A DNA stretch of 52,934 nucleotides from Blastocatellia bacterium (GTDB lineage: Bacteria; Acidobacteriota; Blastocatellia; RBC074): NCBI GenBank assembly GCA_046155425.1, contig JBJXFM010000887.1:1-52934 (forward strand), read 5' to 3'. Below are positions 1 through 52,934 of this stretch, in pieces. The notes below the pieces were generated by a model. The model made no database searches. It was not told where the DNA came from and saw only the letters and a program-made list of their open reading frames with translations. Both the position numbers and the translations under genes were made by a program. Numbering within the stretch: the first letter of the stretch is position 1; every line of letters starts with the position of its first letter.

Positions 1-1536
1 AACACGCGGCGTAATTTCGAAGTGCGCGCGTCCAACGATCCCGCCTTCGCCAGTTCGGTCCTGCTGGGCAGGCAGGGCGCGGAACCACATCCTTTTCAGC
101 GGCCGTGGCAGATCAATGTCACGGACGCCAGGACCTTTCGTTATGTGCGCATCCGCAAAACCAGCGTGGATGCCGACGAATACGGGCAGGAATATTTCAA
201 CCTGTCCGAAGTACGTGTCTTCTCGGCGGAAAACACCCCGGCGGATGCCTTGTCGGGTGAAAAGCCAATCCCCGTGACGGATCTGCGCTCCGGTGTGGTC
301 AGCGCCGGCCAGACATTGAAATTCCAGCTTGCCGCGCAGGACCTGTGCGGAGCCGCGTTGCGGCATCGCATCAGCGAGCTGCCGGCCAATGCCACATTCG
401 ACGCCACGACCGCGACATTTTCCTTCACGCCCGCGGCCACCCAGGCCGGACAGACATTTCAGATTTCGATTCGTTCCAGCGACACCGTCGAGGAAATTGT
501 CACGACGGTGGATTTCAGCGTCGCGATCGCCGGCGCGCCGCGCGTAACCCTGCTGACTCCCGCCACGACAAACCGGCTGACACTGGGACAAAAAACGCTT
601 GTCACCTGGCAGACAAACACGGACGCCGCCGTCACGAAATTCCAGATCAGACTTTCCACCGATGGCGGTGTTACATACCCGACAATCCTTGGCGAAGCGC
701 CGGGCAATGCGCGGCAATTTGAATGGCTGGTCGATGGCGACAAAGCCGCGTTGCGGAAATCACAGGCGCGCCTGCTGGTCGTGGCCATCGACAGCCTGAA
801 CCGCGCCGGAATGGACAGCACGGACAGGAATCTGGAAATTGCCGACCTCATGGCCGTCACCTCGGCCGCCAGTTTCCGCCCCGAAGCGCTGGCCCCCGGG
901 GCCATGGCCACGATCTTCGGTCCCGATTTATGCCGGGAAAGCGGCGGCGCCGAGAGCCTGCCTCTGCCCACGGAAATCCGTGGCGCGCATATCGATTTCA
1001 TTGACAGCCTGGGTCAGCTTTTCCGCGCGCCTCTGTTCTATGTCAGTCCGCAACAAATCAATTTCCTCATCCCGGAGGGCGCCGCCACGGGCGTCGCCAC
1101 CGTTACCGTATTCGGGTCGCAGGGCGAAATCTCGGAAAGCCAGGTCAGCGTGCAACGCGCTGCGCCCGCCATCTTCACAGTCAATGCCAGCGGGGCTGGC
1201 GATGCCATCGTCATTTCAACAGCGGACGGCGTGCGCTATGAAAGCGGCGCCGTCCGACAAAACCCGGCCACGGACGTTTATGTCATCGTGTTCGGAACGG
1301 GATGGCGCAATAGCGCAATAAGCGCCACGACCAGTGATCCCGCCGCCGGCGACCGTGTCACGCTTGACATCGACGGACAGGAATTTCCCTGGCTGTATGC
1401 GGGAAAACAGGGCGAATATGTGGGTCTGGATCAGATGAATTTCAAATTACCACAGGCCATGACACCCGGCGTGCATTCACTGGTCATTCGGGTCGGGCAG
1501 CAAATCAGCAATACCACGACCTTGCGTGTGTATTGA
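1..1536 (+). CDS. Large extracellular protein, 5' truncated by the window edge: discoidin/F5-8-like end, Ig-like domains and a TIGR03437-like (Solibacter-type) C-terminal domain
   Basis: Frame is open from base 1. Motifs FRYVRI...FNLSEVRVF (discoidin end), LPANATFD...FSFTP (He_PIG-like), then VTSAASF...LAPGAMATIFG...PLFYVSPQQINFLIP...PAIFT...FGTG...GLDQMNF. Confidence 0.8.
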   Translation, partial: NTRRNFEVRASNDPAFASSVLLGRQGAEPHPFQRPWQINVTDARTFRYVRIRKTSVDADEYGQEYFNLSEVRVFSAENTPADALSGEKPIPVTDLRSGVVSAGQTLKFQLAAQDLCGAALRHRISELPANATFDATTATFSFTPAATQAGQTFQISIRSSDTVEEIVTTVDFSVAIAGAPRVTLLTPATTNRLTLGQKTLVTWQTNTDAAVTKFQIRLSTDGGVTYPTILGEAPGNARQFEWLVDGDKAALRKSQARLLVVAIDSLNRAGMDSTDRNLEIADLMAVTSAASFRPEALAPGAMATIFGPDLCRESGGAESLPLPTEIRGAHIDFIDSLGQLFRAPLFYVSPQQINFLIPEGAATGVATVTVFGSQGEISESQVSVQRAAPAIFTVNASGAGDAIVISTADGVRYESGAVRQNPATDVYVIVFGTGWRNSAISATTSDPAAGDRVTLDIDGQEFPWLYAGKQGEYVGLDQMNFKLPQAMTPGVHSLVIRVGQQISNTTTLRVY

Positions 1537-1565
1537 CCCTGCCGGCAAATCAGGAAGAAAGAAGG

Positions 1566-1597
1566 AAGGCGCGCTGGCACGGCTGGCGCGCCTTTTT
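1566..1597 (+). terminator. Intrinsic terminator between convergent genes
   Basis: AAGGCGCGCTGGC-ACG-GCTGGCGCGCCTT stem (two G-U pairs) followed by a T run, 30 bp after the stop at 1536. Confidence 0.75.
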
Positions 1598-1614
1598 GCG
1601 TGTGGGCAGACGAC

Positions 1615-2154
1615 TCAGACGTATTTCCCGGCGATGTACAACAGAATCATCAGCGCGAGGGAAACCAGCAACATAATGCCTGTCGCCATCAACAGACGGT
1701 CATGACGTGGATTTGAGGTGGCGGGCATCGTGCCGGTGAAAAACTCCGGCTCAACAGGATCCAGTGTCGCCCGCCGCCGGTAATCGGGGGGACGCTCCGG
1801 TTGTTTTTTCCGGACAGCGGACATTGTCTGCGCCTGATATTCGACGGGCGGATTGACGGACGGAATGACAGGCGCGCTGGCCTGCGCGGGTGGTGGCGGT
1901 TCAAATACGACTTTTTGCACGGGGCGCATGCGCGGCCGCGTGGCCATGTCATCCTCCAGGATTTCATCCCACTGCGACCATGTCTGTCCATCGTCTTCGG
2001 GCGGCGCCGGAAGTGTTTCCGCGCGGCGCGGATTGCGCCCCGCGGCGGAACCGGAGGGCTGCGAATCGGCGAAACGCTGGCGGATTATGTGGCCACACTG
2101 ATTACAGAATCGCGCTGAGTCCCTGAGTTGTGCGCCGCATTCCTGGCAAAACAT
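1615..2154 (-). CDS. Zinc-ribbon domain protein with Pro-rich linker and C-terminal transmembrane helix
   Basis: MFCQECG...FCNQCG double CxxC at the N-terminus; hydrophobic C-terminus LLMATGIMLLVSLALMILLYIAG. Confidence 0.8.
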   Translation of the reverse strand: MFCQECGAQLRDSARFCNQCGHIIRQRFADSQPSGSAAGRNPRRAETLPAPPEDDGQTWSQWDEILEDDMATRPRMRPVQKVVFEPPPPAQASAPVIPSVNPPVEYQAQTMSAVRKKQPERPPDYRRRATLDPVEPEFFTGTMPATSNPRHDRLLMATGIMLLVSLALMILLYIAGKYV

Positions 2155-2230
2155 ATGATCTGGTCCGACGGGGACGAGGTTTCAGCCACGAGCTTACAAT
2201 AAGGGCAGGCCGCGCCGACAGCATTTTCTC

Positions 2231-3649
2231 TTACTTTTTGTCCGTGACTGGTGTTTTTGGGGGCGCCTCGGCAATGAGTTTTGCCACCTGTTTATCGAGC
2301 TGACGCCAGTTTCCCGTGCCACGCCGCAACAGACGCACATGACCGGACCGGTCAATCAGGACCATGGTCGGCAGGGAAATCACGCCAAAATTCTGATCGT
2401 TGGTCAGATCATCCTCGCGGGAAACGGCGAGGGGAAAACCGAGGTTGTACCGTTTTGCATAATCGGCCAGGCTGGTCAGTTCCTTTTCCCGCGACAAATC
2501 CTCTTCCTTGTCCGAGCGACCATAAAACCGGGTCATCCCGAGCACAAGAAAGCCCTTGCTTCCATACTTTGTCTGCAATTCATTGAGGCGCGGATAGGCT
2601 TCCGGACAGGCGGCGCTCCACATGGCCTGAAAATTCAGCAGGAGGACCTTCTCGCGAAAATCATCGGTTTTGTACGGCGTCCCCACCCATTGCGCCAGCC
2701 GCAACCCCGGCGAGGGTGAATTGATCAGGTTTACGGCATTGAGTTCCGAGCGAAAAATGGCAAGCAGGCGATCATTGTTGGCAAAATCCATCTGCTCGGC
2801 GCGTTGCCGGAATCCGGTGGCCAGCGAGGGCCTTCCCAACCGGTGCAGCGAAACAAAGACCTGCGCCGCCAGCGTGGCGTAATCGTAATCACGCGCATCA
2901 CGATACAGCGGGTCCATCAGCCGCGTCTCGCCCAGTTGCGGAATCAGATTGAATCCGGCGCGGGCGTATTTTTCCGCTTTGACATAGTCGCCACGATTAA
3001 AAAAAGTCTGCGCCAGATCCTTGTGCAACGCGATCCGGGACACGGTCAGCAACAAATACCCACGGCGGAAAAAAGGCGCGGCACGGTCCAGCGCATCCTG
3101 CGCCGCCGCCGCTTCCTCTGGTTTTTCCGCGTCGAGCAGCACACGCACCAGACTGGCCATGGCGCTCAGCCGCTTGTCGTTCTTTTTCTCGTCCTGCTTT
3201 TCATCCCGCTGATTGGCCGCCAGCCATGCCCGCAGGGCCACCGCCGCCTGATCAAACAACTCGCCGCGCTGATACAGACTGGCCAGCGCGTGCAGCTCAT
3301 CGCCCTGCCAGTCAGTCATTTTGTATTGCGACGCCAGCTGGCCGGTTTGCCGGATGAGGTCCTCGACCCGCGTGTCGAACTGCGCCTGCGTGATTTTCTG
3401 ATTGCCCAGATCACGCGAGAGGTTGTCGACATCCTTTGAGATTCGCTTCAGCGCCTCGGTGGGTTTTGCGCCCTGCGATATGGCGGAAAAAACCGGTGTG
3501 AAAAACGCGAGCCACAGAAAAAAAACCGCCACCACGCCGGGCAGCGCGGTGGCGGTTTTTTTCACAATTTTGCCCTGTGTGTCAGGCCGGACCTGGACAG
3601 CCCGCGACGGGGCAGACTGGTCCGCGGGATTCTGAATATGATTTCGCAT
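2231..3649 (-). CDS. Exported TPR-like + TlpA/ResA-like redoxin protein with atypical SxxC site
   Basis: Strong SD (GGGAGG), N-terminal hydrophobic segment, helical middle region, C-terminal thioredoxin fold KVLLLNFQAMWSAACP...FGVISLPTMVLIDRSGHVR. Confidence 0.8.
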   Translation of the reverse strand: MRNHIQNPADQSAPSRAVQVRPDTQGKIVKKTATALPGVVAVFFLWLAFFTPVFSAISQGAKPTEALKRISKDVDNLSRDLGNQKITQAQFDTRVEDLIRQTGQLASQYKMTDWQGDELHALASLYQRGELFDQAAVALRAWLAANQRDEKQDEKKNDKRLSAMASLVRVLLDAEKPEEAAAAQDALDRAAPFFRRGYLLLTVSRIALHKDLAQTFFNRGDYVKAEKYARAGFNLIPQLGETRLMDPLYRDARDYDYATLAAQVFVSLHRLGRPSLATGFRQRAEQMDFANNDRLLAIFRSELNAVNLINSPSPGLRLAQWVGTPYKTDDFREKVLLLNFQAMWSAACPEAYPRLNELQTKYGSKGFLVLGMTRFYGRSDKEEDLSREKELTSLADYAKRYNLGFPLAVSREDDLTNDQNFGVISLPTMVLIDRSGHVRLLRRGTGNWRQLDKQVAKLIAEAPPKTPVTDKK

Positions 3650-3733
3650 CGGCGCCTCCCTTGTTGGAATCGATTTCGCGAAATCATTCTATGCGCGGCG
3701 TCCTGCCGTCGCAAGATTCAGACATCCGGCCAC

Positions 3734-5485
3734 TCACCGGGAATAGTATCCGCGCCTTGTTCTGGCCGTGGAATCCGGACGCGCAACTTCCACCTTGATA
3801 TTGCGCCATTTCCCGCTGTTTGCGTCCGCCGCCGAATCATAGGCCAGGCTGTAAAGCTGCCGCAGTTCGGTCGCCACGCGGTCATAGGCGTCGGCGAGAT
3901 CTTCGGCGCGTGTCGCCGTGAACATGGTTCCACCGCTCTGATCGGCAATCTCTTCCATCTGCATGCGCGCGACAACATAGCCCGCGCGCTTACCGGAATT
4001 GCCGGAATTGCCGAAAAACATCGACAGGCGTCCGAGTTTGTTTTCCGTATCGAAATAGATGGGATAGACCGTCACCTCCTCGGCCGAGATCCGGCGGGCC
4101 ATCTCCCTGTATTCCGGCAGGTCGGAATCGGCATTCCATTGCAGCACGTTATCCACGCCATCAGTCAGCACGACAATCACACGCCGCTGATGGCTCGCCT
4201 TGCGCAACAAATCAAGAGAGGTGCCCATGGCGCGGAAATATTCCGTGCCGCCGCCCTTGTGTTCGATGGAATCAATGGCCTGCCGCAGCTTCGCCTTGTC
4301 CGTGACAAACGGCGTGGCAAGTCTGAATTTACCGGAAAACGTGCCGACGGCGATCTGTGTATCGCCGCTCAGCGCATCGACAAACCGCGTGGCCGCGGCT
4401 TTCATATCCTTGATTTTCTTTTCCGTGCTGCCACTCAGATCCAGCAACATCACCAGGCTGATCGGCGCATTGACCGGAGCGAAATGCGCGATCTCCTGGC
4501 GAACGCCGTCTTCATACACCACGAAGTCCTGCTGCTTCAGGTTCGAAATCGGCAAACCATTCGCCGCGACAGCGCGCACATTCAGGTTCACAAGACGTGT
4601 CTCGACCCTGATGGCCTCGTTGTTTTTAGCTTTGCCGGTGTCAGCTGTGGAAGCAGGCGGGGGAGGATTCTCATCGGTTTCGCCGGCGTCGGTTCTTTTC
4701 GCCGTTTCCGTGGCGGCGCCCGATGGCGCGGTCGCGGGCGGAGTGGTCTCCGGCGGCGCCGAGACGACAGGTGGCGTTCCGTCGGCGGGTTTGGCGCTCT
4801 CGCCGTTTTCCAGCACCGACAAATCCGCGCTGTATTTGCTTTCGCGCCGCCGCGCACTGACCGCCTGCGCGCCCGCGCCCGTGGCGCCCGCCGCCGGGGC
4901 CGACGTACGCGCGCCGGAAGCGATGGCGATGCCAGGCAGCCCTCCCGTGGGATTCGATCCCTTCAATCCACCCAGGGAAATCCCCAGCAGGCGGGGGTTT
5001 TCGATGAACTGCGCGACTTTGTCGGGATTGACCTTCACTTCCGCGACGATCGCTTCGTTGTGCTCGAACACGACCACGGCAAAGGTCACGTCTTTACCGT
5101 TTGGCCGTGCATAGGCGTATACCCGGCTGGAGCCATCACGCTTTGAATTCATCTGGGCCAGCGGCGTCCAGCCTTTGGTATAGGCCTGGCTCATGACCGA
5201 TTTAAAGGACAACTCGCCCGGGCGGGGCGAAAAATCGCGCCCCTCGTAAATGGCCAGCTTGAATCCCTTGACGCCGGCCGGACGAATCAGTTTCACGGCA
5301 ACCCCCGCCAGCCCGAGAAAGGGGATTCTGGTGCGGCGCGCCTGGTAATTTTTCTCGATGTGTTTCGTAACGGCCTTGAATTCCTTGTCCTTCGCCAGGG
5401 CGTCTGAAACCGGCGCGAGCAGAAGGGCCACGAGAACCGCCGCCATTACGCGAATTGCGAATCCGGAAAGACAATGACCGCGCAT
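3734..5485 (-). CDS. Exported fusion protein: N-terminal uncharacterised domain, Pro/Ala/Thr linker, acidobacterial VWA domain (TIGR03436-like)
   Basis: Signal peptide; IRVETRLVNLNV...NLKQQDFVVYEDGVRQEI, MIDAS DLSGS, VVLTDG, C-terminal RTRRGYY. Confidence 0.85.
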   Translation of the reverse strand: MRGHCLSGFAIRVMAAVLVALLLAPVSDALAKDKEFKAVTKHIEKNYQARRTRIPFLGLAGVAVKLIRPAGVKGFKLAIYEGRDFSPRPGELSFKSVMSQAYTKGWTPLAQMNSKRDGSSRVYAYARPNGKDVTFAVVVFEHNEAIVAEVKVNPDKVAQFIENPRLLGISLGGLKGSNPTGGLPGIAIASGARTSAPAAGATGAGAQAVSARRRESKYSADLSVLENGESAKPADGTPPVVSAPPETTPPATAPSGAATETAKRTDAGETDENPPPPASTADTGKAKNNEAIRVETRLVNLNVRAVAANGLPISNLKQQDFVVYEDGVRQEIAHFAPVNAPISLVMLLDLSGSTEKKIKDMKAAATRFVDALSGDTQIAVGTFSGKFRLATPFVTDKAKLRQAIDSIEHKGGGTEYFRAMGTSLDLLRKASHQRRVIVVLTDGVDNVLQWNADSDLPEYREMARRISAEEVTVYPIYFDTENKLGRLSMFFGNSGNSGKRAGYVVARMQMEEIADQSGGTMFTATRAEDLADAYDRVATELRQLYSLAYDSAADANSGKWRNIKVEVARPDSTARTRRGYYSR

Positions 5486-5490
5486 ACAGC

Positions 5491-6075
5491 TTATTTACCT
5501 CCCTTGCGAGTCCTGATTTTGGCCTTGTCGACGCCGCCGAAATCAAGATCGATATCGGGAATGCCGAAACGGCCACGCAGCTGTGTGATTTTTTCCGGGT
5601 CAATCGGCCCGACCACATTGACGATAAAAACTTCCTTTGGCGACCAGACCAGCACGCCGATGCCGGTGATTTTCTCGTCGCGGACCATGAGGCAGACCTC
5701 GACATTGTCGCCGCTGCGTTTGCTGCGTACGCCGGCGATACGATCCCAGCCCGGGGCGCGCAGCTGATTGCGAATGGGTTCAATGTCGCTGTCGCTGAAC
5801 TCGCCTTCCTTGTCAAAGGTCACGCCTTTGACATAAACACCCTCGAGCGCGGACATGATTTCGCGGATGGCCGCTTCCTCGGGTTTGTTGTTCGAGAGAA
5901 ATTTCGACGCCAGCTTGATCAGCGAGCTGTCCAGCGTCACATCGATGGTTTCCGCGGCTTTCGGAAACAGGCTTTCAATACTGTCGATCTGCAGCCGCTG
6001 CGCCCGCGCGGGCACGGCGGAGCAGATCACGAACAGAAAAACCGGCAACATAAATTTCAGGCGTGACTTGTTCAT
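5491..6075 (-). CDS. DUF4252 family exported protein
   Basis: Signal peptide ending ARA-Q; KAAETIDVTLD...LEGVYV...FDKEGEFS...IRNQLRAPGW...IVNVVGPIDPEKI pattern; paralog of the next gene. Confidence 0.75.
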   Translation of the reverse strand: MNKSRLKFMLPVFLFVICSAVPARAQRLQIDSIESLFPKAAETIDVTLDSSLIKLASKFLSNNKPEEAAIREIMSALEGVYVKGVTFDKEGEFSDSDIEPIRNQLRAPGWDRIAGVRSKRSGDNVEVCLMVRDEKITGIGVLVWSPKEVFIVNVVGPIDPEKITQLRGRFGIPDIDLDFGGVDKAKIRTRKGGK

Positions 6076-6092
6076 AACATCCTCCCATCGGG

Positions 6093-6704
6093 TTATTTCT
6101 TGTCTGATTTTCTGCTGGTAATGCTTTTTAATTCCAGTTTGGGCAAACCCAGCCGGCCATCGAGCTGACTGAGTTTTTCGAGATCAACCGGGCCGACAAT
6201 ATTGACCACGACCAGCTCTTTGGGCTCGGCGGCGAGAATGGTCAGCCCCAGCATCTGCTCGCCTTCGTACATGGTGTGCACCTCGACCTTCATTCCCTCG
6301 CGTTTACTGATAAATCCCACCAGCCGCGACCAGCCCGGCGCACGCAGCTGCGAACGCACGGGTTCGATATCGGCCGTGTCATACTCACCGGCCTTTTCAA
6401 ACTGATACACACGCACATAGATGCCCTGCAGGCCATTGATCAGGGACTTGACGGCGGCCTCCTCGGGATCGTTGTCCTTCAGAAATTTCGCGGCCATTTT
6501 CAGGGTTCGCTGATCAACATTGACCTCGACCACCTCACTGGCCTTGTCGGCCAGCTTGTCGAAATCAATCTGTATCCGCGCCTTTGACGGTCCCTGCGCG
6601 AGCGCCATGCCGGGTAGTAAAACAAGCAGCAAAGCGAGGCAGGCAAACGCCCGGTCAATGCCGCGATCCTGATTCTTTATGGACAACTTCATGTGTGACC
6701 CCAT
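6093..6704 (-). CDS. DUF4252 family exported protein
   Basis: Signal peptide; KASEVVEVNVD...LQGIYVRVYQFEKAGEY...VRSQLRAPGW...VVNIVGPVDLEKL. Alternative start at 6692. Confidence 0.75.
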   Translation of the reverse strand: MGSHMKLSIKNQDRGIDRAFACLALLLVLLPGMALAQGPSKARIQIDFDKLADKASEVVEVNVDQRTLKMAAKFLKDNDPEEAAVKSLINGLQGIYVRVYQFEKAGEYDTADIEPVRSQLRAPGWSRLVGFISKREGMKVEVHTMYEGEQMLGLTILAAEPKELVVVNIVGPVDLEKLSQLDGRLGLPKLELKSITSRKSDKK

Positions 6705-7130
6705 TTATCTTGTTCCGGTCGCCCGGCCCGAGGTGTTTTCCGGCCCGATTCCCGCCCCGACATGTCCGTCCCCGGAATCCGGCCGCTCCGAGACGGCGGC
6801 GATCTTTTGTTTCGCGCGGTTGAGTTTGCTGCTGGCGATCTGAAACGCAAACATCACCTGCGCCCGCGCCAGCTCACCCTCGGCCCGCAATCGTTCCTGC
6901 CGCTGGCGGAACACGGTCAGACCGGCCATGACCAGCAAACAGGCCAGCGCCCCGGCCATGGCGAAACGCACGGACGGCAGGCGAAACATCGCGAGGAAAC
7001 GCGTCCATGGCGTGATCCGCGCCGGCAATTCGGCCACCTGGGCCAGCACGCGGTCCGCGAAATCCGGCGGCGCCTCGCGGCGGCGCAACGCGCTTTTCAA
7101 CTGGTTCTCAAGATCAACTGAATGATTCAT
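6705..7130 (-). CDS. Putative single-pass anti-sigma factor
   Basis: Directly downstream of the ECF sigma gene; LENQLKSALRRREAPPDFADRVL N-terminus, one TM helix, short C-terminal helix. Start chosen at ATG 7130 behind GGAG. Confidence 0.7.
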   Translation of the reverse strand: MNHSVDLENQLKSALRRREAPPDFADRVLAQVAELPARITPWTRFLAMFRLPSVRFAMAGALACLLVMAGLTVFRQRQERLRAEGELARAQVMFAFQIASSKLNRAKQKIAAVSERPDSGDGHVGAGIGPENTSGRATGTR

Positions 7131-7144
7131 ATGATGGCAACTCC

Positions 7145-7693
7145 CTATGAACGCTCCTCGGCGGGGCCCGGGCAATGCGCGAGTTTTTCCCGCAACATCA
7201 CGAGGGCGCGCTGCAGATAGCTTTTCACGGTATTCAGCGGCATTTCGAGTATTTCCGCGATTTCGCCCGGGTCCAGATCTTCCTGATACCGCATGACGAT
7301 CACCAGCCGCTGTTTTTCCGGCAGCGCGGCCACATACCGCCGCAGTTTGCGCGACAGCATGGGATCCGGCATCGAAGCCGGGATGCGAAACGCCTCCGGG
7401 ACATCGGCGCCCTCGGTCATTTCATCCAGGCTCATTTGCAGATGCAGACCGAACTTCTGCCGCCGCGCGTAATCGATACAGCGATTGCTGGCGACACGGC
7501 GCAGCCAGAATTTCATGTGCTCCGGCGATTTAATGGACGAAAGATTCTGATAGAGACTGAGGAATACTTCCTGGGCCAGCTCTTCGGCCAGGGCGTGATC
7601 GTGTAGAAAGTGATACGCCAGACTGAGCACCATTGACTGATGTTCACGCACGATGTCGGCGAATCCGGTTTGTGAATTTCCTGTCAGCCTCAC
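7145..7693 (-). CDS. ECF RNA polymerase sigma-70 factor
   Basis: Region 2 AEELAQEVFL...WLRRVASNRCIDYAR; region 4 LPEKQRLVIVMRY...EIAEILEMPLNTVKSYLQRA; 182 aa. Confidence 0.93.
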   Translation of the reverse strand: MRLTGNSQTGFADIVREHQSMVLSLAYHFLHDHALAEELAQEVFLSLYQNLSSIKSPEHMKFWLRRVASNRCIDYARRQKFGLHLQMSLDEMTEGADVPEAFRIPASMPDPMLSRKLRRYVAALPEKQRLVIVMRYQEDLDPGEIAEILEMPLNTVKSYLQRALVMLREKLAHCPGPAEERS

Positions 7694-7818
7694 CTGTCAA
7701 GCTCCGGTGGCACGCGGAAACCGCTGTTCCAGTTACTGCTTATGTTTTGTCTTTCACTGACTAATACGCAGGCGGGGGTGGGACAGAATGCAGAATTTTT
7801 GTTTTTTTTGCGGACGTG

Positions 7819-8790
7819 TCACCAGGCAAGGCCGATGCCGGCGCGACCGGAATGTTCCTGAATGCGCGCGAGGACCTCGGTGGCAAGGGCCAGCGCGCGG
7901 CGTCCGTCCGCGCCGGTGACCGCGGGAACCTCCCGATTGCGCACGGCGGTGGCAAAGGATTCGATTTCGGCGAGCAGGGGTTCACGGCGGGTGATATCCA
8001 GAGCGCCCGCGACGATTTCCGGACGCGTGGCTGTCCCGGAGGGCGGAATCAACTGGCAGCGGGCGACCGATTGTTCGGCGTAATCCAGCGAGTAATATTC
8101 GCCGGGCTGAAACATCCGCAGTTTGCGCATCCGCTCGCCGGCCACGCGGCTGGCCGTGATGTTGGCGACACAACCATTGGCGAATTCCAGCCGCGCGTTG
8201 GCCAGATCGATTTTCGGCGTGAGGATCGGAATGCCGACGGCGTCAAGCTTCACGACTTCGCTGTGGACGAGGGACAAAATGATGTCCAGTTCGTGGACCA
8301 TCAGATCCATGACGACATCAATGTCCAGCGAACGCGGGGTAAAAACGCCGAGACGATGCGCCTCGAAGAAAAACGGTTTCGTCACCCTTGTCCGCAGCGC
8401 CTGAAACGCCGGATTGAACCGCTCGATGTGCCCGACCTGCAAAACAAGGCCCCGGTCACGGGCAAGGGAAATCATTTCATCCGCCGCGGCCACGCTGTGG
8501 GAAATGGGCTTTTCCACCAGCGCGTGAATGCCGGCTTCCAGGCAGGCGCAGGCGATTTCGTGATGGCTGATGGTTGGCGTGGCGATACTGACCGCCTCGA
8601 TTTCCCCGAGCAGTTCCCGGTAATCCTCCACAAACCGCGTCTGGTATTTTTCGGCGATAGCCTGGCCAGCGGCGTGGTTCGTGTCGCAGACGGCAACCAG
8701 CTCGATTTCACCAAGAGAGGCATGAACGCGGGCGTGTTCACGGCCCAGGTGGCCGGTCCCGATCACGGCGGTCTTCAGGGGTCTGTTCAT
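7819..8790 (-). CDS. Gfo/Idh/MocA family oxidoreductase (GnnA-like sugar-nucleotide dehydrogenase possible)
   Basis: VIGTGHLG Rossmann motif, LVEKP, VGHIERFNPAF, DLMVHELD. Confidence 0.88.
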   Translation of the reverse strand: MNRPLKTAVIGTGHLGREHARVHASLGEIELVAVCDTNHAAGQAIAEKYQTRFVEDYRELLGEIEAVSIATPTISHHEIACACLEAGIHALVEKPISHSVAAADEMISLARDRGLVLQVGHIERFNPAFQALRTRVTKPFFFEAHRLGVFTPRSLDIDVVMDLMVHELDIILSLVHSEVVKLDAVGIPILTPKIDLANARLEFANGCVANITASRVAGERMRKLRMFQPGEYYSLDYAEQSVARCQLIPPSGTATRPEIVAGALDITRREPLLAEIESFATAVRNREVPAVTGADGRRALALATEVLARIQEHSGRAGIGLAW

Positions 8791-8896
8791 ACACGGGGTC
8801 GGTAACGAAGTTCAGTTTTTGTTTTATGGAAACGACAGAAGGAATCTTCGCTATTCCGGCGGGATGTTGCAAGGCGGGATCAAAAGAGAGCGCGGG

Positions 8897-10003
8897 TCAG
8901 GACTGTTGGTGACTGAGCAGCTGTTCCAACCGCAGCTTGTCGAGGATCAGGCTGGCCTGGTCAGCCAGAATCATGATTTCATTCTGGCCGCCCTGGCCTA
9001 CGACACCCGGATCGTTCTGGCCATAGATGACATAAACCGGGCGCGAGCCGCAATTGACCGGGATAATGAACCCCGAGTAATCCCGCGGTTCGACGCCCAG
9101 GCGGTTGATGATATTGGTGTGCCAGCCTTCCTCCAGCATCCGGCCGACATAGGGTTTACTGGTGAGGATGACGCGGCTGAGCGCGGCGAAGGGTTGCCAC
9201 GAAAACCGGATGTCACGCACCTCGGCGTCATAATTTTTCGTGTTCTCGTTATGATGAAACCCGAATTGTCCGAGGCCGTACAGTTCAGTACCCCGCACGC
9301 CGAAGAGAATGCCGCGGCCGGCGATTTCACTGGCGAAACGCATAATCAGCAGGCTGACCTCGGCCTCGAAGGAAATACGGCGCAATTCCGCCAGGTAGGC
9401 ATAGAGCAATTCGGAGAGCTTTTGCTCGCTGGCGACGCTTTTTTCCGGCTGCCGCCCGGACGTATGTTGCAGCAGGACATCGTCTGCTTCCTGCTCGCGC
9501 GATTTTTCGCGCGACATTTCCCGGTCCCTGGAGCCGCTGGCGTCACGACGTTCTTCATCCAGTTCGCGGGCGGTATCGATGAGGACCTCGGTAATGTCCA
9601 GGCCCGTGGATAACCTGATCTCGCCATTGGGCAGCTCGATTTCCGACTGATTGACATCAATCCAGAACCGGCCTTTTTCCTGCCCCACCAGCCTGGCGAT
9701 CACGGCGCGAATGTGCCGCGCGGCCACCCACTCGACGTCGGCGACTGGTTCCGCGCCCGCCGTTAAAAAACCACTTGTCCGTTCCGTGGCAAGGATCCGC
9801 GCCAGCTTTTCCTGGGCCATGCGCGAAGCCATGGTTTCCCCCGGAGACATTGCGGCATAGGTAATGCGACCATGTTCGGTAAAAATCTTTCCGGCAAAAT
9901 CCGTGCTCTCCAGCGACAGGACACAGTTTTTCTGTGTCAACGCGAGGATCTGCAGGATGTCCGCCAGCGCAAAATCAGTCAGATTTCCGGAAAGATGTTC
10001 CAT
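8897..10003 (-). CDS. DUF4388 (PATAN) domain protein with C-terminal GAF-like region
   Basis: LSGNLTDFALADILQILALTQKNCVLSL...GKIFTEHGRITYA is the DUF4388 N-terminal pattern; C-terminus FIIPVNCGSRPVYVIYG...LADQASLIL resembles GAF. Confidence 0.75.
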   Translation of the reverse strand: MEHLSGNLTDFALADILQILALTQKNCVLSLESTDFAGKIFTEHGRITYAAMSPGETMASRMAQEKLARILATERTSGFLTAGAEPVADVEWVAARHIRAVIARLVGQEKGRFWIDVNQSEIELPNGEIRLSTGLDITEVLIDTARELDEERRDASGSRDREMSREKSREQEADDVLLQHTSGRQPEKSVASEQKLSELLYAYLAELRRISFEAEVSLLIMRFASEIAGRGILFGVRGTELYGLGQFGFHHNENTKNYDAEVRDIRFSWQPFAALSRVILTSKPYVGRMLEEGWHTNIINRLGVEPRDYSGFIIPVNCGSRPVYVIYGQNDPGVVGQGGQNEIMILADQASLILDKLRLEQLLSHQQS

Positions 10004-10041
10004 ATGGCCTGAAAACCCCGTCAACCAGGTAAACAACGCCC

Positions 10042-10434
10042 TTATTCAGGACATAACAATCCGACGACAACATCGCGCAACTGGCTCATGGAAATCGGTT
10101 TTGACAGATAACCGCTGGCGCCCAGTTCGATGCCTTTTTCGACTTCCACCTCCGATCCCCTCGTGCTGATGATGACAATGGGCAGCTGCTTATTATCGAG
10201 GTCCTGCCGCACGGCCTGTACCAGCTCCAGCCCGCTCATTTCCGGCATGTTGATGTCGGTCAGCACAAGGTCGAAACTGCCCGCGCGCAATTTGGACAAG
10301 GCCTCGGCGCCGTTGTCCGCCTGGGTGATATTCTGTTCGCTGATCCCTTCGATTCGTGTCAGGCTCAGACAAAGCAGCCGTCTGAAAGTCGCTGAATCAT
10401 CCACTACAAGCAACGATTTCCCGTTCATACCCAT
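10042..10434 (-). CDS. Single-domain response regulator (CheY-like)
   Basis: LVVDD, LTDINMPEMSG, IIST, YLSKP; AGGAG SD. Confidence 0.93.
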   Translation of the reverse strand: MGMNGKSLLVVDDSATFRRLLCLSLTRIEGISEQNITQADNGAEALSKLRAGSFDLVLTDINMPEMSGLELVQAVRQDLDNKQLPIVIISTRGSEVEVEKGIELGASGYLSKPISMSQLRDVVVGLLCPE

Positions 10435-10440
10435 CTCTCC

Positions 10441-11259
10441 TTATTTGCCAGCCTTCAACAGCTTCATTAACCCTTCCATGGTCTTGAGCCTGCGATCGGT
10501 GCTGTAATAAATCCGTGAACTGACGAAGGCGGCGGCGGCCTGTCCGGCCAGTAACTGTAACAATTCGCGATCCAGCGCCGTCATCCCGGCCTTGTGGGAA
10601 AGCAACTCGTAAATGGCGATCACACCCACAACCCTTTCCTTGATCTTAAGAGGAATGCAGATCCGTGCATCTCCGGGACCTGCCTGTTCAGACATGTAAC
10701 TGGCTTCACCCGTCACGAGGACCCGCCCCTCGTGACCATCTCCGGGCTTAATCCGCGATTTCTCGATCGCGCATTCACCTTCAAACCCTGTCAGCAGCAG
10801 GTCTCCGGACTCTTCATCCTCCATGAAAATGCCGAAATCCTCCGTGCCGATCATGTTGATGAGAATTTCCTTGACGCATTGCAGCACCTCCTCGGGATCC
10901 AGGGTGGCATGCAGCTGGAAACTGGCGACATACAGGTTCAGCAGGTTTTCGTTCTGCGCTTCTATGTCCACGAACCGCATGGCGAAATCCTTGTTTTCGG
11001 CTTCCACCTGGCTGAACTTTTGTCCCAGAAAATTCAGTTTCCCCGAGAGGTCTTCCTTTTCCTTCCGCAGGATCTCGAGTTCAACCGCGCTGGTGGACGA
11101 GCCTTCCATCGCGTCCTTTTCGAGCTGGAGGACGCGATAGCGCAGGCGCTCGTTTTCCGCCATCAGTTCCTGGGAAAAGGTCCTGTTTTTCTGCAGGATT
11201 TCCATCAGTTCTTCGCTGCGTGGCGCGCCCCCGTGTAATTCTTCGTTTGTCACAGACAT
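10441..11259 (-). CDS. Coiled-coil + GAF domain protein
   Basis: N-terminal heptad-rich coil (ELMAENERLRYRVLQLE...), then LHATLDPEEVL...CIPLKIKERVVGVIAIYELL...DRELLQLLAGQAA. ATG 11259 follows AAGGAG. Confidence 0.82.
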   Translation of the reverse strand: MSVTNEELHGGAPRSEELMEILQKNRTFSQELMAENERLRYRVLQLEKDAMEGSSTSAVELEILRKEKEDLSGKLNFLGQKFSQVEAENKDFAMRFVDIEAQNENLLNLYVASFQLHATLDPEEVLQCVKEILINMIGTEDFGIFMEDEESGDLLLTGFEGECAIEKSRIKPGDGHEGRVLVTGEASYMSEQAGPGDARICIPLKIKERVVGVIAIYELLSHKAGMTALDRELLQLLAGQAAAAFVSSRIYYSTDRRLKTMEGLMKLLKAGK

Positions 11260-11268
11260 ATCCACTCC

Positions 11269-11766
11269 TTAATCCAGATCCTGGACACTGACATTCACGC
11301 TGACGATCCCATATTGTGTGCGGACCGGAACCACGAGGGTTTCGAGGACCCCACCCGCTCGCTGGATGGCATTGCCGGTAAGCACCACGGGCGGACTCAT
11401 GTGCATCGAAAAGCCGGAATCATTGATCTCCGACATGCCTCGTCCTATGGTCATGGAGGCCAGTTCGGCAAGCGCGGAGCCGGACAATTCCGTCAATGTA
11501 GCCACGGGTTCTTCCAGCATCAGGGACGCCAGTCCCAGCGCGGTCCCTTCCTGCATATCAAAGATGACCTGCCCGGCGACCCTGCCAGTCAGACCGATGA
11601 CCACCATGACCTGCCCGGCGGTCACTGGCGCGGGTTTCATCTGTAAATCCGCAAGTTCGGCGTCCGGATCTGTTACCTGACGCAACATATCCGCGATCGA
11701 GTTTTGAAAAATCCGGACAAATTCGAGTCTCATGTCATTACATCCCGTTTGCGAACCCGCGATCAT
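11269..11766 (-). CDS. cheX: Chemotaxis phosphatase CheX family
   Basis: VVIGLTGRVAGQVIFDM...SALAELASMTIG...MSPPVVLTG, inside the che cluster. Start may be 11733. Confidence 0.8.
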   Translation of the reverse strand: MIAGSQTGCNDMRLEFVRIFQNSIADMLRQVTDPDAELADLQMKPAPVTAGQVMVVIGLTGRVAGQVIFDMQEGTALGLASLMLEEPVATLTELSGSALAELASMTIGRGMSEINDSGFSMHMSPPVVLTGNAIQRAGGVLETLVVPVRTQYGIVSVNVSVQDLD

Positions 11767-11804
11767 TCTCGCGGCGTTCCGGTATCCACATCCGGAGCCA
11801 CCCG

Positions 11805-12233
11805 TCAGACCGTGGCGGGCTGTTTCAGAATTCTTTCCAGTTCCTGACGCAAATCGCCCGGCATCACCGGTTTGGTGATAAAACCGCGCGCCCCCGCCGC
11901 CAGCGCCTCGGCCACTTTTTCCCGGTGACTGACGGAGCTGATCATGATGACCCGCGCCGAGGGATCATCCGCGCAGATTTCCCGGACGGCCTCGACCCCC
12001 TCAAGACCAGGCATGACAATGTCCATCAGCACCACATCGGGTCTGCTTCTTTGATAGGCGGTCACGGCTTCGCGACCGTTTTCCGCCTCGTCCGCGGAAA
12101 ACTGGAGCGTATCCAGCATCTTTCTCAGGCGCAGGCGGGAAAATGCCGAATCATCAACGATCAGGCACTGACGCCACGGCCCGGAGGAAGCGCCTTCGTG
12201 GCCTCTTTTGCTTTCTCCTGATTCATCCTGCAT
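11805..12233 (-). CDS. cheY: Chemotaxis response regulator CheY-like
   Basis: LIVDD...EAENGREAV...PDVVLMDIVMP...MISS...FITKP; GGAG 7 nt before ATG 12233. Confidence 0.85.
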   Translation of the reverse strand: MQDESGESKRGHEGASSGPWRQCLIVDDSAFSRLRLRKMLDTLQFSADEAENGREAVTAYQRSRPDVVLMDIVMPGLEGVEAVREICADDPSARVIMISSVSHREKVAEALAAGARGFITKPVMPGDLRQELERILKQPATV

Positions 12234-13305
12234 TGACTGTTCTCCCTGTTCCATTGGCTTCATTAATCGTATTCAGCAGATATTCCGCCATCGCCGAGAG
12301 CGGAACGATTTCATCAATGTTCCCGCGTTCCACGGCTGCCCGCGGCATGCCGTAAATCATGCAACTGGCTTCATCCTGGGCAAGCGTCAGCCCGCCGCTG
12401 TTCCGGATCCTGCCGATTCCCTCCGCTCCATCGTCTCCCATGCCCGTCATGATCAGGGCCACGGCGTCTTCGCCATATTCCACCGCCACGGAATTGAACA
12501 GCGTGTCCACCGATGGCCGGTGACCATTCACATAATCCCCGCAATCGATCACCATCTGTGCCCCCTCTGGTCCCCGCCTGACACGCAGGTGCGCAAATCC
12601 CGGCGCGACAACCGCCATGCCCGCCGTGGCGATCAGGCCTGGCCGCGCCTCCAGCACACGCAGCTGACATATTTCATCCAGCCAGCGGGTAAAGGAGCTG
12701 GCAAAGCTTTCCGGCAAATGCTGGACGATGACAATCGGGCACGGAAAATCGGGGGGCAGTTTTGTCAGCCACTGCCGAAAAGCATGCGGCCCACCGGAAG
12801 AAGAACCCACCGCGATGAGGCGAGCCGCCCGATTCCGTTTTCCCGGCACAATCGCGCCAACGCTTTCCACGGACGCCCCACGCCCGGGCACATGGCTACT
12901 CGCCGCCGCCCTCACTTTCTCCGTCAGTTCACGCGCGACCTCGCTGAGCCGTCCCGCCTCGCGCGGTTTGCCGACAACATCAAACGCGCCGCATTCCAGC
13001 GCTTCGATGGCGATTCTCGCCCCCTGTGTAGTCAGTGCGCTGAGCATGACCACCGGAATATCAAAGCGGGAAACGATCTGCCGCAGAATGCTCAGTCCAT
13101 CGGCCCGTGGCATGTCGATGTCGAGGGTAATGACATCGGGGCGGAGCTGTTCGAGTTTGTCGAGGGCAAAAACACCGTCCATGGCCGTCCCCACAACGGT
13201 GATTTGCCCGTCTCGCTCAAGCAGACCGGTAATCAGCTTCCGCATGACCGCGGAATCATCCACCACCAGAACCCTGATTTTTTGCTCTGCGGTTGTCATC
13301 GTCAT
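12223..13305 (-). CDS. cheB: Chemotaxis protein-glutamate methylesterase (REC + CheB)
   Basis: RVLVVDDSAVMR receiver; catalytic GSSSGGP, VQHLP, RPSVD, MTGMGDDG, YGMP. Confidence 0.95.
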   Translation of the reverse strand: MTMTTAEQKIRVLVVDDSAVMRKLITGLLERDGQITVVGTAMDGVFALDKLEQLRPDVITLDIDMPRADGLSILRQIVSRFDIPVVMLSALTTQGARIAIEALECGAFDVVGKPREAGRLSEVARELTEKVRAAASSHVPGRGASVESVGAIVPGKRNRAARLIAVGSSSGGPHAFRQWLTKLPPDFPCPIVIVQHLPESFASSFTRWLDEICQLRVLEARPGLIATAGMAVVAPGFAHLRVRRGPEGAQMVIDCGDYVNGHRPSVDTLFNSVAVEYGEDAVALIMTGMGDDGAEGIGRIRNSGGLTLAQDEASCMIYGMPRAAVERGNIDEIVPLSAMAEYLLNTINEANGTGRTVNAG

Positions 13306-13310
13306 TGACT

Positions 13311-15107
13311 CTATCCTGCCAGGGCGGAGAGAAACTGATAGTCGCCCACCCCGGCCGCGCGGTCTCGTTCAAAAGCCACGGCCTTGCGGACCAGTTGTTC
13401 CGCGTCAAAAATCAGCGCCACGCGTCCGTCACCCAGCACCGAGGCCCCGGCAAACACCTCATTTTTCAGCCATTCCCGGTCCAGCGGTTTGGTGACCAGT
13501 TCCTGATCGCCGGGCAGCGTTTCGGCGACAATGCCGTAATTCCCTTCTCCGTTTTTGAGAATGATGAGGAAACAGCTTTTGTCACCGCGCAGTGTTTTCC
13601 CCAGGCCTCCGCGCCGCCGCTCATGCCCCAGCATTACTCCTGGCCTGATCAGGGAAATCCAGCGATCCCGCAAACGCCAGGTTTCCACGCCATCCACCAT
13701 CACGACTTCCGCTGTGCTGAACTGCGCGATTTCCGTGATGGACATGATCGGCAGGGCATACAATCTGCCGCTGGAGGTAAACAGCAGTGACCGGATGATC
13801 GCCAGCGTCAGCGGCAGACGCAGCTGAAACAACGTCCCCCTGCCCTGTTCGCTGCGCACATCAACCGAGCCACGCAACTGATCGATAACATGCTTGACCG
13901 CCGCCGCGCCCACGCCGCGCCCGGAAATCAACGTGACTTCCCGCGCCGTGGAAACGCCCGGCAGAAACAGCAGGGAATTCGCATCCTCGTCCCGCAACGC
14001 AAAGGCGTCGCCCATGGTCAGGTCACCTGACTCCACGGCTTTCCGCCGCAAGGCGGCCGCGTCGATGCCACGCCCGTCATCGGCAATTTCCAGCACGACC
14101 TGGTTGCCCTCGGGCCATGCGGCAAGGCGAATCACGCCCGCGGGTGGTTTCCCCGCCGCCACGCGATCCTCGGGTTTCTCGATGCCGTGATCGATGGCGT
14201 TACGCAACAGGTGCAGCAACGGCTCATACAACATATCCGCGACCGAGCGGTCGATTTCGGTGTCTGCCCCCGACACAGTCAGTTCCACCTGCCGGCCCAG
14301 TTCGTTCGCCAGGTCACGCATCGGCCGCGCGTATCGCTGAAACAGCTGCCCCACGGGCAACATGCGCATGTCGAGCACTTTGCGCTGCAGCTGCGCAATC
14401 AGCTGGTTCAGCCGCGCATTCGCCCCGGTGTTTTTCCGCGCCAGCCCGGATCCGGACAGCTCCGCCGTAATCTCCTGTCCAACCTGATTGAGCATGGAAC
14501 TGGCGACAATCATTTCCCCGACCATGTTCATCATGGCATCCAGGATCTGCGCCTGGACCCGCACATAATCACGCCGTTCACCACCACTCGCGGGCGCGCG
14601 CGCCGGCGCTTCATCCGTCCCCGCTGCTTCTGTTTTTTCCGGCGCCACGGACACAGCAGCGTCGGCCATCGCTTCCGGCGGCGCGTTTCCTTCATCCTGG
14701 CGTTCACCCGCGTCAGAGAGCCGCGCGCAGATTTGTTGCGCCGTGCGCTCCGGAATGTCCGCGACCTCATCCCCGCCGACGGCGTCACGCAGCAGGTCCA
14801 CGCCCGCCAGCATCGCGTCAATCAGCCCCGCGCCGGCACGCGCGTTTCCGGCAATCACCGCATCCGTCAGGTCTTCCATCCGGTGAGCGACCATGACCAG
14901 GGAATTCAGGTTCAGGCAGGCGGCGTCGCCCTTGATCGTGTGCGCGCCACGGCGAATGCGATGGATGAGGTCCACGCGGATGCCGGAGTGCGCGCCGGAT
15001 AATTCCAGCGCCAGGAGGTTCTGGCTCATGTCCTCCAGAATCTCCATGGACTGCTGCCGGAACATCGCCAGCAGGTCCCGCATTTCTTCCTGACTGAAAT
15101 CCTGCAT
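13311..15107 (-). CDS. cheA: Chemotaxis histidine kinase CheA
   Basis: Hpt RGAHTIKG, dimerisation VRV...LDAMMNMVGEM, HLLRNAIDHGIE, DDGRG, SGRGVG, LPLTLAII, C-terminal CheW domain. Start could extend to 15158. Confidence 0.96.
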   Translation of the reverse strand: MQDFSQEEMRDLLAMFRQQSMEILEDMSQNLLALELSGAHSGIRVDLIHRIRRGAHTIKGDAACLNLNSLVMVAHRMEDLTDAVIAGNARAGAGLIDAMLAGVDLLRDAVGGDEVADIPERTAQQICARLSDAGERQDEGNAPPEAMADAAVSVAPEKTEAAGTDEAPARAPASGGERRDYVRVQAQILDAMMNMVGEMIVASSMLNQVGQEITAELSGSGLARKNTGANARLNQLIAQLQRKVLDMRMLPVGQLFQRYARPMRDLANELGRQVELTVSGADTEIDRSVADMLYEPLLHLLRNAIDHGIEKPEDRVAAGKPPAGVIRLAAWPEGNQVVLEIADDGRGIDAAALRRKAVESGDLTMGDAFALRDEDANSLLFLPGVSTAREVTLISGRGVGAAAVKHVIDQLRGSVDVRSEQGRGTLFQLRLPLTLAIIRSLLFTSSGRLYALPIMSITEIAQFSTAEVVMVDGVETWRLRDRWISLIRPGVMLGHERRRGGLGKTLRGDKSCFLIILKNGEGNYGIVAETLPGDQELVTKPLDREWLKNEVFAGASVLGDGRVALIFDAEQLVRKAVAFERDRAAGVGDYQFLSALAG

Positions 15108-15157
15108 AAATCCCATCCACACCCTTTTCCGGTCCGTGTCCCGGCGGGCGGCGTCCA

Positions 15158-16027
15158 TCAACGATCAAGCCGCCAGGCAATCCCCTTGTCCAGATGGAGC
15201 ATGGTGAAACGATCCGACATGCCACTCATCGTCTCGGCATGGCCGATAAACAGATAGCCGCCCGGAACAAGGCGATTCGCAAACCGCTCGATCAGGCGTT
15301 TCTGCTCATCACGCGTGAAATAAATCATGACGTTCCGGCAGAAAATCACATCCAGATCACGCAGCCCGTGATCGTGTTTCAGATTGTGATAGTCAAACAC
15401 CACGCATTTCCGCAGCTCGGCGCAGGCGCGGTACTGCCCGTTTTCCGGCTGAAAATATTTCCGCAACAGCGGCGCCGGGATTTCCCCGATCTGGTCAGAT
15501 CGGTAAAGCCCCGCCTGCGCCCGTTCCAGCGCGGTCATGGAAAGATCGGAAGCAAAGACCTGCAAGGTCTCCGCTTTCCGCCGCGGGGCTTTTTCCAGCA
15601 CGGTCATGGCGATGCTGTAGGGTTCCTGTCCGGTGGAACATCCCGCGCTCCAGATACGCAATGGCCGGGCGGTGGTCATCACCTGCCCGCCGAGCAGTTC
15701 CGGCAGCGCCACATCCGCGAACAGCTGAAACTGTGGGCGATTGCGAAAAAAGAAGGTTTCCCCGATCAGCAACGCGTCCAGCAAATGAAATATTTCGTCC
15801 GGGCGCGTGGGGCCCTGTGACACGCGGCGATAATATTCCATGGCGTTTTTCTGTCCGGTCTGCGTCATTCGTTTGCGCAGCCGCGATTCCAGAAAAGTTT
15901 TTTTGTCGTCGCTCAGCTTGAAGCCACATACCTGATAGACCAGTTCCGAAAACAGACGGAACTCCTCGCCCGTCAGCCGGAACTCCGGCTCCGGCAATTG
16001 CGTGACCCCTTGCCCGGAAATCCCCAT
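15158..16027 (-). CDS. cheR: Chemotaxis methyltransferase CheR
   Basis: ETFFFRN, RIWSAGCSTGQEPYSIAM, DVIFCRNVMIYF, GGYLFIGHAE. Confidence 0.96.
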   Translation of the reverse strand: MGISGQGVTQLPEPEFRLTGEEFRLFSELVYQVCGFKLSDDKKTFLESRLRKRMTQTGQKNAMEYYRRVSQGPTRPDEIFHLLDALLIGETFFFRNRPQFQLFADVALPELLGGQVMTTARPLRIWSAGCSTGQEPYSIAMTVLEKAPRRKAETLQVFASDLSMTALERAQAGLYRSDQIGEIPAPLLRKYFQPENGQYRACAELRKCVVFDYHNLKHDHGLRDLDVIFCRNVMIYFTRDEQKRLIERFANRLVPGGYLFIGHAETMSGMSDRFTMLHLDKGIAWRLDR

Positions 16028-16036
16028 AAGCCCCCT

Positions 16037-16546
16037 CTATGCCACCAGCGCCGCCTTGACTTCTCTCGCGGAAACCTTTTCCATCCGGCTCATCCCCAGG
16101 ATAACTTCATCGAGTTCCCGCAACACAACGCCACTGAGCGCCTGCATCAGATCGATCAGCGCAATCACCTGTTCTCCCCGGCGAATGACCCCCTGGACAT
16201 AGACCGCGCCGATTTCCTGAAAAATGCGCGGTGGCGGTTCGATTTCGCCCTCCTCGACCCGGATAAAATCCGATGCCTGATCAACAATCAAACCGAGCTG
16301 TCTGTCTCCATTCCGGGCGATAATGACGCGGGTTTCCTCGGTATTGGCGACGGCCAGCTGATGCATCCGCTTGCGCAGGTCGAGAATCGGGATCAGTGCG
16401 CCGCGCAGGTTCATGGCGCCGGCGACATAGTCCGCCGTTTCCGGCACCGAGGTGATTTCCCGCAAGACGGTGATTTCCCTGACCGCCAGAATATCCAGGG
16501 CAAAATCCCCCTGGCCGAGCCGGAAAACAATCAGCTGGCGCTTCAT
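16037..16546 (-). CDS. cheW: Chemotaxis coupling protein CheW
   Basis: LIVFRLG...VREI...VPETADYVAGAMNLRGALIPILDLR...GLIVD. Confidence 0.94.
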   Translation of the reverse strand: MKRQLIVFRLGQGDFALDILAVREITVLREITSVPETADYVAGAMNLRGALIPILDLRKRMHQLAVANTEETRVIIARNGDRQLGLIVDQASDFIRVEEGEIEPPPRIFQEIGAVYVQGVIRRGEQVIALIDLMQALSGVVLRELDEVILGMSRMEKVSAREVKAALVA

Positions 16547-19500
16547 GCCATTCCTCCGGAATCCTTTCGACGATCATCCTGGCGTGTGGCGTTTCCGCCG
16601 GAGTTTCCCCTGAAACCACGCGAAGACATCGCCGCCGTTTTCGCTTCGAAATTCCTTTCAGTGTGCGAACCGTCATCCACGCGGAACCGCGAAATCGCCT
16701 CGTTCATCTGCTCGGCGAGGTTGACCATGCCCTGCAGGGTCTGCGCCGTTTCATGCGCCCCGGCGGATGTCTCGACCGTAATGCCGGCGATCACCTGCAT
16801 GGCTTCGGCCACCTTGCCCGTGATCACGGCCTGTTCCTCGGAAGCAGCCGAGATCTCCTCGATCAGTTCGGCCGATTGTTTGACGGCGGAGGAAATTTCC
16901 CGCAGGGCCTGTCCCGCCTCGACCGCCACCTGACTGCCCTGGCGGACCTCGCCAAATCCCCGCCCCATCGCCGTGACCGCTTCGTTGATTTCCTGCTGGA
17001 TGGATTTGATCAGGCTGCCGACATCGCGTGTCGCGCGCGCGGAACGTTCCGCGAGTTTGCGGATTTCATCGGCGACCACGCTGAAACCTGCCCCGGCCTG
17101 GCCGGCGTGCGCGGCCTCGATGGCCGCATTGAGGGCCAGCAGGTTGGTCTGCGCGGCGATTTCATTGATCAGATTGATGATTTCGGAGATTTCCGAGCTG
17201 CGGGTTTCCAGCACATGCATTTTGTCGGCGGTCTGTTGCACGGCCGCTTCAATGCGGCCAATGGCCTCGGTGGTCATGCACATGGCTCGGTCGCCGTTTT
17301 CCGCCAGATCCAGCGCGCGGCGCGCGGCGCCCGCCGAGGATTCGGCGTTTTTCGAGACCTGCCGCATCGAGGCGGCCATTTCCTCGACGGCGCTGGAGGT
17401 ATTCGTGATTTCATCGGCCTGCCGTTGCGTTCCGACCGCGATCTGTGCCGAAGCCGCCTGGATCTGTGTCGCGCTGCTGGAAACCGACAATCCGTTCTGG
17501 CGCACCTCGAACAGCATCGTGCGGAAATTGTCCAGAATCCGATTGACCCCCACGAGGGCCCGGCTCAGCATTTCATCGCGCGCCTCGGAACGTTTGGTCA
17601 GGTCGCCTTCGGCCACGGCGGAAGCGACCTGCAGAAATTCACGCAGGTCTTCCTTGAGTACCTCTTCTGCCTCGCGGCGGGCGCTGATATCACGACTGAG
17701 CAGGCAAACCGACTGCGTGGCCCCATCCATCGCAGGAATGGGCGTCACACTGTTCAGCAGCCATTTCCCCCGGCCATCGCCGCTTTCGATAACCTCGGGC
17801 TTGCCGGACGCCAGCACACGCTGAATCACCGGCAGAATCGCCGCCGCGTGTTCAGTTTCATACAGGGTCATCAACGGCTTGCCCGAGACCTCCTCGCCGG
17901 ACAACACCTGCGCCCGGGCGCCGTGTGACCAGACATTAAGGCAGATGCCCGTGGCATCGACTTCGACGACGCGTTCATCCAGACTGCCAACGATCCCGCG
18001 CAGCCGGTTTTCACTCAGCCGCAGGGCCTCCTCGGCGCGTTTAATGTGCGAAATATCGCGGGAAATCGACACCAGTGTTTTTTGCCCAATGGCATTGGTA
18101 AAGACGGATTTCCGGATCGAGACAAAATGGCGGTTCCCACCGTTACGGACGACCGTTTCGAGGAACTCACAGCTTTCACCCGTGGCAAGAACCTGTTCGT
18201 CGCGTTCCCGGAGTCTGGCCGCTGGCGCGGGGTCGGAAAAGTCATCGAGCGACCGGCCGATCATTTCTTCCCGCGCGCGTCCCTTTGCCTCGACAAAGGC
18301 ATCATTCATCAGCAACGTGCGCCGATCCGCGTCTTTGACAACAATCGCGTCGCTGATGGCGTTGATCACGCCATGAAGGAATTCCTCGCTCAGTTTCAGG
18401 GACTCTTCCGACCGTTTCTGTTTTGAAATATCACGCAGAATTCCGACGAGGACCCTGCTCCCCTTTGAATCCGTAAAGGGAGTTTTCCTGGTATGGATCA
18501 CCCGCGTGACCCCGCTCGCGTCAGTATTCCCTTCCTCGCATTCATCGGTAATCCCGGTTTCAAAAACATAGTTATCGCGCCGCCAGAAATGATCCGCCTC
18601 GGCTTTGGGAAAGAATTCATAATCCGTTTTGCCGATAAATTCTTCCGGCGGCCTGCCGACGAATTCGCCGAACGCGCGGTTGGCGAAAATCCAGCGGTGC
18701 TGGTCATCCTTGACGAAAATCGGGTCGGAAATGGCGTCGAAAATCTGTGTCATGTATTCGTATTGCAGCAATCTTTCCGCCGCGTCCTGCTCTGCCTGTT
18801 TCAGCCTCGCCAGATTTTCTTCCTTTTCCCACCCGGCAATCTCACTCTTTTGCTCGATTTTCCAGCTCATCACCCCACCCGCGAAATTCAGGATCAACAG
18901 GATCCCGGCTACCAGATTCCCGATCCATTCGGCGCGTTTCATGTCTTCCAGATAAATCCCGGCGTTGTCCCGTCTGATTTCCGCAAGCATTTGCCGCGAC
19001 TTTTCCAGACTGACCCGCAGGCCTTCATATTTCTGATCCATCGCCGCCATTCGCTGCGAGGCGAGCGCCAGATTTCCCTCGGAAAAATGCGTAAAGACCC
19101 CTTCGGCTTCTCCCGCCATTTCTCCCAATGACCAGCCGGTCTCGGAAAGCGTTCTGGCCATCTGTTCCAGTTTTGCCGCTTCAGTTTTCAGATCACCCGC
19201 CACGGTCTGTTTTTTCAGACTGGCGAGATCCGCCTCCAGGATTTCCAGCTGCCGCTTAAAATCTGCCGTGGCCATTTGCAGATTTCTTCGCTCAGTGGCC
19301 GGGTCCTTTGAGCTGAAAACATTATTTCCCGGCGCGTTGGCCGCCGCCGCAAGCTCTCCCATCTTCAGATATTCAGACAGGCGATCGGCCCACATCCGGT
19401 CATTGATCACCGACTGGCGGTAATAACCGGTCAGCCGGCCAGAGTTGTAAATTCCCAGCAAAATCGTCATGGCGGCAAAGGACACCACGGCCAGAATCCG

Positions 19501-19566
19501 GCCTGTATTACGGGAAATGCCCGTTTTTTTCCGGGTCTGCGGTGCTGAAACTATATGTGTTGTCAT
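16543..19566 (-). CDS. Methyl-accepting chemotaxis protein: 2 TM, helical periplasmic domain, 3 PAS domains, HAMP-like segment, signalling domain
   Basis: TM1 ILAVVSFAAMTILLGIY, TM2 LVAGILLILNFAGGVM; PAS starts IFDAISDPIFVKD, VINAISDAIVVKD, IVGSLDERVVEVD; hairpin IAAQTNLLALNAAIEAAHAG...GFSVVADEIRKLAERS. Confidence 0.93.
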   Translation of the reverse strand: MTTHIVSAPQTRKKTGISRNTGRILAVVSFAAMTILLGIYNSGRLTGYYRQSVINDRMWADRLSEYLKMGELAAAANAPGNNVFSSKDPATERRNLQMATADFKRQLEILEADLASLKKQTVAGDLKTEAAKLEQMARTLSETGWSLGEMAGEAEGVFTHFSEGNLALASQRMAAMDQKYEGLRVSLEKSRQMLAEIRRDNAGIYLEDMKRAEWIGNLVAGILLILNFAGGVMSWKIEQKSEIAGWEKEENLARLKQAEQDAAERLLQYEYMTQIFDAISDPIFVKDDQHRWIFANRAFGEFVGRPPEEFIGKTDYEFFPKAEADHFWRRDNYVFETGITDECEEGNTDASGVTRVIHTRKTPFTDSKGSRVLVGILRDISKQKRSEESLKLSEEFLHGVINAISDAIVVKDADRRTLLMNDAFVEAKGRAREEMIGRSLDDFSDPAPAARLRERDEQVLATGESCEFLETVVRNGGNRHFVSIRKSVFTNAIGQKTLVSISRDISHIKRAEEALRLSENRLRGIVGSLDERVVEVDATGICLNVWSHGARAQVLSGEEVSGKPLMTLYETEHAAAILPVIQRVLASGKPEVIESGDGRGKWLLNSVTPIPAMDGATQSVCLLSRDISARREAEEVLKEDLREFLQVASAVAEGDLTKRSEARDEMLSRALVGVNRILDNFRTMLFEVRQNGLSVSSSATQIQAASAQIAVGTQRQADEITNTSSAVEEMAASMRQVSKNAESSAGAARRALDLAENGDRAMCMTTEAIGRIEAAVQQTADKMHVLETRSSEISEIINLINEIAAQTNLLALNAAIEAAHAGQAGAGFSVVADEIRKLAERSARATRDVGSLIKSIQQEINEAVTAMGRGFGEVRQGSQVAVEAGQALREISSAVKQSAELIEEISAASEEQAVITGKVAEAMQVIAGITVETSAGAHETAQTLQGMVNLAEQMNEAISRFRVDDGSHTERNFEAKTAAMSSRGFRGNSGGNATRQDDRRKDSGGMA

Positions 19567-19981
19567 GACCGTTTCTTTCCGGGGAACCATTGTCGGGCGG
19601 GGAAAACTTCCATCAGCGATCAGAGTAGCGGCCGTGTCCGCGGAAAAGACATCCGGCCATCTCGCCAGCAACAGTCCGTGGGGACGACTTAACACACCAT
19701 GGTGTTTTCCATGGGGCCAATTCTACTGATAGCTTTATCGGTGACGGATCAGGGCGGGAATCAGGGGACTGAAGTGGGGAGCGTTTACCGGCATCGCATC
19801 GTGACGTTCGGGTGTGGGAAAATCCGCGCTTCACCAGATTGTCACGGGGGATTCTAAGGAAAGCGACAAAATCATGTCAATAAAATTGTCAAATCACCAT
19901 TTTTCCGCCACACATCTCCCGGCCGCCCTCGCGTAACTGCTGGCGTTTGCTCGTTCTTCCGGGTATTCTCTCGGTCCATTC

Positions 19982-21715
19982 ATGCGACCAACATCTTCCA
20001 CATCTGTGCCCACATCCGTGGCCCAAGGGGATTTTTCACCACTATTGTGCCTCTTGTTCGCCGCGGGCCTGTTGTTTTATGGCCTTGGATGGCTGCCGCT
20101 TCTCGGTCCCGACGAACCGCGATACACCGAGGTCGCGCGGGAAATGTTTCTGTCGGGTGATTGGATCACCCCCCGGATCGGCGGCCTGCACTGGTTTGAA
20201 AAACCTGCCCTGACGTACTGGCTGTCCGCTGCCGGCTTCAGCATTTTTGGCGTCACGGAATTTGGCGCGCGCGTCTTTATTGCCCTGCTGGCGTTTTTCG
20301 GCGCTGGCGCCCTTTATCTTTCCGGCGCCACCCTCCGCTCGAAAACCCGCGGTTACCTGTGTGCGACGGTTTTGTTATCCAGCGGTTTGTGGATCGGGTT
20401 TGGCCGTGCCGCCACTTTTGACCTGCCGCTGGCCGTCTGTATGGAACTGGCGCTGCTTTGCTTTTTCCATTACGAATCCGGCGGCGCCCAGGCGCGGAAC
20501 AGGCCGGCCATCTGGTGGTATTCATGTTGTTTCTGTCTGGGTCTCGCGGTCCTCGCCAAGGGCCTGGTGGGCATTGTCCTGCCGGGCATCATAATCGGGC
20601 TGTATCTGTTGCTGACCGGTGGGTTATTCAGGTTCCTGAAAAACCCCGCGCCAATCGCCATGGGCGCAGTCGTTTTCACGCTGACGGCCGCTCTGTGGTA
20701 CGGGCCGATGTTCCGGCGGCATGGCCACGAGTTCTGGCAGGAGTTTTTCCTTGCGCATCATTTCCAGCGGTACCTGACCAATAAATACAATCATCCGCAA
20801 CCATTTTATTTTTTCCCCGCCGTCGCCGTGCTTGGATGCCTGCCCTGGTCCTTTTACCTGTTTCCCGCCCTGGCGAAATTGCCGGGCGTCATCAGGGCCT
20901 CCTGGCATGGCGCGAAATCAAACCTGGCGGAACCAAACCTGGCGGAACCAAACCTGATTGACAGGCTGCGGTTGTTTTTATGGATCTGGGCGCTCGTCCC
21001 CGTCCTTTTCTTTTCGTTTTCCGGATCCAAACTTCCAGGCTACATCCTGCCGGTTTTCCCCGCCCTGGCCATGCTGATTGGCCTTGAACTGGAACAGGCG
21101 CTGGAAAACCACGGCTTCAGCTGGCCCGGGATTCTGAATATGTTTCTGCTGCTGGTGGCGGGAATCTATTTATTGCGTGGCGGAAGCGCGGATTTACGGC
21201 TGGCGGGCAATCATCATCTGATCCTGGGCGGTAGTCTCGGCCTGATTGCAACTGTCGGCCTTTTCCTGTTTTTTTCGCGGCGAAGCAGGCTGGTGGCCTA
21301 TCTGTTACCCGCGGGCATCACGCTGCTCATTGTTCTGTCCTGCCATCTGATTTTCCCGGTTCTGGCCAGACAGGAATCCATGCGCGATTTGTCGCTGCGG
21401 GCAAAGGAACTGGCCCTCCCGGGTGAAAAACTCGTATTTTTCATTAACACCGAGCAAAGCCTGAATTTTTATGCGCCGGAACAGGGGCTTTATGATCAAA
21501 AAGCCGCCCTGCGAACACCAATGACCACACGGGAAATTCAGGAGATTCTGCGCGAGGGTGGGAGGGAAAGCCTGCTGGTGATTTCGCTGCGGCGCTGGAG
21601 CGGGTCACTGGTGGAATTTTTTGGGGACAGCGCCGGATGGCTGGCTGAACAGCCACGGGAAAACCGGCGCGGTGATCATCTGGATGATTTGCTGCTTTAT
21701 CGGATCAGACGCTGA
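19982..21715 (+). CDS. ArnT/GT83-like (PMT family) integral membrane glycosyltransferase
   Basis: PDEPRYTEVAREM...GDWITP...FEKP, LAKGLVG, FFSFSGSKLPGYILP; many TM helices. Confidence 0.88.
   Translation: MRPTSSTSVPTSVAQGDFSPLLCLLFAAGLLFYGLGWLPLLGPDEPRYTEVAREMFLSGDWITPRIGGLHWFEKPALTYWLSAAGFSIFGVTEFGARVFIALLAFFGAGALYLSGATLRSKTRGYLCATVLLSSGLWIGFGRAATFDLPLAVCMELALLCFFHYESGGAQARNRPAIWWYSCCFCLGLAVLAKGLVGIVLPGIIIGLYLLLTGGLFRFLKNPAPIAMGAVVFTLTAALWYGPMFRRHGHEFWQEFFLAHHFQRYLTNKYNHPQPFYFFPAVAVLGCLPWSFYLFPALAKLPGVIRASWHGAKSNLAEPNLAEPNLIDRLRLFLWIWALVPVLFFSFSGSKLPGYILPVFPALAMLIGLELEQALENHGFSWPGILNMFLLLVAGIYLLRGGSADLRLAGNHHLILGGSLGLIATVGLFLFFSRRSRLVAYLLPAGITLLIVLSCHLIFPVLARQESMRDLSLRAKELALPGEKLVFFINTEQSLNFYAPEQGLYDQKAALRTPMTTREIQEILREGGRESLLVISLRRWSGSLVEFFGDSAGWLAEQPRENRRGDHLDDLLLYRIRR
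20919..20956 (+). repeat. In-frame 15-bp tandem repeat (2.5 copies) inside the ArnT-like gene
   Basis: CAAACCTGGCGGAAC x2 plus CAAACCTG, encoding NLAEP-NLAEP-NL. Confidence 0.85.
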
Positions 21716-21727
21716 ACCACCGGCCTT

Positions 21728-22762
21728 TTACCGGGTCACGCGGGCAACCTTATTTTCCTGCTTTTCCGTGTCCGCCGACGCGGCCGTTTCACCGGCATTT
21801 TCCACGGGGGTCAGCCCTTCGCGGGGAATTTCGCGGCGGAAAAACGCCACGAGACGGTCATCATAGGCAGCCTGCACACCGCCGGTCACCAGATCCAGAC
21901 GGCTCTGGTCAACATTAATCAGCTCCTTTTGGCCACCGGATCGGGCAAACAGATCGCGGGTCGTACGGTCATAAACCCCGGCATTGCTGCTGGTAATAAA
22001 CCACACTTTCAGATTGCCCATGTTTCCAATGATCTTTTCAACCGACGCTTTTTCCATCTTGCTGCCCAGATAAAAACGCAGGCCGTTGCTGACCAGGCCT
22101 TCCATCCACTGTCCGGCGCGGCCAAACTTTTCCCTGACGAGATGACGCGCCAGAAACCGCGGATCTCCGTATACGGCATCGACCGCGACCGCGCGGACAT
22201 CCGTGGATCGCTGCGCCGCCACCAGCGCCGCGTATCCGCCAAGTGACGCGCCATAAATGCCGATCCGGGCCTGATCAACCACCGGAATGACATCGTTCAC
22301 CTTCAATGACTTGAGGTGCCCGATGGCGTCCAGCAAATCCTCGCCTTCATCCACGCCCAGCGAGGTTCCCCTGACCGGGCTCGCGCCGTGGCCACGCAAA
22401 TCCGGCAGCAGGACCGTATAACCGGCGTTTCGCAGACGCACTCCCATATCGAGCAGTTCCGAGCGGTTACGTCCATATCCATGCGCCAGCACAATCGCGG
22501 GGGCTCCCAACGTCCCGCGCAACAGCCAGCCGGAAGCTGCGGTCCTGTCCTTATTCGCCCATTTTTCCTCGGACCACCCCAGGCTGCTGCCCGTCAGTTC
22601 CGCATAATGCTGTGGCGTGACAATTTCCGGCATACGCGGCGGGTGCGTGACCAGATGTGTCATATAGCCCGCGTACAAAATAATGATCAGCAATAATCCC
22701 GTCGCCACCGGCACAAATGCCAGCGCAAGGCGGATCACAATATGTCGCTGTTGGATTGCCAT
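21728..22762 (-). CDS. Membrane-anchored alpha/beta hydrolase
   Basis: N-terminal TM; IVLAHGYG, PDLRGHGAS, nucleophile elbow GASLGG. Start placed at ATG 22762 because the longer ORF runs into a tandem repeat. Confidence 0.85.
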   Translation of the reverse strand: MAIQQRHIVIRLALAFVPVATGLLLIIILYAGYMTHLVTHPPRMPEIVTPQHYAELTGSSLGWSEEKWANKDRTAASGWLLRGTLGAPAIVLAHGYGRNRSELLDMGVRLRNAGYTVLLPDLRGHGASPVRGTSLGVDEGEDLLDAIGHLKSLKVNDVIPVVDQARIGIYGASLGGYAALVAAQRSTDVRAVAVDAVYGDPRFLARHLVREKFGRAGQWMEGLVSNGLRFYLGSKMEKASVEKIIGNMGNLKVWFITSSNAGVYDRTTRDLFARSGGQKELINVDQSRLDLVTGGVQAAYDDRLVAFFRREIPREGLTPVENAGETAASADTEKQENKVARVTR

Positions 22763-22816
22763 AACCGAAACCAGGGTAACCGGAATTGCGAGGGCTGGTG
22801 AATGAGAGCCGCGGCT

Positions 22817-22910
22817 GGGACTAGCTTCTGCGGGGACCTGCTTCTGCGGGGACATGCTTCTGCGGGGACATGCTTCTGCGGGGACTTGCTTCTGCGGGGA
22901 CTTGCTTCTG
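22817..22910. repeat. 16-bp tandem array, 6 copies (last incomplete), between divergent genes
   Basis: Unit GGGAC(TA/CT/AT/AT/TT/TT)GCTTCTGCG starting at 22817, 22833, 22849, 22865, 22881, 22897; no spacers. Confidence 0.95.
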
Positions 22911-23009
22911 TAAGATGTTCAGGCACAATGGCGCGTGAACTCCGTGACAAAAAAGCAAGCGGAATATAACACAACTTTCACAGGCGCCCACAGCAAAAAA
23001 GTCAAATTG

Positions 23010-23930
23010 ATGACAGTGACAAAAAACGACACCATGGTACAGGCGCTGGTGGCGGGCAGTGGTGTCCGCGCGATCGCCGCGGTGACCACACAACTGACGG
23101 GTGAAGCCTGCCGCCGGCATGGGACTTCACGCACGGCCACCGCCGCCCTTGGACGCGCGCTGACCGGGGCCCTGCTGCTCGGCCGCACCTTCAAGGATCT
23201 GGAACGTGTCACCCTGCAGTTTCAGGGTCGCGGCCCGGCGGGAACCATCTTTGCCGAAGCCAGTTCGCGGGGAACCGTTCGCGGCTACATCACCAATCCC
23301 GCCGCCGAAGTTCCGCTCAATAAACATGGGAAACTGGATGTCGGCGGCCTGCTGGGTCCGGGGCTGCTGCATGTCATTCGCGAAGCCGCGTGGGAAATGG
23401 GCTTCTCGCGCGAGCCTTATTACGGCTCTGTCCCGTTGGTTTCCGGCGAAATCGCCGAGGATCTGGCCAATTACCTGCTGGTGTCCGAGCAAATCTCCTC
23501 GGCCGTTTCGCTGGGTGTTTTCACCAGCCTGGACGAAGCGGGCGGCGCGCAGGTAACCGCCGCGGGTGGATACCTGATTCAACTGATGCCCGGCGCCGAC
23601 GAGGAAACTATTGCCACGCTGGAAACCGCCATTTCCCTCGCGCCCCATACCACGGAAATGATCCGGCAGGGCGCGGACGCCAGTGACATTCTGCGCATCG
23701 CCCTGAACGAAATGCCGCTGGAAATTCTCGAGGAAATTCCGGTCGCGCTGCGGTGTTCGTGCTCACCGGAACGGGCCTTTAATCTTGTCGCCGCGCTGGG
23801 AAACGCCGAAATCACCGACATGCTGGAACAGGATCACGGCGCGAAACTGACCTGCCATTTCTGCAACGAAGTTTACTGGCTGGATGAAGCCGCACTGCGG
23901 CAGATGCTGGAACCGCCCATGGTCATGTAA
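23010..23930 (+). CDS. hslO: Hsp33 redox-regulated chaperone
   Basis: TATAALGRALTGALLL, GTVRGY, PYYGSVPLVSGEIAEDLANYLLVSEQ, AGGYLIQLMPGA, C-terminal CSC...CHFC zinc centre. Confidence 0.94.
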   Translation: MTVTKNDTMVQALVAGSGVRAIAAVTTQLTGEACRRHGTSRTATAALGRALTGALLLGRTFKDLERVTLQFQGRGPAGTIFAEASSRGTVRGYITNPAAEVPLNKHGKLDVGGLLGPGLLHVIREAAWEMGFSREPYYGSVPLVSGEIAEDLANYLLVSEQISSAVSLGVFTSLDEAGGAQVTAAGGYLIQLMPGADEETIATLETAISLAPHTTEMIRQGADASDILRIALNEMPLEILEEIPVALRCSCSPERAFNLVAALGNAEITDMLEQDHGAKLTCHFCNEVYWLDEAALRQMLEPPMVM

Positions 23931-23968
23931 CCCGTGCGCGGATCCGGCTGGCGCGATTTCATTGCCCC

Positions 23969-26605
23969 ATGACGACCCCGCTACGCCGTCAATATCTGGA
24001 CATCAAACGCCGCTATCCCGGCATGATCCTGCTGTTCCAGATTGGCGATTTTTACGAGACATTTGACGAGGACGCCCATGTCCTGGCGCGCGAACTCGGC
24101 GTGGCCCTGACACGCAAGTGGTTCGGCAAGGGGCAGGTACATCCGCTGGCCGGCATTCCCACCCGTTCGCTGGAATCCCATCTCGCCAAACTCATCCAGC
24201 GCGGCCACAAAATCGCCATCTGTGACCAGGTCACACCGCCAGGCAAGGGACTGGTACAACGCGGGGTCACGCGCATCATCACGCCGGGAACCCTGATCGA
24301 GCCCGGCTTGCTCGAAGGCCGCAACAACAATTTCCTGGCCAGTTACATCACACCCCATGGCAATGAAACCGTGGCTGCGTCCGGCGCCCGCGCGGGAATC
24401 GCCTGGGCGGATGTGTCCACCGGGGAGTTCGCCGCGGCCGAGCTGGACCGCGAACAGGCGCTGGCCGAACTGGAACGTCTGGGAGCCGCCGAACTGATCA
24501 TTCCGCGAGAGATGACGCCTCCCGCCATTGATGTGCGTTCGCTGACCCGCGTGGCCGTGGAACAGACCCAGGCGGGACCTGCCCGCAAGGCCCTGCTGGA
24601 ACATTTCGCGGCGAAAACGCTGGCGCCATTCGGCCTGGAACAGCAGCCGCTCGCCGTCCGGGCTGCCGGCGCGATCCTCGCGTACCTGCGCGACACACAA
24701 CCCGACGCGCTGCAAAACCTGACACGGCTGCAACAACTCGCCACGGAAAATTTCATGCGGATTGATCCGCAGACCGTCCGCAATCTGGAGATCTTTCAAA
24801 GCTGGGATTTCACGGGTGGCGCGCCCATCGGATCGCTGGTCGCCGGCATCGACCTGACGCTGACGCCAATGGGCGGGCGCTGGCTGCGCAAATGGCTGCG
24901 GCATCCGTTGCTCGACCTGACGGAAATTCGCGCGCGCCAGGACACCATCGAATGGTTTGTCAAACAACCACAGGCGCGGGAAAAGCTGCGCGAGGCCCTG
25001 GCTTCCGTCCTCGATGTTGAGCGCCTGCTGGGCCGCATCCGGCGCCGCGCCGCCGTCCCGGCGGAAATCAGCGCGCTGGCGCACAGCCTGCGCCAGTTGC
25101 CGCACATTCGCGCCGCGCTGGAAAAAAGGACCGGCAAATCCCGCCCACCGACCGAATTCACCGCCCCGCTCGAACAGTGCCAGGACCTGGTTGAATACAT
25201 TGACCGTGCGATTATGGACCGCGCGCCGGCGGACTTTGATCGCGGGGGCATCATTCGCGAGGGCTTTTCCCCTGAACTCGACGAACTGCGCGGCCGACTC
25301 ACCGGCGGAAAGGATTTCCTCGCAAAGTTCGAAGCCCGTGAACGCGCGCGCACCGGCATTAAATCGCTCAGGGTCGGGTACAACAAAGTCTTTGGTTATT
25401 ACATCGAGATCACCAAACCAAACCTGCGACTGGCCCCACGTGATTACATTCGCAAACAGACGCTGACCAACGCCGAACGCTTTTTCACGATGGAGCTCAA
25501 AGAGCACGAATCCCTGATTGCGAATGCCAAAGAACGCCTGCAGGAACTGGAACAAAGCCTCTATCGGCAGATCTGCGATGAACTCAGCCGCCATCATCAG
25601 CGCATCGGTCGTGTCGCCACCGGCGTGGCGCGGCTTGACCTGTACGCCGCATTTGCCGAAATGGCGGCGCGGCATCATTACGTGCGCCCCGAGCTCAATG
25701 ACAGCGCTGAATTAATGATCAACGGGGGACGGCATCCGATGATCGAACTGCGCCTCACCGGGGAAAGCGATCCGTCCACGCACGAAACCGCGCCGGGCCG
25801 CTCATTTGTCGCCAACGACACGGCGTTGTCCGCCGATGCCACAAGGATCATGTTATTGACCGCGCCAAACATGGCCGGAAAATCCGTATATCTGCGCCAG
25901 GTCGCCCTGATCGTTCTGCTGGCGCAAACGGGCAGTTTCGTCCCGGCCACTTCCGCGCGCATCGGGCTTGTGGATCGTATCTTCACGCGCATCGGACTGA
26001 CGGATTACACCCTCCAGGGACATTCGAGTTTCATGGTCGAGATGATCGAAACGGCGCGTATCCTGAACCAGGCGACCCCGCGCAGCCTGATCCTGCTGGA
26101 TGAGGTCGGTCGCGGAACATCCACGGCCGATGGCCTGTCCATTGCCCGCGCCGTGATTGAGTACCTGCACAACCATCCGGCGGTTCGGGCGAAAACCCTG
26201 TTCGCCACGCATTACCATGAGCTCACGGATGCGCCTGAATACCTGCCACACGTGAAAAATTTTCATCTGGCGGTCGAGGAAATCGCGGGCAACGTCAGAT
26301 ACCTCCATTGCGTTAAACCCGGGAAAGCAGAAAAAAGCTTTGGAATTCACGTGGCGCAGCTGGCCGGTCTGCCCAAACCCGTGATCAACCGCGCCACCGA
26401 GTTATTACAGAAACACAGCCTGGAAAAAAACAGGGATGATAACGGTCATCAATCCATTCCCTCCGCGGATCATGACCCCACCTGCAAACAGGTAGCCGAT
26501 CAATTGCGGCGACTGGACCTCAACAACATCAGCCCGGTGGAAGCCCTGACAAGACTGTATGAGTTTCAGTGTCAGTTAACAGCGAAAATCATCAAACAGC
26601 CGTAA
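23969..26605 (+). CDS. mutS: DNA mismatch repair protein MutS
   Basis: TPLRRQYLDIK, FQIGDFYETF (mismatch-binding FYE), ITPGT, Walker A TAPNMAGKS, LDEVGRGTST, LFATHYHEL. Confidence 0.96.
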   Translation: MTTPLRRQYLDIKRRYPGMILLFQIGDFYETFDEDAHVLARELGVALTRKWFGKGQVHPLAGIPTRSLESHLAKLIQRGHKIAICDQVTPPGKGLVQRGVTRIITPGTLIEPGLLEGRNNNFLASYITPHGNETVAASGARAGIAWADVSTGEFAAAELDREQALAELERLGAAELIIPREMTPPAIDVRSLTRVAVEQTQAGPARKALLEHFAAKTLAPFGLEQQPLAVRAAGAILAYLRDTQPDALQNLTRLQQLATENFMRIDPQTVRNLEIFQSWDFTGGAPIGSLVAGIDLTLTPMGGRWLRKWLRHPLLDLTEIRARQDTIEWFVKQPQAREKLREALASVLDVERLLGRIRRRAAVPAEISALAHSLRQLPHIRAALEKRTGKSRPPTEFTAPLEQCQDLVEYIDRAIMDRAPADFDRGGIIREGFSPELDELRGRLTGGKDFLAKFEARERARTGIKSLRVGYNKVFGYYIEITKPNLRLAPRDYIRKQTLTNAERFFTMELKEHESLIANAKERLQELEQSLYRQICDELSRHHQRIGRVATGVARLDLYAAFAEMAARHHYVRPELNDSAELMINGGRHPMIELRLTGESDPSTHETAPGRSFVANDTALSADATRIMLLTAPNMAGKSVYLRQVALIVLLAQTGSFVPATSARIGLVDRIFTRIGLTDYTLQGHSSFMVEMIETARILNQATPRSLILLDEVGRGTSTADGLSIARAVIEYLHNHPAVRAKTLFATHYHELTDAPEYLPHVKNFHLAVEEIAGNVRYLHCVKPGKAEKSFGIHVAQLAGLPKPVINRATELLQKHSLEKNRDDNGHQSIPSADHDPTCKQVADQLRRLDLNNISPVEALTRLYEFQCQLTAKIIKQP

Positions 26606-26703
26606 TGCCTGGACAAAGTGAAGTGCTGACCTGACAATTTCCCTGGTTCATCCCCCCGAAAAACTGGCAATCCCCCGTCTGTTCATTTAAGAAGGAGGAA
26701 CGA

Positions 26704-27795
26704 ATGAGAAAGGTGTATCTGCTGACGCTTGCCCTGACATTTCTGGGGTTGACCACGGTCCTCGCGGATCAGGTGACATTGAAAAACGGAGACCGTCTGA
26801 CTGGAACGATCGTCAAATCGGATGGAAAAACACTGGTCCTGAAAACGGAATTTGCGGGTGTCGTCACGATTGACTGGGCCTCGATTGAAAACATCAATTC
26901 CGGCGACGCCCTGAATCTGACTCTGAAGGACGGGCAGAAAGTCGTGGGAAAACTCTCCTCGCTGGATACCGGAAAAATCGGTGTGGAAACAACCGAGACG
27001 GGTCGTGTGGAACTGGCGCGCGACGCCATTACGACCATTCGCTCGAAGGAAGAAGAAGCGGCGTATCTGGCGGAAATCGAACGTTTGCGGAACCCGGGCA
27101 TTATGGATTTATGGGCCGGGTCGGCTGATTTCGGCGTTGCGCTGACCAGTGGTAACGCAAAAACCTCGACGCTGACCGTGGGTCTTGGCGCGGCCCGCGC
27201 CACGCCGCGCGACAAAATCAGTGTTTTCGCGGCGGGTCTGCGCGCTTCCAATTCCACGGCCGGCCGGACAATCCGCACCGCGAACGCGGCGCGTGGCGGC
27301 GTGCGGTATGACGTCAACATCAACAATAAAACCTTCGGCTTTGGTTTCACCGAACTCGATTACGATGAATTTCTGCTGATTGATTTTCGTGGCGTTTTCG
27401 GTGGCGGTCTTGGTTATCATGCTGTCAAAAACGAACGTATGACACTGGATCTGTTTGGCGGCGGAGCGTACAACAAAACCTATTTCGCCGCGGACAGAGT
27501 CAATAATAAAGCCGCGTTCAGCCGGGATTCGGCGGAAGTCCTGTTCGGTGAAGAGCTGGCGTATAAGGTATCCGGCCGCACTTCGCTGACACAACGCACG
27601 GTAGTCTTCCCGAACCTCTCGCAGCGTGGCGAGTATCGCTTCAATTTCGACACAACCGCGACTACCGCGCTGTCGAAATATCTGAGCTGGCAGATCACAT
27701 TCAGCGACAGATACCTGAGCAATCCGCCCTTTGGCCGCAAGAGCAACGACACCTTGCTGACCACTGGCATACGTGTCAACTTTGGCGGGAAATAG
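26704..27795 (+). CDS. DUF481 (YdiY-like) outer-membrane beta-barrel protein
   Basis: Strong SD AAGGAGG, signal peptide, ADQVTLKNGDRLTG N-domain, amphipathic strands, C-terminal NDTLLTTGIRVNF. Confidence 0.8.
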   Translation: MRKVYLLTLALTFLGLTTVLADQVTLKNGDRLTGTIVKSDGKTLVLKTEFAGVVTIDWASIENINSGDALNLTLKDGQKVVGKLSSLDTGKIGVETTETGRVELARDAITTIRSKEEEAAYLAEIERLRNPGIMDLWAGSADFGVALTSGNAKTSTLTVGLGAARATPRDKISVFAAGLRASNSTAGRTIRTANAARGGVRYDVNINNKTFGFGFTELDYDEFLLIDFRGVFGGGLGYHAVKNERMTLDLFGGGAYNKTYFAADRVNNKAAFSRDSAEVLFGEELAYKVSGRTSLTQRTVVFPNLSQRGEYRFNFDTTATTALSKYLSWQITFSDRYLSNPPFGRKSNDTLLTTGIRVNFGGK

Positions 27796-27845
27796 TTGTT
27801 TCCCGCGAGGAGGCGGCGCCTTTTCGGATCTCACGGAAAGGCGCC
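27785..27845 (+). other. Two tandem stem-loops after the DUF481 gene, no U-tract
   Basis: GCGGGAAA-TAGTTG-TTTCCCGC (27785-27806) and GGCGCCTTTTCG-GATCTCA-CGGAAAGGCGCC (27815-27845). Confidence 0.5.
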
Positions 27846-27890
27846 CATAATCAAAGCAATCTGCCGTTCAGAAGGAGATTTACAAGTACC

Positions 27891-28598
27891 ATGCGTTTTT
27901 TTTTTCTGCGTCCGGGTCATCTGATTCTCACCGTATTCCTTGCGCTGGCCTTTACGGTTTCCGCTCTGGTCCAGCACCCGATCGAAGGGAAATATGACGT
28001 TACCGTCACGGGTGACGCGGTTGGCTCACTGAGTTTTATACTGTCGCTCAAAAAAAACGGCGACAACTGGACGGGTGAAATCCAGAACTCGCCACAACCC
28101 ATGAATGTCACCAAATGCGAGGTCGGAACCGATAACGCCATCGTTTTATCGGCGGACACCGACGGAATTGCGATTGACATGAACGTGACCTGGGATAACG
28201 GAAAACTGGATGGCCAATGGACTGCCGGCGAACTCAGGGGGGGCGTGAAAGGCATGAAACAGAGCGGCGGCGCCGCGAAGCCAGCTCCTGCCACAACCGC
28301 GTCCACCACGCGCGCTTCCTATGAAGGCACGTACGCGGCGACGCTCACCGTCGAGGGTCAGGGCACGCTGCCATTTGGCATCACCATCCGGAAAGTGGGC
28401 GATAAATACAAGGCTGAAAGCACGGATGGAGGTCCGCTTGGCGTGGCCGGGTTCGAAGCTGCCGGAGACGATGTCACCCTGACTCTTACATTTCAGGGAA
28501 GTCCCTTTTCGATCAGCGGGAAACGTACCGACACCGGCATGGCTGGTAAATGGGAAACCGGCGGTTTGAAGGGCGTCTGGGAAGCCAAAAAGAAATAA
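27891..28598 (+). CDS. Hypothetical secreted protein with two tandem beta-rich domains
   Basis: SD AAGGAG; signal peptide; IEGKYDVTV...LDGQWTAG...GGVKGMK and YEGTYAATL...MAGKWETG...GVWEAKK separated by an Ala/Thr linker. Confidence 0.75.
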   Translation: MRFFFLRPGHLILTVFLALAFTVSALVQHPIEGKYDVTVTGDAVGSLSFILSLKKNGDNWTGEIQNSPQPMNVTKCEVGTDNAIVLSADTDGIAIDMNVTWDNGKLDGQWTAGELRGGVKGMKQSGGAAKPAPATTASTTRASYEGTYAATLTVEGQGTLPFGITIRKVGDKYKAESTDGGPLGVAGFEAAGDDVTLTLTFQGSPFSISGKRTDTGMAGKWETGGLKGVWEAKKK

Positions 28599-28624
28599 CT
28601 CGCGGGGAGATTTCCCGTGCCGAC

Positions 28625-28671
28625 AAACAGGGAGGGCATCCACGCCGTGGGAACGCCCTCCCTGTTTTTTT
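28625..28671. terminator. Intrinsic terminator, probably bidirectional
   Basis: AAACAGGGAGGGC...GCCCTCCCTGTTT followed by a T run, between convergent genes. Confidence 0.85.
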
Positions 28672-28689
28672 GTTTACGCCGCCGTGGAA

Positions 28690-29595
28690 TTACAACCAGT
28701 CCTGCGGCTGAAAATATTTGAGCGCTTCTTCTTCCGGTGAGCCTGGTTCCGGCGTGTAATCATATTTCCATGCGGCGAGTGCGGGCAGTGACATGAGGAT
28801 GGATTCCACGCGGCCACGCGTTTCCAGCCCGAACACCGTGCCACGGTCATACACCAGATTGAATTCCACATAACGTCCGCGGCGGATCAGTTGAAACTCG
28901 CGTTCCCGTTCGGTCCAGGGCATTGCGCGGCGCCGCGCGACAATCGGCAGGTATGCGGGCAGAAAGGCTTCCCCCGCGTCACGGACAAACGCAAACACCG
29001 ATTCCGGATCGTCTTTCAGGTAATCAAAAAAGATCCCGCTGACGCCTCGCATCTCATTTCGATGCGGGATGTGAAAATATTTGTCACAATTGTGACGAAA
29101 TTGTGTATAATCCGCCACGTCGTGCAAATCGCATACCGCCTTCAGCGTTTTATGAAAATGCACGATGTCCTCACGGAATGGATAGCCTGGCGTCAGATCG
29201 GTCCCTCCACCGAACCACCCCGTATCGCCTCTCTCCAGAAACCGGAAGTTGGCATGCACCGTTGGCACGTAAGGACTGTGCGGGTGCAGGACAAGTGAAA
29301 CCCCCGTAGCAAAGAATTTCCGGCCTGTTCCCAATCCGATTCTGTCCGCAAATGTTACCGGCAACTCACCATTTACGGCAGAGAAATTAACCCCGGCTTT
29401 CTCAAACAGCGCGCCATTTTCCAGTACGCGTGTGCGGCCCCCGCCACCACCTTCGCGATCCCACAAGTCCTCGCGAAAACGCGCCTGGCCATCGACCTCC
29501 GCAAGCGCTTCACAAATCCTGTCCTGCAGGCTCCGGAAGTAAGCCCGCGCTCTGTCTTTCAGATCGCCTTCCTGATCCGCGGAAATTTCCGGCAT
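28690..29595 (-). CDS. hemF: Oxygen-dependent coproporphyrinogen III oxidase
   Basis: GGGRTRVL...FEKAGVNFS, FFATGVSLVLHP..PYVPTVHANFR, WFGGGTDLTP, RRGRYVEFNLVYDRGT.FGL, ESILMSLP. Confidence 0.96.
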   Translation of the reverse strand: MPEISADQEGDLKDRARAYFRSLQDRICEALAEVDGQARFREDLWDREGGGGGRTRVLENGALFEKAGVNFSAVNGELPVTFADRIGLGTGRKFFATGVSLVLHPHSPYVPTVHANFRFLERGDTGWFGGGTDLTPGYPFREDIVHFHKTLKAVCDLHDVADYTQFRHNCDKYFHIPHRNEMRGVSGIFFDYLKDDPESVFAFVRDAGEAFLPAYLPIVARRRAMPWTEREREFQLIRRGRYVEFNLVYDRGTVFGLETRGRVESILMSLPALAAWKYDYTPEPGSPEEEALKYFQPQDWL

Positions 29596-29733
29596 CGTAA
29601 AGTTCCTTTTGCCACGGGAATCCGGCACAGGTTTGCAAGCGCACACACACACATTCTCAACATGTCCGCCACAGAATGTGCCCCGTCCGATTCACGAGAT
29701 CATTTGTTGGTTTGCACCATAGGAGTAATAGAC

Positions 29734-29820
29734 ATGACGACACTTATTGCCATGCTGATTTGTACATTGTTTCTCGCCGCCATCTGGAAAGTCCAGATCA
29801 ATGACGAGAGAGCCGAGTAA
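29734..29820 (+). CDS. Putative 28-aa small membrane protein (absent from the ORF track)
   Basis: AGGAG 8 nt before ATG; MTTLIAMLICTLFLAAIWKVQINDERAE*, a hydrophobic helix with a charged tail. Confidence 0.6.
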   Translation: MTTLIAMLICTLFLAAIWKVQINDERAE

Positions 29821-29949
29821 CTGTTGACCGCCTGCTGGCTCCGGAACACCCTTACCGGCTTCCTTCCCCATATCCCCAATACCTCGCCGGCCCGGATTTC
29901 TCCAGTTTGATTGCCTGCTCGCATACCCGTTCGCTACCATAGCGGCACG

Positions 29950-30408
29950 ATGAGCAGAGACAATTTCAGCGACTCCATCTCAGAGCAAAAAGAAAATATC
30001 AGGGCCCAGTCCCCTGGACAGGCGCGTGGTGTGTCCAGGGACCCCGCGATTCGCGTGACCATGATGCCCCGTGACACCAATAAACACGGGACCATCTTTG
30101 GCGGCGTGATCCTGAGCTATCTGGACCTCGCCGGCGACATCGAGGCGCGCCGCAACGCGCATCAGAAATTCGTGACCGTGGCCATTCGCGGTGTCGAATT
30201 CATCGCGCCCGTGTTCGTCGGGGACCTCGTCAGCTTTTATACGCGCACCATTAAAGTGGGCCGGACATCCGTCACCGTCGAAATCATCGTCGAAGCCCAG
30301 CGGGAACTCGATGGCGCGTCCGTTCGCGTGATGGAAGCCGAAGCCGTGTATGTCGCCGTGGATGAAAACCGCAATCCCGTTCCGGTGCGGCGTCAGACAC
30401 AGGAATAA
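29950..30408 (+). CDS. Acyl-CoA thioesterase, HotDog fold (YciA-like)
   Basis: [48 protein letters not shown]. Confidence 0.9.
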
Positions 30409-30414
30409 AGGACG

Positions 30415-31311
30415 ATGCGTATCTGTTACTCAGACCGATATCAGATCCCGCTGCGTGACGGTCATCCTTTTCCCATGACCAAATACCGCATGGCCCGCGA
30501 TCAACTGCTGACCGAGGGATCCATCACGCACTGGCATCTCGTCGATCCGGGACTGGTGGATGACGGCGATGTCCTGCTGGTTCATCTGCCCGATTACTGG
30601 AATCGCGTCAAAAGCGGGGCGCTGACGGCCCAGGAAATCAGGCGCATCGGGTTCCCCTGGTCCGAGGCCCTTGTGTTTCGCGCCCGCGCGGCCGCGCAGG
30701 GAACCCTGACCGCCGCCCGCCACGCCCTGCGTGACGGCATCGCCGCCAACCTGGCCGGGGGCACGCACCATGCCTTTCCCGATCACGGCGAAGGCTATTG
30801 CATCCTGAACGACATCGCCATCTCCATCCGTGTGTTGCTGCGCGATCGCCGGATTGATCGCGCGGCGGTTATTGATTGCGACGTCCATCAGGGGAACGGA
30901 ACAGCCGCGATTTTTCGCGATGACCCGCGTGTCTTTACCTTCTCAATGCACGCGCGCAAAAATTTCCCGTTGCGCAAGGAAATCAGCCATCTGGATGTCG
31001 AGCTGAACGACGGAACAGATGACGCGGAATATCTTGCGCTGCTCGCCAGGCACGTCCCGGACATTATCCATCAGACAAAACCCGATATTGTTTTTTATCA
31101 GGCGGGCGTGGATCCACACGAACGAGACCGGCTCGGCAAGTTAAAGCTCACGCACGAGGGCCTGCGCATGCGAGATCAGTTTGTCATCTCCGCCTGTCGC
31201 AGGGCCGGTGTCCCCGTCGTCACGACCATGGGTGGCGGATATGGAAAGGACATCGGCGACACAGTTGCAGCGCATTGCAATACGATTCGCGTGGCGCTGG
31301 CGCATTACTGA
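30415..31311 (+). CDS. Histone deacetylase family (Zn-dependent amidohydrolase)
   Basis: HPFPMTKY, NLAGGTHHA, GYCILND, IDCDVHQGNGT, YQAGVD, MGGGY. Confidence 0.93.
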   Translation: MRICYSDRYQIPLRDGHPFPMTKYRMARDQLLTEGSITHWHLVDPGLVDDGDVLLVHLPDYWNRVKSGALTAQEIRRIGFPWSEALVFRARAAAQGTLTAARHALRDGIAANLAGGTHHAFPDHGEGYCILNDIAISIRVLLRDRRIDRAAVIDCDVHQGNGTAAIFRDDPRVFTFSMHARKNFPLRKEISHLDVELNDGTDDAEYLALLARHVPDIIHQTKPDIVFYQAGVDPHERDRLGKLKLTHEGLRMRDQFVISACRRAGVPVVTTMGGGYGKDIGDTVAAHCNTIRVALAHY

Positions 31312-31361
31312 CCCCGCTATTTCGCGGAAGTTCGCGGCGACGCCGCCACAAACTCGCGGCG

Positions 31362-31390
31362 TTGACGCACGTGAACTGATCGCCTAAGCT
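31362..31390 (+). promoter_or_regulatory. Putative sigma-70 promoter of ttcA
   Basis: TTGACG-N17-TAAGCT about 50 bp upstream of ATG 31440. Confidence 0.55.
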
Positions 31391-31439
31391 TGCCTTCGCT
31401 TTTCATAAGCATCCTAAATCAAACAGTTGACTGATTTTC

Positions 31440-32324
31440 ATGATTGATCAGGCGGAGAAACTTCGGAAAATTCTGCTGCGCCGCATGGGCGAGGCGATCG
31501 GGGATTTCGGTATGATCGCCGACGGCGACCGGATCATGGTCTGTCTCAGCGGCGGCAAGGACAGCTATTCAATGCTGACATTGCTGCTCGCCATGCAACA
31601 AAAAGCCCCCGTCCGTTTTGAACTGCTGGCGGTCAATCTGGATCAGAAACAACCCAACTTCCCCGAACATGTCCTGCCAGAATATCTGGCCGGCATCGGC
31701 GTGCCGTTCCGCATTGTCCAGCGAGACACCTATTCCGTCGTCAAGCGTCTGGTTCCCGAGGGGAAAACCTTTTGTTCCGTCTGCTCGCGCCTGCGACGTG
31801 GCATTCTGTACAACGTTGCCGTGGAAGAAGGCTGTAACAAAATCGCCCTCGGACATCATGCCGATGACGTCTTGCAGACCTTTCTGCTGAACCTGCTGTA
31901 TATCGGCACGATGAAGGCCATGCCGCCCGTGTTGCGTTCGGATGACGGACGCAACACCGTGATCCGCCCCCTCACGTATTGCTGGGAAAAGGACCTGGCG
32001 GAATTTGCGGCCACGCAGAGTTTTCCGATCATTCCCTGTGATCTCTGCGGCTCACAGGAAAACCTCAAGCGCAAACGCGTGGCCCGGCTGATCAATGAAC
32101 TGCAAGGAGAAATCCCCCATGTTCGCCAGTCCATGCTGACCGCGCTGGGCAAGGTGGTCACAACACACCTGCTGGATACAAACCTGAACGATTTCAAAAC
32201 CCTTTCACAAATGAGCGGGATTGTGACCGGCAACGTCGCCGACGAGCTGGACGCCGCGCTGGGCATGCACGAGGAAACGCCGGTCAGCAATGGCCTGGTC
32301 ACACTCGAACTGGCGCATCCATAA
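31440..32324 (+). CDS. ttcA: tRNA 2-thiocytidine(32) synthetase
   Basis: PP-loop [45 protein letters not shown]. Confidence 0.94.
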
Positions 32325-32378
32325 CCACTTTATGGCAACACCCCGCCGTCAGATAAAACCTTTCATACAGGTACTAAC

Positions 32379-32975
32379 ATGCAAGCTCCGACCCCGCCCG
32401 CGGAAAAGCTGGTACAGATCGAACCACTTCGCAAGGATCAACCCACGCTGACCGCCTCGACTGCCAATCAACTGGCTCCCCGGCCCGTGACCGACATCGC
32501 CCTTCCCCCGATTCCGTCCGACTGGTGGGTCTATCGCAAAAAAACAGAAGCCCTGGCGCGCAAACTGGCCGGGTACTTTTACACAACGCACTCCTTCGGC
32601 GCGACGCGCAGATGGGTGTTGTCCACTTTCCTGCCGGATCGCATCCTTTATCGCTGGAAACCCTATCAACGCGGTGGCTGCAATCGTTGCGGACTTTGCT
32701 GCAAGATCATTTTCCGCTGCCCGTTTTATCACGAAGACGGCAAAACCACCGCCTGCATGATTTACACAACCAGGCATGCGGTGCCGCCCTGTGTCAGTTT
32801 CCCGATTGATCCGATTGACCTGCGCGAGGTACAGCGCGAAGTCGCGCCGGCGCCGTGCCCGTTTTATTTCGAGGGACAGCCGGAATACCCGACCACCTGG
32901 GGCGCGATCCGCGCGGATGTCCGCCTGCAAATCGCCCGGCGGCTGGAAAAGGTTCGCGAGGTGTTTGATTTTTGA
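32379..32975 (+). CDS. Cys-rich hypothetical protein, CxxCxxCC (YkgJ/UPF0153-like) putative Fe-S/Zn binder
   Basis: CNRCGLCC....CPF...CMIY.....PPCVSFP...CPF. Confidence 0.7.
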   Translation: MQAPTPPAEKLVQIEPLRKDQPTLTASTANQLAPRPVTDIALPPIPSDWWVYRKKTEALARKLAGYFYTTHSFGATRRWVLSTFLPDRILYRWKPYQRGGCNRCGLCCKIIFRCPFYHEDGKTTACMIYTTRHAVPPCVSFPIDPIDLREVQREVAPAPCPFYFEGQPEYPTTWGAIRADVRLQIARRLEKVREVFDF

Positions 32976-32978
32976 GGT

Positions 32979-33389
32979 CTAGATTGCGCCACGGCATTTT
33001 GCCGCGCCACAGCGGCAGCGTTTTTGTCCTTCGTGATAGGATGACCCGTAATCCACCGTGATTTCCTCGCCTGGCTCGATATCGCGCAGGGCCAGAAACA
33101 AAATGCGGCCATGCGATGTGCGGGTAAAACAATTGGGCTGGCAGGAATGATTGATGTACTGCGTCCCGTTGCCCCCTTTGTCGCCATCGATCGCCCAGTT
33201 CTCATCCACCCCGCAGATACGAATGACTTTTTGTTCGGCGACGCGGCGCGTGGCTTCGTCCTGCGTAATGCGCTCGCCGGCGTATTCCGCGATTTTTCGC
33301 CACTTTTTGAAAGAAGCCGTCGCAAAACATCCCTTGCCGGCGATGCCGGATTTGCGTACGGTCACGCCCGGCGTATATTTCCCGCTCAC
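32979..33389 (-). CDS. Stand-alone SET domain protein with post-SET motif (putative lysine methyltransferase)
   Basis: GKGCFA, YINHSCQPN, ALRDIEPGEEITVDY, CRCGAAKCRG; GTG start overlaps the upstream TGA. Confidence 0.9.
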   Translation of the reverse strand: MSGKYTPGVTVRKSGIAGKGCFATASFKKWRKIAEYAGERITQDEATRRVAEQKVIRICGVDENWAIDGDKGGNGTQYINHSCQPNCFTRTSHGRILFLALRDIEPGEEITVDYGSSYHEGQKRCRCGAAKCRGAI

Positions 33390-36300
33390 GATTCAATCCC
33401 TCCCAGCGAAATCACCTGATCGGTGTAACTCTCAAAACTGTCGTCGTGGCTGATGACAAATAACTGCTCGAATGCGCGGATGCGCCCGATCTGTTGCGCC
33501 AGATTGCGGCGGCGTTCCTCGTCCATGTTCACCGTCGGCTCGTCGAAAAAGGCGATGTTGACTTCCGACAGCTGCCGCAACAATGCCAGGCGCAGCGCCA
33601 GCGCGGCGGCCATCTGCTCGCCGCCGGACAAACTGACGTAGGGACGCTCACGCCCGTCCTCTTCCAGCATGATTTCGTATTCCCGTGTCCAGCGCAGCGT
33701 CACGGCGTGGTTTCCCGTAATGTCGCGAAACAACTGGCAGGCTTCGCGCGAAATCGAGAGCAGCCAGGACTCGGTAATGTACGGCGCGGATTTGCCCAGG
33801 ATGTCGCGAATGAAATCCGCGATGTCGCGTAGTTTCACTTCCTGATCACGCCGCGCCATCTCGGCGCGCATGCGTTCACGCGCCAGTTCCAGTGTTTCCA
33901 GCTGGTCCCGCAACCGCGCAAACTGCTCCCGGCCATGTTCCAGTTGCGTGGTCAGTTGTGTCAGACGATCACGCGTCTGCCCCAGCGCTTCGCGATCATT
34001 CCCATGCCGCGTGGCGTCGTATTGTGCTTCAAGCTGCGCCAGCTCGTTTTCAGCCGTGCGCAGCTGCCGTTCGGCGTCTTCTGATTCCGTGGAGCGCGCG
34101 CGAAGTTCAGCTTCGCATTCATCCACGACGGCCGCCTGTTTTTCATTGGCGAGATAGGCCTGATGATCGGCCGCAGCGGCCGCGCGCGTGGCATTCATTT
34201 CCGCGATCCGCGCATCCAGCGCGGCGAAACGCGGCAGGGCCTGATTGATTTCCGCGAACCTGGCGTCAATTGCGGTGACGGATTGCCCGCCTTTCGCCGC
34301 CGCCTCGCGCCATTCCGGTTCACGGTCAATCGTCTGCCGCAAAGCCATGGCGCGCGCGCGCGGATCGCCAAGGTTTGTCAGCTGATCATGTAAATCCCGC
34401 AGCTGTGTTTCAAGATCACCAAGCTGATCCAGGCGCGTCTGCAATGCCTCACGCTGTTTTCTCCGCGCGGCCCCTTCTTCCTTTACCTGCTCCATTTCCA
34501 GCCGCAGCGGAACCGCCTGGCTATATTGCCGCTGCGCCTCGCGCGCCTGCCGCAATGCCGCATCCAGCTCGCTGCGCCGGCCGCGCAGGATCCGCAGATC
34601 TCCTTCCTGAATCACTGCGCCGGGCGCGATTTCCGCCTGCAATGTTTCGATGCGCTGGCGTTGCTGTTCGAGCAGACCATCCAGACGCTTCTCTGTTTCG
34701 CGCAGGGCAGGTAATCTGGCGGCCTCGCCAGCCTGCACACGTAATTCCTTCAGCCCCGCGCCCGTAGCGGCAATTGCGCTTTCCAGCCCGTTGATTTCCA
34801 GACGGCGTTTTTCCAGACCCGCGCGAAAACGCCCGTCAAGTGATTCGCCGGGTTTCAGGTTCAGGCATTTTTCCGTCAGCAGCGGGCAGACGCCGCCGCT
34901 TTCGAGGCTGGTGATCATCTCGGCGTCGCGCGAAACCTCGGCGCGCAATCTGGCCAGCGCTTCGGTTTCGGCCTGAAATCGCGCTTCGGATTCAGGTAAC
35001 AGGCTGGCTGATTGCGCCAATGGCGCGAGGCGTTGCGCTTCATCGGCAACGGCCCGGTGTTCCGTCTGCAAACGTTTTTGCTCCGTCAGCAGCTGTTCCA
35101 GCAATTCCTGTTTTGCGTTGTATTGCTGCAGGGCGTTCTGTTTTTCCGTCAGCTCCTGTGCCAGGCGGGTGTGTTCGGCTTCCAGTTTCTCGACGCTTTC
35201 GGCTGTTTCGCGCTGTTGCTCAGCGGTTTCGAGGCGCCGCGAAACGTCGGAATAACGTGTGCGCAGGGTGGTCAGTTCCTGATCCAGCGTGGCCAGTGAT
35301 CGTTGCAATCCCTGCGCTTCGCCGCGCGCCTCGCGCATTTGCGAAAGCCGCGTTTCCAGCTCAGCCTGCGCGGCCAGCGACTGATCAAGACTGGCCAGCG
35401 CGCGACGCGCATCGTCTATTTCCGTCAGGGCTTCACGCGCGCGTTCGAGGCGCACGCGCGCGCCGAGCAGTTCGCGCTCGGTCAGCGCGGCCTGCTGGCG
35501 CAGTTCATCGCGCCGCGCGCGTTCCTGTTCACATTCGATCAGCTCCCGCGAGGCGCTTTGCCAGCGTGCATAGCCGGCCCGGGATTTCTCGACGATTTCC
35601 GCCGCCATGCGTGCGGCCTGCGCCGCCATATGCGCGGACCGCAAACGGCCCTGGGCGGCCTCGTCAACGACTTTCAGTTGTCCGGCCTGATTGCGCAGTT
35701 CGCCGATGCGTTGCCACAGGGCATCTGACTGCGTGACCGCCGCTGACAATCGCGTATGTTCAGCCTGCGCCTCCCGGGATGCGGTTTCCAGCGATTGCAG
35801 CAACGCCGCCGTTTCCGCGTGCCGCGATCTGACTTCGTCGTATCGCTTCAGCTCGCCCTCGGCCTCGGCCAGACGGCGATCAATTTCGCTGATCCGCGAT
35901 TCAAAATAACGCAGCGTGTCTTTCAGGGAATCGGCCGCGTCGCGGTATTCCTCAACCCTGAGAATCTGATCGAAAATCTTCTTGCGTGGCGCGGGAGCGA
36001 GGGTGAAATCGTAGGTGAATGCGCCCTGTGGGACGCCGATGGTGGATTTGAAAAGCGCGGCGAGGTCGGTTTCCGGGGCGACACCAATGTGCTGTCGCAG
36101 AAAGGGGACAACCTGGCTTTTCTGTTCGACGAGACGTGTTTTGGTGACGGGATCGAACACGAAATAACCGCCCCCCGTGTCGCGGGTGATGGTGTATTCG
36201 CGCTGATCGAGGCTGGAAATAAAGGAAACGGCGACCTGGCCTTTTTTCGCGCCACGCCGCAGGAAATCGTCGCGGTTGTATTCGAGATGGTCGAACAACG

Positions 36301-36436
36301 CCCAGGCGATGGCCTCAATGATCGTGGTCTTGCCGGCGCCGTTCGGGCCGCAGATCGCAATCACACCAGGACCAAAGCTGAAGGTGGCTTCCGCGTGGCT
36401 CTTGATGTTTCTGAGTTCGACTCTGGTGATTTGCAA
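33386..36436 (-). CDS. sbcC: SbcC/Rad50-type SMC family ATPase
   Basis: Walker A GPNGAGKT, Q-loop VPQG, long coiled coil, central CPLLTEKC, signature LSGGE, Walker B FFDEPT, VISH. Confidence 0.88.
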   Translation of the reverse strand: MQITRVELRNIKSHAEATFSFGPGVIAICGPNGAGKTTIIEAIAWALFDHLEYNRDDFLRRGAKKGQVAVSFISSLDQREYTITRDTGGGYFVFDPVTKTRLVEQKSQVVPFLRQHIGVAPETDLAALFKSTIGVPQGAFTYDFTLAPAPRKKIFDQILRVEEYRDAADSLKDTLRYFESRISEIDRRLAEAEGELKRYDEVRSRHAETAALLQSLETASREAQAEHTRLSAAVTQSDALWQRIGELRNQAGQLKVVDEAAQGRLRSAHMAAQAARMAAEIVEKSRAGYARWQSASRELIECEQERARRDELRQQAALTERELLGARVRLERAREALTEIDDARRALASLDQSLAAQAELETRLSQMREARGEAQGLQRSLATLDQELTTLRTRYSDVSRRLETAEQQRETAESVEKLEAEHTRLAQELTEKQNALQQYNAKQELLEQLLTEQKRLQTEHRAVADEAQRLAPLAQSASLLPESEARFQAETEALARLRAEVSRDAEMITSLESGGVCPLLTEKCLNLKPGESLDGRFRAGLEKRRLEINGLESAIAATGAGLKELRVQAGEAARLPALRETEKRLDGLLEQQRQRIETLQAEIAPGAVIQEGDLRILRGRRSELDAALRQAREAQRQYSQAVPLRLEMEQVKEEGAARRKQREALQTRLDQLGDLETQLRDLHDQLTNLGDPRARAMALRQTIDREPEWREAAAKGGQSVTAIDARFAEINQALPRFAALDARIAEMNATRAAAAADHQAYLANEKQAAVVDECEAELRARSTESEDAERQLRTAENELAQLEAQYDATRHGNDREALGQTRDRLTQLTTQLEHGREQFARLRDQLETLELARERMRAEMARRDQEVKLRDIADFIRDILGKSAPYITESWLLSISREACQLFRDITGNHAVTLRWTREYEIMLEEDGRERPYVSLSGGEQMAAALALRLALLRQLSEVNIAFFDEPTVNMDEERRRNLAQQIGRIRAFEQLFVISHDDSFESYTDQVISLGGIES

Positions 36437-36531
36437 GGGGCGGGAAAACGGTTGTCTGCCAGTCGCGGCCGTCTGTCTGTGCCTGCCTTTCCCTGCCGGT
36501 CATACGCCGGCAAAGCGGGAAGTTCAGGCGT

Positions 36532-36607
36532 CCGGTTATCAGTCGTCAGAATTTGCGTCAGAATTTGAATGACGGAATAAAGGCTGGAACTGACAACTGA
36601 TAACCGG
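36532..36607. repeat. REP-like 18-bp inverted repeat with 40-bp spacer
   Basis: CCGGTTATCAGTCGTCAG (36532-36549) / CTGACAACTGATAACCGG (36590-36607), one mismatch; GTCAGAATTTG is repeated twice across the left arm and spacer. Confidence 0.8.
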
Positions 36608-36639
36608 CTCGCGGCTACTGTCGGTGTACAACAGTCTGC

Positions 36640-36858
36640 TTACACCTGGGCGTTCTGGGCGGCTTCCGTGTTGCCAGGATGACCGAGCAGATGCTTGCCT
36701 TCCTCGCTGCGTGGATCGATGGTTCTGATATGACGACGTCCGCGCATCTCCCAGATGGCGGTAATCACACCATTTTTTTCGACCGCGTGGTAGGAAATTT
36801 CCTCCGGCGCGGTTTCGGCTGCCGCAGAACCATTGGTTTCTGCCTTATGTTCACTCAT
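36640..36858 (-). CDS. Small hypothetical protein (72 aa)
   Basis: AGGAG upstream; fills the gap between same-strand genes; compact core ISYHAVEKNGVITAIWEMRGRRHIRTIDPRSEEG. Confidence 0.6.
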   Translation of the reverse strand: MSEHKAETNGSAAAETAPEEISYHAVEKNGVITAIWEMRGRRHIRTIDPRSEEGKHLLGHPGNTEAAQNAQV

Positions 36859-37013
36859 TGAAATACTCACTCCTGATTTTATTATTTGCTAAACAAGCGA
36901 CTGGATTCTGCCACAGCGCGCGCGCGGGTGTCCAGCAATGCGGGTCGCGCCCGGCTTCTTTACGCCTCCTTACGCCGCGGGCACGGGTTGTCAGCCAGCG
37001 CGGTGGCGCATAT

Positions 37014-37979
37014 TTACCAGCCATTCGCGCGATCCCAGGCGAAATCGCGCAGGCGTCGCCACAATTCATCAGACAGCGCGCGGCCATCCGACATGCCAAT
37101 GTTGCTGTCCACATGCGCAGCCGTCCGCATGCCGGGAATGACTGTTCCGACAGCCTCGGGTTGCAGGGTGAAGCGCAGGGCCAGTTCCGGCAAGGTTCGC
37201 GCTTCATCGCCCAGCAGCTGTTTCAGCCGCTCGACGCGTTCCCATACTTTTCGTTTGCGATCTCCGGCGAAAAAGAAATTGCGAAAATCGCCTTCGGGAA
37301 AAGTCGAATCAGGCGTGATGGCGCCCGTCAGTCCGCTTTCATCAAAGGGCACGCGGGCAATCACGCCGATGTCGAGCTCATCGCACAGGGGAAACAATTC
37401 TTTTTCCGGCGCCTGTTCGAAAATGTTGTAAATCACCTGGACCGTGTCGATGTGGCCGGTGCGGAGCGCGCGCAGGACGTTGGCCGGCTGATAATCGTTG
37501 ATCGAAATGCCGAAATGCAGGACCTTCCCCTGCTCCCGCAATCTGAGCAGCGCCTCGATCCATTCGGTTTCGTCCGCCCAGTTGTCGTGCCAGACGTGCA
37601 GCTGTTGTATGTCGATGTGGTCGATCCCGAGGTTCTGCAGGCTCTGTTCCGTGCAGCGCGTGATGTATTCGGCGTCGAACACCTCGCGCAGGGGCACGTC
37701 ACGCGCGGGCCATTGCCGGTTTTTGGGCGGGATTTTGGTGGCGATGCAGATGCGTTCGCGGTGCGCGCGGGCAATCTCGCCAACGATGCGCTCGCTGTGC
37801 CCGTCGCCATAGGCAAGAGCCGTGTCGATAAAATTCATGCCCAGGTCGATGGCCCGGTTCAAAGCGCGGCGCGCTTCGTCGTCCGTGCCGCCCTGCCATT
37901 GCACACCACCGATTCCCCACGCGCCATACCCGATTTCAGACACGCGAATCCCTGTTCGTCCAAGGGTTCGATAATTCAT
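37014..37979 (-). CDS. Aldo/keto reductase
   Basis: [58 protein letters not shown]. Confidence 0.94.
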
Positions 37980-38113
37980 CGATTGTTTTCTCCGGGTTTG
38001 CTTTTGCCTTGCGGCGAAGATTACTGAGACAATACGCGGACATTTTACGTTGAATATCGCCAACTCCCAAAACGCGCGGTGTAAAATCCTCGCCCGGTAA
38101 AGGAATCAATGGC

Positions 38114-39394
38114 ATGAATCTGCCCCTGGAAACACAGACGGCCCCGGCTGGTTTTCTGTCCGGCTTCACCGGATTGACGCGCATGCAATGGAACACCCTG
38201 CTGGCGGCCAAGGCCGGCTGGATGCTCGACGCGATGGACGTCATGTTGTATGCCTTCGCGCTGACCACGCTGAAAAGCGAGTTTGGCTTCACCGACAAAG
38301 AGGCCGGCCTGGTCGCGTCGGCGACCTTGTTTGCCGCGGCGGCGGGCGGCATCGGGTTCGGCGTGGTCGCGGACCGCTGGGGACGCCGGCACGCGCTGTC
38401 GCTGACGCTGCTGATCTATTCGCTGGGCAGCGCCGCCACGGCGACAGTCGGCCTGTTCGGCGCGTCATGGTTTTCACCCCTGACACAGCTGCTTTTCTGG
38501 CGGGCGTTTCTCGGCCTCGGCATGGGCGGCGAATGGGCCTGCGGCGCGGCGCTGGTCGCGGAAACATGGCCGGCGCACCTGCGTGGACGCGCCATGGCGA
38601 TCATGCAATCGGGCTGGGCGCTCGGCTATATCCTCGCCGCGTTGCTGGCCGCGCTGATCCTGCCGCTGTATGGCTGGCGCGCCCTGTTCCTCGTAGGTGT
38701 GCTGCCCGCGTTGCTGATTGTCTGGATACGGCGGCATGTGCCGGAAACACTGGAACGCGCGCCAGGCGAAAAACCCGCCTCGCCACTCGAGGTTTTCAGC
38801 CCGCGGTTTCGCAGCTTTACCCTGCGCGCGGGTTCCGTCGCCGTCTGTGTGCTGATCGCCTACTGGGGCTTGTTCACATGGCTGCCGACATTTCTGGCAA
38901 GGCCGGTGGAACAGGGCGGCGCGGGCCTCGGCGTCATTCGCGGGCTGGGCTGGATCGTGCCCACGCAGATCGGCGCGTTTTTCGGCTATCTGAGTTTTGG
39001 CGTGATTGCCGACAAACTGGGCCGCCGCCCGGCCTTCATCCTGTACCTGCTGGTCACGGCGGTCATCACGCCGATCTATGGGTTGTATGCGCGCAACGCC
39101 ACCCTGCTGTTGTTGCTGGGTCCGGTGCTCGGTTTTTTCGGCTCGGGATATTTCAGTCTGTTCGGAACCATGGTCTCGGAATTGTTTCCGCAACGCATCC
39201 GCGCGACGGCGCTGGGCGTCATTTATAACATCGGGCGCGCGGCCAGCGCCGTCGCGCCGTGGCTGGTCGGCGCGCTGGCCGATCAATATGGTATCGGCAG
39301 CGCGCTGGGCGCGACTTCGCTGTTCCTGCTGGCGGGCGCGGCGCTGATGCTGACCCTGCCGGAAACAAAGGGGAAAGAGCTGACGGAAAACTGA
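38114..39394 (+). CDS. MFS transporter (aromatic acid / sialate:H+ symporter-like)
   Basis: GWMLDAMD, FGVVADRWGRR (motif A), GLGMGGEW, ETWPAHLRG, ADKLGRR, ELFPQRIRA, LPETKG. Confidence 0.93.
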   Translation: MNLPLETQTAPAGFLSGFTGLTRMQWNTLLAAKAGWMLDAMDVMLYAFALTTLKSEFGFTDKEAGLVASATLFAAAAGGIGFGVVADRWGRRHALSLTLLIYSLGSAATATVGLFGASWFSPLTQLLFWRAFLGLGMGGEWACGAALVAETWPAHLRGRAMAIMQSGWALGYILAALLAALILPLYGWRALFLVGVLPALLIVWIRRHVPETLERAPGEKPASPLEVFSPRFRSFTLRAGSVAVCVLIAYWGLFTWLPTFLARPVEQGGAGLGVIRGLGWIVPTQIGAFFGYLSFGVIADKLGRRPAFILYLLVTAVITPIYGLYARNATLLLLLGPVLGFFGSGYFSLFGTMVSELFPQRIRATALGVIYNIGRAASAVAPWLVGALADQYGIGSALGATSLFLLAGAALMLTLPETKGKELTEN

Positions 39395-39503
39395 TCCCCG
39401 GCCCGCCCCGAAAATATTCCTGTGTCTTTTTCCGCATCCGGCGCGCGGAAACGGGTGGTTTACGGCGCGGTCAGGCTATAATGTCAGCCTCACGCAGCGG
39501 TCA

Positions 39504-39662
39504 ATGAGCAAAAAAGGTCTGAACAAATGTCCGGGCAGACGCCTGATCGACGTCAGTTATCCGTTTGAATCCGGGTTGCCAATCTATCCGGGCCGGCTTC
39601 CGGTTTCATTGTTTTCCCGGCCAATTCCGTGGCGTGGGCCCCAGGGCCCGTGCGGTACGTGA
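39504..39662 (+). pseudogene. Possible remnant of a cyclase/KynB-family gene
   Basis: 52-codon ORF containing RLIDVSYPFESGLPIYPG, resembling the IDLSxPxxxxxPxYPG N-terminus of cyclase-family proteins; TATAAT at 39477-39482. Confidence 0.4.
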
Positions 39663-39670
39663 GTGATTTT

Positions 39671-40096
39671 ATGCCGATCAGATTACAACTGTCGGAAACA
39701 CGCTATGTGGTCGTCAGTCTGCCGCCGTCGCAATTCGTGGCGGCGCTGGACGCCGCGCGCGCGGCGCCGGAATTCCTCTCGATCATCCGCGATGAAAAGG
39801 AAGTCACGCTGATCCTCGCGCGCGAACACTGGCTGGGGATTGCCGCGCAATTCCCCGCGGCTCGCGCCCAGGACAACTGGCGCATGATTTATTTCGACAC
39901 GGTCATGGATTTCAACGTCGTCGGCTTCATCGCCGAAATCAGCCGCGCCCTGGCCCGCGAGGGCATCAGCATTCTGACCGTCTCGACATACAGCACCGAT
40001 ATGGTGCTGGTCAGCGAAAACCGGTACGAGGACGCGGTCGCCGCCGTCAAACGCGCGCTGATCGCCTTTACGCACACGCATCTTTCACAACACTGA
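39671..40096 (+). CDS. ACT domain protein (ACT_7/CASTOR-like)
   Basis: SIIRDEKEVTLI, WRMIYFDTVMDFNVVGFIAEISRALAREGISILTVSTYSTDMVLV. Confidence 0.82.
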   Translation: MPIRLQLSETRYVVVSLPPSQFVAALDAARAAPEFLSIIRDEKEVTLILAREHWLGIAAQFPAARAQDNWRMIYFDTVMDFNVVGFIAEISRALAREGISILTVSTYSTDMVLVSENRYEDAVAAVKRALIAFTHTHLSQH

Positions 40097-40169
40097 GCAC
40101 AACACTGCGCACAACACTGCGCACAACACCGCGCACAACACCGCGCACAACACCGCGCACAACACTGAG
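40086..40169. repeat. 12-bp tandem array, 7 copies
   Basis: CACAACACTGAG, CACAACACTGCG x2, CACAACACCGCG x3, CACAACACTGAG; the first copy contains the ACT gene stop. Confidence 0.95.
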
Positions 40170-40174
40170 ATTTC

Positions 40175-41371
40175 ATGGCAGAGCAATCATCCCCGCCACC
40201 TGAATTGCGGGGGCCGCAAACAAAGGCTGTATACACTTCGCGTGAGTTCAATCACACGCACGCCATCAGTCCGCCCATCTGGCAGACAACGACGTTCGCG
40301 GCGGAAAACGCCGAGCATTTTTTTGAAATGGCGACGCGGCCGCGGCACGCCGAGTTTTATACGCGGTATGGCAATCCGACGCACCAGCAGGTCGAGGCGA
40401 CACTGGCCGCGCTCGAGGGCAGCGAAGCCGCGCTGGTCACCAGTTCCGGCATCGGCGCGATTTTTCCGGCGGTCATGAGCCAGTTGCGCAGCGGTGATCA
40501 CATGGTCGCGCAGATCAACCATTACGCCGCCAGCACCGTGCTGTTCCGTGACATTCTGCCGCGTTACAACATCGAATGTACGTTCGTCGATCAGCGTGAC
40601 AGCGACGCCTTCGCCGCCGCCGTGCGGCCGAACACGAGGATCATCTACACGGAAACGCCGGTCAATCCGCTGATGCAGATCACGGACCTGCGGGCGATCG
40701 GGGCGCTGGGACGCGCGCACAAAATCGTCACCATGTGCGACAACACCTTCGCCACGCCGATTAACCAGCGGCCGATCGAACTGGGCATTGATGTCGTGCT
40801 GCACAGCGCGACGAAATATATCGGCGGGCATCACGATGTCACCGCCGGAGCCATGGCCGGTTCGCACGAGCTGATCGATCAGATATGGCGTTTCGCGCTG
40901 GTCTCGGGCAGCGTGCTCAGCCCCTTTGACGGATGGTTGCTGTTGCGCGGCCTGCGCACGCTGGAACTGCGCGTGCGGCAACACAACCAGAACGCCATGG
41001 CGCTGGCGCGGTTTCTGGAATCGCACACGAAAATCGAACGTGTGTATTACCCGGGGCTTGCCTCCTTTCCGCAACACGAACTCGCGCGCGGACAAATGGA
41101 TGGATTCACCGGCATGCTCAGCGTCGATGTCCGTGGCGGATACAGCGGCGCGGAAAAACTGCTGTCCAGTCTGCGGCTCGCGACGCGCGCAGCCAGTCTG
41201 GGCGGCTTTGAAACACTGGTCGTCCATCCGGCGGCCATGTGGAGCCTGCAGCTGACGCCCGAACAACAACGCGCCACGGGCATCAGCGAAAGTCTGGTGC
41301 GCATTTCCGTCGGGCTGGAAAACGAGCCTGATCTGCTCGCCGATTTCGCCCAGGCGCTGGGTCAGGTCTGA
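40175..41371 (+). CDS. PLP-dependent trans-sulfuration enzyme (cystathionine gamma-lyase/synthase or methionine gamma-lyase family)
   Basis: [58 protein letters not shown]. Confidence 0.93.
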
Positions 41372-41384
41372 CGCTGAAACCGAT

Positions 41385-41876
41385 ATGCCGGAAACTCTGG
41401 TGCGCCCGGCCACCGCCGCCGACAGCCGTGTCTTTCTGGATATGTTGTGCGAGTTCGCGCGGTACGAGGGCCTTGAACCGCCCGATCAGGCTGGCCAGGA
41501 ACGCCTGCTCCATGACGCCTTCGGGTCGCGTCCGCGTTTTGCGGTCCTGCTGGCCGAATCAGACGGGCAGATGGCTGGTTACGCAATCATTTACGAGATT
41601 TACTCTTCGTTCCTTGCACGTCCCAAACTTTATCTGGAGGACCTGTATGTCAGGCCGGCGTTTCGCGGCGCCGGAATTGGCCGCGCGCTGTTTCAAGCAT
41701 GCGTGCGCGAGACGGAAAAACGCGGATACGACCGTTTGCAATGGTACGTCGAGAGTTGGAATGACAGGGCGATGGGGTTTTATGAGCAACTCGGGGGGCG
41801 AAAACTGGGCTGGCAGACCTGGCAAATGGATTGCCGGGGCGCTGATTTCCGGTCGCCGGACGAACCAAAAAAATGA
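41385..41876 (+). CDS. GNAT N-acetyltransferase (SSAT/diamine acetyltransferase-like)
   Basis: FARYE, YSSF, LYLEDLYVRPAFRGAGIGRAL, WNDRAMGFYEQLG. Confidence 0.9.
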   Translation: MPETLVRPATAADSRVFLDMLCEFARYEGLEPPDQAGQERLLHDAFGSRPRFAVLLAESDGQMAGYAIIYEIYSSFLARPKLYLEDLYVRPAFRGAGIGRALFQACVRETEKRGYDRLQWYVESWNDRAMGFYEQLGGRKLGWQTWQMDCRGADFRSPDEPKK

Positions 41877-41899
41877 GGAGAGGTTTGTGGCCTCTCCTC
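41875..41899. terminator. Stem-loop at the GNAT stop codon; U-tract only on the minus strand
   Basis: GAGGAGAGG-TTTGTGG-CCTCTCCTC preceded by AAAAAAAT. Confidence 0.5.
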
Positions 41900-42355
41900 G
41901 TCAAGCTAGCTTTGCTGGGATGAAAACTGTGATGCGACCGGCCTCGCCGGATCGCATGCATTACCTGAAATTGCAATCGCAGTGCCACGATTTCCCGATG
42001 GTCTGCCATGGCAAGTAACTGCTTTTCCGGGCTCTGTTTAGCCTTTTTTCGAACGCGGTCATTTTTCCCCATAAAACGGGTTTGCATCCAAAATTTCGGA
42101 ATCCGCTTCAGTTTTTCGGAGAAGCGCTGAATTTCACGAACTAAAATATTTCTGTACCATTTATGTGTCGGCGCCATAGAATGCCGACAGCTTCGACGCT
42201 CCCCGTGAAACACACGGCCTGTGTGTCCGCTGTCCGGTCCATTCCCCTGATTTCGACAACCCACGGCATTTTCCATTGCCTGACGATGGCAATCATTCGC
42301 CCCTGGCGGCCTGTCCCGGCCTCAATCTGAGAAACGGCAACCCGGAGACATCATC

Positions 42356-43447
42356 ATGATGGAAGCTACAGAAAAATACGCTCCTGCCGTCCCCACCCCC
42401 GACCTGCTCGTGAACATGCCGGGCGCCAGCCTGACGGAAGAAGAAATGCTCAGCCAGGACGTGGTCACCATCCCCGGAGAAAATTTCGCCGGGAAATCCG
42501 TCTATGTTGGCCGTGGAATTGAAATGCCCGAGACTGCGCCATCCATTTCCCCCGCTGTTCCCCTCGCTGGTTCCATCGCCGGTTCCGTCCCTGGCTCCAT
42601 CCCCGGCGTGGTGATCGCGGGGGAAACAGAAGAGCAACGGCGCATCCGGCAACGTCTCGCTGAACTCGAGGAACAATACGAACGCCTGCGCGAACAGGAA
42701 CGCGCGCGCGCCGGGTTCATCAGCATGGTCGTGCATGACATACGTTCGCCGCTGACCGTGGTCATGGGCGCGCTGGACCTGCTCAACGAGGACCTCCAGG
42801 CCGGCAAGCCGCTCAATTACACCTATTACAAACACCTCTTCTCCGAATCGCTGAACAACTGCGGTGAAATCAGCCGCCTGATCGAGGACATGCTCGAACT
42901 CTCGCGGATGCGCGAGCGCCGTCTGCCGCTGCAATTCGAACTGACGGGATGTGAAACAATCATTGAACAGGCGACATCAATGGCGGCGGGTGTGGCGCGG
43001 CAGGCCGGTGTGCAGGTCAACAGCCAGACACACGGCGAGATGCCACGGGTATTTGTGGACCGCAGGCAAATCCATCGCGCGCTGATGAACCTGATCAACA
43101 ACGCGGTCAAATTCACCCCGCGCGGCGGCGAGGTCACCGTGTCGGCGCGCATGCTCGAAGAGCGGCGGCGCGACGCGGCTTATGACTATGTCCTGCTGGG
43201 TGTCACCGACACAGGCGAGGGGATGACGGCGGAAGAGACGCCCTATGTGTTTGATCCCTATTTCCAGGCGCCCAACGGACGGCGCAAAACCGGCACGGGC
43301 CTGGGCCTGACGATTGTCAAACGCATCGCTGTCGCCCACGGCGGCAATGTCTCCGTGCGCAGCGCCCCCGGTCAGGGCAGCACCTTTACCCTCATGATTC
43401 CCGTGCGTGACAGCGCGCCGGATGAAGTCATGGAAGTGCTGGAATAA
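42356..43447 (+). CDS. Soluble histidine kinase (HisKA + HATPase) with no recognisable sensor domain
   Basis: H-box VHDIRSPLT, N-box NLINNAVKFT, DTGEG, GTGLGLTI, GQGSTF; low-complexity N-terminus, no TM. Confidence 0.92.
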   Translation: MMEATEKYAPAVPTPDLLVNMPGASLTEEEMLSQDVVTIPGENFAGKSVYVGRGIEMPETAPSISPAVPLAGSIAGSVPGSIPGVVIAGETEEQRRIRQRLAELEEQYERLREQERARAGFISMVVHDIRSPLTVVMGALDLLNEDLQAGKPLNYTYYKHLFSESLNNCGEISRLIEDMLELSRMRERRLPLQFELTGCETIIEQATSMAAGVARQAGVQVNSQTHGEMPRVFVDRRQIHRALMNLINNAVKFTPRGGEVTVSARMLEERRRDAAYDYVLLGVTDTGEGMTAEETPYVFDPYFQAPNGRRKTGTGLGLTIVKRIAVAHGGNVSVRSAPGQGSTFTLMIPVRDSAPDEVMEVLE

Positions 43448-43450
43448 AGT

Positions 43451-44476
43451 TCATTCCCTGGCTTTCCCGCCCTGGGCGCGCAACCGCGCCAGCAAATCCC
43501 GCATGTCATCCGGCAACGGCGCCTCGAATTTCATGACCTTGTTGTCACGCGGGCCATGAAATTCCAGCGCCTGCGCGTGCAGCGCCTGGCGCGATAAACC
43601 GATCTCGAACACCGTGCCCCGCTTCCCCACTCCGCCGAGCTCTTCCCGCGAATAGATTTTTTCCCCGACAACCTGATGCCCATGCAACGCGGCCTGGGCG
43701 CGAATCTGGTGTTGCCGTCCGGTCACAAGGCTGATTTCCAGCAATGACGCGCGGGCAATCTCCCGCGCCGGCTCACCGGGCAGCACGCGCGGCGCCGCTT
43801 CCCTGAATGTTTCCAGGACACGGTAATGGCTGATCGCCTCGCGCGCCTCGGGCGCGTCCTCGCGCGAGGGCCGTTGCGCGAGATATTTCCGGTCCCACCA
43901 CAAATAATCACGCCATATGCCCTGGTCCGGTCGTGGACAACCGTGCACCGCCGCCAGATATATCCGCCGCGGCGCGCGGTGCAGGAATTGTTTTTTCAGT
44001 TGCGCCTGCGCGCGGCCATTTTTGGCGAACACCACCAGCCCCGAGGTCTCGCGGTCAATCCGGTGAACGACCAGGGCATGCGCGCGGCCGGAGCGCAGAT
44101 GGTTTTCCACCAGCCGTTCCAGCGATTCCGCCTCCGCCTCGTTATCGGTTTTCACGGTCAGCAAACCGGCGGGTTTGTTGAGGACGATGAGATCGTCGTC
44201 CTCAAAAACGATGTGCAATCCATGCGCGCGGCGGTTGATCACGGGGCGGCGCGCGGCGCTGCCGGGCCGGTTCATCCAGATGCGCACGGCCTCGCCCGCG
44301 GACAAAGGGCGTCCGGCGTCGGCCACGGTCATTTCCCCGGCGCCCAGAAAAATGCGGCCGCGCGCAATCGCCTCCAGCGCGCGTGATCGCGATCCCAGGC
44401 GCCCGGACGCCGCAAGCCATTTATCGAGACGCTGTCCCGCCTCTTCCGGCGCGACACTTATGGTCTGGTCATTCAT
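43451..44476 (-). CDS. RluA/RluD family pseudouridine synthase with S4 domain
   Basis: RLDKWL S4 start, LNKPAGL, catalytic VHRIDRETSGL, TGRQHQIR, RQALHA. Confidence 0.93.
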   Translation of the reverse strand: MNDQTISVAPEEAGQRLDKWLAASGRLGSRSRALEAIARGRIFLGAGEMTVADAGRPLSAGEAVRIWMNRPGSAARRPVINRRAHGLHIVFEDDDLIVLNKPAGLLTVKTDNEAEAESLERLVENHLRSGRAHALVVHRIDRETSGLVVFAKNGRAQAQLKKQFLHRAPRRIYLAAVHGCPRPDQGIWRDYLWWDRKYLAQRPSREDAPEAREAISHYRVLETFREAAPRVLPGEPAREIARASLLEISLVTGRQHQIRAQAALHGHQVVGEKIYSREELGGVGKRGTVFEIGLSRQALHAQALEFHGPRDNKVMKFEAPLPDDMRDLLARLRAQGGKARE

Positions 44477-44572
44477 CTTTATCCTGTTCTGTGTTCCTGT
44501 TTTTGCAATGTCACTGCGTACTGTTTACTATGCCGGGGTTTTCCAGGCAAATACGTTTCCATCCCGCACGAC

Positions 44573-45361
44573 ATGAACCTGCTGCATCTGGGCATCATTT
44601 TCGGGGCCGGTTGTCTCGCCGGCATTATGAATTCCATCGCCGGTGGCGGCACGCTGATCACGTTCCCCGCGCTGGTCTGGCACGGTCTGCCGCCGGTCAC
44701 CGCCAATGCGACCAATAGTTTCGCGCTGTGGCCAGGCTCGCTCAGCGCCGCCTGGGGCTATCGGCACGAACTCGGCCCGGGCGAGAAAAAATATCTGCGC
44801 CTGCTCGTCCCCAGTCTGGCCGGCGCCATCATTGGCGCGATCCTTCTGCGAATGACGCCCGACCGCCTGTTTGCGCGCATCATCCCTTTTCTGGTCCTGC
44901 TCGCAACCCTCCTGTTTATGGCGCAGGAACCGATGCAACGCTGGCTGCGTTCACGCCGTGCGGAACCGCCACAAACCAGCGTCACGGACACCGCGCCGAC
45001 AACCCGCTGGACCATCCAGGCCTGGCTGGCGCAGTTTCTGACCGGCATTTACGGCGGATATTTCGGCGCGGGCATGGGCATTATCATGCTGGCGACGCTG
45101 GGCATGATCGGCCTGACCGACATTCACAAAATGAACAGCGTCAAAAACATTCTCGGCTTCTGCATCAATTTTTCCGCCGGCCTGTGGCTCGCCTACGCCG
45201 GTCTGGTGCGCTGGCCCGAAGCGCTTGTCATGATGGCCGGCGCGATCATTGGGGGATATTTCAGCGCGGGCGTGGCGCAACGTCTGGGCCGCCAGTTCGC
45301 GCGGCGCGCCGTGATCGTGATCGGCTTTCTGCTGTTCGCGCTGTTGCTGTTCAAAAGCTGA
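44573..45361 (+). CDS. TSUP/TauE/SafE family membrane protein
   Basis: AGIMNSIAGGGTLITFPAL, ANATN, GIYGGYFGAGMG; about 8 TM helices. Confidence 0.9.
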   Translation: MNLLHLGIIFGAGCLAGIMNSIAGGGTLITFPALVWHGLPPVTANATNSFALWPGSLSAAWGYRHELGPGEKKYLRLLVPSLAGAIIGAILLRMTPDRLFARIIPFLVLLATLLFMAQEPMQRWLRSRRAEPPQTSVTDTAPTTRWTIQAWLAQFLTGIYGGYFGAGMGIIMLATLGMIGLTDIHKMNSVKNILGFCINFSAGLWLAYAGLVRWPEALVMMAGAIIGGYFSAGVAQRLGRQFARRAVIVIGFLLFALLLFKS

Positions 45362-45385
45362 GGCCGGCATGTGGGATTCCCGCGG

Positions 45386-46387
45386 ATGAAAATCGCCATC
45401 CTCATTTCTTCCTATGACGGGTCGCAGGTTCAGTTCAGGGATCTGGACCCGGAATATGATCCGTCGCCATATCTGCCCGCGGACGAATGCACGGTTTTCC
45501 GCATTCTGAAGGCGACCGCTGTCCGCCAGGTCAGCGACATCGCGCGGCGGGGATTCGACGTCATCATCAATTTATGTGACGGCGCATTGGATGAGGACCG
45601 CGCGGGGATCGAGGTCGTCCGGACGCTGGAACGCATGGATATCGCCTTTACCGGCGCGGGCGCGGCATTTTATGACCCGACGCGCGAGGCGATGAAGATG
45701 GCCTGTCATGCCGCCGGCCTCCTGTTCCCCGCCTATGTCATGGCGCGGGAACCAGCGGATGTGGACCGCGCCCTCGCCTGTTTGCGGTTCCCGCTGCTCG
45801 TCAAACACCCGCACGGCTATTCAAGCCTGGGACTGACCCGCGATTCGCGCGTCACGCACACGGATGCGCTGCGCCGCGAAACCGCGCGGACGATCGGACA
45901 GTTTGGCGCCGCGCTGATCGAGGAGTTTATCGAGGGGCGCGAGTTCACGGTGCTTGTCACCGAACCGCGTGACGAGCACGAACCAGCGTGGGTCCTGACG
46001 CCGGTCGAGTTCTGTTTCCCGGCCGGTGAAACGTTCAAGCACTTCGACCTGAAATGGAAGGAATTCGCGCGCATGGAAACGCGCGCCGTCACGGACACAG
46101 CGCTGGTGGCGCGTCTGGCTGACATCGCCGGTCGAACCTTCACCGCGCTCGGCGGATCGGGATATGGGCGTTGCGATCTGCGAATGGACAAGTCAGGGGC
46201 CATATACGTGCTGGAGATCAATCCGAACTGTGCGGTGTTTTATCCGCCCGGCCAGTTCGGCAGCGCTGATTTCATTCTGTCGCATGATCCGGCGGGGCAT
46301 CGCGGGTTTCTCGATCATTTATTGCGCCGCGCCGCGCGCCGTCGTGACCGCCGGCAAAGCGTGTCCGCAGAAAGATCCGACACATGA
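45386..46387 (+). CDS. ATP-grasp ligase, D-Ala-D-Ala ligase-like
   Basis: FPLLVKH...SSLG, LIEEFIEGREFTV, YGRCDLR, LEINPN; lacks the Ddl N-terminal GGxSxE motif. Confidence 0.85.
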   Translation: MKIAILISSYDGSQVQFRDLDPEYDPSPYLPADECTVFRILKATAVRQVSDIARRGFDVIINLCDGALDEDRAGIEVVRTLERMDIAFTGAGAAFYDPTREAMKMACHAAGLLFPAYVMAREPADVDRALACLRFPLLVKHPHGYSSLGLTRDSRVTHTDALRRETARTIGQFGAALIEEFIEGREFTVLVTEPRDEHEPAWVLTPVEFCFPAGETFKHFDLKWKEFARMETRAVTDTALVARLADIAGRTFTALGGSGYGRCDLRMDKSGAIYVLEINPNCAVFYPPGQFGSADFILSHDPAGHRGFLDHLLRRAARRRDRRQSVSAERSDT

Positions 46388-47886
46388 AAATCGCCATCCT
46401 GAATCCTCATTACGCGGATTCCGATCTGCCGTTTGTCGAATATGACCCGGCATGCGATCTGACCCCGTTTCTGACCGGATACGAGCACAAAAACTTTTCC
46501 ATTACCAAAGACAAGGCCGTGCGCCAGGTCGCCGACATCGCCCGCCAGGGTTTCGATGTTTTCATCAATCTGTGCGATGGCTCCTGGGAAGATGACAGCC
46601 CCGGCATCGAGGTCGTGCAGGCGCTGGAACGCATGAACCTGGCGTTCACCGGCGCCGGCGCCGGCTTCTATGACCCCTCGCGCGAAGCCATGAAAATGGC
46701 CTGCCATTCCGTTGGTGTCCTCTTCCCCGCATATGTTTTCGCGCGTCAGCCGGCGGACACCGAACGCGCGCTGGCCGGGTTGCGCTTCCCCCTGCTCGTC
46801 AAACATCCGCACGGACATTCGAGCATGGGCCTGACACCTGACTCGCGCGTCACCAATGCCGACGCCCTGCGCCGGGAAACCGCGACGATGATGGACCGCT
46901 ATGGCGCGGCGCTGATCGAGGAATTCATCGAGGGCATTGAATACACCGTGCTCGTCACCGAGCCACCCGACAAAACGGAAACCGCATGGACCTTTCCGCC
47001 GGTCGAGTTCCGGTTTCCCGCGGGCGAAACCTTTAAGCACTTCGATCTGAAATGGAAGGAAGGCAGCTGGGACACGGAAATGCATGTGGTCACTGACACG
47101 GCGCTGGCGGCGCGTCTGCGCGAAACCGCGGCGCTGACCTTCAACGCCCTCGGCGGAAACGGATATGCGCGCTGTGATCTGCGCATGGACGCGGCGGGCG
47201 ATATTTACCTGCTGGAAATCAACCCGAACTGCGCGGTGTTTTATGAGCAGGGCTATTACGACAGCGCCGATGTCAGCCTGGCCGCCGACCCCGCCGGACA
47301 TCGCGGGTTCCTGGAGCATCTGCTGCAATGCGCCATCCGCCGCCGTGACCGCGCCATCAGGCCCTGGGAAGTTCGTTTTCGCCGTGGCCTCGGTTTTGGC
47401 ATGTATGCCACACGCGCCCTGGCCGCCGGGGAAATCGCCATCAAGTACGAAGAGCGCCCGCATTTCCTCGCCTCGCGCCGCCATGTGCAGCGGCAGTGGA
47501 CGGACATCAAACGACAATGGTTCGAACATTACGCGTGGCCGGTCACCAGCGATCTGCACGTCCTGTGGAGCGATAACCCGGAAGACTGGCGGCCGATCAA
47601 TCATGCCTGTGATCCGAACACGTGGCTGGAAGGGCTGGATCTGGTGGCGCGCCGCGAGATCGCGCCGGGGACCGAGCTGACAGTGGATTACGCGACTTTC
47701 TGCGGTCCCGGCATGGCGGCGTTCGAATGCCGCTGCGGCGCGCCTGACTGCCGCCGCGTGATCATGGGCAGCGATCACCTCCTGCCTGAAATTCAGCGGC
47801 GCTATCACGATCACGTCTCGGATTATGTACGCACGGCATGGCACAATACCGGACCTGGCCAGCGCCCGCCTGACGAAGCGGAATAA
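46384..47886 (+). CDS. ATP-grasp ligase fused to a C-terminal SET + post-SET domain
   Basis: First ~330 aa colinear with the upstream ATP-grasp; then GFGMYATR, INHACDPN, ARREIAPGTELTVDY, CRCGAPDCR. ATGA overlap with the upstream gene. Confidence 0.88.
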   Translation: MKIAILNPHYADSDLPFVEYDPACDLTPFLTGYEHKNFSITKDKAVRQVADIARQGFDVFINLCDGSWEDDSPGIEVVQALERMNLAFTGAGAGFYDPSREAMKMACHSVGVLFPAYVFARQPADTERALAGLRFPLLVKHPHGHSSMGLTPDSRVTNADALRRETATMMDRYGAALIEEFIEGIEYTVLVTEPPDKTETAWTFPPVEFRFPAGETFKHFDLKWKEGSWDTEMHVVTDTALAARLRETAALTFNALGGNGYARCDLRMDAAGDIYLLEINPNCAVFYEQGYYDSADVSLAADPAGHRGFLEHLLQCAIRRRDRAIRPWEVRFRRGLGFGMYATRALAAGEIAIKYEERPHFLASRRHVQRQWTDIKRQWFEHYAWPVTSDLHVLWSDNPEDWRPINHACDPNTWLEGLDLVARREIAPGTELTVDYATFCGPGMAAFECRCGAPDCRRVIMGSDHLLPEIQRRYHDHVSDYVRTAWHNTGPGQRPPDEAE

Positions 47887-47955
47887 CCCGGCGCTGACCG
47901 GACGACGCCCCCGGCAAATTTTATGTGTATGCCCCACTGACAACCGAGAGACATC

Positions 47956-50190
47956 ATGGCCGCACCCACTCGCGTAGAAATTGTCCAGAACAACCTCGAT
48001 CAATACCTTGCCACGGCGCAATCGCATGTTCCGCCGCTGGCCGCCACGGCGCCCATTCGTCCCGGCGCGATCCTGACAGCCGGGCAGGCCTGTGAAATTT
48101 TCGCCGATCAGGTGACCAGCCGTCTGCTGGATGTCGCCGCGCGGGAACTCAAGGCGCGCAACCAGGGCTATTACACGATTTCCAGCGCGGGCCACGAAAA
48201 CAACGCGATTGCCGGCGCGCTGCTGCGGCTGGATGATCCATGTTTTGTGCATTACCGTTCCGGCGCGCTGATGCTGGCGCGCGCGCGCAGGCTGCCGGGT
48301 TGCGACATGGTCATGGATACGCTGCTTTCGTTCTGCGCGGCGAAAGACGACCCGATCGCCGAGGGCCGCCACAAGGTCTGGGGCAGCCGTCCGTTGTGGG
48401 TCGCGCCGCTGACCAGCACCATCGCCTCGCATGTGCCGCGCGCCACGGGCCTCGCCTTTGCGCTGCGCCACGCGCGCCGTCTGGGCAGGGCCGCGGACCT
48501 CGCCGACGATTCCATTGTCTATTGCTCGATTGGCGACGCATCGGCCAATCACGCGACCGCCCTCGCCGGCATCAACGCCGCGCGTTACACCGTGCGGCGC
48601 GGCGGCGCGGCCCCCGTGCTGTTTCTGTGCGAGGACAACGGCATCGGCATCTCGGTCGAAACACCGCGCGACTGGATTCACGATACATACAGCTCGCAAA
48701 GTTATCTGAAATATTTCGAGGCGGCCGGCGCGCTGGATGAAATGTACGGCGTGGTGTCCGAGGCCATTGAAACCTGCCGCCGCACGCGCGCGCCCGTGTT
48801 CCTGCGCATGCCCGTGACGCGCCTCTGGGGACACGCCGGCACCGATGTCGAAAGCAGTTACCGCACACCCGAGGAAATTCAGGCCGCCGAAGCGCTGGAC
48901 CCGCTGCTCGCCAACGCGCGCCTGCTGATCGAAACCGGCGCCGCCACGCCCGCCGCCCTGCAATCAATGATCGGCGGCATCCGCGCGCGCATTGACGCGG
49001 CCCTGCCCGAGGCCGCCAACCGTCCGCGTCTGACCAGTGTCGCCGAGGTCATCACGCCGCTGGCGCCATACGACGAAAAGGCCTGCCGCGTCACCGGCGT
49101 ATTCGCCGCCGACAACGAAACGCGCCTGCGCCTTTTCGACAACACCCTGCCGGAACAAAACACCAGCCCTGTCCGGCGGACCATGGCCGCGCATATCAAT
49201 TCCGCGCTGGCCGACGCCATGCTCGCCTGTCCGGAAATCATGGTCTTTGGCGAAGATGTCGGCAAAAAAGGCGGCGTATATAACGTCACCAACGGTTTGC
49301 AGAAAAAATTCGGCGTGGCGCGTTGTTTCGACACGTTGCTGGATGAAACGACGATTTTCGGCACGGCGCTCGGCGCGGCGCTGATCGGTCTGTTGCCCAT
49401 CCCCGAAATTCAATACCTCGCCTACATGCACAACGCGCTGGACCAGGTGCGCGGCGAAGCCTGTTCGATGTCGTTTTTTTCCGCCGGGCAATTCACCAAC
49501 CCGATGGTCATTCGCGTGCAGGGGCTCGCGTATCAGAAAGGCTTTGGCGGACACTTTCACAACGATAATTCCATCGGCGCGCTGCGCGACATACCGGGAC
49601 TGATGCTGTGCGTGCCCGCGCGCGGCGACGACGCGGCGCAACTGTTGCGCGGGGCCATCGCCGCCGCCCGCGCCTGTTCCCGCGTCGTCTGTTTCCTCGA
49701 ACCCATCGCCCTCTATCACGAAAAGGATTTGTATGAAGACGGCGACAGCAAATGGCTGAGCGATTACCCCGCGCCCGGCGAAATCCTGCTGCCCGGCGAA
49801 ACGGGCATTTATCACGGCGCCGCGCGCGACCTGCTGCTCGTTAGCTATGCCAACGGATTGCGTTTGTCATTGCGCGCCGCGCGGCGATTGCGGGAACAGC
49901 ATGGAATCAATGCGCGCGTGCTCGACCTGCGCTGGCTGAATCCATTGCCCATGGAATCCGTGCTCGCACACGCACGGGAATGCGGCCGTGTGCTGGTCGC
50001 CGACGAATGCCGCGCCACCGGTGGCGGCATCGCCGACGCGATCATCGCCGGCCTGGCGGAACATGGATTCAATGGCCGCATGCGTTCCGTCCGCGCCGTG
50101 GACACCTATGTTCCCCTCGGACCAGCGGCCAACCTCGTCCTCATTTCCGAAGAGCAGATCACCGCCGCCGCGCAGGCGTCGTGTTCCTGA
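47956..50190 (+). CDS. 2-oxoacid dehydrogenase E1 alpha/beta fusion (ThDP-dependent)
   Basis: [13 protein letters not shown], ThDP motif IGDAS...[33 protein letters not shown]. Confidence 0.9.
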
Positions 50191-50221
50191 CAAAACGCGC
50201 TCGACGACACGAGCAAGGTTC

Positions 50222-50272
50222 GCCACAAAAAGACACAAAAAGCACCTTTGTGTCCTTTGTGCTTTTTGTGGC
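50222..50272. repeat. REP-like palindrome built from CACAAAAAG-type sub-repeats
   Basis: GCCACAAAAAGACACAAAAAGCAC ... TTTGTGTCCTTTGTGCTTTTTGTGGC; the outer 11 bp form a perfect inverted repeat. Confidence 0.8.
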
Positions 50273-50429
50273 CAGTGCTTTCCTCCGCAAAAGGTCAATC
50301 ACCGCGTCCTTTTGTGTCGGCTTCGTGTCTCTTCGCGGGAAAATTCCGGTCGCTGTACAAACCCCGCCCCAAAGGCGCTACAATGGAACCTCATTTTTCC
50401 GACGACATAACTCGTTGTTTTTTGCCGCC

Positions 50430-51605
50430 ATGATAATTGCCGTAGCCATGAGCGGCGGCGTGGACAGTTCCACCACCGCCGCCCTGCTGAAAAATCAGGG
50501 TCACGAACTGGTCGGGTTCTCGATGCAGCTGTGGAATCAGCGTCGCATCAATGTCGGACCGGATGGCGAAGCGCTGCCGTCGAAATGCTGTTCGCTGGAT
50601 GACCTGTACGATGCCCGCGCCGTCGCGCACAAACTCGGCATGCCTTAGTACGTGCTGAACCTGGAGGATGATTTCGAGCGCGATGTCGTGCGCCCCTTCG
50701 TTCGCAATTATCTGGACGGCCGCACGCCCAGCCCCTGCGTCGCCTGTAATTCATATCTGAAATTCGACAAGCTGGTTGAACTGACGCAAAGCGTGGGCGC
50801 GGAAAAGGTCGCGACCGGCCATTACGCCCGTGTCGAATTCGACGCCGCGCGCGACCGCTGGCTGCTGCGGCGCAGCACGAACCTGGCCAAGGATCAGTCC
50901 TATTTCCTGTTCGAACTGACACAGCTGCAACTGAGTTACGCGCTGTTCCCGCTGGGCGAAATGAGCAAGGACGAGGTCCGCGCCATTGCCGAGGCCGCCG
51001 GCCTGCCCACCGCGCAAAAAGCCGAAAGCCAGGAAATCTGCTTTATCCCCGATGGCAACTACGCGCGGTTTATCGACCGTTATCTCGAAGAAGCGAAATC
51101 CGGCGCGCACCAGACGGCTAGTGAAAATGACCTGCCGGTTCTTAATCAAACCGCGACGGACAATGACCTGGCCCTCGCCGCCGCGCCGCCGCCGGGTGAC
51201 ATTGTCACGGCCAGCGGCGAAGTGCTGGGTCGCCACACGGGCATACACCGGTACACCGTCGGCCAGCGGCGCGGCATTGGCATATCCGCGCCGGAACCGC
51301 TTTATGTCGTGCAGATCGACTCGCATAAAAACCGCGTGGTCGTGGGCGCCGACGCGGATCTGCTGCGCAACGAAATGATCGTCGAACGCCCCAACTGGAT
51401 TTCAATTCCGGCGCTGACCGGGCACATGCGTGTCTCGGTCAAAATCCGTTCGCGCCACGGCGAAACACCCGCAACCATTACGGACGCGGGCGACAATCGC
51501 GTGCGGGTGCTTTTTGATCAGCCGCAACGCGCGGTCACACCCGGCCAGGCGGCGGTTTTTTATGAAGGCGACATTGTCGCCGGCGGCGGCTGGATCAGCG
51601 TATAG
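50430..51605 (+). pseudogene. mnmA: tRNA-specific 2-thiouridylase MnmA interrupted by an in-frame TAG at 50646-50648
   Basis: [73 protein letters not shown], all in one frame. Confidence 0.85.
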
Positions 51606-51642
51606 CCGCCGGAATTCAACAGCAAAACAGAGGAATTTCACT

Positions 51643-51942
51643 ATGGTTGGTGGTGGTAATAAACAGCCTGTTAATTATGGCGTCGGAGACGAGATTTCCT
51701 ACGCCTTTGGTTCCGGCCTGCTGTATGGCGAGGTCATCCGGTTGCTGGAAGGCGGCGCGGCCGTCGAGATTCAGTTTGAAGACGGCCGGCGCGAAATCAA
51801 AAAATCGCGTGACCGCGCGTTGCATCTGGTCCGCCGCGCCACCGGGGCCAGCGAGCTGGATGAACGCAACGCCGAACGTTCGCAGAGCCGTGACACTGAA
51901 ATTGACGATGTGCGGCGCAGCGACGTACGGCGGCGCTGGTAA
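51643..51942 (+). CDS. Small hypothetical protein, possible SH3/KOW-like barrel
   Basis: AGAGGA SD; YGVGDEISY...LYGEVIRL...VEIQFEDG pattern; charged tail. Confidence 0.65.
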   Translation: MVGGGNKQPVNYGVGDEISYAFGSGLLYGEVIRLLEGGAAVEIQFEDGRREIKKSRDRALHLVRRATGASELDERNAERSQSRDTEIDDVRRSDVRRRW

Positions 51943-52091
51943 ACGCGGAATGAGAAAATTCCAGGACGAGCGTGAAGCATGGCGGATTTCTCACACGGGA
52001 AACCCGGACCGGAGGATTCGCATCCAACCGCCCGCCACTCACTCCGCTTTTCTGAAAAACCGCTCGTTAGTTGTCTGTCTTGGAGGTACAC

Positions 52092-52808
52092 ATGAAAAAG
52101 TTCTTTTCCATCCTGCTTTCGCTGTCGCTGCTGTCCCTGCCCGTCCTGACGCCATCCGCGCAAACGCCGCAGACACCCGCGAAACAACCAACGGAAGCCA
52201 AAGCCGAAGACACCCGCGAGGACGCCGCTGAATCCATCATCACCGAGGGAACCAACGCCAAACTGTCCCTGCAGACGCAGCTCAGCTCCAAACTCAACGA
52301 AGTCGGCGACCCGGTCACCGGCGTGTTGTACGAGCCCGTGCGCGATCAGAACGGCCGCGTGGCCATCGCCCGCGGCACGGAATTTTTTGGCCGCATCACC
52401 CAGGTCCAGCCCGCCAAACGTCCGCAGAAACAGGCGACCATGACCATTGTTTTCGACACCATGCGCATGCCGTATGGCGAGGAAAAAGTATCCGTCATCA
52501 TCACCGCGATCGACGATTACGAAAACGACGAAAAGCTGAAGGCAAAGAATGAAGAAGGCAAGGTCGGCGCGGGCCGTTCCGGCGGCCGTTCGGCGGAAAA
52601 CGCCGCCAAAGGGGCGGGTCTCGGATCACTGGGTGGCCTGATCGCCATGGCCGCTGGTGGCGGGCTGATCGGCCTGGTCACGGTCGCCGCCGGCGGCGCC
52701 GGCGCGGGCGTCCTGGTGACAAAGGGCAACGACATACGCCTGCAACCCGGCACCGTGCTGCGCATTCGTTTCGAACGCCCTGTCAAAGTCGCGACCTTCG
52801 ATAAATAA
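52092..52808 (+). CDS. Exported protein with TrbI/VirB10-like beta domain and glycine-zipper tail
   Basis: GGAGG SD, signal peptide, LSLQTQLSSK...GDPV...IARGT...GRIT.V, Gly/Ala zipper, TKGNDIRLQPGT. Confidence 0.75.
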   Translation: MKKFFSILLSLSLLSLPVLTPSAQTPQTPAKQPTEAKAEDTREDAAESIITEGTNAKLSLQTQLSSKLNEVGDPVTGVLYEPVRDQNGRVAIARGTEFFGRITQVQPAKRPQKQATMTIVFDTMRMPYGEEKVSVIITAIDDYENDEKLKAKNEEGKVGAGRSGGRSAENAAKGAGLGSLGGLIAMAAGGGLIGLVTVAAGGAGAGVLVTKGNDIRLQPGTVLRIRFERPVKVATFDK

Positions 52809-52934
52809 CTTACCTTTCGCGCACTTTTTTATGAGTTTGCAACATTGGGGATAACAAAACCTCGGATTTAGGCCGAAAATCGAGAGTGGCCTTTCGCTCC
52901 ACCTGTTTTGATTTGCAGGAAAAGCAGACTCCTC

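Follow-up and report, generated by a model that had tools for sequence, protein, structure and literature searches.

A tandem pair of Ddl-type ATP-grasp ligase genes, one of them fused to a SET domain, in a Blastocatellia bacterium

What might a bacterium do with two overlapping genes for ATP-grasp ligases of the Ddl type, one of which continues into a SET domain? The question is raised by a locus in a stretch of 52,934 nucleotides from a Blastocatellia bacterium, which is the window analysed here. The original prediction, made from the sequence alone, was that the two gene products form a heterodimeric or two-step enzyme. The features of the locus are as follows:

44573..45361, + strand: TauE/SafE-family membrane transporter (Pfam TauE, E 1.4e-45), 24 nt upstream of ORF1
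45386..46387, + strand: ORF1, 333 aa, ATP-grasp only, without SET (ORF list, Pfam)
46384..46387, + strand: ATGA, overlap of the ORF1 stop and the ORF2 start (read from the sequence)
46384..47886, + strand: ORF2, 500 aa, ATP-grasp and SET/post-SET
46384..47343, + strand: ORF2 residues 1-320, Ddl-fold ATP-grasp ligase domain (Pfam PF07478, AF2 model, Foldseek)
47344..47886, + strand: ORF2 residues 321-500, SET and post-SET CxCx4C with a short tail (Pfam, motifs)
47956..50190, + strand: 2-oxoacid dehydrogenase E1, fused alpha-beta (Pfam E1_dh, Transket_pyr, Transketolase_C), 69 nt downstream of ORF2

The two genes and their domains

The ORF list and the sequence place both ORFs and their overlap where they had been predicted, and the ATGA suggests that ORF1 and ORF2 are translationally coupled. 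The start codon given for ORF1 is an ATG; a GTG at 45371 is likewise open. The two proteins share 213 of 315 residues (68%, BLASTP E 4e-152) and their genes are 74.5% identical over the 828 nt compared. All five near-identical blocks pointed out earlier are found at matching positions in the two proteins. The ORF1/ORF2 junction is spanned without differences by contigs from three of four public runs belonging to one study, contigs which are of low depth and leave the stretch partly uncovered, and this study may be the assembly's own source.

Pfam confirms the predicted domain content, assigning Dala_Dala_lig_C (PF07478, cut-off 24) to ORF1 (E 5.4e-18, 65.7 bits) as well as to ORF2 (E 1.4e-17, 64.3 bits), and SET (PF00856) to ORF2 only, at residues 337-436 (43.2 bits, cut-off 22.4). 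The AF2 model of ORF2 has a pLDDT of 92.6 and a pTM of 0.89, and the top Foldseek matches of its ligase half are DdlB and DdlA, which are about 20% identical to it and superpose with TM-scores of 0.74-0.81 over the Ddl chain. An alignment of the family shows that the ATP/Mg-binding residues K140, E179, E180, E186, R263, D265, and E278 are invariant and N280 nearly so, and that the ligase motifs VKHP..YS.G, EEF..G.E, FKHF..KW, RCD.R, and LEINP are invariant or nearly invariant. ORF1 retains all the ATP/Mg-binding residues of the family. Among the 90 conserved columns, defined as those with at least 93% conservation in 187 sequences, none is changed in ORF1 and three are changed in ORF2; the family median is one.

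The motifs NHACDPN (406), ELTVDY (431), and CRCGAPDC (449) occur in ORF2 only, as had been noticed from the sequence. Across the aligned family H407, C409, C449, C451, and C456 do not vary, and Y436 is nearly invariant. The SET domain of ORF2, here called SET1, bears an insert of about 50 residues in which three tryptophans, W395, W402, and W414, are invariant. By its motifs and score this domain belongs with the SET family, and it is predicted to be a SAM-dependent methyltransferase.

The nearest relatives of the ligase domains raise the question of whether the genes encode additional Ddl- or Van-type D-Ala-D-X ligases for the cell wall, as these enzymes are the best Pfam, NCBIfam, and structural matches. 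However, the scores lie at 71-76 bits against curated cut-offs of 243-246 (TIGR01205: 71.5 bits for ORF1 and 75.3 for ORF2, cut-off 245.65; NF002378: 74.7 and 72.5 bits, cut-off 243), while a true Ddl of the same genome, encoded on another contig (C575), reaches 372.9 bits and is above the cut-off. In Ddl, the GGxSxE motif in the N-terminus holds the first D-Ala, and the Lys-Tyr of the omega loop is likewise a hallmark. The pattern GG.S.E is found in neither ORF, as claimed originally, and the AKY that ends the omega-loop motif of Ddl aligns with LKW, the tryptophan of which (W224) is invariant in the family. The loop following LEINP is also unlike that of Ddl, and one of the two copies is fused to SET. 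Scores, motifs, and the separate ddl gene contradict a cell-wall identity, which we regard as extremely improbable, and agree with the earlier view that neither protein is a true Ddl. NCBIfam holds no model that is specific to the ligase-SET family.

A modular family and the history of the pair

Searches for homologues gave 1072 matches to ORF2 at E<=1e-3 among 8000 scored candidates, and 2080 sequence clusters for ORF1 at E<=1e-30. PF07478 and PF00856 are both present in all 120 ORF2 homologues listed. The architectures of 188 members fall into 103 ligase-SET1, 58 ligase-SET1-SET2, 10 ligase-mini-SET, and 13 ligase-only proteins, as well as four with odd tails. P0133 and P0137 were left out as ligase-only forms, since L006 and L005 show both to be incomplete calls of genes that run longer. 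SET2 is a separate, adjoining gene in L026, L055, L070/L073, L072, and L145-147, and its occurrence both fused and as a gene of its own indicates that fusion and fission link the parts of the family. Larger fusions, looked for among proteins of 876-2500 aa, gave one match (P0184, 1408 aa, AAA_16 and a family ATP-grasp), a single case that is too little to build on.

One fused gene is found at 69 of 80 loci and tandem ligase copies at five. The carriers are spread over many phyla from soil, freshwater, and sediment, and include a cultured strain, Pseudomonas sp. LP_7_YM (L034). Within the phylum, seven of 401 genomes carry the family, the window's own included, and no homologue of ORF1 was detected at E<=1e-20 in the genomes of 40 relatives. 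The literature searched held no study of a bacterial combination of SET and ATP-grasp; Iyer et al. (2009), on ATP-grasp amidoligases and outside that search, may mention such a fusion. Judged by their sequences, ORF1 and ORF2 belong to a large, patchily distributed, uncharacterised, and modular bacterial family.

In the trees ORF1 groups with P0122 (438 aa, ligase and mini-SET) and P0123 in a starred clade of mostly mini-SET forms, a mini-SET being carried by nine of its 12 rows. These two proteins are 78-79% identical to ORF1, and scans of genomes and metagenomes for further ORF1 relatives gave nothing above 72% identity. ORF1 is not a shortened copy of ORF2; it stands in a separate paralogue clade that normally bears a mini-SET of its own. 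The trees also place ORF1 in a starred "upstream" clade of 10 rows and ORF2 in a starred "downstream" clade of 10 rows, and the branching of the two is congruent. For all five downstream-clade rows with DNA (the window, L001, L118, L123, and L137) the upstream-clade gene lies directly 5'. P0002, which is 81% identical to ORF2 and 642 aa long, runs on into a second SET domain; a second SET domain of this kind (SET2) was not found elsewhere in the genome of the window. The pair thus consists of old paralogues and not of a recent duplicate, and relative to the nearest kin the mini-SET is lost from ORF1 and SET2 from ORF2.

Pairs of a SET-less upstream copy and a SET-bearing downstream copy are also found in L072 (a Spirochaetota MAG) and L080 (a Solirubrobacterales MAG). 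The pairing arose independently there, and the two copies at each of these loci are sisters. As to the conservation asked about in the original prediction, genes of the two clades lie side by side at all five downstream-clade loci with DNA. Tandem ligase copies as such are the exception in the family, and no neighbour is conserved across the 80 loci. Since 69 of the 80 loci have a single gene, ORF1 is dispensable for the core function.

The nine flanking proteins of the window were compared with the 80 related loci by tblastn. TauE, E1, RluD, GNAT, the Cys/Met PLP enzyme, and MnmA were each found in none of them and the histidine kinase in three. All-against-all clustering of 922 ORFs gave no neighbour family present in more than 11 of the 80 loci, and the loci with the best-shared families are all of Bryobacterales type, pointing to synteny by descent. 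The Pfam-annotated neighbours suggest no dedicated biosynthetic cluster, and the PADLOC models for anti-phage defence identified no families for ORF1, ORF2, or P0002. DUF3326 was rejected as a partner; it lies upstream in L070 and L073, where the gene is 93-97% identical, so that the two count as one observation. The TauE gene may be co-transcribed with the pair. Of 15 genomes from the bacterial family (the unpublished G007 is counted among them), 14 have E1, which follows vertical descent in the genus and family and is not accompanied there by the ATP-grasp genes. Its neighbours in these genomes include none of the window's genes, which leaves the E1 loci uninformative on an insertion of the pair between TauE and E1.

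Predicted complex, proposed function, and alternatives

The predicted complex of ORF1 and ORF2 scored 0.77, while the best control scored 0.01; 58 of 80 solved complexes and two of 110 mismatched pairs attained that mark. The prediction runs agree in at least 92% of the contacts, with a partner pLDDT of at least 86. The predicted interface is formed by residues 41-54 and 68-76 of both chains, and the SET domain of ORF2 (residues 329-338, 374-383, and 397-404) is predicted to dock on residues 94-119, 132-133, and 250-256 of ORF1. The score may partly mirror solved Ddl homodimers, and it does not separate a heterodimer from two homodimers. The prediction supports a Ddl-like heterodimer in which the SET domain of ORF2 packs on the ligase domain of ORF1, and with it the heterodimer proposed originally.

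The explanation that we favour, with a probability of roughly 0.55, is that ORF1 and ORF2 make up a functional two-gene module in which Ddl-fold ligases and a SET domain, arranged as a Ddl-like dimer, carry out a ligation other than that of D-Ala to D-Ala and a methylation of the substrate or the product. ORF2 would be the self-sufficient core with ligase and SET1 in one chain, as in most family members, and ORF1 an intact, SET-less member of the old sister clade that travels directly upstream of the clade of ORF2. The two most likely dimerise through their N-terminal domains, and in the model the SET domain of ORF2 reaches across to the ligase domain of ORF1. The resulting enzyme would be asymmetric, having two sites for ligation but a single one for methyl transfer. 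The ligase sites would join a carboxylate and an amine, and the SET domain would methylate what the ligase takes in or gives out. A coupling of ligation and methylation is plausible and, like the original proposal that an amino acid or amine is ligated and then N-methylated, is something that we infer.

The substrate class and the physiological role of the pair have likewise to be inferred. BurB of Burkholderia thailandensis is a SET-domain methionine S-methyltransferase that takes part in DMSP and malleicyprol synthesis, and it methylates free methionine (PMC12542666). All three SET types of the family have BurB as their best sequence match in the PDB, with E values of 2.9e-10 for SET1, 7.7e-11 for mini-SET, and 7e-14 for SET2 (BurB residues 50-160). 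The match to SET1 spans only about 66 residues around the post-SET (ORF2 405-470), and the contacts of BurB to its substrate are main-chain contacts. When the SET-only model is compared by fold, ASH1L, MLL, and BurB all have TM-scores of about 0.6, with BurB ranked 13th, behind ASH1L and MLL, and since the fold of SET1 fits histone lysine methyltransferases as well as it fits BurB, a protein substrate retains some probability. An amino-acid-derived small molecule, for example a methylated dipeptide-like metabolite, is nevertheless favoured over a protein, both because the closest kin of the ligase, the Ddl enzymes, have small molecules as substrates and because BurB is the top PDB match of all the SET types.

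If the target were a protein, the ATP-grasp domain would add an amino acid to a side chain or the C-terminus in the manner of RimK or tubulin-tyrosine ligase, and SET would methylate a lysine of the same protein. The best-known activity of SET domains is the methylation of protein lysines, the fold of SET1 matches ASH1L and MLL at least as well as BurB, and the lack of a shared gene neighbourhood would suit a target that is a widely conserved housekeeping protein. TTLL12 offers a eukaryotic precedent for SET-like and ATP-grasp domains in one chain (PMC3520985). The database name of the family, "protein-lysine N-methyltransferase", points the same way; such names are, however, automatic. We consider a protein target rather unlikely, as the ligase half is a three-domain enzyme of the Ddl type in both sequence and fold, no RimK or TTL domain is matched in ORF1 or ORF2 by Pfam at E<=0.01, and a distribution as patchy as that of the family in its phylum and among the 40 relatives would be odd for a modifier of core proteins. 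A different route leads through the likeness to BurB, which together with the invariant tryptophans of the SET1 insert and with TauE and E1 close by on the same strand would suit a sulfonium or betaine pathway. Here SET would place a methyl group on a free amino acid, at its sulfur or its amine, BurB being known to accept free methionine (PMC12542666), and the ligase would join the charged product to a second acid, with the TauE exporter and E1 taking part. This is improbable, given that TauE and E1 are beside the gene in none of the 80 related loci, that E1 is passed on vertically in the bacterial family like any ordinary gene, and that SET2, the most BurB-like domain, was not found in the genome.

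It might also be asked whether ORF1 does anything at all, or is a truncated paralogue nearing loss beside an ORF2 that alone matters. The mini-SET of its clade is gone, its end branch in the trees (0.23-0.24) has about double the length seen in its sisters (0.10-0.13), and most family members manage without a partner copy. A functionless ORF1 is, however, very improbable. Its reading frame is intact, none of the 90 conserved positions has changed, the start of ORF2 is coupled to it by the ATGA, and a confident interface with ORF2 is predicted. Furthermore, P0123 (326 aa) lost the mini-SET separately and yet keeps its ligase, with one of the 90 conserved positions changed, and L072 and L080 each evolved a SET-less upstream copy of their own. 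The original prediction had allowed for the short copy being a decaying, strain-specific duplicate, and the unchanged positions, the neighbouring clades, and the congruent trees speak against this.

The favoured two-gene module may be carried one step further. Possibly, though this is speculative, the family makes a methylated amino-acid metabolite of a hitherto unknown kind, for instance a betaine- or sulfonium-type dipeptide, from a domain-swapped dimer, the SET domain of either subunit serving the ligase site of the other. Asymmetric versions that pair a SET-bearing subunit with a SET-less or mini-SET one would then have evolved repeatedly and changed how many methyl groups are added or where, and the pair of the window would be a one-SET heterodimer.

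ATP-grasp and SET are both textbook folds, and yet the literature searched has no study of their combination in bacteria, large as the family is. If a methylated small molecule is made, the family would represent a new class of ligase-methyltransferase enzymes and, after BurB, a further case of SET action beyond the methylation of protein lysines. The recurrent pairs of a short and a long gene also make it possible to test in nature how a homodimer turns into an asymmetric heterodimer.

Comparison with known systems

The Ddl enzymes (8evy, 5bph, 2dln) and ORF2 have the three-domain ATP-grasp fold in common, and a Ddl-like dimer interface between the N-terminal domains is predicted for ORF1 and ORF2. 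The ATP/Mg motifs correspond, VKP..GSS.G of Ddl being VKHP.G.SS.G in the family, GR.D being RCD, and LLE.N being LLEIN. In the omega loop, F.DY.AKY of Ddl is replaced by FKHFDLKW, and the loop after the Mg-binding motif (LEINP) differs as well. Unlike Ddl, the ligases of the family are fused to or paired with SET domains.

In TTLL12 the domain order is the reverse of that in ORF2, with the SET-like domain at the N-terminus. The protein is eukaryotic, and its ATP-grasp is of the TTL type and not of the Ddl type found in ORF2. It is the only described single chain with SET-type and ATP-grasp-type domains that was found in the literature searched, and it is reported to have neither histone methylation nor tubulin ligation activity (PMC3520985). 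BurB (9l4t/9l4v) and the SET domain of ORF2 are both small bacterial SET domains with a post-SET CxCx4C, and BurB sets a precedent for a SET domain that is able to methylate a free amino acid. BurB is, however, a stand-alone protein of 180 residues encoded in a biosynthetic cluster and lacks the insert of about 50 residues seen in SET1, whereas the SET domain of ORF2 is fused to a ligase.

Ngg is a bifunctional osmolyte synthase, an acetyltransferase and an ATP-grasp dipeptide ligase, that makes N-acetylglutaminylglutamine amide. It needs no dedicated neighbours for its substrates. The decorating domain of Ngg is a GNAT and not a SET domain, and its ATP-grasp belongs to a clade other than that of ORF1 and ORF2. 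By analogy, the likeness to ORF2 would lie in one chain that ligates two amino acids and also decorates the product.

The paired genes and their likeness to Ddl

The two genes overlap by ATGA and are listed here together with the other features of the window.

Features of the window (coordinates, strand, description)
32979-33389, minus strand: stand-alone SET-domain protein, 136 aa (Pfam SET, 81.5 bits)
33386-36436, minus strand: SbcC/Rad50-like ATPase gene, 1016 aa
40086-40167: tandem repeat, 12-nt unit, 6.8 copies, 95% match
45386-46387, plus strand: ORF1, short Ddl-like ATP-grasp gene, 333 aa
46384-47886, plus strand: ORF2, ATP-grasp and SET/post-SET fusion, 500 aa
47956-50190, plus strand: fused alpha and beta subunits of 2-oxoacid dehydrogenase E1, one 744-aa protein

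The original prediction of paired ATP-grasp and ATP-grasp-SET genes is confirmed as an observation. All its motifs are found at the relative positions given, neither protein contains GG.S.E, the GGxSxE motif of Ddl, and Pfam places Dala_Dala_lig_C in both ORFs and SET in ORF2 only. ORF1 and ORF2 share 68% of residues across a 315-residue alignment (E 4e-152), and their genes are 74.5% identical over 828 nt, with the first 17 nt the same in both. GC (0.62) and GC3 (0.73-0.74) are similar to those of neighbouring genes. Three of four public runs, all from one study, yield contigs that span the junction without differences. The assembly itself may have been built from these runs, so the finding rules out a single-assembly artefact at the junction and no more.

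Ddl models are the top NCBIfam matches of both ORFs, but with 71-76 bits they fall far short of the curated cut-offs (243-246), while the true Ddl, on another contig of the same genome (C575), reaches 372.9 bits. On these scores neither protein is a true Ddl, and a role as cell-wall ligase is rejected. The ATP/Mg motifs are retained in an alignment with P. aeruginosa DdlB. However, the omega-loop reads FKHFDLKW in ORF2 and F.DY.AKY in DdlB, and the loop following LLEIN also differs; K223 and W224 are invariant across the family alignment. AF2 models ORF2 with high confidence (pLDDT 92.6, pTM 0.89), and the ligase half of the model overlays Ddl chains with TM 0.74-0.81 at about 20% identity. 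Taken together, motifs, superposition and altered loops identify ORF2, by sequence and model, as a ligase of the Ddl fold whose substrate site differs.

The start of the 136-aa SET gene overlaps the end of the SbcC/Rad50-like ATPase gene by 4 nt; its product is a generic small bacterial SET protein, not of the SET2 type described below. The repeat lies between a small ORF and a Cys/Met PLP-enzyme gene, covering the predicted start region of the latter. The fused E1 protein is 67-74% identical throughout the genus and family.

Spread and building blocks of the family

ORF2 has 1072 matches at E<=1e-3 (8000 candidates scored), and ligase and SET domains occur together in all 120 among the matches listed; ORF1 has 2080 at E<=1e-30. 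The source names, "D-alanine-D-alanine ligase" or "SET domain-containing protein-lysine N-methyltransferase", are automatic annotations. Among species-representative genomes the gene spans many phyla, with carriers in Acidobacteriota, Chloroflexota, Myxococcota, Planctomycetota, Rhodothermales, Gemmatimonadota, Actinomycetota, Spirochaetota and Pseudomonas. Inside lineages the gene is rare: a search at E<=1e-20 found it in none of 40 genomes related to the window's (5 from its genus, 19 from its family, 16 from its class), and a sample of 401 genomes of the phylum yielded 7 carriers, the window's own included.

Reading the sequences gives four building blocks: the ligase (G); SET1, whose SET domain contains an insert of about 50 residues rich in invariant Trp; mini-SET, which has no such insert (24.1 bits to Pfam SET in the homologue P0122); and SET2, a second, distinct SET domain, C-terminal in the forms of about 640 aa. 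The 188 sequences comprise 103 G-SET1, 58 G-SET1-SET2, 10 G-mini, 13 G only (two of them truncated gene calls) and four with odd tails. Of 80 genome loci compared, 46 hold G-SET1 alone and 23 G-SET1-SET2, several have SET2 as a separate gene adjoining G-SET1, five have tandem ligase genes, and no further conserved neighbour was found. The core unit is thus a single self-contained fused gene, to which SET domains are attached as exchangeable modules via fusion and fission.

Stand-alone SET genes adjoin ligase-SET1 at three loci, SET2-like at L072 (9652-10230, minus strand) and L055 (6190-6666, plus strand) and mini-SET-like at L001 (6371-6742, plus strand), so the modules exist as separate genes too. 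The ligase can evidently occur by itself, as at L122 (1673-2656, plus strand), where a solitary 327-aa member lies between zinc alcohol dehydrogenase and gluconolactonase-like genes on a 3.3-kb contig that has no SET gene. In a single database protein, P0184 (1408 aa), an AAA_16 (STAND-type) ATPase region is followed by a ligase domain of the family at the C-terminus, 43% identical to ORF2, and SET is lacking.

History of the pair

In both trees (FastTree of 115 ligase domains; quick IQ-TREE of 77) ORF1 clusters with P0123 (326 aa) and the G-mini protein P0122 (438 aa, 79% identical), in a starred clade of mostly G-mini proteins, and ORF2 with P0002 (642 aa, G-SET1-SET2, 81-83% identical) within a starred clade of G-SET1-SET2 proteins. 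All five ORF2-clade genes for which DNA was available (window, L001, L118, L123 and L137) have an ORF1-clade gene directly upstream, and the two clades branch congruently. Database listings give equal-sized source contigs within each of the pairs P0123/P0002, P0131/P0006 and P0128/P0034, the last pairing being proven by L118. Constant adjacency and congruent branching mark the pair, on these sequences, as an old, co-diverging two-gene module.

Both window genes are shorter than their nearest kin. ORF1 ends about 15 residues past the ligase domain, where P0122 runs on into mini-SET, and ORF2 ends where P0002 runs on into SET2; the rest of the window's genome (93.9% complete) yielded no SET2-like gene. 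At the 90 alignment columns that 93% or more of 187 sequences conserve, ORF1 deviates at none and ORF2 at three (median one). With the age of the module, this argues that ORF1 is not a decaying, strain-specific duplicate.

Two further short-upstream/long-downstream pairs, L072 (Spirochaetota) and L080 (Solirubrobacterales), are of independent origin, the copies of each being each other's closest relatives. Their upstream copies lack SET and evolve faster, deviating at 8 and 6 positions. L080 also holds a third, very divergent ATP-grasp gene (6135-7103, minus strand, 322 aa), head-to-head with the pair.

Predicted chemistry, complex and known systems

The catalytic hallmarks of both domains are all conserved in the family alignment, so ATP-dependent ligation by the ligase and SAM-dependent methylation by the SET domain would be expected. 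BurB, a SET-domain methionine S-methyltransferase, is described as methylating free methionine (PMC12542666). SET1, mini-SET and SET2 all have BurB as their best sequence match in the PDB (E 2.9e-10, 7.7e-11 and 7e-14, respectively). Since Ddl-type ligases likewise act on small molecules, the analogy tilts towards a small, amino-acid-derived product. A protein substrate is nevertheless a serious rival, because histone methyltransferases match a SET1-only model (pLDDT 84.6) as well as BurB does.

Prediction of the ORF1-ORF2 heterodimer gave a confident complex, at 0.77 against 0.01 for the best control. Of 80 solved complexes 58 reach that mark, as do 2 of 110 mismatched pairs; runs agreed in at least 92% of contacts, with partner pLDDT of at least 86. 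In one part of the predicted interface the N-domains meet symmetrically, through residues 41-54 and 68-76 of each chain; this resembles solved Ddl dimers, and that share of the pass may thus reflect likeness to known structures. In the other, ORF2 SET residues 329-338, 374-383 and 397-404 lie on ORF1 ligase residues 94-119, 132-133 and 250-256, a surface containing the family-specific invariant block FYDP.R..MK; we know of no solved precedent for a SET-on-ligase-domain contact. The model suggests that the SET domain may act in trans on the ligase of the neighbouring subunit, in which case ORF1-ORF2 would be an asymmetric dimer carrying one SET. The original ligate-and-methylate proposal is partly supported: the module stands as real, intact, conserved and probably heteromeric; the chemistry is inferred.

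Full-text literature searches turned up no study of an ATP-grasp-SET protein from bacteria, though a 2009 survey of ATP-grasp amidoligases may mention the fusion. The eukaryotic TTLL12 is the only SET/ATP-grasp combination described in the literature found. The folds themselves are known; the combination in which the family joins them is widespread and uncharacterised, and the history of its paired paralogues is unexpected.
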